Source of the DNA: Eubacteriales bacterium
GTDB lineage: Bacteria; Bacillota; Clostridia; Oscillospirales; SIG627
Length of the DNA stretch: 60,460 nucleotides
Assembly (NCBI GenBank): GCA_045594565.1
Contig: JAZNYT010000121.1
Coordinates: 1-60,460 of the forward strand
Direction of reading: 5' to 3'
Each line of letters starts with the position of its first letter. The stretch's first letter is position 1. Positions 1 through 60,460 of the stretch are shown here, in pieces. Made by a program: the position numbers and the translations under genes. The notes beneath the pieces were generated by a model. That model saw only the letters and a list, made by a program, of their open reading frames with translations. It was not told the DNA's origin and made no database searches.

Positions 1-8225: not shown

Positions 8226-8630
8226 TTAGTAGTTCACCGCCTTTTCTAACTTGATATCACCGTAAATGGTATTGACGGTAAACGAGACCTTCACCGTCCT
8301 TTTGGTTTTTGTGTCGAATTCAAAGTCTGATACTCCCGTTATTCTATCGTCCTGAAGCAAAGCTTCTTCAATACGTCTTTGCAATTCGGGGCGAACGTAA
8401 GTAACAGGCATGCCGAATAAGTCCTGAAGCTCTACACCGTAGTTCCACGAATAAATAACGTATTGATATCTTTCCGTGTTCAAAATCTTATATACTACCT
8501 GTTTCATTGCTTCTTGACGGTCACAATAACCGTTTATTGTATTCTGTTCTATTCGAAGCTTATAGTCCTTGCTTGTCGGTGTATCAAGTGCCAAGTCAGT
8601 TGTTAAGATAGTGCTTGTTGAAGGTATCAT
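8226..8630 (-). CDS. XkdS/DUF2634-like baseplate wedge protein
   Basis: LNTERY..IYSWNYGVEL, IEEALLQDDRI. Confidence 0.88.
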   Translation of the reverse strand: MIPSTSTILTTDLALDTPTSKDYKLRIEQNTINGYCDRQEAMKQVVYKILNTERYQYVIYSWNYGVELQDLFGMPVTYVRPELQRRIEEALLQDDRITGVSDFEFDTKTKRTVKVSFTVNTIYGDIKLEKAVNY

Positions 8631-8911
8631 GTGTCCACCACCTTATCAAGTATTAAATATTTCTGACCACCTTTTTTCTTCAAAAGAACGACCCCGTCAC
8701 CCGTCTCCAAAGGTGAAAATCTTGAGGTCCTTTCGGTCATTATTAGTTGGGCTTTGCCTAGTGTAAGTTTTTGCTCAATTTTGATTTTTAAGGGGGAAGT
8801 AGAAAGAACCTCACCAAAGCAAAAGTCCGTCGGTTGACTTGCTTCTACCGCTTCAACGGCGGCTTTTTTTATGGCTTTTAATAGGTCTTTTGCGTCAAGC
8901 AATGAATTCAC
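8627..8911 (-). CDS. XkdR/DUF2577-like protein
   Basis: FGEVLSTSPLKI, GDGVVLLKKKGGQKY. Confidence 0.8.
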   Translation of the reverse strand: MNSLLDAKDLLKAIKKAAVEAVEASQPTDFCFGEVLSTSPLKIKIEQKLTLGKAQLIMTERTSRFSPLETGDGVVLLKKKGGQKYLILDKVVDT

Positions 8912-9866
8912 CGCCTCTCAAGGTCAATTCCATAAAATGTTCACTCTCCTTAAATTCGTGTTTGCACTTCTCGACAAGCATATAATTCTGAACTTTAACG
9001 TCACCTAAGTTCAGAATTACGGGCAAAAAAGACCCCGCCCTTACACGAACGTCACCAAAAGCATTTTTAATTGAAAGGGTTCTTGTTTTGGTATTGTAAA
9101 GAGAAAGGAGAGCGTCGGCTTTAGCCTGTCCGTTCTCCCCTTCTTGTAAGGTATCAAAATATTGAAGTACTCCCCACTTATTGATGTTTTCGGTGCTTTT
9201 AGTTGTATAAACGTCTGAGACCTTTGTTTTGTCGTCCGTGGTGTAAGTAAGTTTGACCTTGTTATAGGTATTACTGTCAATAGATGACTCATAGTCGTAG
9301 TTCTCGGCTGTTTCCTCATCTATCAGCACGTTTAACTTCATGTTCTCCAAACTTCTGAGCATTATTTTGCCGAAATCGTCATACATAACATAAAGCTTTT
9401 TAGTGTTCTGCATGGTTAAGTCAAGGGTGTTTTGTATCATATCAAATAACGTTGTGTTACTTTCAACTCTTGATGGAATTATATAGCCTGTGTTGTCTAT
9501 ATTGCCTGTTTGTAGATTGAAGTCTTGAGCTAAGGTTTTTATAAAAGTGCTTGCGGTCTCGTTTTCAATTTTATAAGTGTCTTTATTTTTGAGGTATCTA
9601 AGCTGGTCGTAGGCGGTAACTTCAATAGTATCGCCCTTGTCACGTTTCTTTTTGAAAACAAAGCCAAAGAAAACATTTTTATCGTCCACTCTCAGCCTGA
9701 CAGGGTCACCCTCAGTAAAGTTCAAGATATTGTCTTTGACTACCTTGAAAGTAAGCTGTCCCGGTGAGCCTTGCCTTTCTGTAGACCACGTTATACCTTC
9801 TTCAACCGCCGGCTCATATAGTTTTCCTTCGTGTTCAATTAAAAGTTCGATTTTCATTTTGTTCAC
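8895..9866 (-). CDS. XkdQ-like baseplate hub protein
   Basis: TAYDQLRYLKNKD, WGVLQY, GDVRVRAG. Confidence 0.88.
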   Translation of the reverse strand: MNKMKIELLIEHEGKLYEPAVEEGITWSTERQGSPGQLTFKVVKDNILNFTEGDPVRLRVDDKNVFFGFVFKKKRDKGDTIEVTAYDQLRYLKNKDTYKIENETASTFIKTLAQDFNLQTGNIDNTGYIIPSRVESNTTLFDMIQNTLDLTMQNTKKLYVMYDDFGKIMLRSLENMKLNVLIDEETAENYDYESSIDSNTYNKVKLTYTTDDKTKVSDVYTTKSTENINKWGVLQYFDTLQEGENGQAKADALLSLYNTKTRTLSIKNAFGDVRVRAGSFLPVILNLGDVKVQNYMLVEKCKHEFKESEHFMELTLRGGEFIA

Positions 9867-9868
9867 AC

Positions 9869-10927
9869 CTAATAATAAAATGCTAAATTTTCAAGGTAGG
9901 GAGGAGTTATAGTTACTTCTTTGTTTTTGTCAACAGTCGTTGCAAAAACTAGTTCTTCACCATCCGGACTCCTGATCCACGAATCATCGCCTACAAGAGC
10001 AATAGAGGTTCGTAAATTGCTGATGAAGTGAAAAACTACCTCGGTTCCTTTTTCGAGAGCTATATGACTTGTTCTTTTGAAGAATCCTAAATCCTCACCA
10101 TCAATAGTGTTTTCTATAAGTGTTTTATAAACAAACTTGTTATTCTCTTTATAACCAGCTCTAACAGTATATCCTTCGAGTGCATCAAAAATTGCGTTTA
10201 TAGTAAGAGTATATTTTGGTTTTTTGTTTACGCTTAAAGAACCGCCTCCGGTCGCCACCTTGCCCGAAACGTCAGGAATAGTAAGTACCTGACCCGGATA
10301 TATCAAATTAGGGTTTCCGCCGATAATACTTTTATTAGCCTCATAAATAATCGTGTATTTTGAGCCGTTGTCATAATAGTATTTAGCAATATTCCAAAGA
10401 GTGTCCCCCGGTTTAACGTGGTGTGTTTTGGCTTCGGGCGAGTTTTCGGTGGACCTTGTGGGCTGTAACGTGCCGGTGCCGTTATAAATCTTCGTGCCAT
10501 ATTCCTTGTATTGCTTTAGCTTTACTGTTACAACAAAGTCAAAGCCCTCTTTTTTGTCCTCTTTGATTGTGTAATCTTCAAGAGACACCTTGATATTAGT
10601 ATCAAATAAGGCTTGATTGTTTGGCTTTGTTCTTGTAACTATAAATTGAAACGGCTTCTTTTCTGTTTTTAACCGTTCTATTTTGTTGATATAGTAGTCT
10701 GCATTCGGAACCACAAGATACTTTTTCATATCGTAAACAGCAAAAGGATATTTTGCGTTAGGAAGAAGCAAGTCAAAGCTAATTTCCGTTAGCCCTGGGG
10801 CTTTTAACATATTTATTTCGCCGTCGTTTATAAGGGTCAGAGTTTTATTCTGACCCTTTATTTTTGTGTCAATTTTAGATGGGGTAACAGGACAAATCAT
10901 ATCACCCAAAAATACAAAATAAGCCAT
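9869..10927 (-). CDS. XkdP-like LysM tail protein with C-terminal extension
   Basis: HVKPGDTLWNIAK...NPNLIYPGQVLTIP followed by ~130 extra aa. Confidence 0.85.
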   Translation of the reverse strand: MAYFVFLGDMICPVTPSKIDTKIKGQNKTLTLINDGEINMLKAPGLTEISFDLLLPNAKYPFAVYDMKKYLVVPNADYYINKIERLKTEKKPFQFIVTRTKPNNQALFDTNIKVSLEDYTIKEDKKEGFDFVVTVKLKQYKEYGTKIYNGTGTLQPTRSTENSPEAKTHHVKPGDTLWNIAKYYYDNGSKYTIIYEANKSIIGGNPNLIYPGQVLTIPDVSGKVATGGGSLSVNKKPKYTLTINAIFDALEGYTVRAGYKENNKFVYKTLIENTIDGEDLGFFKRTSHIALEKGTEVVFHFISNLRTSIALVGDDSWIRSPDGEELVFATTVDKNKEVTITPPYLENLAFYY

Positions 10928-13032
10928 TATACCGATACTCCTTCCGCTGCTATACTCATTGCCTCGTTTACTCCATTTGCAAGATAGTTAACAATTCCGT
11001 CAAGGTCAGTGTCGGACGAGATATTGTTATTGTTCGTCATTTCAACCTTTATTTCTGCCGTTGTGAAGCGGTTTATAACGTCTCTTTCGGCTATGTCTCT
11101 TAAATACTTCAAGTCTTCGCTTGATATGTCAAGAGAGTCAACCATTTTGTCTGTGTTGTCTGACGTGTTGGCTATATTTGACGGTGCATTGGCTGCATCA
11201 TAGCTTTCCGAGTCAAACATATTGTTTTGACTATCCATATCGATACTAAACTTATCGGCAAGACCTTCGCCGAAGCTATAACCCGAATCCCAAGCGTCCG
11301 TTGCATCAAGTCTCTTTAATTGAGGTGCTTCTCGGCTTATAGTGATAGCATTTTCTTCGTCTTTACCCCACGAGGTGACTTTATCTTGAAGTGAAGTAAG
11401 ACCGCCAGTCCAGTCGGTACCGAAAATAGCATCTATAATGGTAGTGACTATTTTACCAAGTGATAAGAACCAAGAAATACATTGCCCTATAAGATTTGCT
11501 ACTGCACCGCCAAATGACGTAAAACCACCGTTACAAGCATTTAGTATCCACTCTATAATTCCAATAAAAGGCTCTACAAAATAGCTCCATATAGTTTGAA
11601 TTAAAGAATTCACCAGACCTGCAAAAATATTCCAAATTGTAGCACCAAGCCAAGCAAAAGCTCCACAAATTACGCCCGTTGCACTTATTGACGTTCCTGC
11701 AAATTTGTTTATAGCTGCAATTACTAGGTAAATAACCGCAATAACGGCAATTATGAGTATAATTATCCAAGTTAAAGGACATGCCAACAAAGCGGCGTTT
11801 AATCCCTGTTGTGCCGCCGTCTGTGCAAACGTTGACCAAGTCCAAGTGCCGTTAGCGAGTGAACTAATTGCCGTTACCGCCGAATGTATAAGCATACCGA
11901 CTTTCGCTATACCTAACATTAGTACCCAAGCCCCAAGAGCAAAAACAAGACCCCAAACAATAGGCTCTAACAAAGACCAGTTATCATACATAAACGAAGC
12001 AACACTGGCAATAACGTCAATAGCACTTAAAGCAAACTTTGCAACGTTAGCCAGTCCTGACATTAGATTTGTTATATTCTGCTGGAACTCTGCATTGTTT
12101 GCTAAAGAATTGATTTTATCAAGCACGGGTTGAAATTGCATAAGGGCGTTATTCTTCATCATTGTCCATACTTGACCCCAAGTCATAGGCATTTGAGCAA
12201 ATCGTTCCTCTACCTCATCAGCCGACTCAAATACCGCTGCCTTGATAACGTCAGCCGTAAGAAGACCTTCCGCTGCCCATTCCTTCATAGTTCCCGTTGC
12301 CCCTTGCACGTTCCGCATATAGTCTTCAATGCTCTTTGCAAGAAGCGGGGCGTTTTCAATAATAGAACGGTATTCGTCACCTTGTAAGCGTCCCGATCCC
12401 ATTGCCTGGGTTAGCTGATACATAGCCGAAGCCTGCTCTGTTGCAGAAGCACCGCCGACAACGAAGTTTTTGTTTAACAGTTCCGAAAATGCAACCATTT
12501 CTTCAGTACCGCTAAAGGCTTTATCGGCAACAAGACCTAATTTTGTTACGGTATTAGCCATAGCCTGATATTCGCCCCTTGACCTTTGCGCCGCTTCGTA
12601 AATCTGTTCTTGTAGCTTTGCGACCTCTTCTTCGCCCTCGACTAGCAAACCGAGTCTTGAAGTCGTAAGTGTCATTTCGTCGGATAAGTTGACTAGCTTA
12701 CCGACAGTCTGTAACGAAGCATAGGTTGCAACAAGCCCGGCAACCTTGCCCACAAGTCCGTCCATAGCGGAGTCACCACTTTGTACGGCTCTATTGTATT
12801 CTCTCTGTTCGTCTTCTGCTCCGTCGGTATTTCTACCGAGCTTTACAACGCTATCCGCCGCCCTGTCAATAGCCGCCCTTGCTGATACTATTTTTGAAGT
12901 GTCAAAGCCTTTGCCCATTGACCTTTCAACGCTTTCGTATGCATCGCACATGTCAGTTAAGGCGCTTATCATATTATTGATAGGGGCGGAAACTTTGTCA
13001 TATATCGCAATAGACGTTGATATACTCGCCAT
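10927..13032 (-). CDS. Tape measure protein
   Basis: QLTQAMGSGRLQGDEYRSIIENAP motif, hydrophobic middle, position after chaperone. Confidence 0.92.
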   Translation of the reverse strand: MASISTSIAIYDKVSAPINNMISALTDMCDAYESVERSMGKGFDTSKIVSARAAIDRAADSVVKLGRNTDGAEDEQREYNRAVQSGDSAMDGLVGKVAGLVATYASLQTVGKLVNLSDEMTLTTSRLGLLVEGEEEVAKLQEQIYEAAQRSRGEYQAMANTVTKLGLVADKAFSGTEEMVAFSELLNKNFVVGGASATEQASAMYQLTQAMGSGRLQGDEYRSIIENAPLLAKSIEDYMRNVQGATGTMKEWAAEGLLTADVIKAAVFESADEVEERFAQMPMTWGQVWTMMKNNALMQFQPVLDKINSLANNAEFQQNITNLMSGLANVAKFALSAIDVIASVASFMYDNWSLLEPIVWGLVFALGAWVLMLGIAKVGMLIHSAVTAISSLANGTWTWSTFAQTAAQQGLNAALLACPLTWIIILIIAVIAVIYLVIAAINKFAGTSISATGVICGAFAWLGATIWNIFAGLVNSLIQTIWSYFVEPFIGIIEWILNACNGGFTSFGGAVANLIGQCISWFLSLGKIVTTIIDAIFGTDWTGGLTSLQDKVTSWGKDEENAITISREAPQLKRLDATDAWDSGYSFGEGLADKFSIDMDSQNNMFDSESYDAANAPSNIANTSDNTDKMVDSLDISSEDLKYLRDIAERDVINRFTTAEIKVEMTNNNNISSDTDLDGIVNYLANGVNEAMSIAAEGVSV

Positions 13033-13069
13033 ATTCTTTTTTCACCGCCTTTCTGGTGAAAATAAGGTA

Positions 13070-13100
13070 AAAAGCGGTCAAGAACACATCTGACCGCTTT
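13070..13100 (-). terminator. Terminator-like hairpin between tail chaperone and tape measure
   Basis: AAAGCGGTCA/TGACCGCTTT followed by T-run on the minus strand. Confidence 0.5.
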
Positions 13101-13113
13101 ATATTTTTCGTTA

Positions 13114-13721
13114 TTATTTTTTACGTTTAGCTTTTGCTTCGGCTTCTTTTTCTTTTTCAATTCTTACTTTGATAGAAGCTATCACAAAAGCCTTTTCGTT
13201 CATTTCAAGGTTTAAGAATGTAGAAGGTAAAATGCGAAGTTTTTGCAATGCAAAATGTGCATAATTGGCTTCGGCATCTCCTTCTTCAATTAGTTTTTTG
13301 CTTCTTCAACCTTATCTTCAAGGGTAGTGTCAAACCCGTTGTAGTTCTGAACGAAAGCGGCGAACTCCTGATATTCGCTAGGGTTGTCAACCATTTCTTT
13401 CAAGAGTTCTTCGGGGGTCATTACACCGTAAGAGTCCTGAAGCTCTTTGTCGTAAAGGTTAGGCTCTACAACACAGGCACAAATAAGCTTTGCAATATAC
13501 GTTGAGGTGTCAAGCTTAGGTCTGAACATATTAGGCTTACCCGCTATGGGAATATCCTTCATACATTTGTCTCTGATATCCTCATTTTGTTTAGTTGTTA
13601 AAGGTTTGATAACCCATTCAAGAGGTTTCCCGTTCTCGTCAATCAATGACTTTGTAGCCGCATAGGTTGTGTTAGCCTTTACCGCCTTATTTTCTTTCAT
13701 AAATCTGCTGAAGTTTGACAT
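13114..13721 (-). CDS. Tail assembly chaperone (XkdN-like, 13290-13721) with predicted -1 frameshift extension to 13114
   Basis: Slippery A AAA AAC at 13299-13293 just before the stop; -1 frame open 59 codons (LIEEGDAEANYAHFALQKLRILPS...). Confidence 0.8.
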
Positions 13722-13800
13722 ATTATAATCTACCTTTCGTTTCTCTCTTTTTTATATTTTAGGGGGTTAAAATGCCCCCGGATATAACGGGGGCGTGTTA

Positions 13801-14304
13801 TTATTTTGTTGTCAGCATCCCATCAAGAAGTTTGAACTGTTCATCCATTTTGAAATCTTCAAAAGTGAAGTCCATATCTTCGTCAAGATATTCGCCGTCA
13901 GCGTCAAACTTAGCAAGAATACCGCCGTCAATGTTACAGCCAGTGAATACCATTGTCTGTCTACCAGCTGAACTTGTGGGATCTTCGTTAGTAACCTGAA
14001 TATCAAAGTAAACGTCTTCCCCTGTTCTCTTATACTCGACCATCATTTCACGAAAAATCGACGTGTTATAGTGGAAGGTTCCCTTACCCGTACCCTTCCA
14101 GCCTGTTGCCTTATTTCCTGTGCCGGTCTGTCCAAGGATAGGCACTTCGGTCTTAGTTTTTTCAAAGCTTGCTTCAAAATTTATAATTTGCATAAAGTTG
14201 TATCTATTTCCATTAGGATTCCCCTTAGTTGGAATAGTAATATAACACTCTGCAAGTTTAGCTGAAATAGCGTCTGAAGCTTTCATTTTTACGTTGTTAA
14301 GCAT
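13801..14304 (-). CDS. Tail tube protein (XkdM-like)
   Basis: EKTKTEVPILGQ..GNKATGWKGTG, EDMDFTFED. Confidence 0.92.
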   Translation of the reverse strand: MLNNVKMKASDAISAKLAECYITIPTKGNPNGNRYNFMQIINFEASFEKTKTEVPILGQTGTGNKATGWKGTGKGTFHYNTSIFREMMVEYKRTGEDVYFDIQVTNEDPTSSAGRQTMVFTGCNIDGGILAKFDADGEYLDEDMDFTFEDFKMDEQFKLLDGMLTTK

Positions 14305-14324
14305 TGTTCATTTTACCCCTTCCT

Positions 14325-15632
14325 TTATGCAATAGTGGTAGTCATATAGAGTTTAGCCATAGCGTTAACCGGTTCAATGGCATCGTTTATAACTACCGAT
14401 TTCTTTGTATCGCCCTTTGCCACAGTGATATCCTTTTCGTTGAAGTTCTCAATAGCTCTGATAGTCTGTAAATGTTCACGCTGCTTAACAAGGTCAAGCC
14501 ACAAACTTGTTCTTCCGGCTTCATCATTGGGAACGCTACCGAGATACTTTTCATTGAATATAACCGCTGTATCATTGGCAATCTGGTCTATAACTCTTAT
14601 AGTATGATTGTCCTTGAATACGTCGCCCTTTTCATCGGTGGTGGTTTTAAGAGAGTTAACGTCTTCAAGCACCCTTACGTCTGAGCCTACCTTATGAAGA
14701 ACAAACTCCCCGTTCTGAATACACTGTGTAAGCTGTGCTTGGGTGTAATTTGTATCAACGGAGAACTCACCGTCATAAAGTTTGTTAAGATTGGATTTGT
14801 TGACAGGGCAACCAGCCGCCGCACCCGTTACCCAATATACAAGGGAAGCTTCGGAAACTCCTTCGTCAGCTACCTTGTTCTTAACGTTAATAACGCCCTC
14901 ATAATCTGCCGCCTTAGAATATACAACACTTTGAAACTTAACGCCGAGTTCGTCACGTAGTCTCTTTGTGAATGCCACGATAAGAGACTTAATTTCTTCG
15001 GAAGTAGTTGCAACACCGAGAGCGTTAAAGGAATAGCTTTCGATTTTGTTGAGATACGTCTGATAAGTGTTTCCGACAAGCTCGGAGTTAGTACCGCCTG
15101 TGAGAGGCGAACCAGCCACAACGGAAAGCGAAGACGAAGTGTTGAAAGTTACAAAATCGTTATCCTTGAGAGTTTTCGCACTTTCAACGCTCTGCTTATC
15201 AACGGTAGTCGTGCCGATAACTGTCGATACGTCGAAAAGCGAAGTGTTTTCAACGTTCTTCTGAATGACAATCTGTATATCGTTGCCACGTACGCCGGGA
15301 TATTTTGCCGTTGCATAAGTGTTAGAAGCCTTAACGCCACCGCCGTTGAGACGATATGCAAAAAGGGTATGAATATTTTTGAATAAATCACGAAGTCCTT
15401 TAAGCTTTTCATGTTCGTAAGAATAGCCGAAAAGCTTAAGACTATTTTTCTGAAAATCCGCACTTGTAACTTCAAAGACTTCTCCTTCAATACCCCAGTC
15501 GAGTTCAAGGGGCATTGTTGCTATTCCTCTGTCAGAAAGTGTCGCACTCGCTGAAGCAAGAGAAACAAAGTTAATATAAGTGCCGGGAAGAATTTTATTT
15601 TGAACTGTAAAAGTTCCGCCGCCTAAAGCCAT
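14325..15632 (-). CDS. Tail sheath protein (XkdK-like)
   Basis: MALGGGTF...LPGTYINF, AMAKLYMT. Confidence 0.93.
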   Translation of the reverse strand: MALGGGTFTVQNKILPGTYINFVSLASASATLSDRGIATMPLELDWGIEGEVFEVTSADFQKNSLKLFGYSYEHEKLKGLRDLFKNIHTLFAYRLNGGGVKASNTYATAKYPGVRGNDIQIVIQKNVENTSLFDVSTVIGTTTVDKQSVESAKTLKDNDFVTFNTSSSLSVVAGSPLTGGTNSELVGNTYQTYLNKIESYSFNALGVATTSEEIKSLIVAFTKRLRDELGVKFQSVVYSKAADYEGVINVKNKVADEGVSEASLVYWVTGAAAGCPVNKSNLNKLYDGEFSVDTNYTQAQLTQCIQNGEFVLHKVGSDVRVLEDVNSLKTTTDEKGDVFKDNHTIRVIDQIANDTAVIFNEKYLGSVPNDEAGRTSLWLDLVKQREHLQTIRAIENFNEKDITVAKGDTKKSVVINDAIEPVNAMAKLYMTTTIA

Positions 15633-15634
15633 AC

Positions 15635-15838
15635 TTATTTCACCTTACCTTTCATAAATCCATCAAGAAGAGCTTCAACTTCTGAATGTGTATACTCTCT
15701 GTTTTCGTCAAGAATAGCACTTAAAGCGTCTCTTCTTTCTAAATATTTTTTTGAGTTAAGAAACTGTGCTTTAGTAAACACAGGTTCTTTGTTTGTTGTT
15801 TCAGCCTTTTGGGCTGTGTTTGTATTTTTTGTTGCCAT
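15635..15838 (-). CDS. Small conserved tail-region protein
   Basis: FTKAQFLNSKKY..RD.L.AIL pattern preceding sheath genes. Confidence 0.65.
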   Translation of the reverse strand: MATKNTNTAQKAETTNKEPVFTKAQFLNSKKYLERRDALSAILDENREYTHSEVEALLDGFMKGKVK

Positions 15839-15839
15839 A

Positions 15840-16268
15840 TTATGACCCTTTCACTTCGCCGTTATGGTTAAGAACTTCCATAGGCTCTTTTTCTTCGGTG
15901 TCCTTATAAACGAATACGTCATAGTTTACAAAGAAGCTCAGGAAATCGTCAGACACTTCGCCGTGCATATTCGTGCCCCTGCACAATTTGCCGTCAACGG
16001 TGATATATTCAAGAGCCGAGTATAAACGTTCTAAAACCTCATAACATTCTATTTTTGGTTCTTTTGTTTTAGGGAAATAGCGAACACAAAATAAATGTGT
16101 TCTAAAATACCTATTTCCAAGAAATTGTTTTGACGTGGGATTTATACACGACAAAGTAAAACTACCTTCTTCAAAGTCCTGTTTAACCGTCTCGGTGTAT
16201 ATCTCCGCTTCGTCGCCGAATTCCTCGTTGATTTTCACGGAAATTCCGTCAATAATTCTTTGTATCAT
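15840..16268 (-). CDS. Tail terminator/completion-like protein
   Basis: Synteny; FCVRYFP, LSFFVNY. Confidence 0.7.
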   Translation of the reverse strand: MIQRIIDGISVKINEEFGDEAEIYTETVKQDFEEGSFTLSCINPTSKQFLGNRYFRTHLFCVRYFPKTKEPKIECYEVLERLYSALEYITVDGKLCRGTNMHGEVSDDFLSFFVNYDVFVYKDTEEKEPMEVLNHNGEVKGS

Positions 16269-16768
16269 TTGAAGATTTCCTTTAGTTTCTTATTGAGCTT
16301 ATTTTGTAACACTCTAGGGGCATCGTTTCTTATTTCATCTTCGGATATAGTCAACATAAATTGACCTTCAACCCACCCTTGAACTAATCGCTTACCGATA
16401 GCCGGAACAAAGCGACCAGGTGTCTGTCTGTGTCCATATTCAACGTAAGAAGCATATTCAACGGGGTTTACTATCTCTATGACGTAAGCACCGCCCGAAC
16501 GTGTTACTTTTAAGCCGTTAGCGTATTCCGTGGCGCTTTGGCTTTTTTCACCCGTCCAGCCCCGTCGTAACGTTCCGCCCTTTTTCCCCGACTCGCTAGG
16601 ATACTGACCTACGGGAGTCATTTTTATAACCTTTGCAAGAAGACGGGCTGCAAGTTCCTTAGAGCAAGATTCAATGAACTTTTCAAGTTCTGCGCCTGAC
16701 AAGTTCTTTTCAACCTCGTCACGGAATTTTTGAAGCTCCTTGAAGTTTACACTTGCACCTTTACCCAT
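16265..16768 (-). CDS. HK97 gp10-like neck protein
   Basis: TPVG...GTLRRGW, EYASYVEYGHR. Confidence 0.88.
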   Translation of the reverse strand: MGKGASVNFKELQKFRDEVEKNLSGAELEKFIESCSKELAARLLAKVIKMTPVGQYPSESGKKGGTLRRGWTGEKSQSATEYANGLKVTRSGGAYVIEIVNPVEYASYVEYGHRQTPGRFVPAIGKRLVQGWVEGQFMLTISEDEIRNDAPRVLQNKLNKKLKEIFK

Positions 16769-17146
16769 TTAAGCCCACCCTTTGAAAATTTCAAGGTCTA
16801 TTTCCTGGTGAGTGCTATATATAGCCGCCTTACCACTATTTTTATAATCAGTCATAACGCCATTTTGGGAAATAGTTAACTTTGAACCGGGTTTCACTTC
16901 AATTTCGGGCGCAAGAAACACTTTAACGGTTTGGGTGACAGACGAAACGCCGTTATCTGTGGGGGTTGTATTTGCGGTAGAGCCGAAGGACAGCCTACAC
17001 GGTTGCCCTTCAAGCACTACAACTTCCTCAAAGCCTGTTGTCTTGTTTGCCTTTTTAACTTTTCGATACTCGATTATAGAGCATTTGCCGTCGTAAAGGC
17101 TTTCTATGGCTTTTCTTGCTTTTACCAACTGAGTTTTCGATAACAT
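16769..17146 (-). CDS. Head closure protein
   Basis: PCRLSF, KVFLAPEIEVKPGSKLTI. Confidence 0.75.
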   Translation of the reverse strand: MLSKTQLVKARKAIESLYDGKCSIIEYRKVKKANKTTGFEEVVVLEGQPCRLSFGSTANTTPTDNGVSSVTQTVKVFLAPEIEVKPGSKLTISQNGVMTDYKNSGKAAIYSTHQEIDLEIFKGWA

Positions 17147-17568
17147 ACAAAGTCACCTTCTCCCGAATTTATAAGCGATGATAAGAGTAAATTAAATCTC
17201 TCCTCGTCGCTCGTTCCCGTATTAAAGGAAACGCTTGTATCGCCCTCTGATATAGAAGCTATTGCCCCCGATAAGTCAAGCCCTTCAAGTTCAAGCTGCC
17301 CCGTTTGCTTCTTGGAGTATAAAAACTCGCCGCAAACACGGTCAACGGCGTTAAAGAAAAGTCCGTCAGGAATATCGGTGACATTGCACGAATTTTTGAT
17401 ATGGCTTTCTACCTTTTGAATAGCAAAAGCCAAAACACACCCGTCAGCCCCGCCGTTCAGGTTATACCCAAAAGAAACAAGCCTTTTCAAAACAGCTTCA
17501 ATAAAGCGTTCCGAAAGGCTTGTATTAGGTGGTAACGTTTTTTGAATTATCTTTATCATTTCATTCAT
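17122..17568 (-). CDS. Head-tail connector protein
   Basis: IKNSCN..IP.GL, SISEGDTSVSF. Confidence 0.75.
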   Translation of the reverse strand: MNEMIKIIQKTLPPNTSLSERFIEAVLKRLVSFGYNLNGGADGCVLAFAIQKVESHIKNSCNVTDIPDGLFFNAVDRVCGEFLYSKKQTGQLELEGLDLSGAIASISEGDTSVSFNTGTSDEERFNLLLSSLINSGEGDFVCYRKLSW

Positions 17569-17584
17569 GCAATATCACCTGCTT

Positions 17585-17698
17585 TCACTTTTTTGCACTT
17601 TTCTTTGAAACAGATACCTTAGGAGCTTCCTGTTTGCTTTTCTCGGCCTTAGGAGCTTCCTGTACTGGGTTTCCACTCTTATGTCTTCTTAACAACAT
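17585..17698 (-). CDS. Micro-ORF after capsid, 37 aa
   Basis: Read by hand: MLLRRHKSGNPVQEAPKAEKSKQEAPKVSVSKKSAKK; contains CAGGAAGCTCCTAAGG twice. Confidence 0.55.
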   Translation of the reverse strand: MLLRRHKSGNPVQEAPKAEKSKQEAPKVSVSKKSAKK

Positions 17699-17716
17699 AT
17701 ATGCACCTGTCCTTTA

Positions 17717-19820
17717 TTACTTCTTAAACTTAGCAAGAACAACCTTTGACTCGTTTGTAAGCTTAGCTGTGTAATGCTCGTCTGCTGAAATAACGGTAGT
17801 TTTAGCGAGAATATCTCTGTCGTCTTCGACCTCAACGTTTCGCTTCATGTAAATTGTAATAGCCGCATCTTCGGGAGCAACGCCGTCAGCTTCTGGGGCT
17901 TCGTTGGGGTCTGCCTTTGCAACAACAACGATAGGATTAAGCCAGTTTCCTGCTCCGTCGTCCTTTACCTTCTTGGACTTAACGACCTGACAGCCTGCAA
18001 TCTTACCGATAACGCCGTTCATGACAACGTCAAGAGGATATTTGTCCTTAGACTTGAAATTATCGTCAAGAAGAAGTGTTTCTTCCTGAAGAGGGTGGAT
18101 ATAGATAACTTTTTCCATTCCCTCGTCAACTTCGTCTTCAAATTTAGTGTTAGCTTTAACAACGCCGTCATAAGAAATAGCTCCTGCACTTCCGTCATAA
18201 ATAAGAGAAGCCTTGCAAAGTTCCTCATAACAGTCGGTATCTACCTTTGCACCTATAGACATTGTAATCTGTCTTGTTGCTTCGCCGATAGGGTCGCCGT
18301 AGCCCGAAAGAACGGACTCGTCTGTAATTTCTACCGCCTTACCCGCTTTCTTTACAGTTGCCTGTGTGCTGGAAGCGGTAAGAACAGTGGTACCCATAGC
18401 CACACCTTCAGCCACGTCCTCAGCATCGCCGATATCATTTATATTCATGTAAGTTCGCTACTCCTTACACCGCTCTTTTACGAACCGCTATATATCACTA
18501 TATAGATTAGACTATATCACCAACTCAATGAGTTGCCCCCCATTTCCACACGCTTGTGTGTACTCCATAAATGGATAGTCGTTGAACCTTGTTAGTCAAA
18601 AAGAAATTCATTCAAAACTTTGTTTATTTTGTCATTTCGTAAATACCAATATGGTATTCTCAACAACGGAATATTGTTTTTATTGCAAAAATCATTTTTG
18701 ATTTGGTCATGTTCAAACACCTTGTTTACTTTATACACAGACCTTGTTTCCCGATAATGTTGAATGCCATCAAATTCTATGAGTTTTTGTCTTCCGTTGA
18801 CAATGACCATAAAATCAAATGGTAAGGATAAAACATCTTTACAATTAGTAAAACGATATTGAGGTTCATACTCGAAGTTATGTTTAATCAAGTATTCTTC
18901 GATAAATAACTCACCTTTTGATTTTATGCATTTAGGACATCTTTCTGAATACAATAAATCTTTTGGTATAACTTCCCATTCATATCCGCATATATGTTTT
19001 ACACGAATCGGTGTTCTGTTATTAACATATTCACCAACAATTTGATATTTATTGGGATATTTATCGTGAATTATACTTGCAAATTTATACGTGTCTTTCA
19101 TTCCATGACAGATAGGGCAACCACTTTCTTTACTCAAGAGATTCCCGGCATTCACATAATATTCGTGATTACATTTCCTATTTCTGACATAGATTTTCGA
19201 TTTAACACCTTTGTATTCACCTAAAATGTCGATGTAATCAATATTTTTGCTTAAAAGATTTTGTGAAAAGGTTTCTTTGGTTTTAGTTTTAGATTTTGAA
19301 ATTGTTTTACCTTTGCACAAAGAACATCTTTGCCCATACAAAAGTTTTGAAGGTTTTTTGTAATCTTCGTGACCACAATCTTTATATCTAACTAACACTT
19401 TTGTGTTATTTGAAATATAATCACCTAAAACTTCAACATTATCATCGTTTAATTCTGCAATAAATTGTTCTTTTGTTTTTCTTTTTGACATATACAACAC
19501 CTCAATATATTATATCATATTTTTGACAAAATATCAATATTTAGGTATTGTAGTAACCTTGGCTGCTGATTGTCTTATAATCACGATGCATTCACTATAA
19601 GAGTTCCCAGCAATTAGAGGGGTTTTCTATGCGTGTCACCACACATAGGCACATTTGTTTATGCGTACTTAGGGATTGTGATTGTGTCACCTGCTCTGCC
19701 TGCGAGGGTGGTGTCGATGTGAGCAATAGGGCTGAACTTGATTTTCTTGGGGAGAGTTGCCGAAATCATATCCGCCATAACCTGAGGATTGATTAAATTA
19801 GCGAGTTTGGTCTGTGCCAT
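17717..19820 (-). CDS. Major capsid protein, spliced: join(19820-19661, 18435-17717), 292 aa
   Basis: Exon 1 MAQTKLANLINPQVMAD...ITIPKYA plus T joins AT ATC GGC GAT to give PKYAYIGDAEDVAEG in frame. Confidence 0.92.
18436..19660 (-). mobile_element. Group I intron (IA2-like), 1225 nt, in the capsid gene
   Basis: 5' exon ends in U with P1 U.G (GCAU/GUGC); ends in omega-G; P4 UGCUG/CAGCA; P7 GACUA/UAGUC with J8/7 GUGAUA; P7.1, P7.2, P8, P9 hairpins. Confidence 0.92.
18592..19491 (-). CDS. Intron-encoded homing endonuclease (zinc-ribbon repeats plus Vsr/EDxHD-like nuclease)
   Basis: Three C..H/CPxC repeats; C-terminal PFDF...IEFDGIQHY...HD..K..LLRIPYW; lies in the P6a loop. Confidence 0.85.
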   Translation of the reverse strand: MSKRKTKEQFIAELNDDNVEVLGDYISNNTKVLVRYKDCGHEDYKKPSKLLYGQRCSLCKGKTISKSKTKTKETFSQNLLSKNIDYIDILGEYKGVKSKIYVRNRKCNHEYYVNAGNLLSKESGCPICHGMKDTYKFASIIHDKYPNKYQIVGEYVNNRTPIRVKHICGYEWEVIPKDLLYSERCPKCIKSKGELFIEEYLIKHNFEYEPQYRFTNCKDVLSLPFDFMVIVNGRQKLIEFDGIQHYRETRSVYKVNKVFEHDQIKNDFCNKNNIPLLRIPYWYLRNDKINKVLNEFLFD

Positions 19821-19844
19821 AATTAAATTCCTTCCTTTCTGTGT

Positions 19845-20465
19845 TTACTCCTTTGATAAGGAGTCGTATAAATCTTTGTTTTCATTGTAGAGAGCCATTC
19901 TGTCTTTATAAGACATTTTGTTAAAGTTCTCTTTTGTGATTGCGGGGTCATTGTCTGAGCTTTCGCCGACTGTTGCCCCTTTCAGCTTGGGCTTTGTCTC
20001 CTTTGCTTCAAAAAGGTATGCGTCGGACTTTTTAAGTGCATCAATCTGTTCCGAAAGGCCCTTAATAGTTCCGTCCTCGGAAAGCTCGGCTTTATCAAGG
20101 TCTTTAAGAAGTGCCTTTACTGCTATGGCGTTCTTTGCTTTAGCATCTGATAAAGCACTGTCAACCGCCGTGTTGATTTTTAGCTGTTTGATTTCAGCAG
20201 CGTGTGCTTCGTCCTTAGCCTTATTGTCCGCCTGAAGCGTTGCTATTTGGTTTTTAAGCGTTTCAACGTCACCGGTAGAGTTTCTCAAGGCTTCAAGCTG
20301 TCCGTCCCTTTCCTTAACGAGTGCCTCCGCCGTGTTCTTGGCGGTGTTTACCTCATCGAAACGGGCTTTAGGAATAAATCCCTTAAGCTCCTCGAGTGAA
20401 GCCGTCTCGCACTTCTTCGCGGTGTCCTCGTCAATACCTAGTTTCACAAAGTCTTCTTTTTTCAT
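19845..20465 (-). CDS. Capsid scaffolding protein (GP20-like)
   Basis: FIPKARFDEVN, AKNAIAVKALL, directly upstream of capsid. Confidence 0.88.
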   Translation of the reverse strand: MKKEDFVKLGIDEDTAKKCETASLEELKGFIPKARFDEVNTAKNTAEALVKERDGQLEALRNSTGDVETLKNQIATLQADNKAKDEAHAAEIKQLKINTAVDSALSDAKAKNAIAVKALLKDLDKAELSEDGTIKGLSEQIDALKKSDAYLFEAKETKPKLKGATVGESSDNDPAITKENFNKMSYKDRMALYNENKDLYDSLSKE

Positions 20466-20720
20466 GGTTTATACCATCCTTTCATAATCATTTTTTGACC
20501 CGGTTCTGTCCGGTCTCTTACGTCTTGTTCTTTTTCGTCTGCAATACCAAAAAGACGAATTTATCAACATCGGCTATGAGCCGAAATATTGACCGCTGTT
20601 GCACGAAAAAAACACCCTAATTATAAAGAGGGTGCCTTAATCATAAAAAGCCGAAATATCGCAAACTGTGCGATTTGTGGGGCGTTGTGGAACACACTCG
20701 TGTGTTTTTACTGTGTTTTG

Positions 20721-21116
20721 TTAGTCTTTTAACACTTCGGGGTGTTCTGATAAATAATCTTTTATAATAGCAATATCCGATTTGATGTGTTTAAGATCAT
20801 CGTCCTTAAACAACGATTCATAATCACCTTTTTCAAAATCTTCAATGTGCCAATTAACAGCACAAGCCATAAGTGGATCTATCTCGTTATGTGACATTTG
20901 ATATAAGAAGGCTGCTATAATAAGCGCCAGCCGCTCCATTCCATTTTCCGCAAGTAAATCTTCATAAAGCCACTCCAGAACTCCTTCCGAAGCATCAATG
21001 GCGGTGCGAGTGTTGTCACTTTTTATAAGCTCATTACTCTTTCTCTCAATGCGCTCATAATAATAAGAATAACGCACTTTTAATGGAATTTTAGCAAAAG
21101 TTTCGTATGCCGCCAT
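20721..21116 (-). CDS. Putative immunity protein for the MuF toxin
   Basis: Acidic, all-helical, TAATG overlap with the toxin stop; function inferred from position. Confidence 0.65.
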   Translation of the reverse strand: MAAYETFAKIPLKVRYSYYYERIERKSNELIKSDNTRTAIDASEGVLEWLYEDLLAENGMERLALIIAAFLYQMSHNEIDPLMACAVNWHIEDFEKGDYESLFKDDDLKHIKSDIAIIKDYLSEHPEVLKD

Positions 21117-22861
21117 TATTTAACCTCTTTTCTGTTCAAGTAAGTGTTTAATCCTAAGTGGTTTTTGTTATAACCAGGCTTGCCGGAAATAATATTAACC
21201 GTAGCTTTTGGAAACATTTCTTTGAACTGTTCAACAACTCCCTGGCAACTCGCACAGATGTGTTTTTCAGATAGTATTGTAACGGTAAAAACATCATCTG
21301 GGCTCTTCTTTGTAGCAACAAACTCTAAGAACTTTGCTTCGGTATCATATTTACGGGGTGTTTTGTCATTTTTATAGGCTTTCTTAACAGTAAACTTGCA
21401 ATTACTCTGCAAAGGGACTACGGGATATTTACCAGTATACAAACTTAAATCATGCTCTCCGAGTTCACCAAATGCACTGTTTGAATAGTAAATTGTATCT
21501 TCAAACAGCATTGATGCTGAGTTTGCTCTTGTTTTCAGCCTTTCAATATCTTTCAGTATTGCTTCATCATGAATACCAGACGAATCAAAACCAAGATTTT
21601 TGGTATACCAGGCTGCATTATCAAGTTCAACTATAGTTTTAACTGGAACATTACCTTCGATCTCGTATCGGTTGACAGTTCTATATTGATATTTTAAGGT
21701 TTCATACTTCTCTTTATCATTATACTTAATTTTTATAAATTCGTCAAGGCTGTTTGGCGCTAACTCTTTTAATACGGCTTTGTATCTGTCGAACTGTTCG
21801 GCGTTACTTGATTTACCGTATATTCCGTAATTAGCATCGTTTATATATAACTCAGACCATTGCTTATAACTCATATCTCCAGGAACGTAATAGGTTTTAC
21901 CGTCAGAACGCCTTGCAGCTCTCTCGGTAAAGTTATCATCAAAGTATGGTACTGTAACCGACCTACACCATACGTGAAACGGAAAAGCCGTCAGCCCCGG
22001 CTCATATTCACTCATAGGAAAAACTTTGCCGTCCATCTCCTGACATATTTCTGACGTGTGCGAGTCAAGCGTTGCAACTATTTCATATTTTTCAACTTCA
22101 AGTTCCTTAAAGGCTTCTTTCTGTGCCACCGAGTGAAAATATGCTTCTTCGGTCATCACAAGTCGCCCTGCCTGCTTTTTGGTAACATCGAAACGCTTTG
22201 ATATTGCATTGATTGCGTCATCAGGACCTTTGCCTAAGAGACACGTCCTCGTTAACTCTTTATGCAGCACGTCAACGAGCTGGCTTCTTTGCTGCCAAAT
22301 TCTTTCCGAAAAGTTTTTGCCATCGGATGCCCAGGGCTTAGAAATTATTTTTTCAAGTTTCCTCTCATCTATCTGTGCAGGCTCCCAGCCAATGTTGAAG
22401 CCCTTTTGCATTTCAAAAATGCTGTGGTAATAATCTTCGGTATATACTCGTCTTGCGAGTTCATCGATAACATCAAGCTCATTTCCGAAAGCGACCTCAG
22501 CCGCGTTTTGCACTCGTATTTTCAGAGCTTCGAGTCTTGAAATATGAAATTTGGCAGAGGCATTTTCAAGCTCTTTTACCCAGCCACCGTTAAGAGCGTT
22601 TTCCCGACCTTTGCTGACGTACTCGTCAACGTCCCACCGAAGCTCTTTGAGTTCTTTTGCAGTCAGCTGGCGACGGGCTTCCATCATATTGACTTGTTTA
22701 TTTTTCATATATCTACCGAACCAGGCTTCAATTTCCTTTTGAATTTCCCTCTCGGCAGAAGAAAAAGCAGATTCGATTTGATGGTACGCTTTAGCACCGT
22801 ATGCATTAGACGCTTGTTCAAGTTGTATAAAACGATTTCGCCAATATTCTGATGATTTCAT
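21116..22861 (-). CDS. MuF/SPP1 gp7 minor head protein fused to a deaminase-type toxin domain
   Basis: MuF core ATLDSHTSEIC...FHVWCRS; C-terminal RKYDTEAKFLE...SEKHICASCQGVVEQF (DxE plus CxxC). Confidence 0.85.
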   Translation of the reverse strand: MKSSEYWRNRFIQLEQASNAYGAKAYHQIESAFSSAEREIQKEIEAWFGRYMKNKQVNMMEARRQLTAKELKELRWDVDEYVSKGRENALNGGWVKELENASAKFHISRLEALKIRVQNAAEVAFGNELDVIDELARRVYTEDYYHSIFEMQKGFNIGWEPAQIDERKLEKIISKPWASDGKNFSERIWQQRSQLVDVLHKELTRTCLLGKGPDDAINAISKRFDVTKKQAGRLVMTEEAYFHSVAQKEAFKELEVEKYEIVATLDSHTSEICQEMDGKVFPMSEYEPGLTAFPFHVWCRSVTVPYFDDNFTERAARRSDGKTYYVPGDMSYKQWSELYINDANYGIYGKSSNAEQFDRYKAVLKELAPNSLDEFIKIKYNDKEKYETLKYQYRTVNRYEIEGNVPVKTIVELDNAAWYTKNLGFDSSGIHDEAILKDIERLKTRANSASMLFEDTIYYSNSAFGELGEHDLSLYTGKYPVVPLQSNCKFTVKKAYKNDKTPRKYDTEAKFLEFVATKKSPDDVFTVTILSEKHICASCQGVVEQFKEMFPKATVNIISGKPGYNKNHLGLNTYLNRKEVK

Positions 22862-22910
22862 GCATTATTCCTTTTCAATGAATAATTATAAAGAAAGCAC
22901 AGTGCTTTGT

Positions 22911-23300
22911 TTATAACGCGAGTAATTTTTTCACAGTTTCTGAGTCAGTAATCTCAAATACCCATCGTTCCGATGCAAGTTCTGCCGATGATATACCGTA
23001 TAACGAAAAAGGAATGTAAACCCCGTCTTTACGAGGAATCAACATAGACAAATCAAAAGATGTTATTCCTTGCAAAATATCCTCTGGTATGCCCTTATTC
23101 ATTTGTGGGTTGGGACAAATGGCAACAGACAAATATGTGTGCTTGTAGCGGATATTATTTGCACCAATAGCAGGAACTTCAACACTGTCTTCGTAAATCT
23201 CGATGTTCGGTACCGCTTCTCCTATCATCAATCTGTTATGATGTGAAATAGCATAAATTTCACAAGATTGTCCGTTTATGGTTTTAATTAACTTTTTCAT
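22911..23300 (-). CDS. Hypothetical beta-rich protein
   Basis: GGAG RBS, clean ORF; faint tube-like motif only. Confidence 0.6.
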   Translation of the reverse strand: MKKLIKTINGQSCEIYAISHHNRLMIGEAVPNIEIYEDSVEVPAIGANNIRYKHTYLSVAICPNPQMNKGIPEDILQGITSFDLSMLIPRKDGVYIPFSLYGISSAELASERWVFEITDSETVKKLLAL

Positions 23301-23355
23301 AGTTTAATTCTCCACGTTTTGTTTTTAGTCATAATTACAGAAGAAAGCACCCGTT

Positions 23356-24039
23356 TTAGGTGCTTTCTTCAAATAGTTCAGGGTAAAATTCCCTCTCAGC
23401 CCTCTCCCGTGCTTCAATTGCTTCTTCGAGGGTATCAAAGTAGCCGAGACGATACATTTTTCCGTTTTTCTGTATTTGTGCTATGTATTTTCCGTTTGGG
23501 CTTTTACAAACTCCTGTATGTCCTGATGTGCTACTTCGTGGTCTTCGATTATTGGCTTGAGTGAAATAATCAGCCCAACGACAGTTGTCCGGAAAATACC
23601 CGCGGTCCACGTTTATACGGTCTATGGTTAAGTCATCTGAATAGCCGTGTGTCATAGCCCATTTAGAGAAGTTAATAAAGCCGTTTTCTCCAATCCACTC
23701 GTCACATACCTTTACCCCTCTCGCACCATAGTCTTTGTAGTCTTTATTGTTAGGATTATAACATCTCTGTTTCATCCCCTTATAAATATTGTATAACCTT
23801 GTTCCTTTCATTCCGTGCTTCGTTTTGGATTCTCTTGCTTGTTCTTTCAATAAACAACCACAAGATTTTGTATTGCCACTGCGAAGAGAACGACCGCAAA
23901 CAACCACTTCTTTCTGGCACTGACATCGGCAAAGCCAGAATTGATTGTGGCTTTTTATACCATCGGGTCGAGGAGCAGGCTCTATAACTGTCAGGCGACC
24001 GAATTTTTTTCCTGTTATATCCTTTGCCTTACGACCCAT
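23356..24039 (-). CDS. HNH-like endonuclease with AP2 domain
   Basis: Paralog of 845-1513; start moved to MGRKAKD after GAGGG. Confidence 0.85.
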   Translation of the reverse strand: MGRKAKDITGKKFGRLTVIEPAPRPDGIKSHNQFWLCRCQCQKEVVVCGRSLRSGNTKSCGCLLKEQARESKTKHGMKGTRLYNIYKGMKQRCYNPNNKDYKDYGARGVKVCDEWIGENGFINFSKWAMTHGYSDDLTIDRINVDRGYFPDNCRWADYFTQANNRRPRSSTSGHTGVCKSPNGKYIAQIQKNGKMYRLGYFDTLEEAIEARERAEREFYPELFEEST

Positions 24040-24173
24040 GACAAAGCCCTCTCTTTCGCTTTCATTTGACAACGCGGAGTCATTCTTTCTTGAAGTTGCC
24101 GAAGGACTTCCTTTTTCTCACTTTCGGTGAGTGTTTTCCAGAGAGTGAGGATTTCCATATCTTTTTCAAGCAT
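24015..24173 (-). CDS. Micro-ORF (WKTLTESEKKEVL family)
   Basis: [36 protein letters not shown]; overlaps the HNH start as at 1498-1647. Confidence 0.7.
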   Translation of the reverse strand: MLEKDMEILTLWKTLTESEKKEVLRQLQERMTPRCQMKAKERALSWVVRQRI

Positions 24174-24187
24174 TTCAGTCACACCCC

Positions 24188-24385
24188 TTAATAAGTCCTG
24201 TCGTATTCCTTGCACCACGCTTTTGCAGAGCCTAAATCACCAACCGAGCATTGTTCAATTCCGTTTTCGTAATTCTCGCCCTCGTCGAATACAACAAAGC
24301 AAGGAAATTCGTACCATCTCTTTTTACATTCTTCCTTAGTAAGTTCGTAAATATCATATCCGTATGCTGTTTCAATTTTTTTCAT
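24188..24385 (-). CDS. Small hypothetical protein
   Basis: GAGGGAG RBS, MKKIETAYGYDIYE. Confidence 0.65.
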   Translation of the reverse strand: MKKIETAYGYDIYELTKEECKKRWYEFPCFVVFDEGENYENGIEQCSVGDLGSAKAWCKEYDRTY

Positions 24386-24414
24386 TTTTGTTTTCTCCCT
24401 CAATGTATTTTTTC

Positions 24415-24532
24415 TTGATTTTTTTGCCTTACTGTGTTATAATGAGGGCAGGAAGCCGTAAGGCTGGCTTCTTGCCCTTTTGGGTTTTTAGTGAGTGATT
24501 ACCTTTGCAGTGGTGGGTCACTCACTATTTTT
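24415..24532 (+). ncRNA. Antisense promoter plus predicted ~85-nt sRNA
   Basis: TTGATT(24415)-17-TATAAT(24438), hairpin GGGCAGGAAGCC/GGCTTCTTGCCC, terminator TAGTGAGTGA/TCACTCACTA-TTTT. Confidence 0.55.
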
Positions 24533-24646
24533 CTATTCGCCCATAATCTTTTGAACTCTTTCACGCAGTTCTTCAAGTGTTTCGCACTTCTCAATCAATT
24601 CAAGAATTGCTCTGAGCAGTGCAAGTGTTACGTTCAACTCGTTCAT
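24533..24646 (-). CDS. Amphipathic micro-ORF, 37 aa
   Basis: GGAGAGAGAGG RBS; MNELNVTLALLRAILELIEKCETLEELRERVQKIMGE. Confidence 0.65.
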   Translation of the reverse strand: MNELNVTLALLRAILELIEKCETLEELRERVQKIMGE

Positions 24647-24831
24647 ACCTCTCTCTCCTTTCTAAAAGGCTTACTGCCTTTGCCTTACAGTTATATTATA
24701 CACTAAAAAATTGATAAAGTCAATATATTTTTGATAATTATTTCAAAATATTTTTTATTTTTTCAACATTTAATTGACAACATAGATTTTAAGGTGTATA
24801 ATAAAACAAAAAAAGAAAGGAAAATTATATA

Positions 24832-25047
24832 ATGGCATTAAGTGAAAGAATAAGAATTTTGCTAGTAAAAAGAGGAAATATCTCTGAAGCCGAACTTGCT
24901 CGTCGGTTAGACATTAGTCCTCAAAATCTTAACAACAAAATGAAGAGAGATAACTTTACAGAGAAGGATTTATCTGAAATTGCCAAAGCTTTAGACTGTA
25001 CTTTTTCGGTAACCTTTACATTAAACGATACAGGCGAAGAAGTTTAA
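24832..25047 (+). CDS. XRE-family HTH regulator
   Basis: ISEAELARRLDISPQNLNNKM; TTGACA/TATAAT promoter upstream. Confidence 0.85.
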   Translation: MALSERIRILLVKRGNISEAELARRLDISPQNLNNKMKRDNFTEKDLSEIAKALDCTFSVTFTLNDTGEEV

Positions 25048-25051
25048 TAAA

Positions 25052-26551
25052 CTACTCTTCTTCGCCCTCTCCATATTCAAACTTATTACCACCGTTATTA
25101 GAGCCGAAAGCGTTACTATATTCCGCTTCGGCTTTTTCTTTTTCCCTCTCGATACGGGCAATCTCTTCTTGAGGATTTCCTACCCACGGATGTTGAGCTA
25201 CTAACGTTTCATTTGAAAGAATGCCGACAGATTTATTTATATTGTCGATAACATCTGACTCAGATATAAGCATATCACGATTAAAAATTATATCAACACA
25301 CTCACCCTCGAAGTCTCCCACGCCTGTATTGGCGAAATGACAGTTAATGAACCACAACAGTTCTTCAAACGCAGATTGGTATTCTGTTTCCGTTCCGTTT
25401 GCATCTAACTCTATGTCGCTATACATTGACTGAATGTTCATTTGATTCATATTTCCGGAGGAAAGACGCTCATCAGTAAAATCAAAGCCCATTGCATTGC
25501 TTACAATTGCCTTTTTGAAGATTTCAAGAATTGCTTTGTAGTTTTCGGAATTGACTTCTACTTGAAGGGTTTTAAGGTCGCCCCCTGCGCCGTCAACTGT
25601 CTTAACTTTTACTGCTCCATATTGAGCGAGGTTGCGCCTGAATTCCCCAAGATTTTGACCGTCGTAATTTACGAGAACAAGGATGGTATTTCGGGTATCT
25701 TCTTCCATGTTATTTTGAAAGTTTGAAATAATAGTATTCAAGCCGTCCTGGAGCGTCTTAACCATTTTTATGAGAGGAATTTCTTTGCTATTATACTTAA
25801 ACGGAACAAGGGGAATTTTAGTCCAGTTATAGCCTGTTTCTTTCCCTTCGGAATCGGTCGTAGTAAAGTAATTTGAGAAGAAAGGCTCAACGGGCTTCAA
25901 TAAACCGCTGCCGTTTATCTCAAAATAGCTTATTCCCCTCTCGTCGTAGACTTCGACCCTCTCTACGACCTTTTCTTTTCTCTTTTCGACTACAACGACT
26001 TCGTAAAGCCTTATCGCACCGTCGAGTATCATGTGTTCGGAGTCTTTCCATAGAGGAATAATTTCATAAGGCTTGAACCTCTTGAAAGAAAGTTCTCCCC
26101 TCTCGTCGTAGTAAACGTAGAGCCAACCCAGACCACAATTAAGAGAGTCTTCACCCACTGCTTTAAGTAGACGGTGAAAACGTTTATTAAAAACGTCATT
26201 CAACGCTTTTGTGTATAGCTCGTTTTCACATTGTATGGAAAAAGGTTGCCCCAAAAGATAGTTATTCTTTTGGTCAACCATTTTCTTGTATTGATTATCA
26301 ACTATTCTGTTGTTCGGAAGGTTTTTAACCTCTTGAAGCTCTCCACCCTCGCCTATAACAGTTCTAACTCTCGTTAAAATATCGTGCTGACCGATATAGT
26401 ACTTTTCGCCGATAAACATAACGTTTCTTCGCTGCGAGATTTTGAATCGGTTAATCTCTTTTAATATGTATTGTTCATCGGTAAGTCTATCTTTGCCAAG
26501 CACAACGGCGTTTGCCAGTTTGGCGGCTTCGCTTAGAAAAAATTTGAACAT
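25052..26551 (-). CDS. Portal protein (SPP1-like)
   Basis: NNRIVDNQY, EIIPLW, IPLVPFKYN, LLWFI. Confidence 0.92.
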   Translation of the reverse strand: MFKFFLSEAAKLANAVVLGKDRLTDEQYILKEINRFKISQRRNVMFIGEKYYIGQHDILTRVRTVIGEGGELQEVKNLPNNRIVDNQYKKMVDQKNNYLLGQPFSIQCENELYTKALNDVFNKRFHRLLKAVGEDSLNCGLGWLYVYYDERGELSFKRFKPYEIIPLWKDSEHMILDGAIRLYEVVVVEKRKEKVVERVEVYDERGISYFEINGSGLLKPVEPFFSNYFTTTDSEGKETGYNWTKIPLVPFKYNSKEIPLIKMVKTLQDGLNTIISNFQNNMEEDTRNTILVLVNYDGQNLGEFRRNLAQYGAVKVKTVDGAGGDLKTLQVEVNSENYKAILEIFKKAIVSNAMGFDFTDERLSSGNMNQMNIQSMYSDIELDANGTETEYQSAFEELLWFINCHFANTGVGDFEGECVDIIFNRDMLISESDVIDNINKSVGILSNETLVAQHPWVGNPQEEIARIEREKEKAEAEYSNAFGSNNGGNKFEYGEGEEE

Positions 26552-26643
26552 TGGGTTTCACCCCTCTTTTACACTCTTAATTGCTTATACCTCTTCCCAG
26601 TAAGGGGGGGTATGTATTTATTGTTATCATACTTTGCACCTCG

Positions 26644-28179
26644 TTAGATCATTGCTTCTTCTATGGCTGCAAGGCGGTTTATAATGCTATCAACAACAAA
26701 GTTCAAGTCTCTGTTGTATTTCACTTCTATCTCTGCACCCTTACAAATTAAAGTCATTGATGGATAAGAATGTGGTATACTATCGCCAATGTTATATTCC
26801 TCAGGTGGCTTGTATGGATGATAAGGTGATTTTTTTCCTATCTCTAGCTTAAAGTTTTTGTAAGCAACTGTTTCGCTTGAATCTCTTCCGTGGTCTGAGA
26901 AAAGAGGTCTAAGAAATACGTATTTAGTTTTCCTGTTCCCCTTTCTTTTGAATTTTAAGTCAAAAACTTCAGATATAACATTGCTCCCTAGGGCTCCCCA
27001 AAATTCATCCGCTACACCGTCTTCGTATAGCAGCCCAAAAGCCATACGGAGATTGGATGGTATGACAGCATCTACCGACAAAGTAAGCATTTGTCCATCT
27101 AATGCTTCAAGCATATCAAAAACGGCTTCATCATGGCACCACAATTCTCCATAATGGTTGTTCTTCAATGCAATATGAAGTACATCATCTGACCACTTAC
27201 AAATTCCAAAATTTTGAATAGTGAAATTTGATATATTTAATAAGTTATCTCCAAACACTTTTATTTTTGTGTCCTCGGTTATAGGTGGCGAAAGTTCCTC
27301 ACCTTTACTTAACATCGGTTTGATTGTTATGTTGTATCTTTCACCCGTCTGTGTTATAGTTCCTATAGTCAAATCGAATTCGGTTTCTGCGTCAATAGTA
27401 AAAGTTCCACCAAACCACTTTTCATTAACATCCTTCAAGTACACTCCGTATACTCCGTTATTTACGTCATTGCCACTTTCTTCGTAATCGAATGTATACG
27501 TTCCTGAAGGAAGCACGATTCTTTTTATTGTGGTTTCAAGTGACATAGGAACATCGTAACCGTTATTACACACTCCCTGCAGCTCAATACGTCCATCTTT
27601 ATGTATCGTATATTGGAGTCCACCCATATACTCATCGCCGTTATCGTTTATTTCGTAAGGGATAAGGGGAATATTATTTGATGATATCTCGACCTTTACG
27701 TCGTGCTGAACTTCGGATACATCTTTTAACGCTATTGCGGTTTTCCCTAAAGCCTCGCCTCTTAATGCTCCTGCAAAAGAATTATGTACTTCGGTAGCCG
27801 CTTCTATCACCTGGTCTACCCAGGGCTTTGACGGGTCAGGCACTTCGGCGCTTGAATTGTCAAGACCTTCGGAAACAATAGTTTTCCATGTATGCGACTT
27901 AACAATAACATCACCTACAACGTAACGGAGTTCGCACTTACCCTCACCCTCAATATCGGTGTCGGAAGAGGACACTTCCCAATATATAACGCCGTCTTCG
28001 ACCTTTAATGCTACGGGGTAGGGTGCAGCGTCGCCGTTTCTTTGGTGAAATAAATAGTATTCACCTTTCCCAAATTCACTTTCCCATATTGAGCATTCGT
28101 CAAACACAATTCTTCTTGCAAGGTTTTCCCCTCTTTTTCCTAAGTGGATAACCCCACATATAGCTTTATTTTCAAACAT
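26644..28179 (-). CDS. BppU-N-like, beta-rich structural/adhesin protein
   Basis: LGKRGENLARRIVFD...YPVAL...EGEGKCEL N-terminal domain; repeated beta-sandwich-like body. Confidence 0.6.
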   Translation of the reverse strand: MFENKAICGVIHLGKRGENLARRIVFDECSIWESEFGKGEYYLFHQRNGDAAPYPVALKVEDGVIYWEVSSSDTDIEGEGKCELRYVVGDVIVKSHTWKTIVSEGLDNSSAEVPDPSKPWVDQVIEAATEVHNSFAGALRGEALGKTAIALKDVSEVQHDVKVEISSNNIPLIPYEINDNGDEYMGGLQYTIHKDGRIELQGVCNNGYDVPMSLETTIKRIVLPSGTYTFDYEESGNDVNNGVYGVYLKDVNEKWFGGTFTIDAETEFDLTIGTITQTGERYNITIKPMLSKGEELSPPITEDTKIKVFGDNLLNISNFTIQNFGICKWSDDVLHIALKNNHYGELWCHDEAVFDMLEALDGQMLTLSVDAVIPSNLRMAFGLLYEDGVADEFWGALGSNVISEVFDLKFKRKGNRKTKYVFLRPLFSDHGRDSSETVAYKNFKLEIGKKSPYHPYKPPEEYNIGDSIPHSYPSMTLICKGAEIEVKYNRDLNFVVDSIINRLAAIEEAMI

Positions 28180-28202
28180 AACTGTTTTCCTTTCTGCCGT
28201 AA

Positions 28203-29432
28203 CTATTCAAAGCTGAAGGTTTCAGGCATTAGAATTTTACTCACTCCATACCTCATTGAATCCATACCGTGAGAAAATTCGTGGTCGGGTTTATTGGTGA
28301 GCTTACCGCTTTTATCTTTCTCCCAACAATAGTTTTTTATTTCCTTTCGGAATTCAGTACATTTAGGGTGAATAATGATTTCATAGTTTTGTATAAGCTG
28401 TATACCGTGGTTAATGCTATCTTTGCCTTTTCGGGAAGGTTCAGCGTTAATTCCTTCTTCTCTTAATTCTGCAATAGATTTAGGTTCGGCTGAATCGCAA
28501 ACAATAATCTGTCCGCCATAGCCCATATCTTTGATTTGTTGAGCTATAATTTTATTTGTCACGCCTGACCTATACCACTCGTCAAATACATATATCTTCA
28601 TATTGACGTTATCGACCATTTCGCAAACAAAGGCGTTAGGATCGGTAAATCCGAAGTCAAGATTAAATGCCGACTTGATACCTGGTATCGCTCTTATATC
28701 GTCTATGTTGAAGTCTTCTACACGGTGGTTTTCAAATATCAGACCTTCGGCAATTCCCCACTCGCCGTCACCCTCAATTCTGTATCGTCGAGGGTTATTT
28801 TTTTTCATTTTCAAGAAGATATTTTTGTCTGACTCGTCAAGCCATTCGTTACATTTCCACGTCGTTGTTAAGGTAAAAACGTCGTCGTCGGCAACGTCAA
28901 AAAATCTTGATTTTATCCATATTTCAGGCGACCAGGGGTTGAACGTTAAAGTTATCTGTTTGAAATATCCGTCGGGAACTTCTCCACGTATAGACATATC
29001 AAGCTTGTTAAAATCGCTCTCGTTGTTGATTTCAAAAGCTTCTTCTATCCATACCCAGCACAAATAACCTTTATCAACGGAAATTGAAGTGATTTTCAAG
29101 CCGTCGTCAAGACCTCTAAACAGTATCTTTTGCCCTGTGGCTATTCGTGTTATTTGCATCGGGGAAACAGTACATTCAAAAAAACTATCTAGCCCTAACT
29201 TATGAATAGCCCATTTTAGATCACTAAAAACAGAGTCACGAAGAGTATTTGAGTATCTTCTAACACATAAACCGTTGCTTTCGGGGTATTCGTAAAGCCT
29301 ATGTATCATATTCAAGGCGGTTGTCTTTGATTTTTTAGAACCTCGGCTGCCTTTGCATACTCGGTAACGCTTCTTAGTGTTCCAAAATTCAGCGTAGCCT
29401 TTGCCCACCGTTTCTTGAAGTGATATTCTCAC
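28203..29432 (-). CDS. Terminase large subunit (PBSX family)
   Basis: KGSRGSKKS Walker A, WIEEA Walker B, LDFGF, HGMDSMRY. Confidence 0.95.
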   Translation of the reverse strand: MRISLQETVGKGYAEFWNTKKRYRVCKGSRGSKKSKTTALNMIHRLYEYPESNGLCVRRYSNTLRDSVFSDLKWAIHKLGLDSFFECTVSPMQITRIATGQKILFRGLDDGLKITSISVDKGYLCWVWIEEAFEINNESDFNKLDMSIRGEVPDGYFKQITLTFNPWSPEIWIKSRFFDVADDDVFTLTTTWKCNEWLDESDKNIFLKMKKNNPRRYRIEGDGEWGIAEGLIFENHRVEDFNIDDIRAIPGIKSAFNLDFGFTDPNAFVCEMVDNVNMKIYVFDEWYRSGVTNKIIAQQIKDMGYGGQIIVCDSAEPKSIAELREEGINAEPSRKGKDSINHGIQLIQNYEIIIHPKCTEFRKEIKNYCWEKDKSGKLTNKPDHEFSHGMDSMRYGVSKILMPETFSFE

Positions 29433-29441
29433 TTAAAGCAC

Positions 29442-29876
29442 CTACTCTTTAAGGTCGTTGACTATCTCGACGGGTTCAACGTTTACGTTAACTTTATCGG
29501 TGAAAATTCCGAACCTTTTGCCGAGAAGCTCCGCCGCTTTTAATCTTTCTTTTTCGTCAGGGGCTTTCTCCATTGTCCGGGCTTCGCTTGTAAAATCGCC
29601 TATATTTTCAACGACAACAATTTCAGCCTTTGACTCGCCCCTCATTACAGAGGTTAAATACATCATAACTTCTTCAGCAGTTGCAATTTTTTTTGAACTT
29701 ATATCGTTAAGTTTTTCTTCGACGTAGGCTTTAACGCTATCTTTTGTTAGCAACCTTGAAGCATTCGCACGGGCAACATTATCATTCTTAACTTTTGGAT
29801 ATGCCACCTTATAAGCTCTTGTAGCGTTACAGTCAATCAAATATTCGTCTGCAAATTTGCGCTGATTATCAGTCAT
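29442..29876 (-). CDS. Terminase small subunit
   Basis: QRKFADEYLIDCNATRAY, RLKAAELLGKR. Confidence 0.92.
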   Translation of the reverse strand: MTDNQRKFADEYLIDCNATRAYKVAYPKVKNDNVARANASRLLTKDSVKAYVEEKLNDISSKKIATAEEVMMYLTSVMRGESKAEIVVVENIGDFTSEARTMEKAPDEKERLKAAELLGKRFGIFTDKVNVNVEPVEIVNDLKE

Positions 29877-30008
29877 AATGTTTTCACCCCTTTCGTTTAT
29901 AATAAGACCGGCAAAGATACAAGAGCCATAGGCGACATATAGCCGCCCCCGGAGATGCTAGGTATTTGCTATGCGGAGGTTCATAGTGGTTCTTTGCATA
30001 TTGCCGGT

Positions 30009-30759
30009 TTATTTGCTATTTAAAGAAAAAACGGCGTCGTTTATGCGCCGTTCTGCTATCTCATAATATTTATTATCTAACTCAATACCTATAAATTTTC
30101 GCTTTGTATTCACGCAAGCGACTCCCGTGCTACCGCTACCCATACAGTTATCAAGAACAGTTTCGCCATCATTGGTGTACGTCTTTATGAGATATTCCAA
30201 CAATGCAACTGGCTTTTGTGTCGGGTGCAATCTGTTTTTGTTGCTTGTCGCTTCATTTGTGAATTCCAATAAGTGAACGGGATAATTGGTATAAAGTTGA
30301 GTATGCTTTTTCAATAACGTTTCCGTTCGATAAATGGTATCTTTTTGAGTGTCTTTTTTCTGCTTTACCTTCGGCGTGTCTAACCTCTTTAACCCCTGGG
30401 GATTGTAAGTCGGCGCTTTCTTGCAGAAAACACAAATATCTTCAATACACCGCATGGGTTGAAACTTGGCAAAAGTAAAGCCGGTTTTATTATTCTTTTT
30501 CCAATACCAGTTATAACGATATTGTTTTAAATTACTGTTAATCAATGCCGTTGTAAAAGGTTGAGCCGAAAAAAGCACGATAGTGCCGTTCTCTTTTATG
30601 ATTCTGCCGTATTGCTCCCATAAAGCATTGAAGGGAATAACACTATCCCATTTACAGTCAGTCATTCCGTAAGGAAGATCGCATAAAATTAAATCAATAC
30701 TTTCATCTGGGTAAATTCCTCATTTCTTCAATACAGTCTTGATTATATAACTTTATCAA
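30009..30759 (-). pseudogene. N6/N4 DNA methyltransferase with a +1 frameshift near the 5' end
   Basis: TTG start MIKLYNQDCIEEMRNL then CCC AGA TGA; DLPY motif continues in the next frame; HPTQKP and DNCMGSGST present. Confidence 0.8.
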
Positions 30760-30924
30760 CGTTTTACACTCCTTTAGTTAAAAGCCCATCAGTTTGCGGC
30801 ATAACCCCACAAAACAAAATAATACTTTTTGAGCTCTGCAATAAAGACGGGCTTATTCCCACGAAAAAAGCACACTCTTCGGAGTGTGCTTTAAGCTTTT
30901 TGAATTTTATTATATTATTTCACA

Positions 30925-30975
30925 ATACTATTATACACATTTTCACGTTTACATTCAATTACATTCGTATACATC
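30925..30975 (-). promoter_or_regulatory. Probable late promoter with activator repeats
   Basis: TGTGTATAAT extended -10 with TACATTC-type direct repeats in place of -35, immediately downstream of the ArpU-like gene. Confidence 0.55.
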
Positions 30976-30978
30976 TTT

Positions 30979-31401
30979 TTATAATTTTACGATTTTTTCT
31001 AAATTTTTTAGCCCTGTTTCCTTAATTCGCCATATTTGAGTCCTGCAATAGCTTAATTCCTTGGCTATTTCTCCAAGTGTCATATTTCGTATGTAATAGC
31101 GGTGTAATACTTTATATTCTTTCAACGGGAGCTTTTCAAGAGCAGAAATAACGGCGTTTTTATGGGCGTTATGTTTTTCTGTAATAACATCAATCTCAGA
31201 AGATATTAAAGCCATGTCAATGCCGTTTTTCTCAATTTTTCTTGATACTGTGCCGGTATTACTATATGGCATTCCGTCAGGGGCTTTTGAACCCGTATCA
31301 GTTGCAAGTTCAAGTGAGATTTCATATTCAGCTTTTTTTGCTAAAATCAACTCTTGAAGCTCTTGAACTTGTTCAAGCCATACTTCAATTTCTGTTTTCA
31401 T
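30979..31401 (-). CDS. ArpU/RinA-like late transcription activator
   Basis: Coiled coil plus sigma-r4-like HTH (LHRYYI..TLGEIAKELSY), last early gene. Confidence 0.8.
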   Translation of the reverse strand: MKTEIEVWLEQVQELQELILAKKAEYEISLELATDTGSKAPDGMPYSNTGTVSRKIEKNGIDMALISSEIDVITEKHNAHKNAVISALEKLPLKEYKVLHRYYIRNMTLGEIAKELSYCRTQIWRIKETGLKNLEKIVKL

Positions 31402-31413
31402 ATTTACACCGCC

Positions 31414-31836
31414 TTATCGTTCGTTCCAAGCAGGGCGACTTAATGTCTGCTCAATGGCATTCACTAATTCTGGATATTGTTTCAAAATATCTTCATACTT
31501 GGTTGTTTTCAGACCTTCCCTTTTTCTTTTTATATCTACTGTGTGTCTTAAAGCATACAACGCTCTACCTTTTTCTTGGTGTACCACAAAAGGACAATTA
31601 TTTTCGTCCGCTCTTTCAAATTCGCCCAAAACAAAAGATATTTTTCCTTCATTGTGATTTGTCAATGCGGTTGATAATATATCGGTAAATTCATATAAGA
31701 GCATAGCCAATCTAAAAACTGTTTTATCCTCAATTTTGTTTTTGGGGTTGCAAGGGCATTTTTCTTCGTGTTGCTTTGCTTCTTGTTCGCTTGAAAAACA
31801 CTCCATACAAAAATCGCATTTATATACTTGTTTCAC
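31414..31836 (-). CDS. Hypothetical protein, N-terminal zinc finger
   Basis: YKCDFC...HEEKC. Confidence 0.65.
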   Translation of the reverse strand: MKQVYKCDFCMECFSSEQEAKQHEEKCPCNPKNKIEDKTVFRLAMLLYEFTDILSTALTNHNEGKISFVLGEFERADENNCPFVVHQEKGRALYALRHTVDIKRKREGLKTTKYEDILKQYPELVNAIEQTLSRPAWNER

Positions 31837-32136
31837 TTAATCACCGCCTTATAAAATTCCAAATAAGATGTCCTATTACACAACCAATTAAACCGCCGAA
31901 TATCGTGCATAAAAGCCATACAAATACATTCACTTCTCCCCACCTCTTTCTTTTGTATCTTTCCTTCCTCGCATATAATATTTAACCCTCATATTCCACA
32001 AAGCAAAGGCGGTCTGTTCTGCTCTATCGCAGATTTCACCTGCTTGTCCGTCGCTTACACAGAGATGAGCCCTGCGGAATAAAGGTTTGCATTGTACCGT
32101 CACAAATACACCTGTCGGCTGAATACTGTACTTTAC

Positions 32137-32466
32137 TTATCGTACCAAATTTCCATTGCTTTCATCTTCCTTTCTCTGCTTCTCGTTTTTACTTGACTCA
32201 TAGTTGACTGACAGTTCTTTGTTATGAGTTTTTAATTTCTCAATATCTGCTCTTAAGGCTTTGTTTTCATCCAAAAAGTGTTTACAATAGTCAATGAGAG
32301 TTTTATTAGTATTTTGCACCTCTCCTATAAGGTCAAGGAGTCTTTGGTTATCCTTGTTTACATCTTCTGCAAGGTTAAGTACCCTTTCGCTGAATTCTCT
32401 GTAAGGCTTTATAATTTCCTCACAGCGTGCTTTTGTAATAAACATATCATTCTCCGTCCTTTCCAA
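32137..32466 (-). CDS. Hypothetical coiled-coil protein
   Basis: In the early operon, overlapping neighbour. Confidence 0.6.
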   Translation of the reverse strand: MERTENDMFITKARCEEIIKPYREFSERVLNLAEDVNKDNQRLLDLIGEVQNTNKTLIDYCKHFLDENKALRADIEKLKTHNKELSVNYESSKNEKQRKEDESNGNLVR

Positions 32467-32638
32467 TCAGTTTTTCTGCAATGGTGTCGATGAGTTCATC
32501 ATCGTATTCATATACGCACTGACCTTCTTTACTGTGGCAAGTGATGGTTTGACTTGCCTTCAACCTCTCGGCAAAATCCTTCACCCCTGCTTCGTAGCCG
32601 TTCTTGTATGCCTGTTCTATTGCATCGTTTTCGTTCAT
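32447..32638 (-). CDS. Hypothetical phage protein
   Basis: EQAYKNGYEAGVKDFAERLK. Confidence 0.6.
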   Translation of the reverse strand: MNENDAIEQAYKNGYEAGVKDFAERLKASQTITCHSKEGQCVYEYDDELIDTIAEKLIGKDGE

Positions 32639-32653
32639 AGCGTTTTCTCCTCC

Positions 32654-32863
32654 CTACTTCAGCACATAAACTGTGCCTCTGTTATAATCTTTGATATGTT
32701 TAATAGCCGAATGAAACGAGTTAAGGCTTGAATACTTCCCCTCGTCCACCAACTGTTGTGCCGTACCACATTGCCGTATGTTATCGTCTTTGTCATAGAT
32801 AACGTAGAATTTCTGCTTTTCGTAAGGGAGCTTTACTCCCGGCTGTCTACCCCTTTTGCCCAT
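32654..32863 (-). CDS. Hypothetical phage protein
   Basis: FYVIYDKDD pattern, RBS GGGAGG. Confidence 0.55.
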   Translation of the reverse strand: MGKRGRQPGVKLPYEKQKFYVIYDKDDNIRQCGTAQQLVDEGKYSSLNSFHSAIKHIKDYNRGTVYVLK

Positions 32864-32865
32864 TA

Positions 32866-33294
32866 TTACCTCCCTGTACTTCCGAAACCGCCATTTCCTC
32901 TCTCGGTCTCGTTAAGCTTGTCCACCACTTTAAGTTCAGGTGTCAGTATTGGAAGAATAACAAGCTGTGATATCTTGTCACCTGACTTGACTTCATAATC
33001 AACATCACTATTGTTATAGAGCTTCACTCTGATAGAGCCTGTATACCCTACATCTATTACACCTTCAGAAGTGATGCCGTGATTTACGTTGAGTCCCGAC
33101 TTGCTCTTGAGAAAACCTACTGTACCTTCGGGAAGTTCTATATGTACGCCTGTGTCGAATACGACAGAGCCTTTCGCCGGGACTATCTGTCCTTCCTTTG
33201 CTCTGATGTCAAGACCTGCATCGGTCTTATGCGCTCTTGTGGGGCAATACGCCCCATTGTCAAGCACTACTTTTATCGTGTTTGATGGTTCCAT
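32866..33294 (-). CDS. dut: dUTPase
   Basis: AGLD, KSKSG, GVIDVGYTG, RGNGGFGSTG. Confidence 0.95.
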   Translation of the reverse strand: MEPSNTIKVVLDNGAYCPTRAHKTDAGLDIRAKEGQIVPAKGSVVFDTGVHIELPEGTVGFLKSKSGLNVNHGITSEGVIDVGYTGSIRVKLYNNSDVDYEVKSGDKISQLVILPILTPELKVVDKLNETERGNGGFGSTGR

Positions 33295-33321
33295 TTTTAT
33301 CCTCCATAAAATATGTTATCT

Positions 33322-33546
33322 TTATCTGTGTCTCCTTGACAGACGAGTCTTATATGCGACACTATCATAATAAGAATCCCTTGCCTTTGTTCTGTCATAC
33401 AGTTCCTTTGCGGCTGCCTGTTTAATTGCTATTTTTTCTGATATTTGCTTCGCCTTGTTTTTTCGGTACTCCTTGCAAGTGCTATGACATCCTACCTTAC
33501 GTTTAGGTGGTACACACTTGTAGCAAGGATTCTCTGTTGGATTCAT
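33322..33546 (-). CDS. Small Cys/His protein
   Basis: PCYKC..R.VGCHSTCKEY; paralog 38035-38235. Confidence 0.6.
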   Translation of the reverse strand: MNPTENPCYKCVPPKRKVGCHSTCKEYRKNKAKQISEKIAIKQAAAKELYDRTKARDSYYDSVAYKTRLSRRHR

Positions 33547-34298
33547 ACCTTAGAGTCCTCCTCCCACCACCTAAGTATGGTCTGATAATGGTTACCGACC
33601 TTGGCGTTCTTCTCGATGATAAAGGTAGCAAGTTTCTCAACGTAGTAGTCAAAGGCATCAAGTCCGAGCCTATCAAGAAGTACTCCTATCTGCTCGTCAG
33701 TTAATAGCACCACACCCTTGCCGAGCTTACCGCCCATCCTTTTAAGTGAGTTTTCCTCAAAGTTTTCCACAGGCTCGTTGTCGGTGTCGTTGTCCCTTAC
33801 AACTACATCTACCTCTAACTCTTTAACTCTATTATCTACACTCTTTTCTCTATTATCTGTGTGGACATTTTGGTGGACATTTTGGTGGACATTGTCCATA
33901 GGTGGAGGAAGGCTTTCTTGACTTTGCCGTTGTATTCTCTTTTGTGCTGAATAATCAGTTTCACTCCCTACAAGGTTATGATGCTCAGAGAGAACAAGAA
34001 TGCCATCGTGGTCTTCATATATAAGACCGACAGATTGATAGAGTTTCAAGGCAACTCGGATTGTATCAACTGAAAACCATTTACAATCTCTTTGAATTTT
34101 CTCAACATCATATGGGATAATAATTTCCCCTATTTGCCTTGATAATCTTCCTTCTGTGTTAATCGTTTTGAGGCATAGCATTTGGTAAAGGACAACATAA
34201 TTAGCACCGTTTGGCTGACTCATAAAGTAATCAACTGTGTCCGAAGACATAAAAGATTCCTTTAACTTCATCCAATAATATCGTTTACCCTTCGCCAT
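33543..34298 (-). CDS. Phage replisome organiser/initiator
   Basis: RYYWMKLKESF N-terminal domain; internal iterons; start moved to MAKGKR. Confidence 0.85.
   Translation of the reverse strand: MAKGKRYYWMKLKESFMSSDTVDYFMSQPNGANYVVLYQMLCLKTINTEGRLSRQIGEIIIPYDVEKIQRDCKWFSVDTIRVALKLYQSVGLIYEDHDGILVLSEHHNLVGSETDYSAQKRIQRQSQESLPPPMDNVHQNVHQNVHTDNREKSVDNRVKELEVDVVVRDNDTDNEPVENFEENSLKRMGGKLGKGVVLLTDEQIGVLLDRLGLDAFDYYVEKLATFIIEKNAKVGNHYQTILRWWEEDSKV
33861..33898. repeat. Iterons, probable replication origin
   Basis: GTGGACATTTTG twice plus a partial third copy, inside the initiator gene. Confidence 0.7.
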
Positions 34299-34788
34299 TT
34301 TTTCTATCCTTTCTATGATATTTCCTGTGACAAACTTCACACATTGTTATGCCGTTTTCTAAATTAAATCTTAACAAAGGGAATTGTGCAAAGCTCTTTA
34401 TGTGGTGTGCTTGAAGATTGCTTTTAGAGTTACAGATAACACATTTTTTATCTCTACTAATAACCTCTTTTCGCCATTCTCGATATTTATAATTATTTCT
34501 TTTCTTTGCTGTTTCGCCGATGCCGTTATTTTCGTACCAATGAACAATTTCCCATCCTTGACACTCATTTGAATCCCAAATAGGTTTAATATAACCCATA
34601 TTGTTTAATAACCAAACATCATCTTTTGTACAACCCAAAACACCTGCGATGGCAAATATGTTATTCAAAAATCCTTTGTCCCTTGCACAAAGTCCAATAT
34701 GAAAGTACAGAGCCTGTGTCGATAATGGCAACTTATAAAACTCATCGCTTTCAACGATGCTTATTAAAAAACTTCTTCGTTCTGCCAT
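34285..34788 (-). CDS. Initiator-like N-terminal domain fused to HNH nuclease
   Basis: MAERR..SDEF..LPLSTQALYFH then CVIC...AHHIK...NGITMCEVCH. Confidence 0.75.
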   Translation of the reverse strand: MAERRSFLISIVESDEFYKLPLSTQALYFHIGLCARDKGFLNNIFAIAGVLGCTKDDVWLLNNMGYIKPIWDSNECQGWEIVHWYENNGIGETAKKRNNYKYREWRKEVISRDKKCVICNSKSNLQAHHIKSFAQFPLLRFNLENGITMCEVCHRKYHRKDRKNGEG

Positions 34789-34791
34789 CTC

Positions 34792-35193
34792 CTACACCTC
34801 CCTCACTCTGATGCCGTGTACCGAGAGCATCAGCTTTCTTTTTATCGTGAATAAGTCGTAAGCCGTTCCTTTCTTATATCCCTTTGTGTCCTCGACTACT
34901 TTTTCGCCGTTTTCGAAGTATACAAAGTCTGCTATGTACGCCACTTCTCTTTCAAGAAGCCTCTTGCCGTCTTTGAGACTCTTTCCATTCTTGCCGTAAC
35001 GCTCAAAGGTTTCATACTGTGCAGGAATAAGAACAAACTTCACTTGCTTTTGTAGGTCTGTGATTGCCCCTGCCTTTTCAAGCAAGAGCAATTCACGACA
35101 CCTTTTGTATTCCTTCGTTGAGGCAAAAGTTTCTCCGTTGACTTTAACCTTTTGGGAAAAGTATTTGTTTTTAGAACGGTAACGACTCATCAT
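34792..35193 (-). CDS. DUF1064-like PD-(D/E)xK endonuclease
   Basis: FASTKE, YIADFVY, VVEDTKG. Confidence 0.85.
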   Translation of the reverse strand: MMSRYRSKNKYFSQKVKVNGETFASTKEYKRCRELLLLEKAGAITDLQKQVKFVLIPAQYETFERYGKNGKSLKDGKRLLEREVAYIADFVYFENGEKVVEDTKGYKKGTAYDLFTIKRKLMLSVHGIRVREV

Positions 35194-35581
35194 CAGTCAT
35201 TTCCTCAAACTGCATATTGTCAACGTAAGGTGCAGTCTGTTCTGTTGCCGTTGTTTCCGTAGGCTTTCTGTCAACAAAGGAAACCTCGTCTGCTTCTACA
35301 TCGAGTGCATAACGTTTGTTTCCGTCATTGTCCGTCCAATTTCTCGACTTTAACTGTCCGCATACAAGGATTGCTCTACCTTTTGCAAAATACTTGGCTA
35401 CAAATTCTGCCGTTGCTCTCCAACATACAACGTTGATAAAGTCTGCATCCTGTTCTCCCTCTTTCTTAAATCTGCGACTTACTGCAATGCGGAAGTTTGT
35501 GACAGGCACACCCGAAGGTGTTGATTTAAGTTCTATGTCCTCTGTGATATTGCCTATAAGTATTACTTTGTTAAATGCCAT
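35171..35581 (-). CDS. ssb: Single-stranded DNA-binding protein
   Basis: NKVILIGN, ADFINVVCW, acidic tail ending LPF. Confidence 0.93.
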   Translation of the reverse strand: MAFNKVILIGNITEDIELKSTPSGVPVTNFRIAVSRRFKKEGEQDADFINVVCWRATAEFVAKYFAKGRAILVCGQLKSRNWTDNDGNKRYALDVEADEVSFVDRKPTETTATEQTAPYVDNMQFEEMTDDESLPF

Positions 35582-35673
35582 ATTAAGCCTCCAATCTGTA
35601 TACGGCGTAGAGTCCTCTTCTACCGTTACCCGATTCAAGGTGTTTTAATACAAGTGATATTTGGGCATTTTCA

Positions 35674-35865
35674 CTATGTTTCACTTTCGTCATCGTATTC
35701 GTCATTGTATTCTTCCTCGCTTATCTCTTCACAGTTTACGCCTCCACAATTCGGGCAACACGGAAACTTTTCGTACACGATACGTTCTCCGTAGGGGCAG
35801 GGATTATAGTCAACCCCTGCCTCCTCTAATTTAAACGTCTCTTCACAATCTCTGCATTTATACAT
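35674..35865 (-). CDS. Small zinc-ribbon protein
   Basis: CRDC...CPNCGG. Confidence 0.6.
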   Translation of the reverse strand: MYKCRDCEETFKLEEAGVDYNPCPYGERIVYEKFPCCPNCGGVNCEEISEEEYNDEYDDESET

Positions 35866-36691
35866 CTTCTTCGACTACCTCGCCTGTAGTGGTGTCGACC
35901 TCGGTGTACTCATCAACTACTATGGTGTTGGGTACATCGTACATATCCTCTGACACCTCGTTCTTGATGCTTCCGTCCTGTACTACACCTCTTACAAAGT
36001 CACTCTTGAGAGGTGCATACTTGAGCGCCTTCTTAAGTACGGTCTTCTTAGCCATCTCCTCAAAGTTCGTTGACCAAGGAGAGAAACTTGAAGCATAAGC
36101 CTTACTATACTTCTCTGCGTGGATACGCACATCCGACATACTCATAACCTCAAAACCATAGCCGCCTGACTTAGTCTTGAACATTGCATATACCTTCACA
36201 GGCTCACCTCTGTCGGTGTCGGCAGGGATATGTGTGAGTTTAGGCTCAAGACCGAATTCACACTCAAACTTATCGTTAGCGTATACGATATGTGCCTGTA
36301 CAACTTCTACCTCTCCGCTTCTGTAGGCAAGGTCTATAAGTCCCTTGTAGCCAAGCTGAAACTGTGCCTCAAGCGTATCTTTATTCTGATATGGTAGTAT
36401 GTAAGCCTGACCGAGAGGTGTGTTAGGCTCAAGACCAAGCTGTGCCGCAGACATCATTGCTCCAAGGAATGATGAAGGTGTACAAGAGCCGAGTTTTGGA
36501 TTGGTCGATATCGCCGAAAGCACCATTCTTGTGAATCTCTCGGGAGTGATTACAGAAGGAAGAGCCTTCTTTATCTCGCCTTCCATTGCCTTGATGTAAG
36601 TCTGCATTGTCTTCTTTTCGGGTACTGTTGTTGTGGTATTCGCTACTGCGTTCTGAATCTTTGTCATGATATTTCTCCTTTTATCGTTCAT
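35858..36691 (-). CDS. recT: RecT-family recombinase
   Basis: GQAYILPY, QLGYKGLIDLA, EMAKKTV. Confidence 0.93.
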   Translation of the reverse strand: MNDKRRNIMTKIQNAVANTTTTVPEKKTMQTYIKAMEGEIKKALPSVITPERFTRMVLSAISTNPKLGSCTPSSFLGAMMSAAQLGLEPNTPLGQAYILPYQNKDTLEAQFQLGYKGLIDLAYRSGEVEVVQAHIVYANDKFECEFGLEPKLTHIPADTDRGEPVKVYAMFKTKSGGYGFEVMSMSDVRIHAEKYSKAYASSFSPWSTNFEEMAKKTVLKKALKYAPLKSDFVRGVVQDGSIKNEVSEDMYDVPNTIVVDEYTEVDTTTGEVVEEDV

Positions 36692-37655
36692 TAATTTTGA
36701 ATGTTCTCGTTGGTGTTGACTTGTAATAGCCTGTCAAGTCCATCGTAGGATGCTCTTGAGCGAATCTCTTATGGTCGAAGGTGCTACGTATAGAGGATGA
36801 CCAAGTCACCTTAAACTTGTTGCTCTCGCCTCGCCCGACTTCGCCCATAAAAGCTTTGATTCTGTTTGCGATTTCCTCTCGCTGTCCCTTCATATTGTCG
36901 ATAAGCTCTCCAAGGGACATATACTGATGCATATCGTTCTCATATGCCATGAGATTAACTGTGTCACCATTGGATTCGGGATATATTGTGGTGATAGTCT
37001 TGCTCGTAGAATCCGTTCCGTCTGCCATAGGTGGAATATTTGTAAGTACGTGGTCTTCCCAAAAGTGTTCGGATGCCATTGCAAGTGACTCAAGCTCTGC
37101 ATCGTCAACATAAACCGATGCCTCACACCATTCAGGAATAACGTCATCCTTGATTCGTGTCATCTGATATATCTTGATTCCCTTGCCGTATATAAGGACC
37201 GTAAGATACCATCTGTCATACTCTGTAACAAGCAAATACTCGCAACATTGTGCATAGAATCTGTCGGGGAATTCTCCATCCTTGTACTTCTTCGCATTCA
37301 GCTCGGATGTGAGCTTACACTCGACACCTGCCCTCTTCCCGACTACCTTACGGTCTATATTGGCGTGAAGGTGAGGATACTTGCTGTTTCTCCACGTTGC
37401 CTTGTCTACCGACACCTTGAGTCCCGATGCCTCGGTGAATCTCTGTGCTACGTATCCCTCAAGGTCATTGCCGAGTCTCGTCCACTCGTTACCCTCAAAG
37501 GGAGGAAGTTTACCTGTCTTCTCTGCCCATACCGTGTAAGGGGAGGAGTAGGGATTCATACCGAGGATAGCACCCATATCACTACCTCCGAGGCTCTTCT
37601 TTCGTTCTTCGAGCCATTCTTCGTGAGTATTTGTTTTAACCTTCTTTATTGACAT
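36681..37655 (-). CDS. YqaJ-like exonuclease
   Basis: LGGSD, HANIDR, VECK, YAQC. Confidence 0.9.
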   Translation of the reverse strand: MSIKKVKTNTHEEWLEERKKSLGGSDMGAILGMNPYSSPYTVWAEKTGKLPPFEGNEWTRLGNDLEGYVAQRFTEASGLKVSVDKATWRNSKYPHLHANIDRKVVGKRAGVECKLTSELNAKKYKDGEFPDRFYAQCCEYLLVTEYDRWYLTVLIYGKGIKIYQMTRIKDDVIPEWCEASVYVDDAELESLAMASEHFWEDHVLTNIPPMADGTDSTSKTITTIYPESNGDTVNLMAYENDMHQYMSLGELIDNMKGQREEIANRIKAFMGEVGRGESNKFKVTWSSSIRSTFDHKRFAQEHPTMDLTGYYKSTPTRTFKINER

Positions 37656-37837
37656 TCCGCTTCTCCTTTACTTTTTAACTTAGCCACTTTGCCATTTCGT
37701 CTGTCATAAATTCTCTTGCCATCTTATCTATCCTCCTCATATTCCTTCGTTGCAAGTTCTCCAACATTTGGTTTTGCTACGAGACAACAAGTGCCGAAAA
37801 ATGCGATTAAGGTTAATACTGTTCCCATTGTTTTCTC

Positions 37838-38035
37838 CTAACTCAACCACTTAGCAAGAGCTACAACCGCAACATAATACCTTCCGCCCACTTTTTTTAC
37901 AGGAAAGCTCTTGTCGGCGTGTACCTGCTTGGGTGTACATCCAATATACTCGCATGCTTCTTTCATTGTTATAAGCTCCCTTTTAAAAGTATCCGAAATT
38001 CGCTCTAAATTGTCTCTAAAATCTCTTTTTTCCAT
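37838..38035 (-). CDS. Excisionase-like winged HTH protein
   Basis: LITMKEACEYIG...FPVKKVGGRYYV. Confidence 0.65.
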   Translation of the reverse strand: MEKRDFRDNLERISDTFKRELITMKEACEYIGCTPKQVHADKSFPVKKVGGRYYVAVVALAKWLS

Positions 38036-38235
38036 TATTTTCGCTTCCTTCCGTCACTTTTTTGATGCTTTTGGTACATTGTTAGTTTGTAGTCTTTCTC
38101 GGGATTTTCTTTGGCAAACTCTTTCTTTTTGAGTGCAATTCTTTCTTCGTTTTTGGCATGGTATTCTTTGTACTTCTCACATTCCGAATGACAGTTAAGA
38201 TGCCTAACTTTACAATTAAAACACGGGCTTTTCAT
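38035..38235 (-). CDS. Small Cys/His protein
   Basis: PCFNC..RHLNCHSECEKY. Confidence 0.6.
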   Translation of the reverse strand: MKSPCFNCKVRHLNCHSECEKYKEYHAKNEERIALKKKEFAKENPEKDYKLTMYQKHQKSDGRKRK

Positions 38236-38240
38236 TTCTT

Positions 38241-38357
38241 TTATCCTTTCTCTTTTTCTTTTTTTAGATAGTATGTCTTGAAAACAATAGCTTTAATAAG
38301 CTTTGAAATTCCCAAGCCCGTCATTACTGCTGAAAAGGTTAATAAAAATTCTTTCAT
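38241..38357 (-). CDS. Hydrophobic peptide B2, 38 aa
   Basis: MKEFLLTFSAVMTGLGISKLIKAIVFKTYYLKKEKEKG; paralog of A2. Confidence 0.7.
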   Translation of the reverse strand: MKEFLLTFSAVMTGLGISKLIKAIVFKTYYLKKEKEKG

Positions 38358-38366
38358 AATTACTCC

Positions 38367-38545
38367 TTGATTTTTTATTTTGTTTATGCTAAAATCAAGA
38401 GGAGAGGAAATCTCCCCTTGATTGTGGTTGCGTGGTTACAACCATTTTGCTATCAGGGTAATTATTACCCCGACAACAAGGTCAATCAGTCCACTTATAA
38501 TTAACTCTGTCAAGTTAATTGTGGTCTTGGTTGACCTTTTTTTAT
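38367..38545 (+). ncRNA. Antisense promoter plus predicted antisense RNA over peptide B1
   Basis: TTGATT(38367)-17-TAAAAT(38390); terminal hairpin AAGGTCAATCA...TTGGTTGACCTT plus T-tract. Confidence 0.5.
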
Positions 38546-38552
38546 TGCTCAT
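38436..38552 (-). CDS. Hydrophobic peptide B1, 38 aa (type I toxin-like)
   Basis: AAGGAGGTG RBS; MSNKKRSTKTTINLTELIISGLIDLVVGVIITLIAKWL. Confidence 0.75.
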   Translation of the reverse strand: MSNKKRSTKTTINLTELIISGLIDLVVGVIITLIAKWL

Positions 38553-38574
38553 TTTTACCACCTCCTTTATATTC

Positions 38575-38931
38575 GTGCACTATTTGTGCTCGACGTTCGC
38601 AAAAAAAATGTCCTGAACCGACTTTCCAAAAAAAGATGCTATTTTAATCTTGATTTCATCACGAGGATTTCTTTCTCCTCTTTCGTACATAGCCCAAGAA
38701 GACTTCGTTATTCCTAAACTATTTGCAATTTGTTCCTGTGTTTTGTCCGCTCTCAAATCTCTTAGAATGTTGCTACTCATTTTATCTCTCCTTTCGTGCA
38801 CTATCTGTGCTCTTTATCCACATTATACACACATAGTGCTTGTTTGTCAATAGGTTTTTTGAGTTTTTTTGAAATTTATGCACTTTTTGTGCAAATAATT
38901 GATTGACAAGTACACATTTTGTGTATATAAT
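38575..38931. promoter_or_regulatory. cI/cro switch: divergent promoters and five CAC-N5-GTG operators
   Basis: TTGACA-17-TATAAT on both strands (38850-38822 minus, 38903-38931 plus); operators at about 38577, 38798, 38828, 38880, 38913. Confidence 0.8.
38580..38780 (-). CDS. Cro-like HTH protein
   Basis: TQEQIANSLGITKSSWAMYERG; RBS AAAGGAG before the ATG at 38780. Confidence 0.88.
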   Translation of the reverse strand: MSSNILRDLRADKTQEQIANSLGITKSSWAMYERGERNPRDEIKIKIASFFGKSVQDIFFANVEHK

Positions 38932-38959
38932 ATACTTAAAGATTATGAGGAGTTTTACT

Positions 38960-39280
38960 ATGTCAAAGTTTTCTGAAAGGTTAAAACTTTTAAGAGCTGA
39001 AGCTAATCTTTCTCAATCAGAACTTGCAAAAGTTATCGGTATTTCTAAAAGTAGTATAAATATGTACGAACGAGGAGAAAGAGAACCAGGGCTTGATACT
39101 ATTGAGATAATGGCACACTATTTCAATGTAGATATGAATTACATTATAGGAACAAGTGATATTAAACTTTCGGACTCCTCGCTCGACAATGAATTCTTGC
39201 AAATTCTATCTAACCTCTCTGATGAAGATAAAGAATGGCTCCTCGACGTTATAAAATCTGTTATTGATAAAAGAAAATAA
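38960..39280 (+). CDS. CI-like repressor (no peptidase domain)
   Basis: LSQSELAKVIGISKSSINMYERGEREP; divergent from cro. Confidence 0.88.
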   Translation: MSKFSERLKLLRAEANLSQSELAKVIGISKSSINMYERGEREPGLDTIEIMAHYFNVDMNYIIGTSDIKLSDSSLDNEFLQILSNLSDEDKEWLLDVIKSVIDKRK

Positions 39281-39319
39281 AAAATCCCTCTCTTGCCGAA
39301 GCAAAAGAGGGTGGTACTT

Positions 39320-39709
39320 TTATTTTATACTTATTTTCTGAGTGTCGAAGGTGGGAGCTAAAATTAGGGTACCAAACGGACATAAATTTGTGATTTCGGA
39401 AATTAACAGGGAAACTTTTGATAAAATTGCAGTTAATTTGAATTTATCATTTCTTATCGCTTCAATTAAATTTTCTTTTGAGATATTCTCTTCTGATTCT
39501 ATAATTACTTCATAGCCTATTTTTACAAAAGAGTTTGTGTTTTCGCCAAAAGACAGCTCTCTGTTAAAATTAAAAATTGCTTTATTTGCGTCAATTTCAC
39601 ATATATCAATACTATCAATTACTGCTAAGGAAATTGATTTTATATCAGGTTTTATGAAATTGTATTGGACACTTTTAAGTGTGTGGTTAATTATTCTATA
39701 GTTATTCAT
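39320..39709 (-). CDS. SecB-like chaperone (predicted)
   Basis: Four beta-strand then two-helix pattern ending ISEITNLCPFGTLILAPTF; ATGA-coupled to hicB. Confidence 0.65.
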   Translation of the reverse strand: MNNYRIINHTLKSVQYNFIKPDIKSISLAVIDSIDICEIDANKAIFNFNRELSFGENTNSFVKIGYEVIIESEENISKENLIEAIRNDKFKLTAILSKVSLLISEITNLCPFGTLILAPTFDTQKISIK

Positions 39710-40200
39710 ATTGTTTCTCCTTCGGTGATTAAGTTGAATGTAGTTTTTATATCATCCCACATATATTGATTCAACTGTGCGTTGCATTGTTGTAATTCTA
39801 AACTACTGTCTGCAACCATTTTCAAGTCGTCGATTTTTTTATTGATGTTCATATCAAATGTTTTTGTTCCAATATAATTTTCAATAGCACTAACGAGGAG
39901 TGTATTTATGCTTACTCCTTCAGCATCTGACATTTCGGCGATTTTTCTATGTGTTGACTTTGAAATTCTCAATGCAATTTTTCCGCTATAATCATCTTTG
40001 AAATCTTCATTGGGTATTTTTCTGCACTCATCTTTCAAAAACTCAAGATATATTTCTAAGTTTTCCTGAGCTTCGTTCATGGCTTCTTCGGGAGTATCTC
40101 CGCCACCTATGCAGCCGGGAATAGAGGGGAACGTCGCGGTCCAGTATGCTGTGCCGTCATCTGCTTTTTTCGGAAACACTCTCATTTCATAGTTTTTCAT
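39706..40200 (-). CDS. hicB: HicB antitoxin with ~50-aa C-terminal extension
   Basis: FPSIPGC...GDTPEEA, YSGKIALRI..STHRKIA...EGVSIN (RHH). Confidence 0.9.
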   Translation of the reverse strand: MKNYEMRVFPKKADDGTAYWTATFPSIPGCIGGGDTPEEAMNEAQENLEIYLEFLKDECRKIPNEDFKDDYSGKIALRISKSTHRKIAEMSDAEGVSINTLLVSAIENYIGTKTFDMNINKKIDDLKMVADSSLELQQCNAQLNQYMWDDIKTTFNLITEGETI

Positions 40201-40204
40201 TTTA

Positions 40205-40453
40205 TCACCTTTCTATTTCTTCTATTTTCTCCCTAATCATGTCAATATATGCAGGTTTAACAGGTTTATGCATAGGTATATTAAGCATAATGGTCTCTTC
40301 CTGCGTTGGATACTCATAGATAAAATGACTTCCGGTTGTCCTTTTTAATTTGAATCCGTAATGTCTTAAAAAATTTTGCAACTCATTTGGCTGTATATCT
40401 TTTGCCGTTGGTGTTTTCTTGATTTTTTCCAGCATGTTGTCATATGTTCCCAT
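40205..40453 (-). CDS. hicA: HicA mRNA-interferase toxin
   Basis: GF...TTGSHFIY...IPMHKPVKPAYI. Confidence 0.9.
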   Translation of the reverse strand: MGTYDNMLEKIKKTPTAKDIQPNELQNFLRHYGFKLKRTTGSHFIYEYPTQEETIMLNIPMHKPVKPAYIDMIREKIEEIER

Positions 40454-40478
40454 TATTTTCCCGCTTCACCTCACCTTG

Positions 40479-40529
40479 TGATATCGTATATGATATCATT
40501 ATTATACATAATGCATACAAATTTGTCAA
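40479..40529 (-). promoter_or_regulatory. hicA promoter and operator
   Basis: TTGACA-17-TATAAT; TGATATC-N6-GATATCA palindrome just downstream. Confidence 0.8.
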
Positions 40530-40699
40530 GTCCTCTTGTAAATATAAAAAGCCCTCAGATTTTGTCACCTTCCGATGGTGGAAAGACTACTCTCTGAGAG
40601 CGAATAAACTTTACGCATGTATTTTACACTAAAAACATTTTTTGTCAAGCATAAATACCATTTTGCCGACGTTGGCAAAATGGTAAAAAAGAAAAGAGC

Positions 40700-40816
40700 T
40701 TAACGCCCTTCTCCTTTGTGATTTGCCTTTTGCTCGAGTTTTTTAAGTACTTCTTTTTTCTCACGCTCTGTCAGAGTCTTCCAAAGTGTGAGAATTTGCA
40801 CATCCTGTTTTTTCAC
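40700..40816 (-). CDS. Micro-ORF, 38 aa ([13 protein letters not shown] family)
   Basis: AAGGCGGTG RBS, GTG start: [30 protein letters not shown]... Confidence 0.65.
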   Translation of the reverse strand: MKKQDVQILTLWKTLTEREKKEVLKKLEQKANHKGEGR

Positions 40817-41065
40817 ATTTTCACCGCCTTTATTTTTTTACTTCGCTATATGTTTATTTCTTATAGCCGGTAGAATAAAAGCCTGTCTTGTCTTATATAA
40901 GCAAGACAGGGACGACAAAATTGTTTATTATTCTGTATGTGTACGTTTAATATAACAAGGGTGCAGTGTCGAAAAAACGAACTTCCTGTTATTCAAAGGA
41001 AAAAAATTGAAAATAACATAAAAAAACCTCTTTTACTGTAATGAAAAGAGGGAAAAGGATACATA

Positions 41066-41902
41066 ATGGATAACTTAATAGAATACAGTGAACAGACCTT
41101 TGAAGGTATTAAACACATAAATGAATATGGTGAAGAGTATTGGCTTGCACGAGAATTGCAAGGCGTTCTCGAATATTCCAGATGGGAAAATTTTAACAAA
41201 GCCGTAGAGCGAGCTAAAAAAGCATGTAAAAATACCGGCTTCGATATCCAAGACCATTTTCGTGAAGTCACGAAAATGGTTTCGTTGGGCTCTGGTGCAG
41301 AAAGAGAAATTGACGATGTAATGCTGTCTCGCTACGCATGCTATTTAATCGTAATGAACGGAGACCCAAGCAAAGAAATAATCGCAATAGGGCAAACATA
41401 TTTTGCAGTTAAAACTCGTCAGCAAGAATTGATTGAAAATTATGAGGAGCTGACAGAAGACCAAAAGCGACTTGCTATCCGTAGTGAAATGAAGACACAC
41501 AATAAGTCTTTGGCAGAAGCTGCACACAATGCAGGTGTTAAAGAGCCTATGGATTTTGCAATTTTTCAAAATTATGGATATATGGGTCTTTACGGCGGGC
41601 TGAAGGCTCAGGATATAAAAGAGAAAAAAGGGCTTAAAAAGAGTCATGACATTCTCGATTATATGGGCAGTACAGAGTTGGCGGCGAACCTCTTCCGTGC
41701 TACACAGACCGATGAGAAACTTAGACGAGAGAATATAGTCGGAAAAGAAAAGGCAAATGCAACTCATTATGAAGTTGGTCAAAAGGTAAGAAAGACTATT
41801 AAGGAATTAGGCGGAACAATGCCCGAGGACTTACCCGTTCCCGATAAAAGCATAAAACAAATTGAAAGCGAAGAAAAGCGAAAATTAAAAGAGAGAAAAT
41901 AA
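41066..41902 (+). CDS. dinD: DinD-like DNA-damage-inducible (BRO-N) protein
   Basis: WLARELQ.LEYS.WENF, LSRYACYLI.MNGDP.K, MGSTELAANLFR. Confidence 0.88.
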   Translation: MDNLIEYSEQTFEGIKHINEYGEEYWLARELQGVLEYSRWENFNKAVERAKKACKNTGFDIQDHFREVTKMVSLGSGAEREIDDVMLSRYACYLIVMNGDPSKEIIAIGQTYFAVKTRQQELIENYEELTEDQKRLAIRSEMKTHNKSLAEAAHNAGVKEPMDFAIFQNYGYMGLYGGLKAQDIKEKKGLKKSHDILDYMGSTELAANLFRATQTDEKLRRENIVGKEKANATHYEVGQKVRKTIKELGGTMPEDLPVPDKSIKQIESEEKRKLKERK

Positions 41903-41945
41903 AATTCCTCTCTTGCTGACGCAAAAGAGGAGAAAGGAGAACATT

Positions 41946-42941
41946 ATGACAAGACGCTCTGACGGATTATGGCAAGAGGCTATGACCATAAACGGAAAAA
42001 GAAAATACTTTTATGGCAAAACCAAAGCCGACGTTCTGAAGAAGATAAAAAACTTCGAAGAACAGCAGGAAGGCGGAATACTGTTCTCCGAAGTAGCAGA
42101 GGATTGGTGGGAGGAACATTCCGAAAAGGTAGTTCACTCTACGATGCACGGATATCATGCACGTTTTGTTTATGCTGTTGAAACCTTCAAGGACAGATAC
42201 ATAAAGGATATTACCGCACAGGAAATAGCAAATTTACTTAAAGCCCTGCAGCTTAAAAAGTATTCGCAAAAGGTAATATCCACACAGCTCAACGTTATCA
42301 ATATGATTTTTAATAAAGCAATTATAAACGGAGACATAATGCACAATCCTTGTTCTGCCGTTCAGCTCCCCAAAGGACTCCCTAAGAAAAAAAGAGAGCT
42401 CCCCACCGACATTGATTTTGAAATAGTGGAGAACAGTGATTGGCTACTCCCTTTCTTCCTTCTCTATACCGGCTGCAGACGTGGTGAATCACTTGCAGTA
42501 ACGTATGAGGATATCGACTGGGAGAAGAAAATTATTCACATCAATAAAGCCGTTGGCTTTAAGGAAAATAAACCATACATTAAATCAACAAAAACCGAAG
42601 CAGGTTTCAGAGACGTTGTTCTTCTTGACAAGCTTGCCGAAAGACTTGACAAGTCAAAGACGGGTCTTATCTTCCCAAACAACAAGGGGGAGATGTGGCA
42701 CGACTCAATGCTTACAAGAAAATGGAAGCAGTGGCAAAGAAGAAATAACACGACTGTTACCGCACATCAACTACGACACGGTTACGCTACTATTCTATTT
42801 GAGGCAGGTCTTGAGGCAAAGGATGCACAGTACCTTTTGGGACACAGTACGATAGCAATGACGCAGGATATTTACACTCATATCAGACAAGCGAGACAGA
42901 AAGAATATGCGTCAAAATTGAACGATTTTTTCAACAAATAA
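41946..42941 (+). CDS. Tyrosine integrase
   Basis: TGCRRGE, HQLRH, LGHS..MTQDIYTH. Confidence 0.95.
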   Translation: MTRRSDGLWQEAMTINGKRKYFYGKTKADVLKKIKNFEEQQEGGILFSEVAEDWWEEHSEKVVHSTMHGYHARFVYAVETFKDRYIKDITAQEIANLLKALQLKKYSQKVISTQLNVINMIFNKAIINGDIMHNPCSAVQLPKGLPKKKRELPTDIDFEIVENSDWLLPFFLLYTGCRRGESLAVTYEDIDWEKKIIHINKAVGFKENKPYIKSTKTEAGFRDVVLLDKLAERLDKSKTGLIFPNNKGEMWHDSMLTRKWKQWQRRNNTTVTAHQLRHGYATILFEAGLEAKDAQYLLGHSTIAMTQDIYTHIRQARQKEYASKLNDFFNK

Positions 42942-42994
42942 TGTAAAAATGATGTAGTAGGCTTGATTTAGCCTTATATACGGCATTTTATTGG

Positions 42995-43020
42995 GGGTTC
43001 GAATCCCATCACTCACCCCA
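42995..43020 (+). other. att core at the phage-host junction (attR-type)
   Basis: Same tRNA 3' fragment as 103-128, followed by host terminator; T-stem not fully paired, so not a full tRNA. Confidence 0.85.
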
Positions 43021-43021
43021 G

Positions 43022-43062
43022 AAAAGAACTCACATTTGTCTACGACAAGTGTGGGTTCTTTT
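43022..43062 (+). terminator. Host tRNA terminator
   Basis: AAAAGAACTCACATTTGTC/GACAAGTGTGGGTTCTTTT. Confidence 0.75.
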
Positions 43063-43067
43063 CAACT

Positions 43068-43229
43068 AAATCCGTCCTTACAGACGGAATAAATCCCACT
43101 GCGGTGGGATGAAATCACTCCGTGATGAAATCCGACTTTGTCGGGAGATAAGGACGGATTTAATTTCATCTGCAAAGCAGATTTCATCCGAACGGAGTGA
43201 GGATTTCATCGCGCTCGCGCGATTTCATT
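43068..43229. repeat. Nested palindromic repeat element (ATGAAATC/GATTTCAT cores)
   Basis: Four AAATC-hairpin units, then three to four ATTTCATC-hairpin units. Confidence 0.75.
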
Positions 43230-43277
43230 GAAAAGTTTGCAACTGTGTGGTACAATCGGAGTAAATGATGTGATAGT

Positions 43278-43628
43278 ATGGCTGAAAATAAACTTGCTGA
43301 TATTTCAACAGAATTTGCAATTCAAATATTAAAACTGACAGATGATATAAAAGGACATTATTCTTTGTCAAACCAGCTTGAACGAAGTGGTACAAGTATT
43401 GGAGCGAATATCCGCGAGGCACAGTACGCACAAGGAAAAAAGGATTTTATATCAAAACTCGAAATCGCATTAAAGGAAGCAAGTGAAACAAGATATTGGC
43501 TTGAACTGTTATATAGAACAAAATATATTGACGAACCTTCCTTTAAATCGCTTTCTTCCAAATGCGGTTCGCTCAGGGTAATGATTATTTCTTCTTGTAA
43601 AACTGCAAAACAGAATTTAGAAAAATAA
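43278..43628 (+). CDS. Four-helix bundle protein (23S IVS protein/Avd-like)
   Basis: QLERSGTSIGANIREA, FISKLEIALKEASETRYWL. Confidence 0.9.
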   Translation: MAENKLADISTEFAIQILKLTDDIKGHYSLSNQLERSGTSIGANIREAQYAQGKKDFISKLEIALKEASETRYWLELLYRTKYIDEPSFKSLSSKCGSLRVMIISSCKTAKQNLEK

Positions 43629-43640
43629 GAATTTGTAGGG

Positions 43641-44240
43641 TTGAGATATATGAAAATATTATGGAGTATTATTCTTTTGGTAGATTGCTTGCTACCGTTG
43701 ATGCTTGCACATTTTTATCCTAAATATAAACATAAAGAAATGGCTCTTTCCGTTCTTGGTTCGCGTCAAAGTCCTGTGAAATGGATATACAACATTTGGT
43801 GCATCGTATCGGGTATTGTTTTCTGCATTTCTCCGTATGCATTGTATCGGGAAAATAATTGCTGTTTATCAATAATAATATGGATTTTGCTTGCAATATA
43901 CGGAATTGGTTGTGAAATCATATCAGGGTTATGTCCGTTAAATGAAAGTAGGCAAGACGAAGATGTTATTACGAAAATTCACGGTGGAGCTTCTGCTATC
44001 GGATTTATAACATTACTCATTGTGCCGTTGCTTTTGGCAATAATGCAGTTTCAAACTTCAAATATAATTGTAGGAGTAATCTCACTCGTAAGTTTTATTG
44101 CTTCCTTTATATTTTTTTGTTTTTTCATTATGGGCGAGAAAGAAAAGTTCGTAAATACTGTTTTGAGATACGGCGGTCTTTGGCAACGGCTTGTTTTATT
44201 AAGTTGCTACATACCGTTGCTCGCTTGGTGTATTATATAA
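43641..44240 (+). CDS. DUF998-like membrane protein
   Basis: Five TM helices, SVLG...SP, IHG, GLWQRL. Confidence 0.75.
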   Translation: MRYMKILWSIILLVDCLLPLMLAHFYPKYKHKEMALSVLGSRQSPVKWIYNIWCIVSGIVFCISPYALYRENNCCLSIIIWILLAIYGIGCEIISGLCPLNESRQDEDVITKIHGGASAIGFITLLIVPLLLAIMQFQTSNIIVGVISLVSFIASFIFFCFFIMGEKEKFVNTVLRYGGLWQRLVLLSCYIPLLAWCII

Positions 44241-44371
44241 TAAATTCCAATTTGTTAAGTATCAAACCGGTGTACTTTTCTTCGGACTTAACTACATATA
44301 TTTACAATTTAGTCGGAATTAGACAAAAAATCCAAGTCGTGAGACTTGGTATTTTTTTATCCATCGCGAAG

Positions 44372-44535
44372 CGGTGGTGTATCATCACCGAAGGTGCATA
44401 TCATCACGCTTAAACGTGTATCTCATCACCTTTAGGCTGTATCAAGCTTCCCGATGATGATATACAAGACTCCGTCTTGACGATATACAATTCCTTTCGA
44501 AATTGATGATATACACGTCTTACGGCGTGATTTGT
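44372..44535. repeat. Second nested palindromic repeat element (TATCATCA/TGATGATATA cores)
   Basis: Same two-half architecture as 43068-43229 with a different core. Confidence 0.7.
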
Positions 44536-44729
44536 TAGAGGACAGACGACGTTCAAAAAACAGGTCAGTAGACCTGTTTTTTTGTTTCTGTAGATAAAAT
44601 GGAGGGGACTCGAAGCCGTCCCTTTATAAGAATCTCAAAGACACAGTCGCGAAGTCGGCTGTGTTTTTAGCACGCTATGTAATGAAAAATTGTTGTAATC
44701 TATTTACTTTTTATAAAAAAGTGATATAA

Positions 44730-47054
44730 TTGAATAAATACAAACACAGAAAGGAACATACAAAATTGGAAAGAATATATACATCGCCTTTTGTAAAAGA
44801 GGGATTATCGGACACGGAAGTAATACAAGAAGCCGTTTTTGAAGCTAAGAGAAATAAAACTTGCGTGATTGTGATTCCACCGAAGGACAACGGTGAGAAC
44901 TGGGTTGTCAAGTCTCCCATAAAGCTTCCCGACTACTTCACCGTCATAATAAACGGTTGTACTATTGAGAGTGAGGGGGTAATATTTGCAAACGAAAACT
45001 ATAACTGCAGCCACTCTCTTAAAAGTGAGGCTCATAAAATATTTATTCTCGGACGAGATGGAGCCGTTCTCCGCGGACTTTCAGAAAGCTGTCAGATACT
45101 TTTAGAGAATGCCAGAGATTGCCGTATTGCCGGAATAACCTTTCTTTCGGGCGGAGGAGTGAGCCTTCGTCACTTCCGATATTCCAAGATACAAATGCTC
45201 ACTTTCAAGGACTCGAAAAACGCTCTTTCCTTTTTTGAAGGATGCAACAATATAATTACCGAATCAATTGATGCCGAAACGAAAGAAGAAGCCATTAAGG
45301 TCATTGGCGGCAAAACGAGAGTTCTTGTAAAAGAGCCCGAAATCGCAAATTCAATCTTTTGCCGTATGAAAGCGAAGACCTGTGGCGCTCCTGCCTTTGT
45401 GCTTTGTGCAGATAAAACTGATTTATATAACCTTGTTATACGAGACCTGACCGACGAAACGGCAAGCGATGGTGCATCTCTTGTAATAGAGAACGGGGAT
45501 TGTGATATCTCCGACCTCACAGTAAGAGGTATATCATCCAAGAGAAATGCAGTTTTGTCAAAGGGTAAAAACGATGGTACCTTTTATTCGAACCTTCACT
45601 GTGGAAAAGGATTTTCACCTATTATAAAAGTGGGGGAATCTACCCGTGATTTCTACGACGGAGAGGTTATGGAAATAGTTCTCCCGATTATGAAGGAAGA
45701 GCTTCCCTCGAGGCAGTTTGTTACCCCGAACGCTCCCGAATTTTTCGGTGAAGGAGATGCCGAAACAGTACAGAATGCAGTTGATTTTGCCTCACGGAAA
45801 GGAATAAACTGTGTGGTTATCCCTTCCTTTAATGAGAGAACGGAAAGTAATAAGTGGATATTCGAAAAGGCAGTTAAGATTCCTTCTTATATGACCATTG
45901 TTTTTCTTCACTGCTTTATAAAGCACAAGGATTTTATGTACGAAAACCTTTTCATCAATTCTCTTGCTTACGATTCACAGGACCGTTCGATAGCAAAAGA
46001 GCAGCACGATATGACGTTTATGGGTGTAGGCGATGCCGTTCTTTCGGGCGGAAAGCAAAACGGACTCAAGGAGAAGACCTGCTTCCTTTACGGACTTCCC
46101 GACAAAAGACCTAATGCAACGGTGCTTTTCAACAATGTCAGAAATCTGGTGCTTGAAAACTTCCAGATACACGATTCAAGATGGTATGGAACCTATTTCA
46201 TACATTGTGACACGGTAAGAGTGTCGGGTCTTGATTTCGATAACGGAGAGGATTTCTGCAACCGTGACGGAGTTGACATAAGACAAGGAAATCATAACTT
46301 CCTTGTAGAGAATATTACCGGAGTTACAGGAGACGATACAGTTGCCCTGAACAACCTAGGAAATGACGGCAACGACGGAAGATACGTTGAAGGAAAGGAC
46401 TGCAACACCTTGAATATGGTGATAAGAAACGTCAAGGCGGATGCCGGAAGATGGTTTACTGTAAGACTTCTTTGCCAGGACAGACATCTGGAGCATAATT
46501 TCGTGCTTGACACCATTATGGACGTATCAAGAACAGAAAACAAAAAAAGATGCGATGCCGCCGTGGTTATCGGCTCACACGAATATTTTTACAAAATTCC
46601 TGCCGAGATAGGCGATCTTGCTCATATAACAGTAAGAGACGTATATACGAGAGCGATGCGCGGAGTTGCCTTCGGAGGATGCAGTGACGACGTGAAGATT
46701 TCCAACGTTCACGCCTACAAGGATGCGCCTTCTGCTCTTTGCGTACGACTTACGGCAAAAGTAAGAGATGTGGAGGCAAGTGGTATCTTCTACAAATGTA
46801 ATGAAAAGAATCCTGACAAGGACCTTACCGTAAAAGCAAGCAGAACACCTGCAGTACTGTATTTCGGGTCGCTTGAAACACTCAATACGGTGAAGGTGAA
46901 AAACGTATTTATCGACGGCGCAAATATGAGCGTTTTTACAAGCGGTAACTGTGAGGTTATAGTAGAAAACCTCAATGAAAGAAACGTTTTGGAGAAGAGT
47001 GTAGCGCGCGACGACTCAAGCCTTTGTATAAACGGCGAAATAATAGATAAGTAG
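44730..47054 (+). CDS. Pectin lyase-fold/GH28-like protein, two beta-helix modules
   Basis: IQEAV..VIP and VQNAV..VIP starts; NRDGVD...TGDD; no signal peptide seen; start uncertain. Confidence 0.75.
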   Translation: MNKYKHRKEHTKLERIYTSPFVKEGLSDTEVIQEAVFEAKRNKTCVIVIPPKDNGENWVVKSPIKLPDYFTVIINGCTIESEGVIFANENYNCSHSLKSEAHKIFILGRDGAVLRGLSESCQILLENARDCRIAGITFLSGGGVSLRHFRYSKIQMLTFKDSKNALSFFEGCNNIITESIDAETKEEAIKVIGGKTRVLVKEPEIANSIFCRMKAKTCGAPAFVLCADKTDLYNLVIRDLTDETASDGASLVIENGDCDISDLTVRGISSKRNAVLSKGKNDGTFYSNLHCGKGFSPIIKVGESTRDFYDGEVMEIVLPIMKEELPSRQFVTPNAPEFFGEGDAETVQNAVDFASRKGINCVVIPSFNERTESNKWIFEKAVKIPSYMTIVFLHCFIKHKDFMYENLFINSLAYDSQDRSIAKEQHDMTFMGVGDAVLSGGKQNGLKEKTCFLYGLPDKRPNATVLFNNVRNLVLENFQIHDSRWYGTYFIHCDTVRVSGLDFDNGEDFCNRDGVDIRQGNHNFLVENITGVTGDDTVALNNLGNDGNDGRYVEGKDCNTLNMVIRNVKADAGRWFTVRLLCQDRHLEHNFVLDTIMDVSRTENKKRCDAAVVIGSHEYFYKIPAEIGDLAHITVRDVYTRAMRGVAFGGCSDDVKISNVHAYKDAPSALCVRLTAKVRDVEASGIFYKCNEKNPDKDLTVKASRTPAVLYFGSLETLNTVKVKNVFIDGANMSVFTSGNCEVIVENLNERNVLEKSVARDDSSLCINGEIIDK

Positions 47055-47066
47055 AGGATAAAGATA

Positions 47067-49277
47067 ATGGAAAAACTATTTTATTCACCCACAGAATTTC
47101 CCTCACCCTCCCACTCTGTTTCTATTCAGACGGCAATTGATGCGGCTGTGAAAACCGATATAAGAACGGTGGTAATACCGAAAGGCGAATGGTATTTAGA
47201 TAAAACTGTATATCTCCCCGAAGGAATAACCGTAATTATTGACGGAGCTTCCGTTCACTCGAAAAAAACCGCTTTTAAAAACTCAAATGCAGACAATCCC
47301 CAAACCAAGTCATTGGGTGGAGAAGAAAGTGCTATTTTTATCATCGGTTTCAGAGGTGCCGTACTTTCGTCAGATGACCAAAGCCCTGAAATTTATCTTT
47401 CCAACGTAAAGGAATTCAAAATTTCGGGTCTTACCTTTACGGGAGGCGGTCTTGAGCTTAATTTTGCAAGATACGGAAGAGTTGATAAGCTCAAATTCGA
47501 AGGCTCTCGCTTCGGTCTTATCCTTTCTGAAGGATGCAACAACAATATTATATCCGATATTATTGCAAGGACAGAAGGTTTTGCGGTAGAATTTCGCGGT
47601 AAAGAGTCGTATATGTTTGGCAGAGGACTTGAAATAGCGGAAAACATTATCAACCGTGTGAAATCAGAGTGCTCTTCTGCGGTTAAAATTTCTTCCGGAC
47701 CTTGCGAAACCTATAATATCATCATAAAAGACGTAATCTGCCTTGCCGATGCCTCTGCCGTTGTGATAGGCGACGAAAAGGACACCTTTACCCCTCTTGA
47801 TATAACCGTCAGAGGAGTTGAGTCAAAGGGCACTTCCGTGAAGGTGGTAACAGATTGTGACGGACTTTTCGTGTCGGAAGCATCCGGCAAAGCAGAGCTT
47901 TCAAAGCCTATCGTAAGATGCCTTATAGACGAAAAAAAAGGCAACCTACTCACCCCCTCTTTTGAGGAGTATTACGAGGAAGAGTTCGTTACCCCAAATG
48001 ATAGCCGTTTCTTCGGAAGCAGTGATGCAGAGACGATAAAAAATGCCCTTGAATTTGCGGTAAAAGAGAAAAAAGCACTGGTTATTCCGCGCTATAACGC
48101 CAGAACAAATACTACTGTATGGGAGCTTGATGAAGCAATTTTCGTTCCCTCCGAAGCGAAAATATTTTTACTTTGTGCATCTGTTCGTCTTGCAGATTAC
48201 AGCTACAATAACGCTTTCGTTTTGCAAAATGCCCATAACGTCCTCATCTCCGGTATAGGAAATGCCGAGATAGACGGAGGTATTTTCAATGGTCTTACAG
48301 AAAGACAATCGGAAAATTTCGGTATAGATATAAGGAAGAATGCAATTATTTTTGCGAAAAATTCAACTAGCTTCATTCTGGACGGCATTAAAATTAAGAG
48401 GTCCCGTTGGCACTCACTTTATTTTTCCGATTCGTCGGATATAACCGTCAAAAACGTGACGTTTAGTGTATACCCCCTATACCCCGACCTTGGAGGTGCG
48501 GTGCTTACAGGAAAAGCCAAAAACGTAACCTTCGACAATATAAGCGGTATCGTAGGCGATGAGCTTATAACGGTAGCTATGCAGGAGGGTAAATACTATT
48601 CCGAATGCGAAGATGATTCGGTAGAAAACCTTATCATCAAAAATATCAGCGTGAACGTCAGCAGAAAGTCTGTATTAAGACTCATTTGCCACGACGGAAG
48701 AAGAATAAAGGGAGTAAAGGTTGACTGTGTGCTCGACCCCTCTCTCCCCGAAGAAAAGAAGCTCCCTTGGAGTGCTATCAGCATCGGAGGCTACAACGGT
48801 GCGGTAAAGAGAAGCTGTACCGAAAATGAGCTTTCGGATATTATCGTTCGTGACGTTTACTCGAGAGGAGACAGAATTATAGAGGTTTGCGGTAGCAGTT
48901 CGGAAGTTAAATGTGAAAATCTTCACGGCTTCGGCAGTGTTGCCTATGCTTTGCAATCGACTGATTTTGCTCATTCCGAGGGACTTCATCTAAACGGCGT
49001 TTTCTTCCGCTGTATTCAGGGAAGCAGATATATGAGAGGCACCGCCACCAGTACAATTACCGACAAAAAGAAATACATAGGCACCACCGCAGCCTTGAAG
49101 GGCTTCACCTCAAGGGTGATTATGGAAAATGTTTTCACAGATAAAAACGGCGATGCATTCATAATGAACGGTGGAGGAAGTCTTGAGGTAAAAAACTTCT
49201 TCATAAACGAAATCGGCAGACAACTCGTTATAACAGACGGTAAATCGAACGTTGTTATCAACGGAGAAAAATATTAA
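47067..49277 (+). CDS. Pectin lyase-fold protein, paralog of upstream gene
   Basis: IQTAID..VIPKGEW and IKNALE..VIPRYN; catalytic motifs degenerate. Confidence 0.7.
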   Translation: MEKLFYSPTEFPSPSHSVSIQTAIDAAVKTDIRTVVIPKGEWYLDKTVYLPEGITVIIDGASVHSKKTAFKNSNADNPQTKSLGGEESAIFIIGFRGAVLSSDDQSPEIYLSNVKEFKISGLTFTGGGLELNFARYGRVDKLKFEGSRFGLILSEGCNNNIISDIIARTEGFAVEFRGKESYMFGRGLEIAENIINRVKSECSSAVKISSGPCETYNIIIKDVICLADASAVVIGDEKDTFTPLDITVRGVESKGTSVKVVTDCDGLFVSEASGKAELSKPIVRCLIDEKKGNLLTPSFEEYYEEEFVTPNDSRFFGSSDAETIKNALEFAVKEKKALVIPRYNARTNTTVWELDEAIFVPSEAKIFLLCASVRLADYSYNNAFVLQNAHNVLISGIGNAEIDGGIFNGLTERQSENFGIDIRKNAIIFAKNSTSFILDGIKIKRSRWHSLYFSDSSDITVKNVTFSVYPLYPDLGGAVLTGKAKNVTFDNISGIVGDELITVAMQEGKYYSECEDDSVENLIIKNISVNVSRKSVLRLICHDGRRIKGVKVDCVLDPSLPEEKKLPWSAISIGGYNGAVKRSCTENELSDIIVRDVYSRGDRIIEVCGSSSEVKCENLHGFGSVAYALQSTDFAHSEGLHLNGVFFRCIQGSRYMRGTATSTITDKKKYIGTTAALKGFTSRVIMENVFTDKNGDAFIMNGGGSLEVKNFFINEIGRQLVITDGKSNVVINGEKY

Positions 49278-49319
49278 AAAGACACATAAAAAAAGCACTT
49301 CAATGAAGTGCTTTTCCTT

Positions 49320-50210
49320 TTACATATTTATAACAAGCAGACCCGCGAAGGCAATAACCGTACCCACAATACTGTTAAGCGTAATTTTTTCACGGAACAG
49401 AAGTGCCGCCATAAGAGTCGATAAAATAAGTGCGCCGCCCTGATTGAGTGGGTAAAGCTTTACCGCATCAAGGTATCCTGCCGCAACGGTTTTGAAGTAA
49501 GAGTTTGCGAAAAGACAGAGTGCCATAATAAGAATAAACGTAAATACCCTCGGAGTTATTACCTTTTCTCCCTTTTCACTTACCTTTCCCTTAACGATAA
49601 GGCAGAATATACCGAGAAGAATAGCGCAAAATACGTAGGTATAAAGGTTGAATACCGATGTGGTCATTTCTGTATTACTCTTTATAAAAAGCTTCTGTGA
49701 GAAGTCTGTAACACCGTTGGAGAGTCCGCACGCCAAAAGAAGCGCCCAATCACCAAAGGTAATTTTGCCTTTGAGAGAGGTATTATAGAGGCACATCAGA
49801 TAGACGCCTACCGCTAGAATTGCGATACCTATTATCTGACGTACCGTTACAGCTTCGTGGAAGATGATAGTCGACATTATAAGAGGAATCGCAACACCAA
49901 GAGTTAAAAAAATCTCGATCATCATATAAGCGTTACGCCTCACCGAAAGAAGCCAGGTTACAACGAATATGCCGGTAAAAACGCCCGACACAAGAGCAAT
50001 GATCAGATCTGTGCCATTGGGTATTATGTACCCCCACTCCCCTTTCAGAAGAGTTACCGCGATACCTATAACAATGCAGAAAAGCATTCTTATAAAGTTA
50101 ACCTTTACAGCACCGCCGAATTCCTTTGTAGCGGTGCTTATTTTTTTACCGCAAAAGCCCTTGGTAGCGCCTGCCAGAAGAGCTAGTGCTAAAAACATAT
50201 AGCCTATCAT
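49320..50210 (-). CDS. EamA/DMT-family transporter
   Basis: About 10 TM helices in two repeats. Confidence 0.85.
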   Translation of the reverse strand: MIGYMFLALALLAGATKGFCGKKISTATKEFGGAVKVNFIRMLFCIVIGIAVTLLKGEWGYIIPNGTDLIIALVSGVFTGIFVVTWLLSVRRNAYMMIEIFLTLGVAIPLIMSTIIFHEAVTVRQIIGIAILAVGVYLMCLYNTSLKGKITFGDWALLLACGLSNGVTDFSQKLFIKSNTEMTTSVFNLYTYVFCAILLGIFCLIVKGKVSEKGEKVITPRVFTFILIMALCLFANSYFKTVAAGYLDAVKLYPLNQGGALILSTLMAALLFREKITLNSIVGTVIAFAGLLVINM

Positions 50211-51523
50211 TATTTATAATCTCCTAAAAATTCTCGGTTAAGCTCAAAAAGCTCGTCACACATATTCTTTATTTCATCCATACTGCAAACCGCAGAGGAA
50301 AGAGGATCCATATAAACCGCCTGATAAACCATTTCGCGGCTCTTTTTCATTGCTGCCTCTACCGCAAGGGATTCAAGGCGTGCGGTAGTGTTTACAAGAA
50401 TTGCAAGATGCTCGGGAAGAGGTCCTGCTATAGTGGTCTTAAAGCCCATTCTGTCGGCAACCACAGGTACTTCTACACAGGCGTCTGAGGGAAGGTTTGG
50501 AATAGAATTATTGTTTATAACGTTTGCATTGAAGACAAAGGGCTTTCCGTCACCCAGTCTTGCATTGAAGATATCACCCGCATATTCAATGCTCTTTTTC
50601 TTGTCAAAGTCCTTTTCAAGCCAGTCGCTGTACTGCTTTGCGGTGTTAGCCTTTCTGTCCTTGCGGAGATTGAGAGAGAAGGCGTGCTCACCGGGATTCC
50701 AGTTTGTACTGTGAGTGCAGTACTTTTCGATAAGGTCGGGACGCTTTCTGAACCAAGCGTTATACTCCGAGTTGTGTCCGCTGGATTCTGTAACGTAGTA
50801 GCCGAGCTTTAAGAACATCTCGTTGCGCACCTGCTCCTTGTTGAAATACTCGGGGTCTTCAAGAAGCTTTCGGAGTCTTGGATAAAGGTTCTCGCCATTG
50901 TGCTCAAGGACTGTATAAAATGCTTGATGATTTACACCCATACACTTATATACGATTTCATCATAAGGCACGCCAAGCCACTCGGAGAGCATCTTTACGG
51001 TGCCCTGTACACTGTGGCAAAGTCCCGTAACCTCGATGCCCGAATATTTCTGCATAGCGCCGCAGAGCATAGACATGGGGTTTGTGTAGTTGAGGAATAC
51101 GGCATTGGGGCAGTACTTTTCAATATCTCTGCATATGTCCATCATAAGAGGAATATTTCTGAGAGCTCTGAAAATGCCCGAAACGCTTCGCGTGTCTCCT
51201 ATGTTTATGTCGATGCCGTACTTCTTAGGTACTGTGATATCGTACTGCCAAATGTCGATATCTCCGTTGAAAACGGTACAAAGGACACCGTCAGCACCTT
51301 TAAGTGCGGTGGCTCTGTCGGTTGTAGCAGTAACAACGCTTTTCGTCTTGCCCATTTCAAAAACTATGCGATTTACAACCTTTTCTATATTTTTAAGGTT
51401 TTCGGGGTTTGTGTCCATAAGAGCAAACTCACATTCCTCAAATGAGGGAAAGGTAAGAAGGTCTCTGACACAGCTGCTTGTAAATTGCAAACTGCCTGCA
51501 CCTATAAAAGCAAATTTTTTCAT
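50210..51523 (-). CDS. melA: GH4 alpha-galactosidase-like hydrolase
   Basis: FIGAGS, LNYTNPM, GLCHSVQ (CHS-type), GVNH. Confidence 0.85.
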   Translation of the reverse strand: MKKFAFIGAGSLQFTSSCVRDLLTFPSFEECEFALMDTNPENLKNIEKVVNRIVFEMGKTKSVVTATTDRATALKGADGVLCTVFNGDIDIWQYDITVPKKYGIDINIGDTRSVSGIFRALRNIPLMMDICRDIEKYCPNAVFLNYTNPMSMLCGAMQKYSGIEVTGLCHSVQGTVKMLSEWLGVPYDEIVYKCMGVNHQAFYTVLEHNGENLYPRLRKLLEDPEYFNKEQVRNEMFLKLGYYVTESSGHNSEYNAWFRKRPDLIEKYCTHSTNWNPGEHAFSLNLRKDRKANTAKQYSDWLEKDFDKKKSIEYAGDIFNARLGDGKPFVFNANVINNNSIPNLPSDACVEVPVVADRMGFKTTIAGPLPEHLAILVNTTARLESLAVEAAMKKSREMVYQAVYMDPLSSAVCSMDEIKNMCDELFELNREFLGDYK

Positions 51524-51659
51524 TATTATTCTCCTGGTAGATATTATTACTGTCACAATAATAACGGAAAATTATAAAAAAGTCTATATAAAAAACGAAT
51601 TTTGATATGGACAAAAATGCTAAATGCTATTATAATACTTTTTGAGGAGGCAATGAATA

Positions 51660-52466
51660 ATGACGATATACGACGGAGACAAAAACGATAGTACCAATTT
51701 TAAAACCGATAAATACCTGAAAATCAACAGTTGCAGCTTTCAGAATGTTTCACGGGGGCATGTGACGATAAGAAAAAAGGGACGAATCGACTACCAGATA
51801 ATTCTCTTGACAAAGGGTGATTGTCGAGCGCTTCACGGAGAGGCTATCCATACACTTACTCCGGGAAATATCATAATATATGCGCCGAACGAGGAGCAGC
51901 TATATTCCTTTCCATCGGATAGCTCTACGATATGGTGTCACTTTACAGGGACTGTGGCAGATGAAATTATGAGAGATGCCGAGCTTGAAAGCGGTATATA
52001 TCACATAAAACCAAATAAAAACGTTATCGACACCTTCTCCAAGCTTGTACGGGAATTCCATACCAAAAGCCGTGAAGGGTTTGCCTGTGCCGCGCTTATC
52101 GAGTTGATAGACTGTATTTCAAACGCCTACTACTCACCCGACGAAAAGAAGGACTATGAGGCCATATCCCCTGCCCTCGCTTATATAAATTCAAACTATA
52201 ACAAGTGCATCTCTCTTGATACCCTTGCCGATATAACAGGCTATTCGAAAAGTCGTTTTTCTCATATATTTTCCGAGACTATCGGTACCACACCAAAGAA
52301 ATATCAAAACGATATAAGGATGAAAATCTCCCGTGAAATGCTTACCTCAACAAAATATACTATAGGTGACGTGGCAGAAAGCTGCGGCTTTTCCGACCCT
52401 CTCTACTTCAGCAGAGTTTTTAAAAAAACGTACGGAATATCCCCTACCGAATACAGAAAAAAATAA
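51660..52466 (+). CDS. AraC-family regulator
   Basis: Cupin sensor plus double HTH (GFSDPLYFSRVFKK..GISP). Confidence 0.92.
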   Translation: MTIYDGDKNDSTNFKTDKYLKINSCSFQNVSRGHVTIRKKGRIDYQIILLTKGDCRALHGEAIHTLTPGNIIIYAPNEEQLYSFPSDSSTIWCHFTGTVADEIMRDAELESGIYHIKPNKNVIDTFSKLVREFHTKSREGFACAALIELIDCISNAYYSPDEKKDYEAISPALAYINSNYNKCISLDTLADITGYSKSRFSHIFSETIGTTPKKYQNDIRMKISREMLTSTKYTIGDVAESCGFSDPLYFSRVFKKTYGISPTEYRKK

Positions 52467-52515
52467 AAGCGGAATAAATATTGAAATAATCAATAAGCAT
52501 TCCACTTTTTATTTT

Positions 52516-52908
52516 TTATTCTTCTGTTTTTTCAAGCTTTCTTGATATCGCGCCGAAAAGTGATTTAATTCCGAATATAACCGCGTAAATTATTACAAAA
52601 ATTACCGCCGAGATGAAGGCTCTCATCTGATTGAAGCCGTTTACTGTGGCGAAAGCAAATACGAATACTGCAGTATTCACAATAAAGTGTAACACCACCT
52701 TCAAAGCGTATGGGAATTTCTTCGGCAATGCGAAGAGTGCAGATGAAACACCGAAAACAACCGCAAATCTGCAAAATACCGTCAGATTGCTATGGTCGAT
52801 ATAGCTGGTCTGTGTGGGAAAGCAAAGCCAAAAGAATATTATTATTCCCGAAAATGCAAGTGCGAAATGGCAAAGCGCCGTATATAATATCGATAATACT
52901 TTTTTCAT
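52516..52908 (-). CDS. Four-TM membrane protein
   Basis: Hydrophobic helices. Confidence 0.65.
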   Translation of the reverse strand: MKKVLSILYTALCHFALAFSGIIIFFWLCFPTQTSYIDHSNLTVFCRFAVVFGVSSALFALPKKFPYALKVVLHFIVNTAVFVFAFATVNGFNQMRAFISAVIFVIIYAVIFGIKSLFGAISRKLEKTEE

Positions 52909-52921
52909 ATCAAACCTCTAT

Positions 52922-55297
52922 TCAGTTGGCGTGTTTTCCAACAGTTATTCCTTTTATGCCGATTGGTGACACGGTCTTACGCTTCTTGAATCTTATAACG
53001 TAATCCCCTGCTTCACTTGCATCAAAATCGAGACAAACGACGTCCTTATAGGTATTCTCGTCCTTTGTACCGATTTCAACCTTTTCACCGCTTACAACGT
53101 CAACGCTGTTCTTTATTATAAGCTTTTCTTCTGTTTCTTCCACTTCTGCACGGCTTACTGTAATCTCAAGCTCACCGCCTGTACCCGATGCATTGAGAAG
53201 AAGTCTGTATTTTCCGGGGCTCTTGATATTTGCTACGAATCTGATATTACCCGACGCAGATGCACCAACCTTGATACCGCCGTTCAAGTCGGAATAATTT
53301 ATATCTATCTCAGACTCGAAAACGTGGCAGTTTACAGTATTGCTCTCGTCTAGTGCTACGGGTGCAAATTTAGGTGTTAACGTGGTGAAATCTACCGAAA
53401 TAGTCTCACCATCGATGTACCAGGCATTGCTGGGTGTTACTCTGCAGGTGTACTCTGTAGACGGCTCAAGTCCAAAGAACGAATAGCTGTAAGCCGTTCT
53501 CTTATTCTTCAAGAAATAGTCGGTTATTAGCTTACGTGTTTCAATAATCTTGCCACTCTTCTTTTCTATAAGCTCAAGCTTGTGATATACTGCATTGTTG
53601 TTCTCATCTGCATCAAGAAGTGTTGCGGGGCAGGAAATTGTAACGCTATCCTCCGAAACCTTCGTTACCGTAAGAGCCGCGCCTTCAGCAAAAACGGGAG
53701 CCTTACTTGTTTCTTTTCTTGAGTTAGTATACTTGTATACGTCCTTGTCAGGATTTTCTTGACCTTTTTCCTTTACCATTGCGGAAATATCAATAGTCCA
53801 GTCTCCGCCTTCAAGATACGTGGGCTCATTTGAATCAACGTAGAAACGCTTTAAAGTTACAACGCTTGTTTCACTGTTCACCTTAATTATGATACCCTGA
53901 GAAGGATAGCTCTTGTCATGTCTCTCGGTAGCGGTGGGAAGAGATAGCCTGTTTCCTCCAACAATAGCGGTTGAATATATGAAGGTAGAACCGCCCGGTA
54001 TCTGCAAGATTGAACGGGGGTCGGAGGTGGGATAGTGCATATGTCCGCTTATTACGATAAGACGGGGCTGTGATTTTACAAAGTTCTCAAATTTTTCGGA
54101 ATGTCTAGTGGAACCTGAGCCATAAAGAGTGCCATCAACGGGATGGTGTATAAGGAGGAATATAGGCTTGTCCTCTCCGTCCTTAAGAGCCTCATTCACG
54201 TTGTCAATAACATACTGCTCCTGCTCTGCGGTAAGCTCGCCCTTATAATTGTTAGGACCTGCAGTAATAACGTGAATGCCCTCAAATACGTGATGGCTTT
54301 CGACCTCCTGTCCCACCTGTTCAACGAATACCTTTCTTGAAGCCTCGGCAATCGCACTGTCGTTTCCGTTTATGGGGAATTCGTGGTTACCCATAGCAAA
54401 TGCAAGCTTGCCTGCACTCTTGAGATTTACGTACTTCTCGTTTGCATTTATCATATCATAGAAGGAGGGCGAGGGGATATCGTTCTGATTTGCATAATAA
54501 ACAATATCGCCTACAAGGAAAAGACCATCCAGATCCTTGCCATCTCTTGTAAGGGAGAATATATTGTTAAGTACGTTTTCAAAGCCCGCCTTGGCGTTAT
54601 GAACATCAGAGAAAACGGCAAATGTATGAATCGTTTCGTCATCGCCTGTAGTAAAGCTTATTCTCTTTTCGGGAAGCATCATACGGGAAACGATTACCGC
54701 AACCTCACATCTCTTAATAGAGGTTTCGGGCGCACAGTTGTGCTCTGCATCAACACCACCAAGTATACCTGCACGGTATAACTTATATATACCCTCGGCA
54801 TATTCATTCTCGGATGCAACGTCGGGAATAGTGCCGTCGGGCACACTGTTTATTTTTTTCAATGCTTCGTCGGGAAGAGCTTTGGCGAATATTTCCATAT
54901 AGCCTGCTCTCGTAACAAACTCACCATAGTTATATTCTTTTGAAATTATTCCGTTTTCCTTACAGTACTCAACGTATGTATTGTACCATGGAGTAACGCC
55001 TGTATGATCGAGTGTGACAGAGCCTGCAGTGTAAAGCTGATGCATACAAGCGGCAAGCTTTATTGCCTCGGCATAGGTCATATTATCGTTAGGTAAGAAG
55101 CTTGTGGTGGTCTTACCGTCGATAAGCTTCATTTCATAAGCGCTCATTACGTCGCCGTAATACCAATCTTCAGCCTTTACGTCCTGAAAAATCGCAGTAT
55201 TGGGCTTAGGTGAGATAAGGATCATCTCGTTTCCCGCCATAGGAACGAGAGACAGAACCATCACCAAAAGAAGAATAAACGATAAAATTCTTTTCAT
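52922..55297 (-). CDS. SLH-domain surface metallophosphoesterase
   Basis: Signal peptide, SLH repeats (FQDVK..WY, TRAGY, IKRCEVA), SDVH/GD/GNHE/SGHMH, FN3-like and CBM-like tail. Confidence 0.85.
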   Translation of the reverse strand: MKRILSFILLLVMVLSLVPMAGNEMILISPKPNTAIFQDVKAEDWYYGDVMSAYEMKLIDGKTTTSFLPNDNMTYAEAIKLAACMHQLYTAGSVTLDHTGVTPWYNTYVEYCKENGIISKEYNYGEFVTRAGYMEIFAKALPDEALKKINSVPDGTIPDVASENEYAEGIYKLYRAGILGGVDAEHNCAPETSIKRCEVAVIVSRMMLPEKRISFTTGDDETIHTFAVFSDVHNAKAGFENVLNNIFSLTRDGKDLDGLFLVGDIVYYANQNDIPSPSFYDMINANEKYVNLKSAGKLAFAMGNHEFPINGNDSAIAEASRKVFVEQVGQEVESHHVFEGIHVITAGPNNYKGELTAEQEQYVIDNVNEALKDGEDKPIFLLIHHPVDGTLYGSGSTRHSEKFENFVKSQPRLIVISGHMHYPTSDPRSILQIPGGSTFIYSTAIVGGNRLSLPTATERHDKSYPSQGIIIKVNSETSVVTLKRFYVDSNEPTYLEGGDWTIDISAMVKEKGQENPDKDVYKYTNSRKETSKAPVFAEGAALTVTKVSEDSVTISCPATLLDADENNNAVYHKLELIEKKSGKIIETRKLITDYFLKNKRTAYSYSFFGLEPSTEYTCRVTPSNAWYIDGETISVDFTTLTPKFAPVALDESNTVNCHVFESEIDINYSDLNGGIKVGASASGNIRFVANIKSPGKYRLLLNASGTGGELEITVSRAEVEETEEKLIIKNSVDVVSGEKVEIGTKDENTYKDVVCLDFDASEAGDYVIRFKKRKTVSPIGIKGITVGKHAN

Positions 55298-55466
55298 TTT
55301 TCGTCTCCTAAAAAGTGTTTTTTTCATTATACCATAACTTCAAAAAAATGTAAACCAAAACTTAAAATTAAATTCTGTTTTTATACTTCGGGGATTGACA
55401 AAAGCCTTCTATTATTATATAATATTCGGAGATGGTTAAATTTTAACAAAATCAAGGAGGCTCATT

Positions 55467-60460: not shown

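Follow-up and report, generated by a model that had tools for sequence, protein, structure and literature searches.

MuF toxins of temperate phages were defined by Zhang et al. 2012 (PMC3482391) and Jamet et al. 2017 (PMC5576092), and both papers predict capsid delivery, as had Iyer, Zhang, Rogozin & Aravind 2011 (PMC3239186). In the 2011 study, 'terminase based' is among the delivery modes given for the BURPS668_1122 clade of deaminases; its authors cited the C. perfringens AC5_0860 example and proposed packaging into the capsid, and also gave RxxDxExK, with Asp replacing His/Cys, as the normal motif of that clade. More recently, cytidine deamination in ssDNA by PF14424-clade enzymes was reported with a base-editor reporter (Huang et al. 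2023, bioRxiv 10.1101/2023.05.21.541555). The characterised MuF members are the Apk2 (p)ppApp synthetases and the Bxa ADP-ribosyltransferase (PMC11699363), and the main text and examined supplements of Jamet et al. 2017 contain no deaminase among the MuF toxins. Interbacterial DNA deaminase toxins are represented by DddA (SCP1.201/BaDTF1, dsDNA), SsdA (DYW-like/BaDTF2, ssDNA) and BaDTF3 (PMC7901873, PMC12494967, PMC13346905).

The locus described here lies in a gut Clostridia MAG, on a stretch of 60,460 nucleotides that was analysed as a whole (the window). It belongs to a temperate, contractile-tailed prophage of ~42.9 kb (window 1-43020), bounded by identical 128-bp terminal repeats at 1-128 and 42893-43020. 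Integrase, terminase, portal, sheath, tape measure and lysin genes are all present, and the phage is apparently intact; no tRNA was found at the att site within the window. The head module runs terminase, portal, an insert of HTH, HNH and 129-aa genes, MuF, scaffold and capsid, and the portal protein is the expected binding partner of MuF/gp7. Sequencing runs containing the sequence were gut-metagenome DNA only, with no RNA runs found. Coordinates of the principal features are collected in Table 1.

Table 1. Principal features of the MuF-deaminase locus and its prophage (window coordinates).
Feature	Coordinates	Strand	Basis
MuF / SPP1-gp7 minor head (capsid-targeting) core, residues 1 to ~341 of 581	21839..22861	(-)	PF04233, TIGR01641, phrog_115
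Conserved pre-toxin linker module, residues ~342-441	21539..21838	(-)	travels with deaminase domain on different carriers
BURPS668_1122-clade (PF14424) deaminase toxin domain (predicted), residues ~441-581, with stop codon	21116..21538	(-)	HMM, motifs, AF2 model
Candidate cognate immunity protein, 131 aa, acidic, five-helix	20721..21116	(-)	ORF, TAATG overlap, locus comparison
Putative exchangeable toxin-immunity cassette	20560..21703	(-)	DNA comparison with sister phage L028
Promoter-like TTGACG-17-TATAAT, within coding sequence	21719..21747	(-)	11/12 consensus positions
Scaffolding protein; first conserved gene past cassette	19845..20465	(-)	PF06810, E 3.5e-41
SPP1-type portal protein	25052..26551	(-)	PF05133, E 1e-87
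Tyrosine integrase	41913-42941		

The ORF at 21116-22861 (minus strand) encodes a protein of 581 aa. Its first ~340 residues had been read at first pass as a MuF/gp7 head protein, and profile searches bear this out. PF04233 (Phage_Mu_F) matches residues 199-303 (E 6e-12, 46.7 bits, cut-off 29.6), TIGR01641 (phageSPP1_gp7) matches the protein with E 4.5e-20, and the match to phrog_115 (minor head protein) spans residues 1-437. Sequence shared with MuF proteins that carry other toxins stops at residues 335-347.

Judged by sequence, the last ~140 residues form a compact BURPS668_1122-clade deaminase whose motif is Asp/Cys/Cys. The first-pass annotation had recognised a DxE plus CxxC signature of this type, and the profile score, the invariance of the motifs and the structure model all agree with it. 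PF14424 (Toxin-deaminase) matches residues 456-559 with E 6.7e-13 and 49.4 bits, above the curated gathering cut-off of 29.6, and a six-frame search of the organism's own genome gave 51.9 bits. The RxxDxExK motif is present as R503-K-Y-D506-T-E508-A-K510 at the start of a predicted helix (507-516), and the CxxC motif as S-E-K-H534-I-C536-A-S-C539, with C536-A-S-C539 heading helix 537-549. The 'S' of the clade's CxxCxS is absent (CASCQG), Q-G following the motif here versus x-S in the clade. RxxDTEAK and SEKHICxSC are invariant in ~100 metagenomic homologue clusters whose overall identity is only 45-72%; the Asp, Glu, Lys, His and two Cys residues of these motifs are all retained.

The AF2 model of the toxin domain (pLDDT 87.5, pTM 0.82) places its elements in the order a1-b1-b2-[45-aa insert]-a2(DxE)-b3-a3(CxxC)-b4, which is that of the deaminase core. 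In the model the domain ends after b4, leaving a single strand after a3, and so appears C-terminally truncated. A Foldseek search of the PDB with this model returned AID/APOBEC chains as the dominant group in the top 50, with probability up to 0.97, but these matches are weak (best E 0.14, TM ~0.4). Because of these weak E-values, the fold call is based on the HMM, the motifs, the element order and the composition of the hit list. Sequence searches with the 581-aa protein gave chance matches only among PDB chains, and no solved structure from the BURPS668_1122 clade was found among them. Likewise, Foldseek of the model against the viral BFVD yielded no meaningful match.

Between core and warhead lies a segment (~350-440) first described as a helical linker. 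Our comparison replaces this description: the MuF core ends at ~335-347, and the stretch after it is a module that is conserved and accompanies the deaminase domain. Its identity is 45-68% in three carriers with unrelated N-termini (P0003, P0032 and P0098), whose toxins are 49-69% identical to this one, and its portion up to ~residue 394 is also present in Ntox50-type MuF toxins. Overall, the same deaminase is found on three unrelated virion carriers, namely PF04233 proteins, PF06152 proteins and a 974-aa protein beside a P22-type portal. Conversely, MuF cores with 63-77% identity bear Ntox50, Gln_amidase, PBECR2, ADPrib_exo_Tox or unknown domains, with the break between close cores and differing toxins falling at residues 335-415.

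The sister phage P0113/L028 illustrates this exchange. Its MuF core is 91% identical to the one studied here, versus only 32% for the deaminase. In blastn, 87% identity extends up to window position 21704, is lost across 21703-20560 and resumes at 20559; homology with both L028 and a further locus (L030) is back at the scaffolding protein. The immunity ORF swaps along with the toxin subtype, and the downstream ORF is far more divergent where that subtype differs. These comparisons mark out a single exchangeable cassette that starts at residue 386, in the conserved linker, and runs through the 131-aa gene to its end.

The 131-aa ORF, noted at first pass as acidic, helical and overlapping the toxin stop, has all of these properties. 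The stop codon TAA shares one base with its ATG (TAATG), and AGAGG lies ~8 nt upstream. The protein has a pI of 4.69 (27 D+E, 15 K+R) and is predicted to be all-helical, with five helices. Members of its family lie directly 3' of the toxin in related loci (L001, L003, L005-L008, with a duplication in L006) and in 16/16 evaluable genome loci. This co-inheritance within the cassette supports reading the protein as the cognate immunity factor. Intact copies also adjoin decayed toxin tails in three loci (L025, L026, L027). In L025, the intact copy and the toxin remnant adjoin a type I R-M gene.

Assignment of the 131-aa protein to a known immunity family was less successful. The first-pass annotation had suggested a search of Imm-family models; these went unmatched, and the cognate-immunity reading is still supported by locus comparison. 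The family has no match in Pfam (including Imm3), PHROG or NCBIfam; 13 members searched against Imm3, Imm2 and other Imm models gave none at E<=5; and PF14425 (Imm3) found nothing in the organism's own genome. Membership of Imm3 (PF14425) or Imm2 is therefore rejected at the HMM level, only the general all-alpha, acidic description being common. A profile of the family found nothing in the PDB, and Foldseek matches to its model were confined to generic helical repeats (E above 1). The order was surveyed in 301 genomes; the toxin occurs in 3 of them and the immunity gene in 2, and on these counts the idea that orphan immunity genes outnumber toxins is rejected, orphans being confined to L025-L027.

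The MuF-deaminase with a neighbouring antidote is common in gut metagenomes, and the same fusion occurs in two deposited phages, Terrisporobacter phage TVCOM_ph1 (PP197245.1) and Clostridium phage phiCT9441A (NC_029022.1). In each, the genes between portal and scaffold include a minor head protein (PF06152 or PF04233) joined to PF14424 and, after it, a small ORF; the phiCT9441A ORF is a distant relative in the same immunity family (E 3e-10). TVCOM_ph1 particles are obtained from culture supernatant. Their deaminase domains are only ~30% identical to ours, and the fusions are annotated merely as 'minor head protein'. Given these phages and the 'terminase based' delivery already in PMC3239186, the novelty initially attached to a phage head with a deaminase tip was overstated. 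The locus is a clear but ordinary example, its architecture, motif and delivery idea having been published in 2011-2017.

The locus shares with MuF polymorphic toxins an N-terminal MuF/gp7 domain encoded in the head module beside the portal, a C-terminal toxin that varies between close MuF cores, a small ORF (<150 aa) directly 3', and a temperate phage in a Firmicutes gut host. Unlike the characterised members, the warhead here is a predicted nucleic-acid deaminase, and a single non-enzymatic immunity candidate stands in place of the hydrolase-plus-binder pairs of Apk2 and Bxa. As in other BURPS668_1122 deaminases, the domain forms the C-terminal end of a delivery protein and is followed by an all-alpha immunity gene; however, that immunity protein is matched by neither Imm3 nor any Pfam model, and the subclade is almost wholly phage-borne, unlike the clade generally. 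With DddA, SsdA and BaDTF3 it would share a C-terminal toxin of zinc-deaminase fold that is neutralised by a small helical protein encoded downstream, and by analogy C-to-U damage and mutagenesis would be the expected outcome. In contrast to those toxins, it belongs to another clade, has no sequence match to any solved chain, carries DxE rather than HxE, and would be delivered by a phage capsid rather than a T6SS.

Taken together, these data point to a MuF polymorphic toxin of a temperate prophage, with a deaminase tip, that is delivered by the capsid and neutralised by the coupled 131-aa protein. We assign this reading a probability of roughly 80%, on the strength of sequence comparison and structure prediction. 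According to this model, the MuF part would bind the portal, so that each capsid would enclose a few copies of the fusion protein, which would exit with the phage DNA on infection. The deaminase, with Asp as its putative first zinc ligand, would then turn cytosine into uracil in the recipient, most likely where replication and transcription bubbles expose single-stranded DNA. Until immunity is made, the recipient, or a rival element residing in it, would be damaged or mutagenised. The acidic helical protein, translationally coupled to the toxin, would bind and block the active site in the producing cell, and its conserved ENGM loop may cover the D506/C536/C539 pocket. Counting against this explanation are the place of the immunity gene in the late operon, where protection of a lysogen is hard to account for, the rarity of orphan immunity genes and the weak Foldseek E-values.

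A further feature may bear on the lysogen. A promoter-like site within the coding sequence spans codons S-L-D-E-F..I-K-Y-N just upstream of the cassette junction, and equivalent sites exist in L001, L007, L012, L018, L028 and L029. In a simulation of synonymous codons over 14 loci, the observed mean match was 9.0/12 versus 8.24 expected, with per-locus P values of 0.03 to 0.9. This weak excess is suggestive at best of retention of a putative promoter site beyond the constraint of the peptide motif. An extended proposal holds that the virion injects a ~140-aa Asp-liganded cytosine deaminase with its genome, such that infection would uracilate and mutagenise recipient or rival-prophage DNA, and that additionally the segment coding for the linker peptide (S/T)L(D/E)EF..IKYN serves as a sigma-70-type promoter (21747-21719), from which lysogens could transcribe the immunity gene with the late operon shut off. 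In this full form, we regard the proposal as unlikely.

Several alternatives differ from the preferred reading in substrate, place of action or activity. The same MuF fusion could be injected yet act on something other than DNA cytosine, such as RNA (tRNA/mRNA), free nucleotides or a nucleotide signal, and thereby serve early host take-over or counter-defence rather than killing. The first-pass annotation had called the substrate unknown. This is only partly true: the clade's sole functional report is of ssDNA cytidine deamination (10.1101/2023.05.21.541555), and assays of the phage-borne subclade are not known. In the model, truncation after b4 and the 45-residue insert over the pocket could alter specificity; some MuF cargos, such as alarmone synthetases and ARTs, are non-lethal modulators (PMC11699363); and the gene is borne by an apparently intact phage. 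Nonetheless, a dedicated immunity gene, and toxin-tail remnants beside intact immunity genes, are more in keeping with a harmful toxin than with a benign modulator, and together with the ssDNA report they make a non-DNA substrate quite unlikely.

We consider it very improbable that the C-terminal domain acts only in the producing cell, as a prophage addiction or abortive module or an assembly accessory with the 131-aa protein as antitoxin or chaperone. Toxin and partner are indeed translationally coupled in the manner of a type II TA pair, and no MuF toxin has yet been demonstrated to be delivered (PMC11699363). Yet the domain is always a C-terminal fusion on a virion protein, across three unrelated carriers, occurs free-standing beside its partner only as a decayed remnant, and is encoded in a late head operon that is silent in the lysogen. 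A catalytically dead domain, i.e. a degenerate deaminase fold decorating the capsid interior, might be suspected from the Asp in place of the usual His/Cys zinc ligand and from the missing terminal fold elements. But DxE is the clade's normal motif (PMC3239186), the six motif residues are invariant across the divergent homologue clusters described above, and the cognate immunity gene has been retained, all of which leaves this idea barely credible.

The alignment made here could define the 131-aa immunity family, which Pfam lacks. Because the toxin domain is small (~140 residues) and comes from a clade for which ssDNA activity is reported, the domain and its dedicated inhibitor could serve as a compact editor/off-switch pair. 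To our knowledge, MuF toxins whose warhead is a nucleic-acid deaminase have yet to be tested. If such activity and its capsid delivery were shown here, it would mean that temperate gut phages can bring a DNA-editing enzyme into cells, with a bearing on phage-driven mutagenesis in the microbiome.

The feature under study consists of two ORFs whose positions and domain calls are listed in the table. The first-pass annotation had described a MuF head protein fused to a BURPS668_1122-type deaminase with DxE and CxxC motifs, followed by an acidic helical ORF overlapping the toxin stop, and this description and family assignment proved right. Both Pfam scores exceed the curated cut-offs, and the quoted motifs are present (R503-K-Y-D-T-E-A-K510 and S-E-K-H-I-C536-A-S-C539). 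The fusion also matches NCBIfam TIGR01641 (SPP1 gp7 minor capsid) and, over residues 1-437, PHROG 115 (minor head protein), both in agreement with Pfam. The two genes are translationally coupled: the stop of the first and the start of the second overlap by one base (TAATG), with an AGAGG Shine-Dalgarno sequence preceding that start. The 131-aa protein is acidic (pI 4.69), and a five-helix bundle is predicted for it (pLDDT 88.8).

Coordinates and domain calls of the toxin and its candidate immunity protein
Feature	Location	Strand	Basis	Score	Curated cut-off
MuF-deaminase fusion, 581 aa	window 21116-22861	-	ORF		
Candidate immunity protein, 131 aa	window 20721-21116	-	ORF		
PF04233 (Phage_Mu_F)	residues 199-303 of 581-aa protein		Pfam	46.7 bits	29.6
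PF14424 (Toxin-deaminase, BURPS668_1122 family)	residues 456-559 of 581-aa protein		Pfam	49.4 bits	29.6

Members of the BURPS668_1122 clade carry RxxDxExK in helix 2 and CxxC at helix 3, and are often truncated past helix 3 (Iyer et al. 2011, PMC3239186). By HMM and motif, the 581-aa protein belongs to this family. Modelled with AlphaFold2 from 68 sequences (pLDDT 87.5, pTM 0.82), residues 434-581 show the element order a1-b1-b2-(45-residue insert)-a2-b3-a3-b4 with nothing beyond; a2 begins with D506/E508, and a3 with C536/C539. In a Foldseek comparison to the PDB, AID and APOBEC1/3 chains dominate the top 50 (probability ≤0.97), with weak E-values (best 0.14) and TM ∼0.4, a result in keeping with a deaminase fold though not by itself proof of one. 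Sequence searches of the PDB returned no chain matching the toxin protein, and hence the structure of the clade is apparently unsolved. In ∼100 homologue clusters (formed at 90% identity), the R, D, T, E and K of the first motif, SEKH and both cysteines are invariant, even though homologues share just 45-72% identity over the deaminase domain, which argues for an active enzyme. The PF14424 domain is rare yet widespread: among 1.8 billion proteins it has 282 representatives when clustered at 50% identity, and within the host's order 3 of 301 species genomes carry it. One genome of that order holds two tandem short PF14424 ORFs (194 and 209 aa; G041:C27:97918-99319) of another subtype; the 131-aa-type immunity family is absent there, and the pair possibly represents an orphan array or a toxin not borne by a phage.

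Four lines of evidence identify the locus as a polymorphic toxin cassette: variation of the carrier, variation of the warhead, sharp DNA junctions and tracking of the toxin by the 131-aa gene. The deaminase, together with a conserved stretch of ∼90 residues preceding it, is found on PF04233 MuF proteins of unrelated lineages (e.g. P0003, with an N-terminus 22% and a toxin 69% identical), on PF06152 minor-capsid-2 proteins (P0032, P0083) and on a 974-aa protein adjoining a P22-type portal (P0098, locus L006). Conversely, the N-terminal 430 residues are matched by >8000 proteins; among the best 120 of these, cores 63-77% identical bear Ntox50, glutamine deamidase (PF15644), PBECR2, ADP-ribosyltransferase or unknown domains, and homology to MuF proteins with other toxins ends at residues 335-415. 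The nearest relative, P0113 of sister phage L028, is 91% identical over residues 1-340 and just 32% identical in the deaminase domain. At the DNA level, 87% similarity to L028 ends at window 21704 and restarts at 20559, shortly before the scaffold gene. Similarity to a second sister phage, L030, whose different C-terminus has no Pfam match, ends at 21871 and restarts at 20557.

The partner gene is inherited with the toxin. Homologues of the 131-aa gene lie directly downstream of the toxin in related loci L001, L003, L005, L006, L007 and L008, with two tandem copies in L006, and the family adjoins the toxin downstream in all 16 evaluable species-representative genome loci. Where the deaminase is of a different subtype (L028, L029 and phiCT9441A), the downstream ORF is a very distant relative of the family, and where the toxin is not a deaminase (L030), the gene is wholly replaced. 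Judged from these gene neighborhoods, the 131-aa gene is associated with the toxin and not with the phage. Three further loci retain just the last ∼55 toxin codons, lacking the DxE helix and the carrier, and an intact immunity gene follows each; one (L027) has two toxin-tail/immunity pairs, and in another (L025) the remnant adjoins a type I restriction R subunit. Polymorphic toxin loci typically contain such displaced tails beside immunity genes that are still live. These decayed tails provide indirect evidence that cells encounter the deaminase toxin from outside. The L025 chromosomal islet (L025:2060-4038) also contains two paralogous 108-aa ORFs (...FEKYNLKLN(D/N)DFIEYVLE...) with no Pfam match, and looks like a mixed poly-immunity locus.

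The immunity family itself is marked by a conserved ENGM stretch, in which G-M is invariant and N nearly so, and by a second conserved pattern, DFExG-Y..LF...DL...DI. A check against PF14424 and the Imm families had been proposed in the first-pass annotation; the toxin half was borne out, while the 131-aa family is recognized by no Pfam model (Imm3 included, after a check that it is PF14425) and finds no counterpart in PHROGs, NCBIfam, PDB sequences or PDB folds. Imm2 and Imm3 of the BURPS668_1122 clade are all-alpha and charged (Zhang et al. 2012), a character that the 131-aa family shares. As it fits this description but fails to match the Imm3 HMM, we regard it as a family not yet filed that serves the same role. 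A 129-aa ORF without a Pfam, PHROG or NCBIfam match (window 22911-23300, minus strand) lies upstream of the MuF gene. It is missing from L028 at the corresponding site, and its homologue in L030 (77% DNA identity; L030:4943-5342) lies downstream of the distinct MuF toxin there, past a 53-aa ORF. Possible identities for the 129-aa ORF are a mobile moron and an orphan immunity gene against the L030-type toxin.

The window is a complete contig of a 2.0-Mb MAG (91% complete), and its sequence is present in public runs of gut metagenomes only. Relatives come from MAGs of Oscillospiraceae, Acutalibacteraceae and other gut Clostridia, sampled from human, goat and roe deer. Identical 128-bp direct repeats (window 1-128 and 42893-43020) bound a region encoding a tyrosine integrase, large terminase, SPP1-type portal, the MuF fusion, scaffold and capsid proteins, tail sheath, tape measure and amidase endolysin, apparently a complete temperate contractile-tailed prophage of ∼42.9 kb. 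The contig start coincides exactly with one repeat copy, and the simplest explanation is that the assembly broke at the att repeat; a search with ARAGORN showed the window to be free of tRNA genes. In head modules, the portal and MuF genes are usually adjacent. Here they are unusually separated by an XRE-type HTH gene, micro-ORFs and an HNH endonuclease (window 23356-25047; phrog_374, E 2e-89), a block also present in L030. Between large terminase and portal lies a 511-aa ORF (window 26644-28179, minus strand) without a Pfam match at E≤1e-4; in L001 and L003, different small genes occupy this gap. The major capsid gene is interrupted at window 18436-19659: a 302-aa zinc-finger/nuclease-like ORF separates a 53-aa piece from a 243-aa piece. 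The L028 gene is contiguous at that point (blastn aligns window positions 19660 and 18435 to one and the same L028 position, 4084), which fits an intron/homing-endonuclease reading.

SPP1 gp7-type proteins are portal-bound minor head components, and the cassette sits in the late head operon of this temperate phage. For MuF toxins, packaging and ejection with DNA have been proposed (PMC3482391, PMC5512222, PMC5576092). Toxin deaminases of other clades (DddA, SsdA, BaDTF3) kill and mutagenize by C-to-U conversion, and small immunity proteins plug their active sites (PMC7901873); in one screen, PF14424-clade enzymes deaminated ssDNA cytidine in a base-editor reporter (10.1101/2023.05.21.541555). 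At this locus, the fusion would be packaged in the capsid and injected into the infected cell, where it would act on ssDNA cytosine, and the 131-aa protein would neutralize it. Because the 131-aa gene sits in a late operon, immunity of the lysogen needs explaining. A promoter-like site (TTGACG-17-TATAAT, 11 of 12 consensus positions) lies within coding sequence at window 21747-21719, a short way upstream of the cassette junction, and is found again in several relatives at the corresponding codons, (S/T)L(D/E)EF..IKYN. In a synonymous-codon simulation of 14 loci, the mean match was 9.0/12, compared to 8.2/12 expected from the peptide motif alone. A promoter function for this site is a possible lead and not a finding.

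The suggestion that such a toxin is new does not hold, as the kind was already well described computationally. Iyer et al. 2011 (PMC3239186) listed 'terminase based' delivery among the routes of the BURPS668_1122 clade, and noted a C. perfringens deaminase toxin adjoining terminase and capsid genes, proposing capsid packaging. The MuF system was named by Zhang et al. 2012 (PMC3482391), and MuF toxins were defined by Jamet et al. 2017 (PMC5576092), whose main text and accessible supplements do not mention a deaminase among them. Characterized MuF toxins comprise Apk2 and Bxa only (PMC11699363). The same minor head-deaminase fusion occurs in Terrisporobacter phage TVCOM_ph1, from culture supernatant, and in C. 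tetani phage phiCT9441A, annotated in both as just "minor head protein". The remaining value of the locus lies in the case it presents of a predicted deaminase warhead carried by a capsid protein, in a putative compact enzyme-inhibitor pair for which it is a source, and in its use as type locus of a candidate immunity family absent from Pfam.

Follow-up and report, generated by a model that had tools for sequence, protein, structure and literature searches.

A prophage-borne hicAB operon of gut Clostridia with a coupled third gene predicted to encode a SecB-fold protein

A three-gene cassette on the minus strand of a cattle-gut Clostridia prophage, comprising hicA, hicB and a third gene that is translationally coupled to them, is probably a self-contained HicAB-type toxin-antitoxin-chaperone (TAC) operon carried as a prophage moron. 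The third protein is modelled in the SecB fold with high confidence and is a candidate dedicated chaperone of an unannotated family, members of which occur almost exclusively directly behind HicB antitoxins with a long C-terminal tail.

Results

The window (the whole stretch of DNA that was analysed, 60,460 nt in length) had been described from its sequence alone as containing a consensus promoter, a palindromic operator, hicA, hicB and a coupled third gene, and every one of these elements was found where that sequence-only reading had placed it. The sigma-70-type promoter (40501..40529, minus strand; TTGACA, 17 nt, TATAAT) agrees with the consensus at 12 of 12 positions, and its -35 and -10 elements are unchanged in homologous loci despite differing upstream flanks. 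Directly downstream of the -10, and overlapping the likely transcription start, lies the operator (40479..40498), a palindrome (TGATATCGTA/TATGATATCA) in which two TGATATCA boxes form an inverted repeat around an N4 spacer; it occurs once in the window, where none is expected from shuffled sequences, and it holds the same position in at least ten homologous loci. At locus L018 both boxes are altered together (TGGTATCA twice), and the TGATATCA-N4-TGATATCA arrangement is presumably the binding site of the HicB ribbon-helix-helix (RHH) domain.

All three genes follow on the minus strand: hicA (40205..40453, 82 amino acids), hicB (39706..40200, 164 amino acids) and the third gene (39320..39709, 129 amino acids). 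The first two are separated by 4 nt, and the ATG of the third gene overlaps the TGA of hicB by 4 nt (ATGA), with a GGAG situated 8 nt upstream. An intrinsic terminator (39286..39311, minus strand), consisting of an 11-bp stem with six GC pairs followed by a T run, is common to the operon and a convergent cI-like gene, and a second terminator (40656..40685, minus strand; 12-bp stem) insulates the operon from the preceding micro-ORF. From promoter to terminator, the three genes are therefore a single, translationally coupled unit. The order toxin, antitoxin, third gene is kept in 27 distinct triads, and because the triad, promoter and operator recur together in diverged loci, at only 29-72% (HicB) and 45-48% (third gene) identity to the window, the arrangement is more than chance.

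By Pfam match, the toxin-antitoxin pair belongs to HicAB, which like HigBA and MqsRA is a type II family with members in TACs. In HicAB systems the toxin has a dsRBD-like fold whose catalytic His belongs to the G-S-H motif, and the antitoxin joins a partial RNase-H-like N-terminal domain to a DNA-binding one. HicA matches PF07927 with 32.9 bits against a cut-off of 27 (E=6.9e-8) and phrog_353, 'toxin', at E=2.3e-9, and has a G-S-H motif at residues 40-42 within TGSHFIY; these sequence features identify it as a bona fide member of the HicA family, and so as a predicted RNase toxin, while a phmmer search of the PDB with HicA gave no HicA match. HicB is likewise a bona fide family member, with an N-terminal HicB domain (PF15919, residues 14-65), an RHH DNA-binding domain (PF05534, residues 59-105) and a C-terminal tail, and its AlphaFold2 (AF2) model matches the solved HicB structures 6g26, 6hpb and 4p7d in Foldseek.

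The third protein has no match in four HMM libraries (Pfam, NCBIfam, PADLOC and PHROG), and PF02556, the SecB family, was matched by 0 of 53 family members at E<=1. A profile of the family retrieved nothing from the PDB at E<=10, and its profile-profile comparison with Clostridial PF02556 proteins (hhalign) gave a non-significant probability of 6%; on these two results sequence homology to SecB was dropped, so that the assignment rests on predicted structure. The AF2 model, built from 53 sequences, consists of four beta strands followed by two helices (pLDDT 93.3, pTM 0.86; pLDDT 92-93 in all five models). A comparison by AlphaFold and Foldseek had been set beforehand as the check on the suggestion that this protein is SecB-like, and it bore the suggestion out, with matches to SecB, to the Mycobacterium tuberculosis Rv1957-ChAD structure (ChAD, the chaperone-addiction segment of the antitoxin) and to phage SecBs, and to no other fold. 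Against the PDB, SecB and Rv1957 were matched at E 3.5e-5 to 1e-3 and TM 0.56-0.66; the best 23 matches are all SecB, Rv1957-ChAD or Firmicute SecB-fold proteins, and the next fold appears at E>0.03 with a TM of about 0.3. The best viral structural matches are annotated SecB (phage SecB, E 2e-6, TM 0.67). At 129 amino acids the protein falls about 25 residues short of SecB (~155), having neither its C-terminal helix nor its tail region, and R50 and S100 are invariant residues.

HicB extends 52 residues beyond its RHH core (residues 113-164; 39709..39864, minus strand), in good agreement with an earlier estimate of about 50, and the aromatic segment singled out at that time, QYMWDDIKTTFNL, is located at residues 143-155; the tail includes Y144, W146 and F153. 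Tails of 48-68 amino acids are present in 27 of 27 distinct triads, most with a Trp at the aligned position, and two-component HicBs have no comparable tail. In the AF2 model residues 114-160 form a helix, with a pLDDT of about 90 over 121-150, which would be amphipathic with one conserved stripe; I119, I123, L126, L134 and W146 lie on this conserved face.

An exhaustive HMMER search recovered 52 representatives of the third-protein family at 50% clustering, and few genomes of the class have the family (11 of 399). A word-indexed protein search with the third protein retrieved only the query itself, and a related-locus search of genome contigs (alignment A1) returned no locus. IMG/VR yielded one distant HicB locus and nothing more, and the operon had no DNA match in the phage GenBank collection. 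In the survey of named genomes, the third gene lies at -30 to +2 nt from hicB in 11 of 11 Clostridia loci, where the HicB tails are 49-54 amino acids long; every close metagenomic HicB having downstream DNA is likewise followed by the third gene, and the most distant members checked (P0090, P0102 and P0107) follow HicB as well.

The linkage between tail and third gene was surveyed across 106 distinct HicBs, the tail being 40 amino acids or longer in 63 and shorter than 15 in 41. Members of the third-protein family stand behind 24 of the 63 long-tailed HicBs and 0 of the 41 tail-less ones (p=7e-7); when any coupled third gene is counted, the figures are 53/63 and 3/41 (p=1.3e-15). Distances among tails are also correlated with distances among third genes once the HicB core is removed (partial r 0.63, permutation p=5e-4; 0.35 for the core given the tail). 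Tail and third gene both diverge faster than the core (mean distances 0.72, 0.69 and 0.45 respectively), and this mirror-tree correlation can arise simply from the rapid evolution of both.

Within a temperate phage's lysogeny module, the operon occupies, as an AT-rich moron, the interval from a cI-like repressor to a Bro/integrase pair; GC-content over the third gene is 29-32%, compared with 43-46% in the phage replication genes. The cI-like HTH repressor (38903..39280, plus strand; PF01381, E=2.4e-18) is convergent with the operon, and a consensus promoter at 38903-38931 falls inside its long ORF; the real start of the gene is probably an ATG near 38960. A Bro-N protein and a tyrosine integrase (41066..42941, plus strand; PF02498, E=6e-13; PF00589, E=3.7e-22) mark the prophage end, and a 128-bp att/tRNA repeat is present, positions 42893-43020 being identical to positions 1-128 of the window. 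The expectation that Clostridia generally lack a housekeeping SecB was upheld: the host genome has no PF02556 SecB, and such a protein is rare across its class (15 of 300 genomes).

Discussion

The combination of a HicAB pair with a SecB-like protein is not without precedent. HicAB-type TACs were predicted by Sala 2013 (PMC3581621), and one of these, the Mmet-TAC of Methylomonas methanica MC09 (HicA Metme_2813, HicB Metme_2812 and SecB-TA), was tested experimentally by Bordes 2016 (PMC5105189). The kind has thus been described and validated already and is not new, and TACs of the PF02556 type also occur in the host's class. The resemblance to Mmet-TAC is close: the order of toxin, antitoxin and chaperone is the same, both pairs are HicAB, the HicB being of the RHH type (Sala 2013), the third protein has a SecB fold, predicted in our case, and the antitoxin carries a C-terminal extension of some 40-50 residues in both (ChAD 119-159 in Mmet-TAC, 113-164 here). 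The Mmet chaperone, however, was found through its sequence similarity to SecB and Rv1957, while the third protein here gives no PF02556 signal; moreover, our cassette, which is known from sequence and models, resides in a prophage of a monoderm gut Clostridia bacterium that lacks a housekeeping SecB, and its tail is predicted to be helical.

In HigBAC of M. tuberculosis (Rv1955-1957), as in the concept proposed here, a SecB-like tetramer is dedicated to holding the tail of the antitoxin. Among the structures matched by the third protein, its SecB-TA/ChAD complex (5MTW; Guillet et al. 2019, PMC6377645) ranks second (E 4.7e-5, TMq 0.66). HigBAC differs in belonging to the HigBA family, in the disordered ChAD that binds in extended form through Trp and Arg, and in a sequence identity of 10-12%. 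The HigBAC and CmdTAC systems of E. coli (bioRxiv 10.1101/2024.02.24.581848; Nature 2024, PMC11618068) are prophage morons, as here, and HigBAC occupies a variable locus beside cI, next to which our cassette also lies. Their toxins (HigB and the ADP-ribosyltransferase CmdT) and their PF02556-type SecBs are different; their chaperone acts as a sensor of phage proteins, which serves as the model for the antiphage role proposed here, although defence was demonstrated experimentally in E. coli and is an analogy in our case. Two-component HicAB modules with an RHH HicB (class 4, Gerdes 2023, bioRxiv 10.1101/2023.12.08.570793; 6g26, 6hpb, 4p7d) have the same families and a palindromic operator in the promoter, but their HicBs end shortly after the DNA-binding domain and no third gene follows, whereas our cassette has both tail and third gene. 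The survey of 14 HicA contexts in the same work mentions no chaperone or tripartite form. Finally, solitary SecB-fold proteins of Firmicutes (S. pneumoniae SP1558, PDB 2hng; S. agalactiae, PDB 2o2a) are among the structural matches at E 1e-4 to 2.5e-4; these are monoderm SecB-like proteins that are unlinked to a toxin-antitoxin pair, and their sequence similarity to the third protein is undetectable.

We propose a model in which HicB dimers would bind the operator and repress their own operon, while the N-terminal HicB domain would block the HicA RNase. The 52-residue tail would leave HicB unstable or aggregation-prone unless it were held by the SecB-fold protein, and we infer a dependence of HicB on this chaperone. 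Were the helper titrated, whether by an incoming phage protein or otherwise, or were its synthesis to stop, HicB would be lost and free HicA would cleave RNA and arrest the cell, such that superinfection would be aborted or loss of the prophage punished. An antiphage role is suggested by the context of the cassette and by analogy with the E. coli systems.

In regarding the tail as a chaperone-addiction segment, as the sequence-only reading did, we need to account for its predicted structure. The tight link to a coupled third gene speaks for that interpretation; the form of the tail does not, since a single long and confidently predicted helix (47 residues) is unlike the described ChADs, which are intrinsically disordered and bound in an extended form (PMC6377645; 10.1101/2024.02.24.581848). 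The tail could instead be an element for oligomerisation through a coiled coil. A related explanation, which we consider unlikely though the most serious of the alternatives, is that the operon is a functional unit in which the SecB-fold protein does not stabilise HicB; the tail would then be a coiled-coil or docking helix, and the third protein would act as a co-repressor, set HicA free as a sensor or adjust the stoichiometry of HicA and HicB. A tail confidently predicted as an amphipathic helix, conserved along one stripe, would suit such a role. So would the long-tailed HicBs of other phyla, which carry at least three third-gene families dissimilar both to SecB and to the Clostridia third family (the profiles of two of these, X and Z, match nothing in the PDB and are unlike the Clostridia family); the tail may consequently serve for docking in general and not as a client of SecB. 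Against this, the SecB fold is a holdase fold, the sole characterised role of toxin-antitoxin-linked SecBs, in the same gene order, is to chaperone antitoxin tails (PMC5105189, PMC6377645), and the conserved Trp of the tail parallels the dependence of ChADs on aromatic residues.

Another reading, in which the third protein serves Clostridia as a general SecB-like holdase or in export and merely accompanies hicAB, so that the prophage would be stabilised by a two-component addiction system of the ordinary sort, is very unlikely. Solitary homologues do occur in a stable position beside gltX in five genomes of one small-genome genus, which means that the family can work without HicAB, and solitary SecB-like proteins are known in Firmicutes (PMC3581621); but outside that genus each member with readable upstream DNA follows a long-tailed HicB at 0-32 nt, in most cases with an overlap at the stop codon, and none follows a tail-less one, and the protein is missing the C-terminal helix and tail region of SecB. 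It is also highly improbable that the modelling has produced a spurious SecB-like fold and that the third ORF encodes some unrelated small protein whose real fold is unknown: the assignment comes from one AF2 model with sequence-level support absent, but the five models agree in their high scores, two independent libraries place only SecB-type proteins on top with a wide gap to the next fold, and the single stretch aligned by hhalign is an equivalent motif, an alpha-helix with a 'PxxLxPP' loop that corresponds to the FPY...LT...P..LP motif of SecB. An unrelated hitchhiker gene was rejected on the grounds of the strict synteny, and a housekeeping SecB on those of the rarity of the family in the class and its missing PF02556 match.

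If the TAC interpretation is correct, what would set the cassette apart is a chaperone lineage outside PF02556 together with a tail predicted to be a long helix rather than a disordered ChAD. A more speculative extension, to which we give less than even credence, is that the 129-residue protein founds a Clostridia-specific SecB-fold lineage with two branches, one of solitary, vertically inherited copies in the small-genome genus and one mobile and dedicated to HicAB, that its client is a conserved amphipathic helix, and that, since at least four additional, unrelated families of third gene go with long HicB tails, 'antitoxin tail plus dedicated keeper protein' is a general design principle. 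Were this true, an amphipathic-helix client would represent a different structural mode of chaperone addiction, and SecB-TACs would be merely the first known case of the design.

Few defence-type modules have a phage sensor whose working is understood, and TACs are among them, the chaperone being titrated away by phage proteins. To our knowledge, the characterised examples all come from Proteobacteria and mycobacteria, and all have PF02556-type SecBs. With the cassette, this architecture would extend to gut Clostridia and their prophages; its chaperone lineage has escaped annotation pipelines as well as the published surveys of TACs and HicA, and Gram-positive gut bacteria therefore probably harbour more TACs than have been counted. 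With its predicted helical tail and the invariant R50 and S100 of the helper, the cassette would also offer a compact system in which to probe how chaperone addiction is encoded.

The triad, with its promoter and operator, recurs in gut Clostridia at prophage and non-prophage sites. Two loci (L014 and L015) adjoin phage terminase and structural genes, and at another (L002) SIR2 and HerA-like genes are found 2 kb away from the triad, which occupies a segment that is variable between otherwise syntenic contigs. Defence is only one possible role, since the triad is also found at non-phage chromosomal sites and PADLOC has no model for it. The runs listed by a search of sequencing data were DNA runs only, and came from bovine and other gut metagenomes.

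A three-gene operon within a prophage

The hicA, hicB and third genes form one compact unit on the minus strand, with a terminator upstream (40685..40656) and another at its end. A promoter of perfect consensus (TTGACA-17-TATAAT, 40529..40501) precedes a 20-bp element with two palindromic TGATATCA-type boxes at 4-nt spacing (40479-40498), and there follow hicA (40453..40205, 82 aa), hicB (40200..39706, 164 aa), which starts 4 nt past hicA, and the third gene (39709..39320, 129 aa), whose ATG overlaps the hicB TGA and has a GGAG 8 nt upstream. The strong final terminator (39311..39286, minus strand) is common to the operon and a convergent cI-like gene. The sequence-only reading was right about this anatomy and its coordinates, every element being found in its place. 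Promoter and twin boxes are kept at the same position in related loci despite unrelated upstream flanks (in comparison locus L018 both boxes are TGGTATCA), which fits autoregulation through binding of a dimer-of-dimers RHH repressor at this predicted site; HicB autoregulation is known (Gerdes 2023, class 4). A 38-aa ORF at 40700-40816, about 250 nt upstream of hicA, lies outside the operon, with the upstream terminator between them.

The operon sits within a prophage lysogeny module. Its neighbour is the cI-like HTH repressor gene (38903-39280, plus strand), followed by cro (38801..38580, minus strand) and, beyond it, genes for an excisionase-like HTH protein, a YqaJ exonuclease and RecT; on the other side are a Bro-N protein (41066-41902) and a tyrosine integrase (41913-42941). 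Positions 1-128 are repeated exactly at 42893-43020, comprising the integrase 3' end and the 3' part of a tRNA-like sequence; by this measure the phage takes up about 43 kb from the start of the window. The 128-bp repeat is consistent with an att duplication, or with an assembly path through phage DNA in circular or tandem form. GC-content is 29-32% across the third gene and 43-46% across the replication genes, a drop typical of a moron. A 12/12 consensus promoter (38903-38931) lies within the cI-like repressor's long ORF, which begins with TTG; the true start of the gene is probably an ATG about 57 nt downstream, near 38960 (MSKFSERLK...).

The predicted fold of the third protein

Searches of Pfam, NCBIfam, PADLOC and PHROGs gave no match for the third protein. 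An exhaustive HMMER search recovered a family of 52 cluster representatives (118-149 aa, 26-48% identity), none of which matches the SecB profile PF02556, and a PDB search with the family profile was empty even at E<=10. An AlphaFold2 model built from the family alignment (pLDDT 93.3, pTM 0.86; all five models at 92-93) predicts four antiparallel strands followed by two helices, with an ordered loop at the C terminus. The top 23 Foldseek matches of this model in the PDB are SecB-type proteins only, namely SecB from H. influenzae and from E. coli, the M. tuberculosis SecB-TA protein Rv1957 with the chaperone-addiction (ChAD) peptide of HigA1 (E 4.7e-5, TMq 0.66), and two SecB-fold proteins from Firmicutes whose function is unknown; the hotdog thioesterase fold comes next, at E>0.03 with TM of about 0.3. 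The best matches among viral models are two phage proteins annotated as SecB (E 2e-6, TM 0.67). The proposal of a SecB-like third protein is thus borne out by structure prediction, and the modelled fold is well supported; sequence homology to SecB is unproven. A profile-profile alignment to PF02556-positive proteins from this class was not significant (probability 6%), its lone aligned stretch being a helix and an 'S-P-F-G-x-I-I-T-P-P' loop that faces 'FPY..R..I..LT...G..P..LP' in SecB. In Rv1957, the loop after helix alpha1 belongs to the ChAD-binding spot (PMC6377645).

Annotation pipelines easily lose this family: at L008:3397-3804 the public gene call places a 78-aa antisense ORF where the third gene lies and omits the latter, although it matches the family at E 1.3e-45.

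The HicB tail and its association with the third gene

HicA scores 32.9 bits against PF07927 (cut-off 27) and has the G-S-H motif. HicB comprises an N-terminal HicB-like domain (PF15919, residues 14-65) and an RHH domain (PF05534, residues 59-105), and its AlphaFold2 model matches solved HicBs from B. pseudomallei, E. coli and Y. pestis. Those proteins are 135-150 aa long, whereas HicB here extends 52 residues beyond the RHH, a tail that every homologue of 160-168 aa shares (42-72% identity). In the model it forms one long helix (114-160; pLDDT about 90 over residues 121-150), along which conserved residues make a stripe with i, i+3/4 spacing (I119, I123, L126, A130, L134, Q137, A141, Q145 and W148 in consensus numbering); among 27 distinct triads of hicA, hicB and third gene, a Trp is retained at the aligned position in most tails. 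Described ChADs, in contrast, are disordered and use aromatic residues to bind in an extended or beta form (PMC6377645; bioRxiv 10.1101/2024.02.24.581848); the tail may unfold on the chaperone, dock as a helix or form a coiled coil.

To survey the pairing of tail and third gene, we called ORFs and applied HMMs of the HicB core and third-gene family at 80 metagenome loci, 58 named-genome loci and loci from whole-genome searches, which yielded 106 distinct HicBs followed by 420 nt or more of readable DNA. The third-gene family follows 24 of the 63 HicBs with tails of at least 40 aa, another coupled ORF of at least 80 aa follows 29 and neither follows 10; for the 41 with tails under 15 aa the corresponding numbers are 0, 3 and 38, and two HicBs have tails of 15-39 aa. 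Tail length is associated with the third-gene family (Fisher's test, p=7e-7) and with any coupled third gene (p=1.3e-15), which supports a tight link between a long HicB tail and a coupled third gene. All 11 Clostridia loci of the named-genome survey carry the family, at -30 to +2 nt, behind HicBs with tails of 49-54 aa, and the most distant members looked up (P0090, P0102 and P0107) also lie behind HicB, either a protein of 169-170 aa or a tail fragment. Over the 27 triads, divergence is 0.72 for the tail, 0.69 for the third gene and 0.45 for the HicB core, and tail and third-gene distances remain correlated with the core removed (partial r 0.63, permutation p 5e-4). This suggests a functional tie but falls short of proof, since partners that both evolve fast correlate more linearly anyway.

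Long-tailed HicBs from Proteobacteria and other phyla have coupled third genes of other, mutually unrelated families (L021, L033-L070 and L125-L137; e.g., L058:2940-3206, L053:3061-3507 and L039:1985-2329). Family X (82-111 aa, 24 loci) carries the motif KKQGIHEGxW...VDAAxVNP, family Z (143-176 aa, 7 loci) matches DUF6941 weakly and family Y comprises 106-114 aa proteins at 3 loci; none of the three has a PDB match or resembles the third-gene family described here.

Possible functions

The locus is very probably a three-part module with a SecB-fold helper. HicA RNase toxicity, neutralisation by HicB and autorepression would follow from what is known of these families. That the module works by chaperone addiction is a reading we favour with some reserve, because of the architecture, the fold and the way in which tail and third gene go together.

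A role in defence against phages is possible, and we advance it tentatively because of the cI-adjacent prophage site, the SIR2 and HerA-like neighbours in L002 and the phage contexts of the triads in L014 and L015. The site resembles that of E. coli HigBAC, an analogous variable locus adjoining cI in a prophage (bioRxiv 10.1101/2024.02.24.581848). In L001-L004 the triad and downstream GNAT and RNase Y genes are common to the contigs and the upstream DNA differs: L002:1-1793 encodes SIR2_2 and a DUF87/HerA-like ATPase in a stretch that differs among contigs whose gene order is otherwise shared, and L001 has a kinase together with a protein of metallo-beta-lactamase fold that matches Apyc1 weakly. 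The triad seems to lie at the edge of a variable region resembling a defence island. The triad also occurs at plain chromosomal sites and adjoining transposases, and is therefore a mobile module that could equally serve addiction or stabilisation. In L014, where the divergent triad adjoins phage terminase genes, the HicA-like protein (720-977) has G-S-R in place of the catalytic G-S-H.

Distribution and known relatives

[quoted passage not shown] The statement that Clostridia generally lack SecB holds, PF02556 being present in 15 of 300 genomes of the class and absent from the window's genome (2.02 Mb, 91% complete); the third-gene family is present in 11 of 399. Some PF02556 loci of the class combine a HigB/RelE-like toxin, an HTH antitoxin and SecB (L103:1492-2747, L113:540-1827 and L107:902-1854) and are classical TACs; others are solitary, such as L104:856-1872 beside secE-nusG. 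The suggested novelty for the lineage stands in part: the literature searched describes neither this chaperone family nor a tripartite HicAB in Clostridia, and no chaperone is mentioned for the 14 HicA contexts that Gerdes surveyed (bioRxiv 10.1101/2023.12.08.570793), but TACs as such already occur in the class, and a Firmicute TAC (Caldicellulosiruptor) had been listed (Sala 2013, PMC3581621).

Near-identical DNA occurs mainly in bovine and other gut metagenome runs, and the closest named HicB relatives come from ruminant, rabbit and human gut MAGs labelled uncultured Acutalibacteraceae, Oscillospiraceae or 'Clostridia bacterium'. One genus with genomes of 0.8-1.0 Mb has solitary homologues of the third gene (129-131 aa, E 1e-12 to 1e-15), at one locus in each of five genomes (L011:1504-1893, L012:1480-1869, L013:1498-1893, L016:1448-1840 and L017:1510-1899); none of the five has hicAB beside it, and in three gltX adjoins. 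These may be a housekeeping form of the SecB-fold lineage, and solitary relatives exist likewise for TAC SecBs (PMC3581621).
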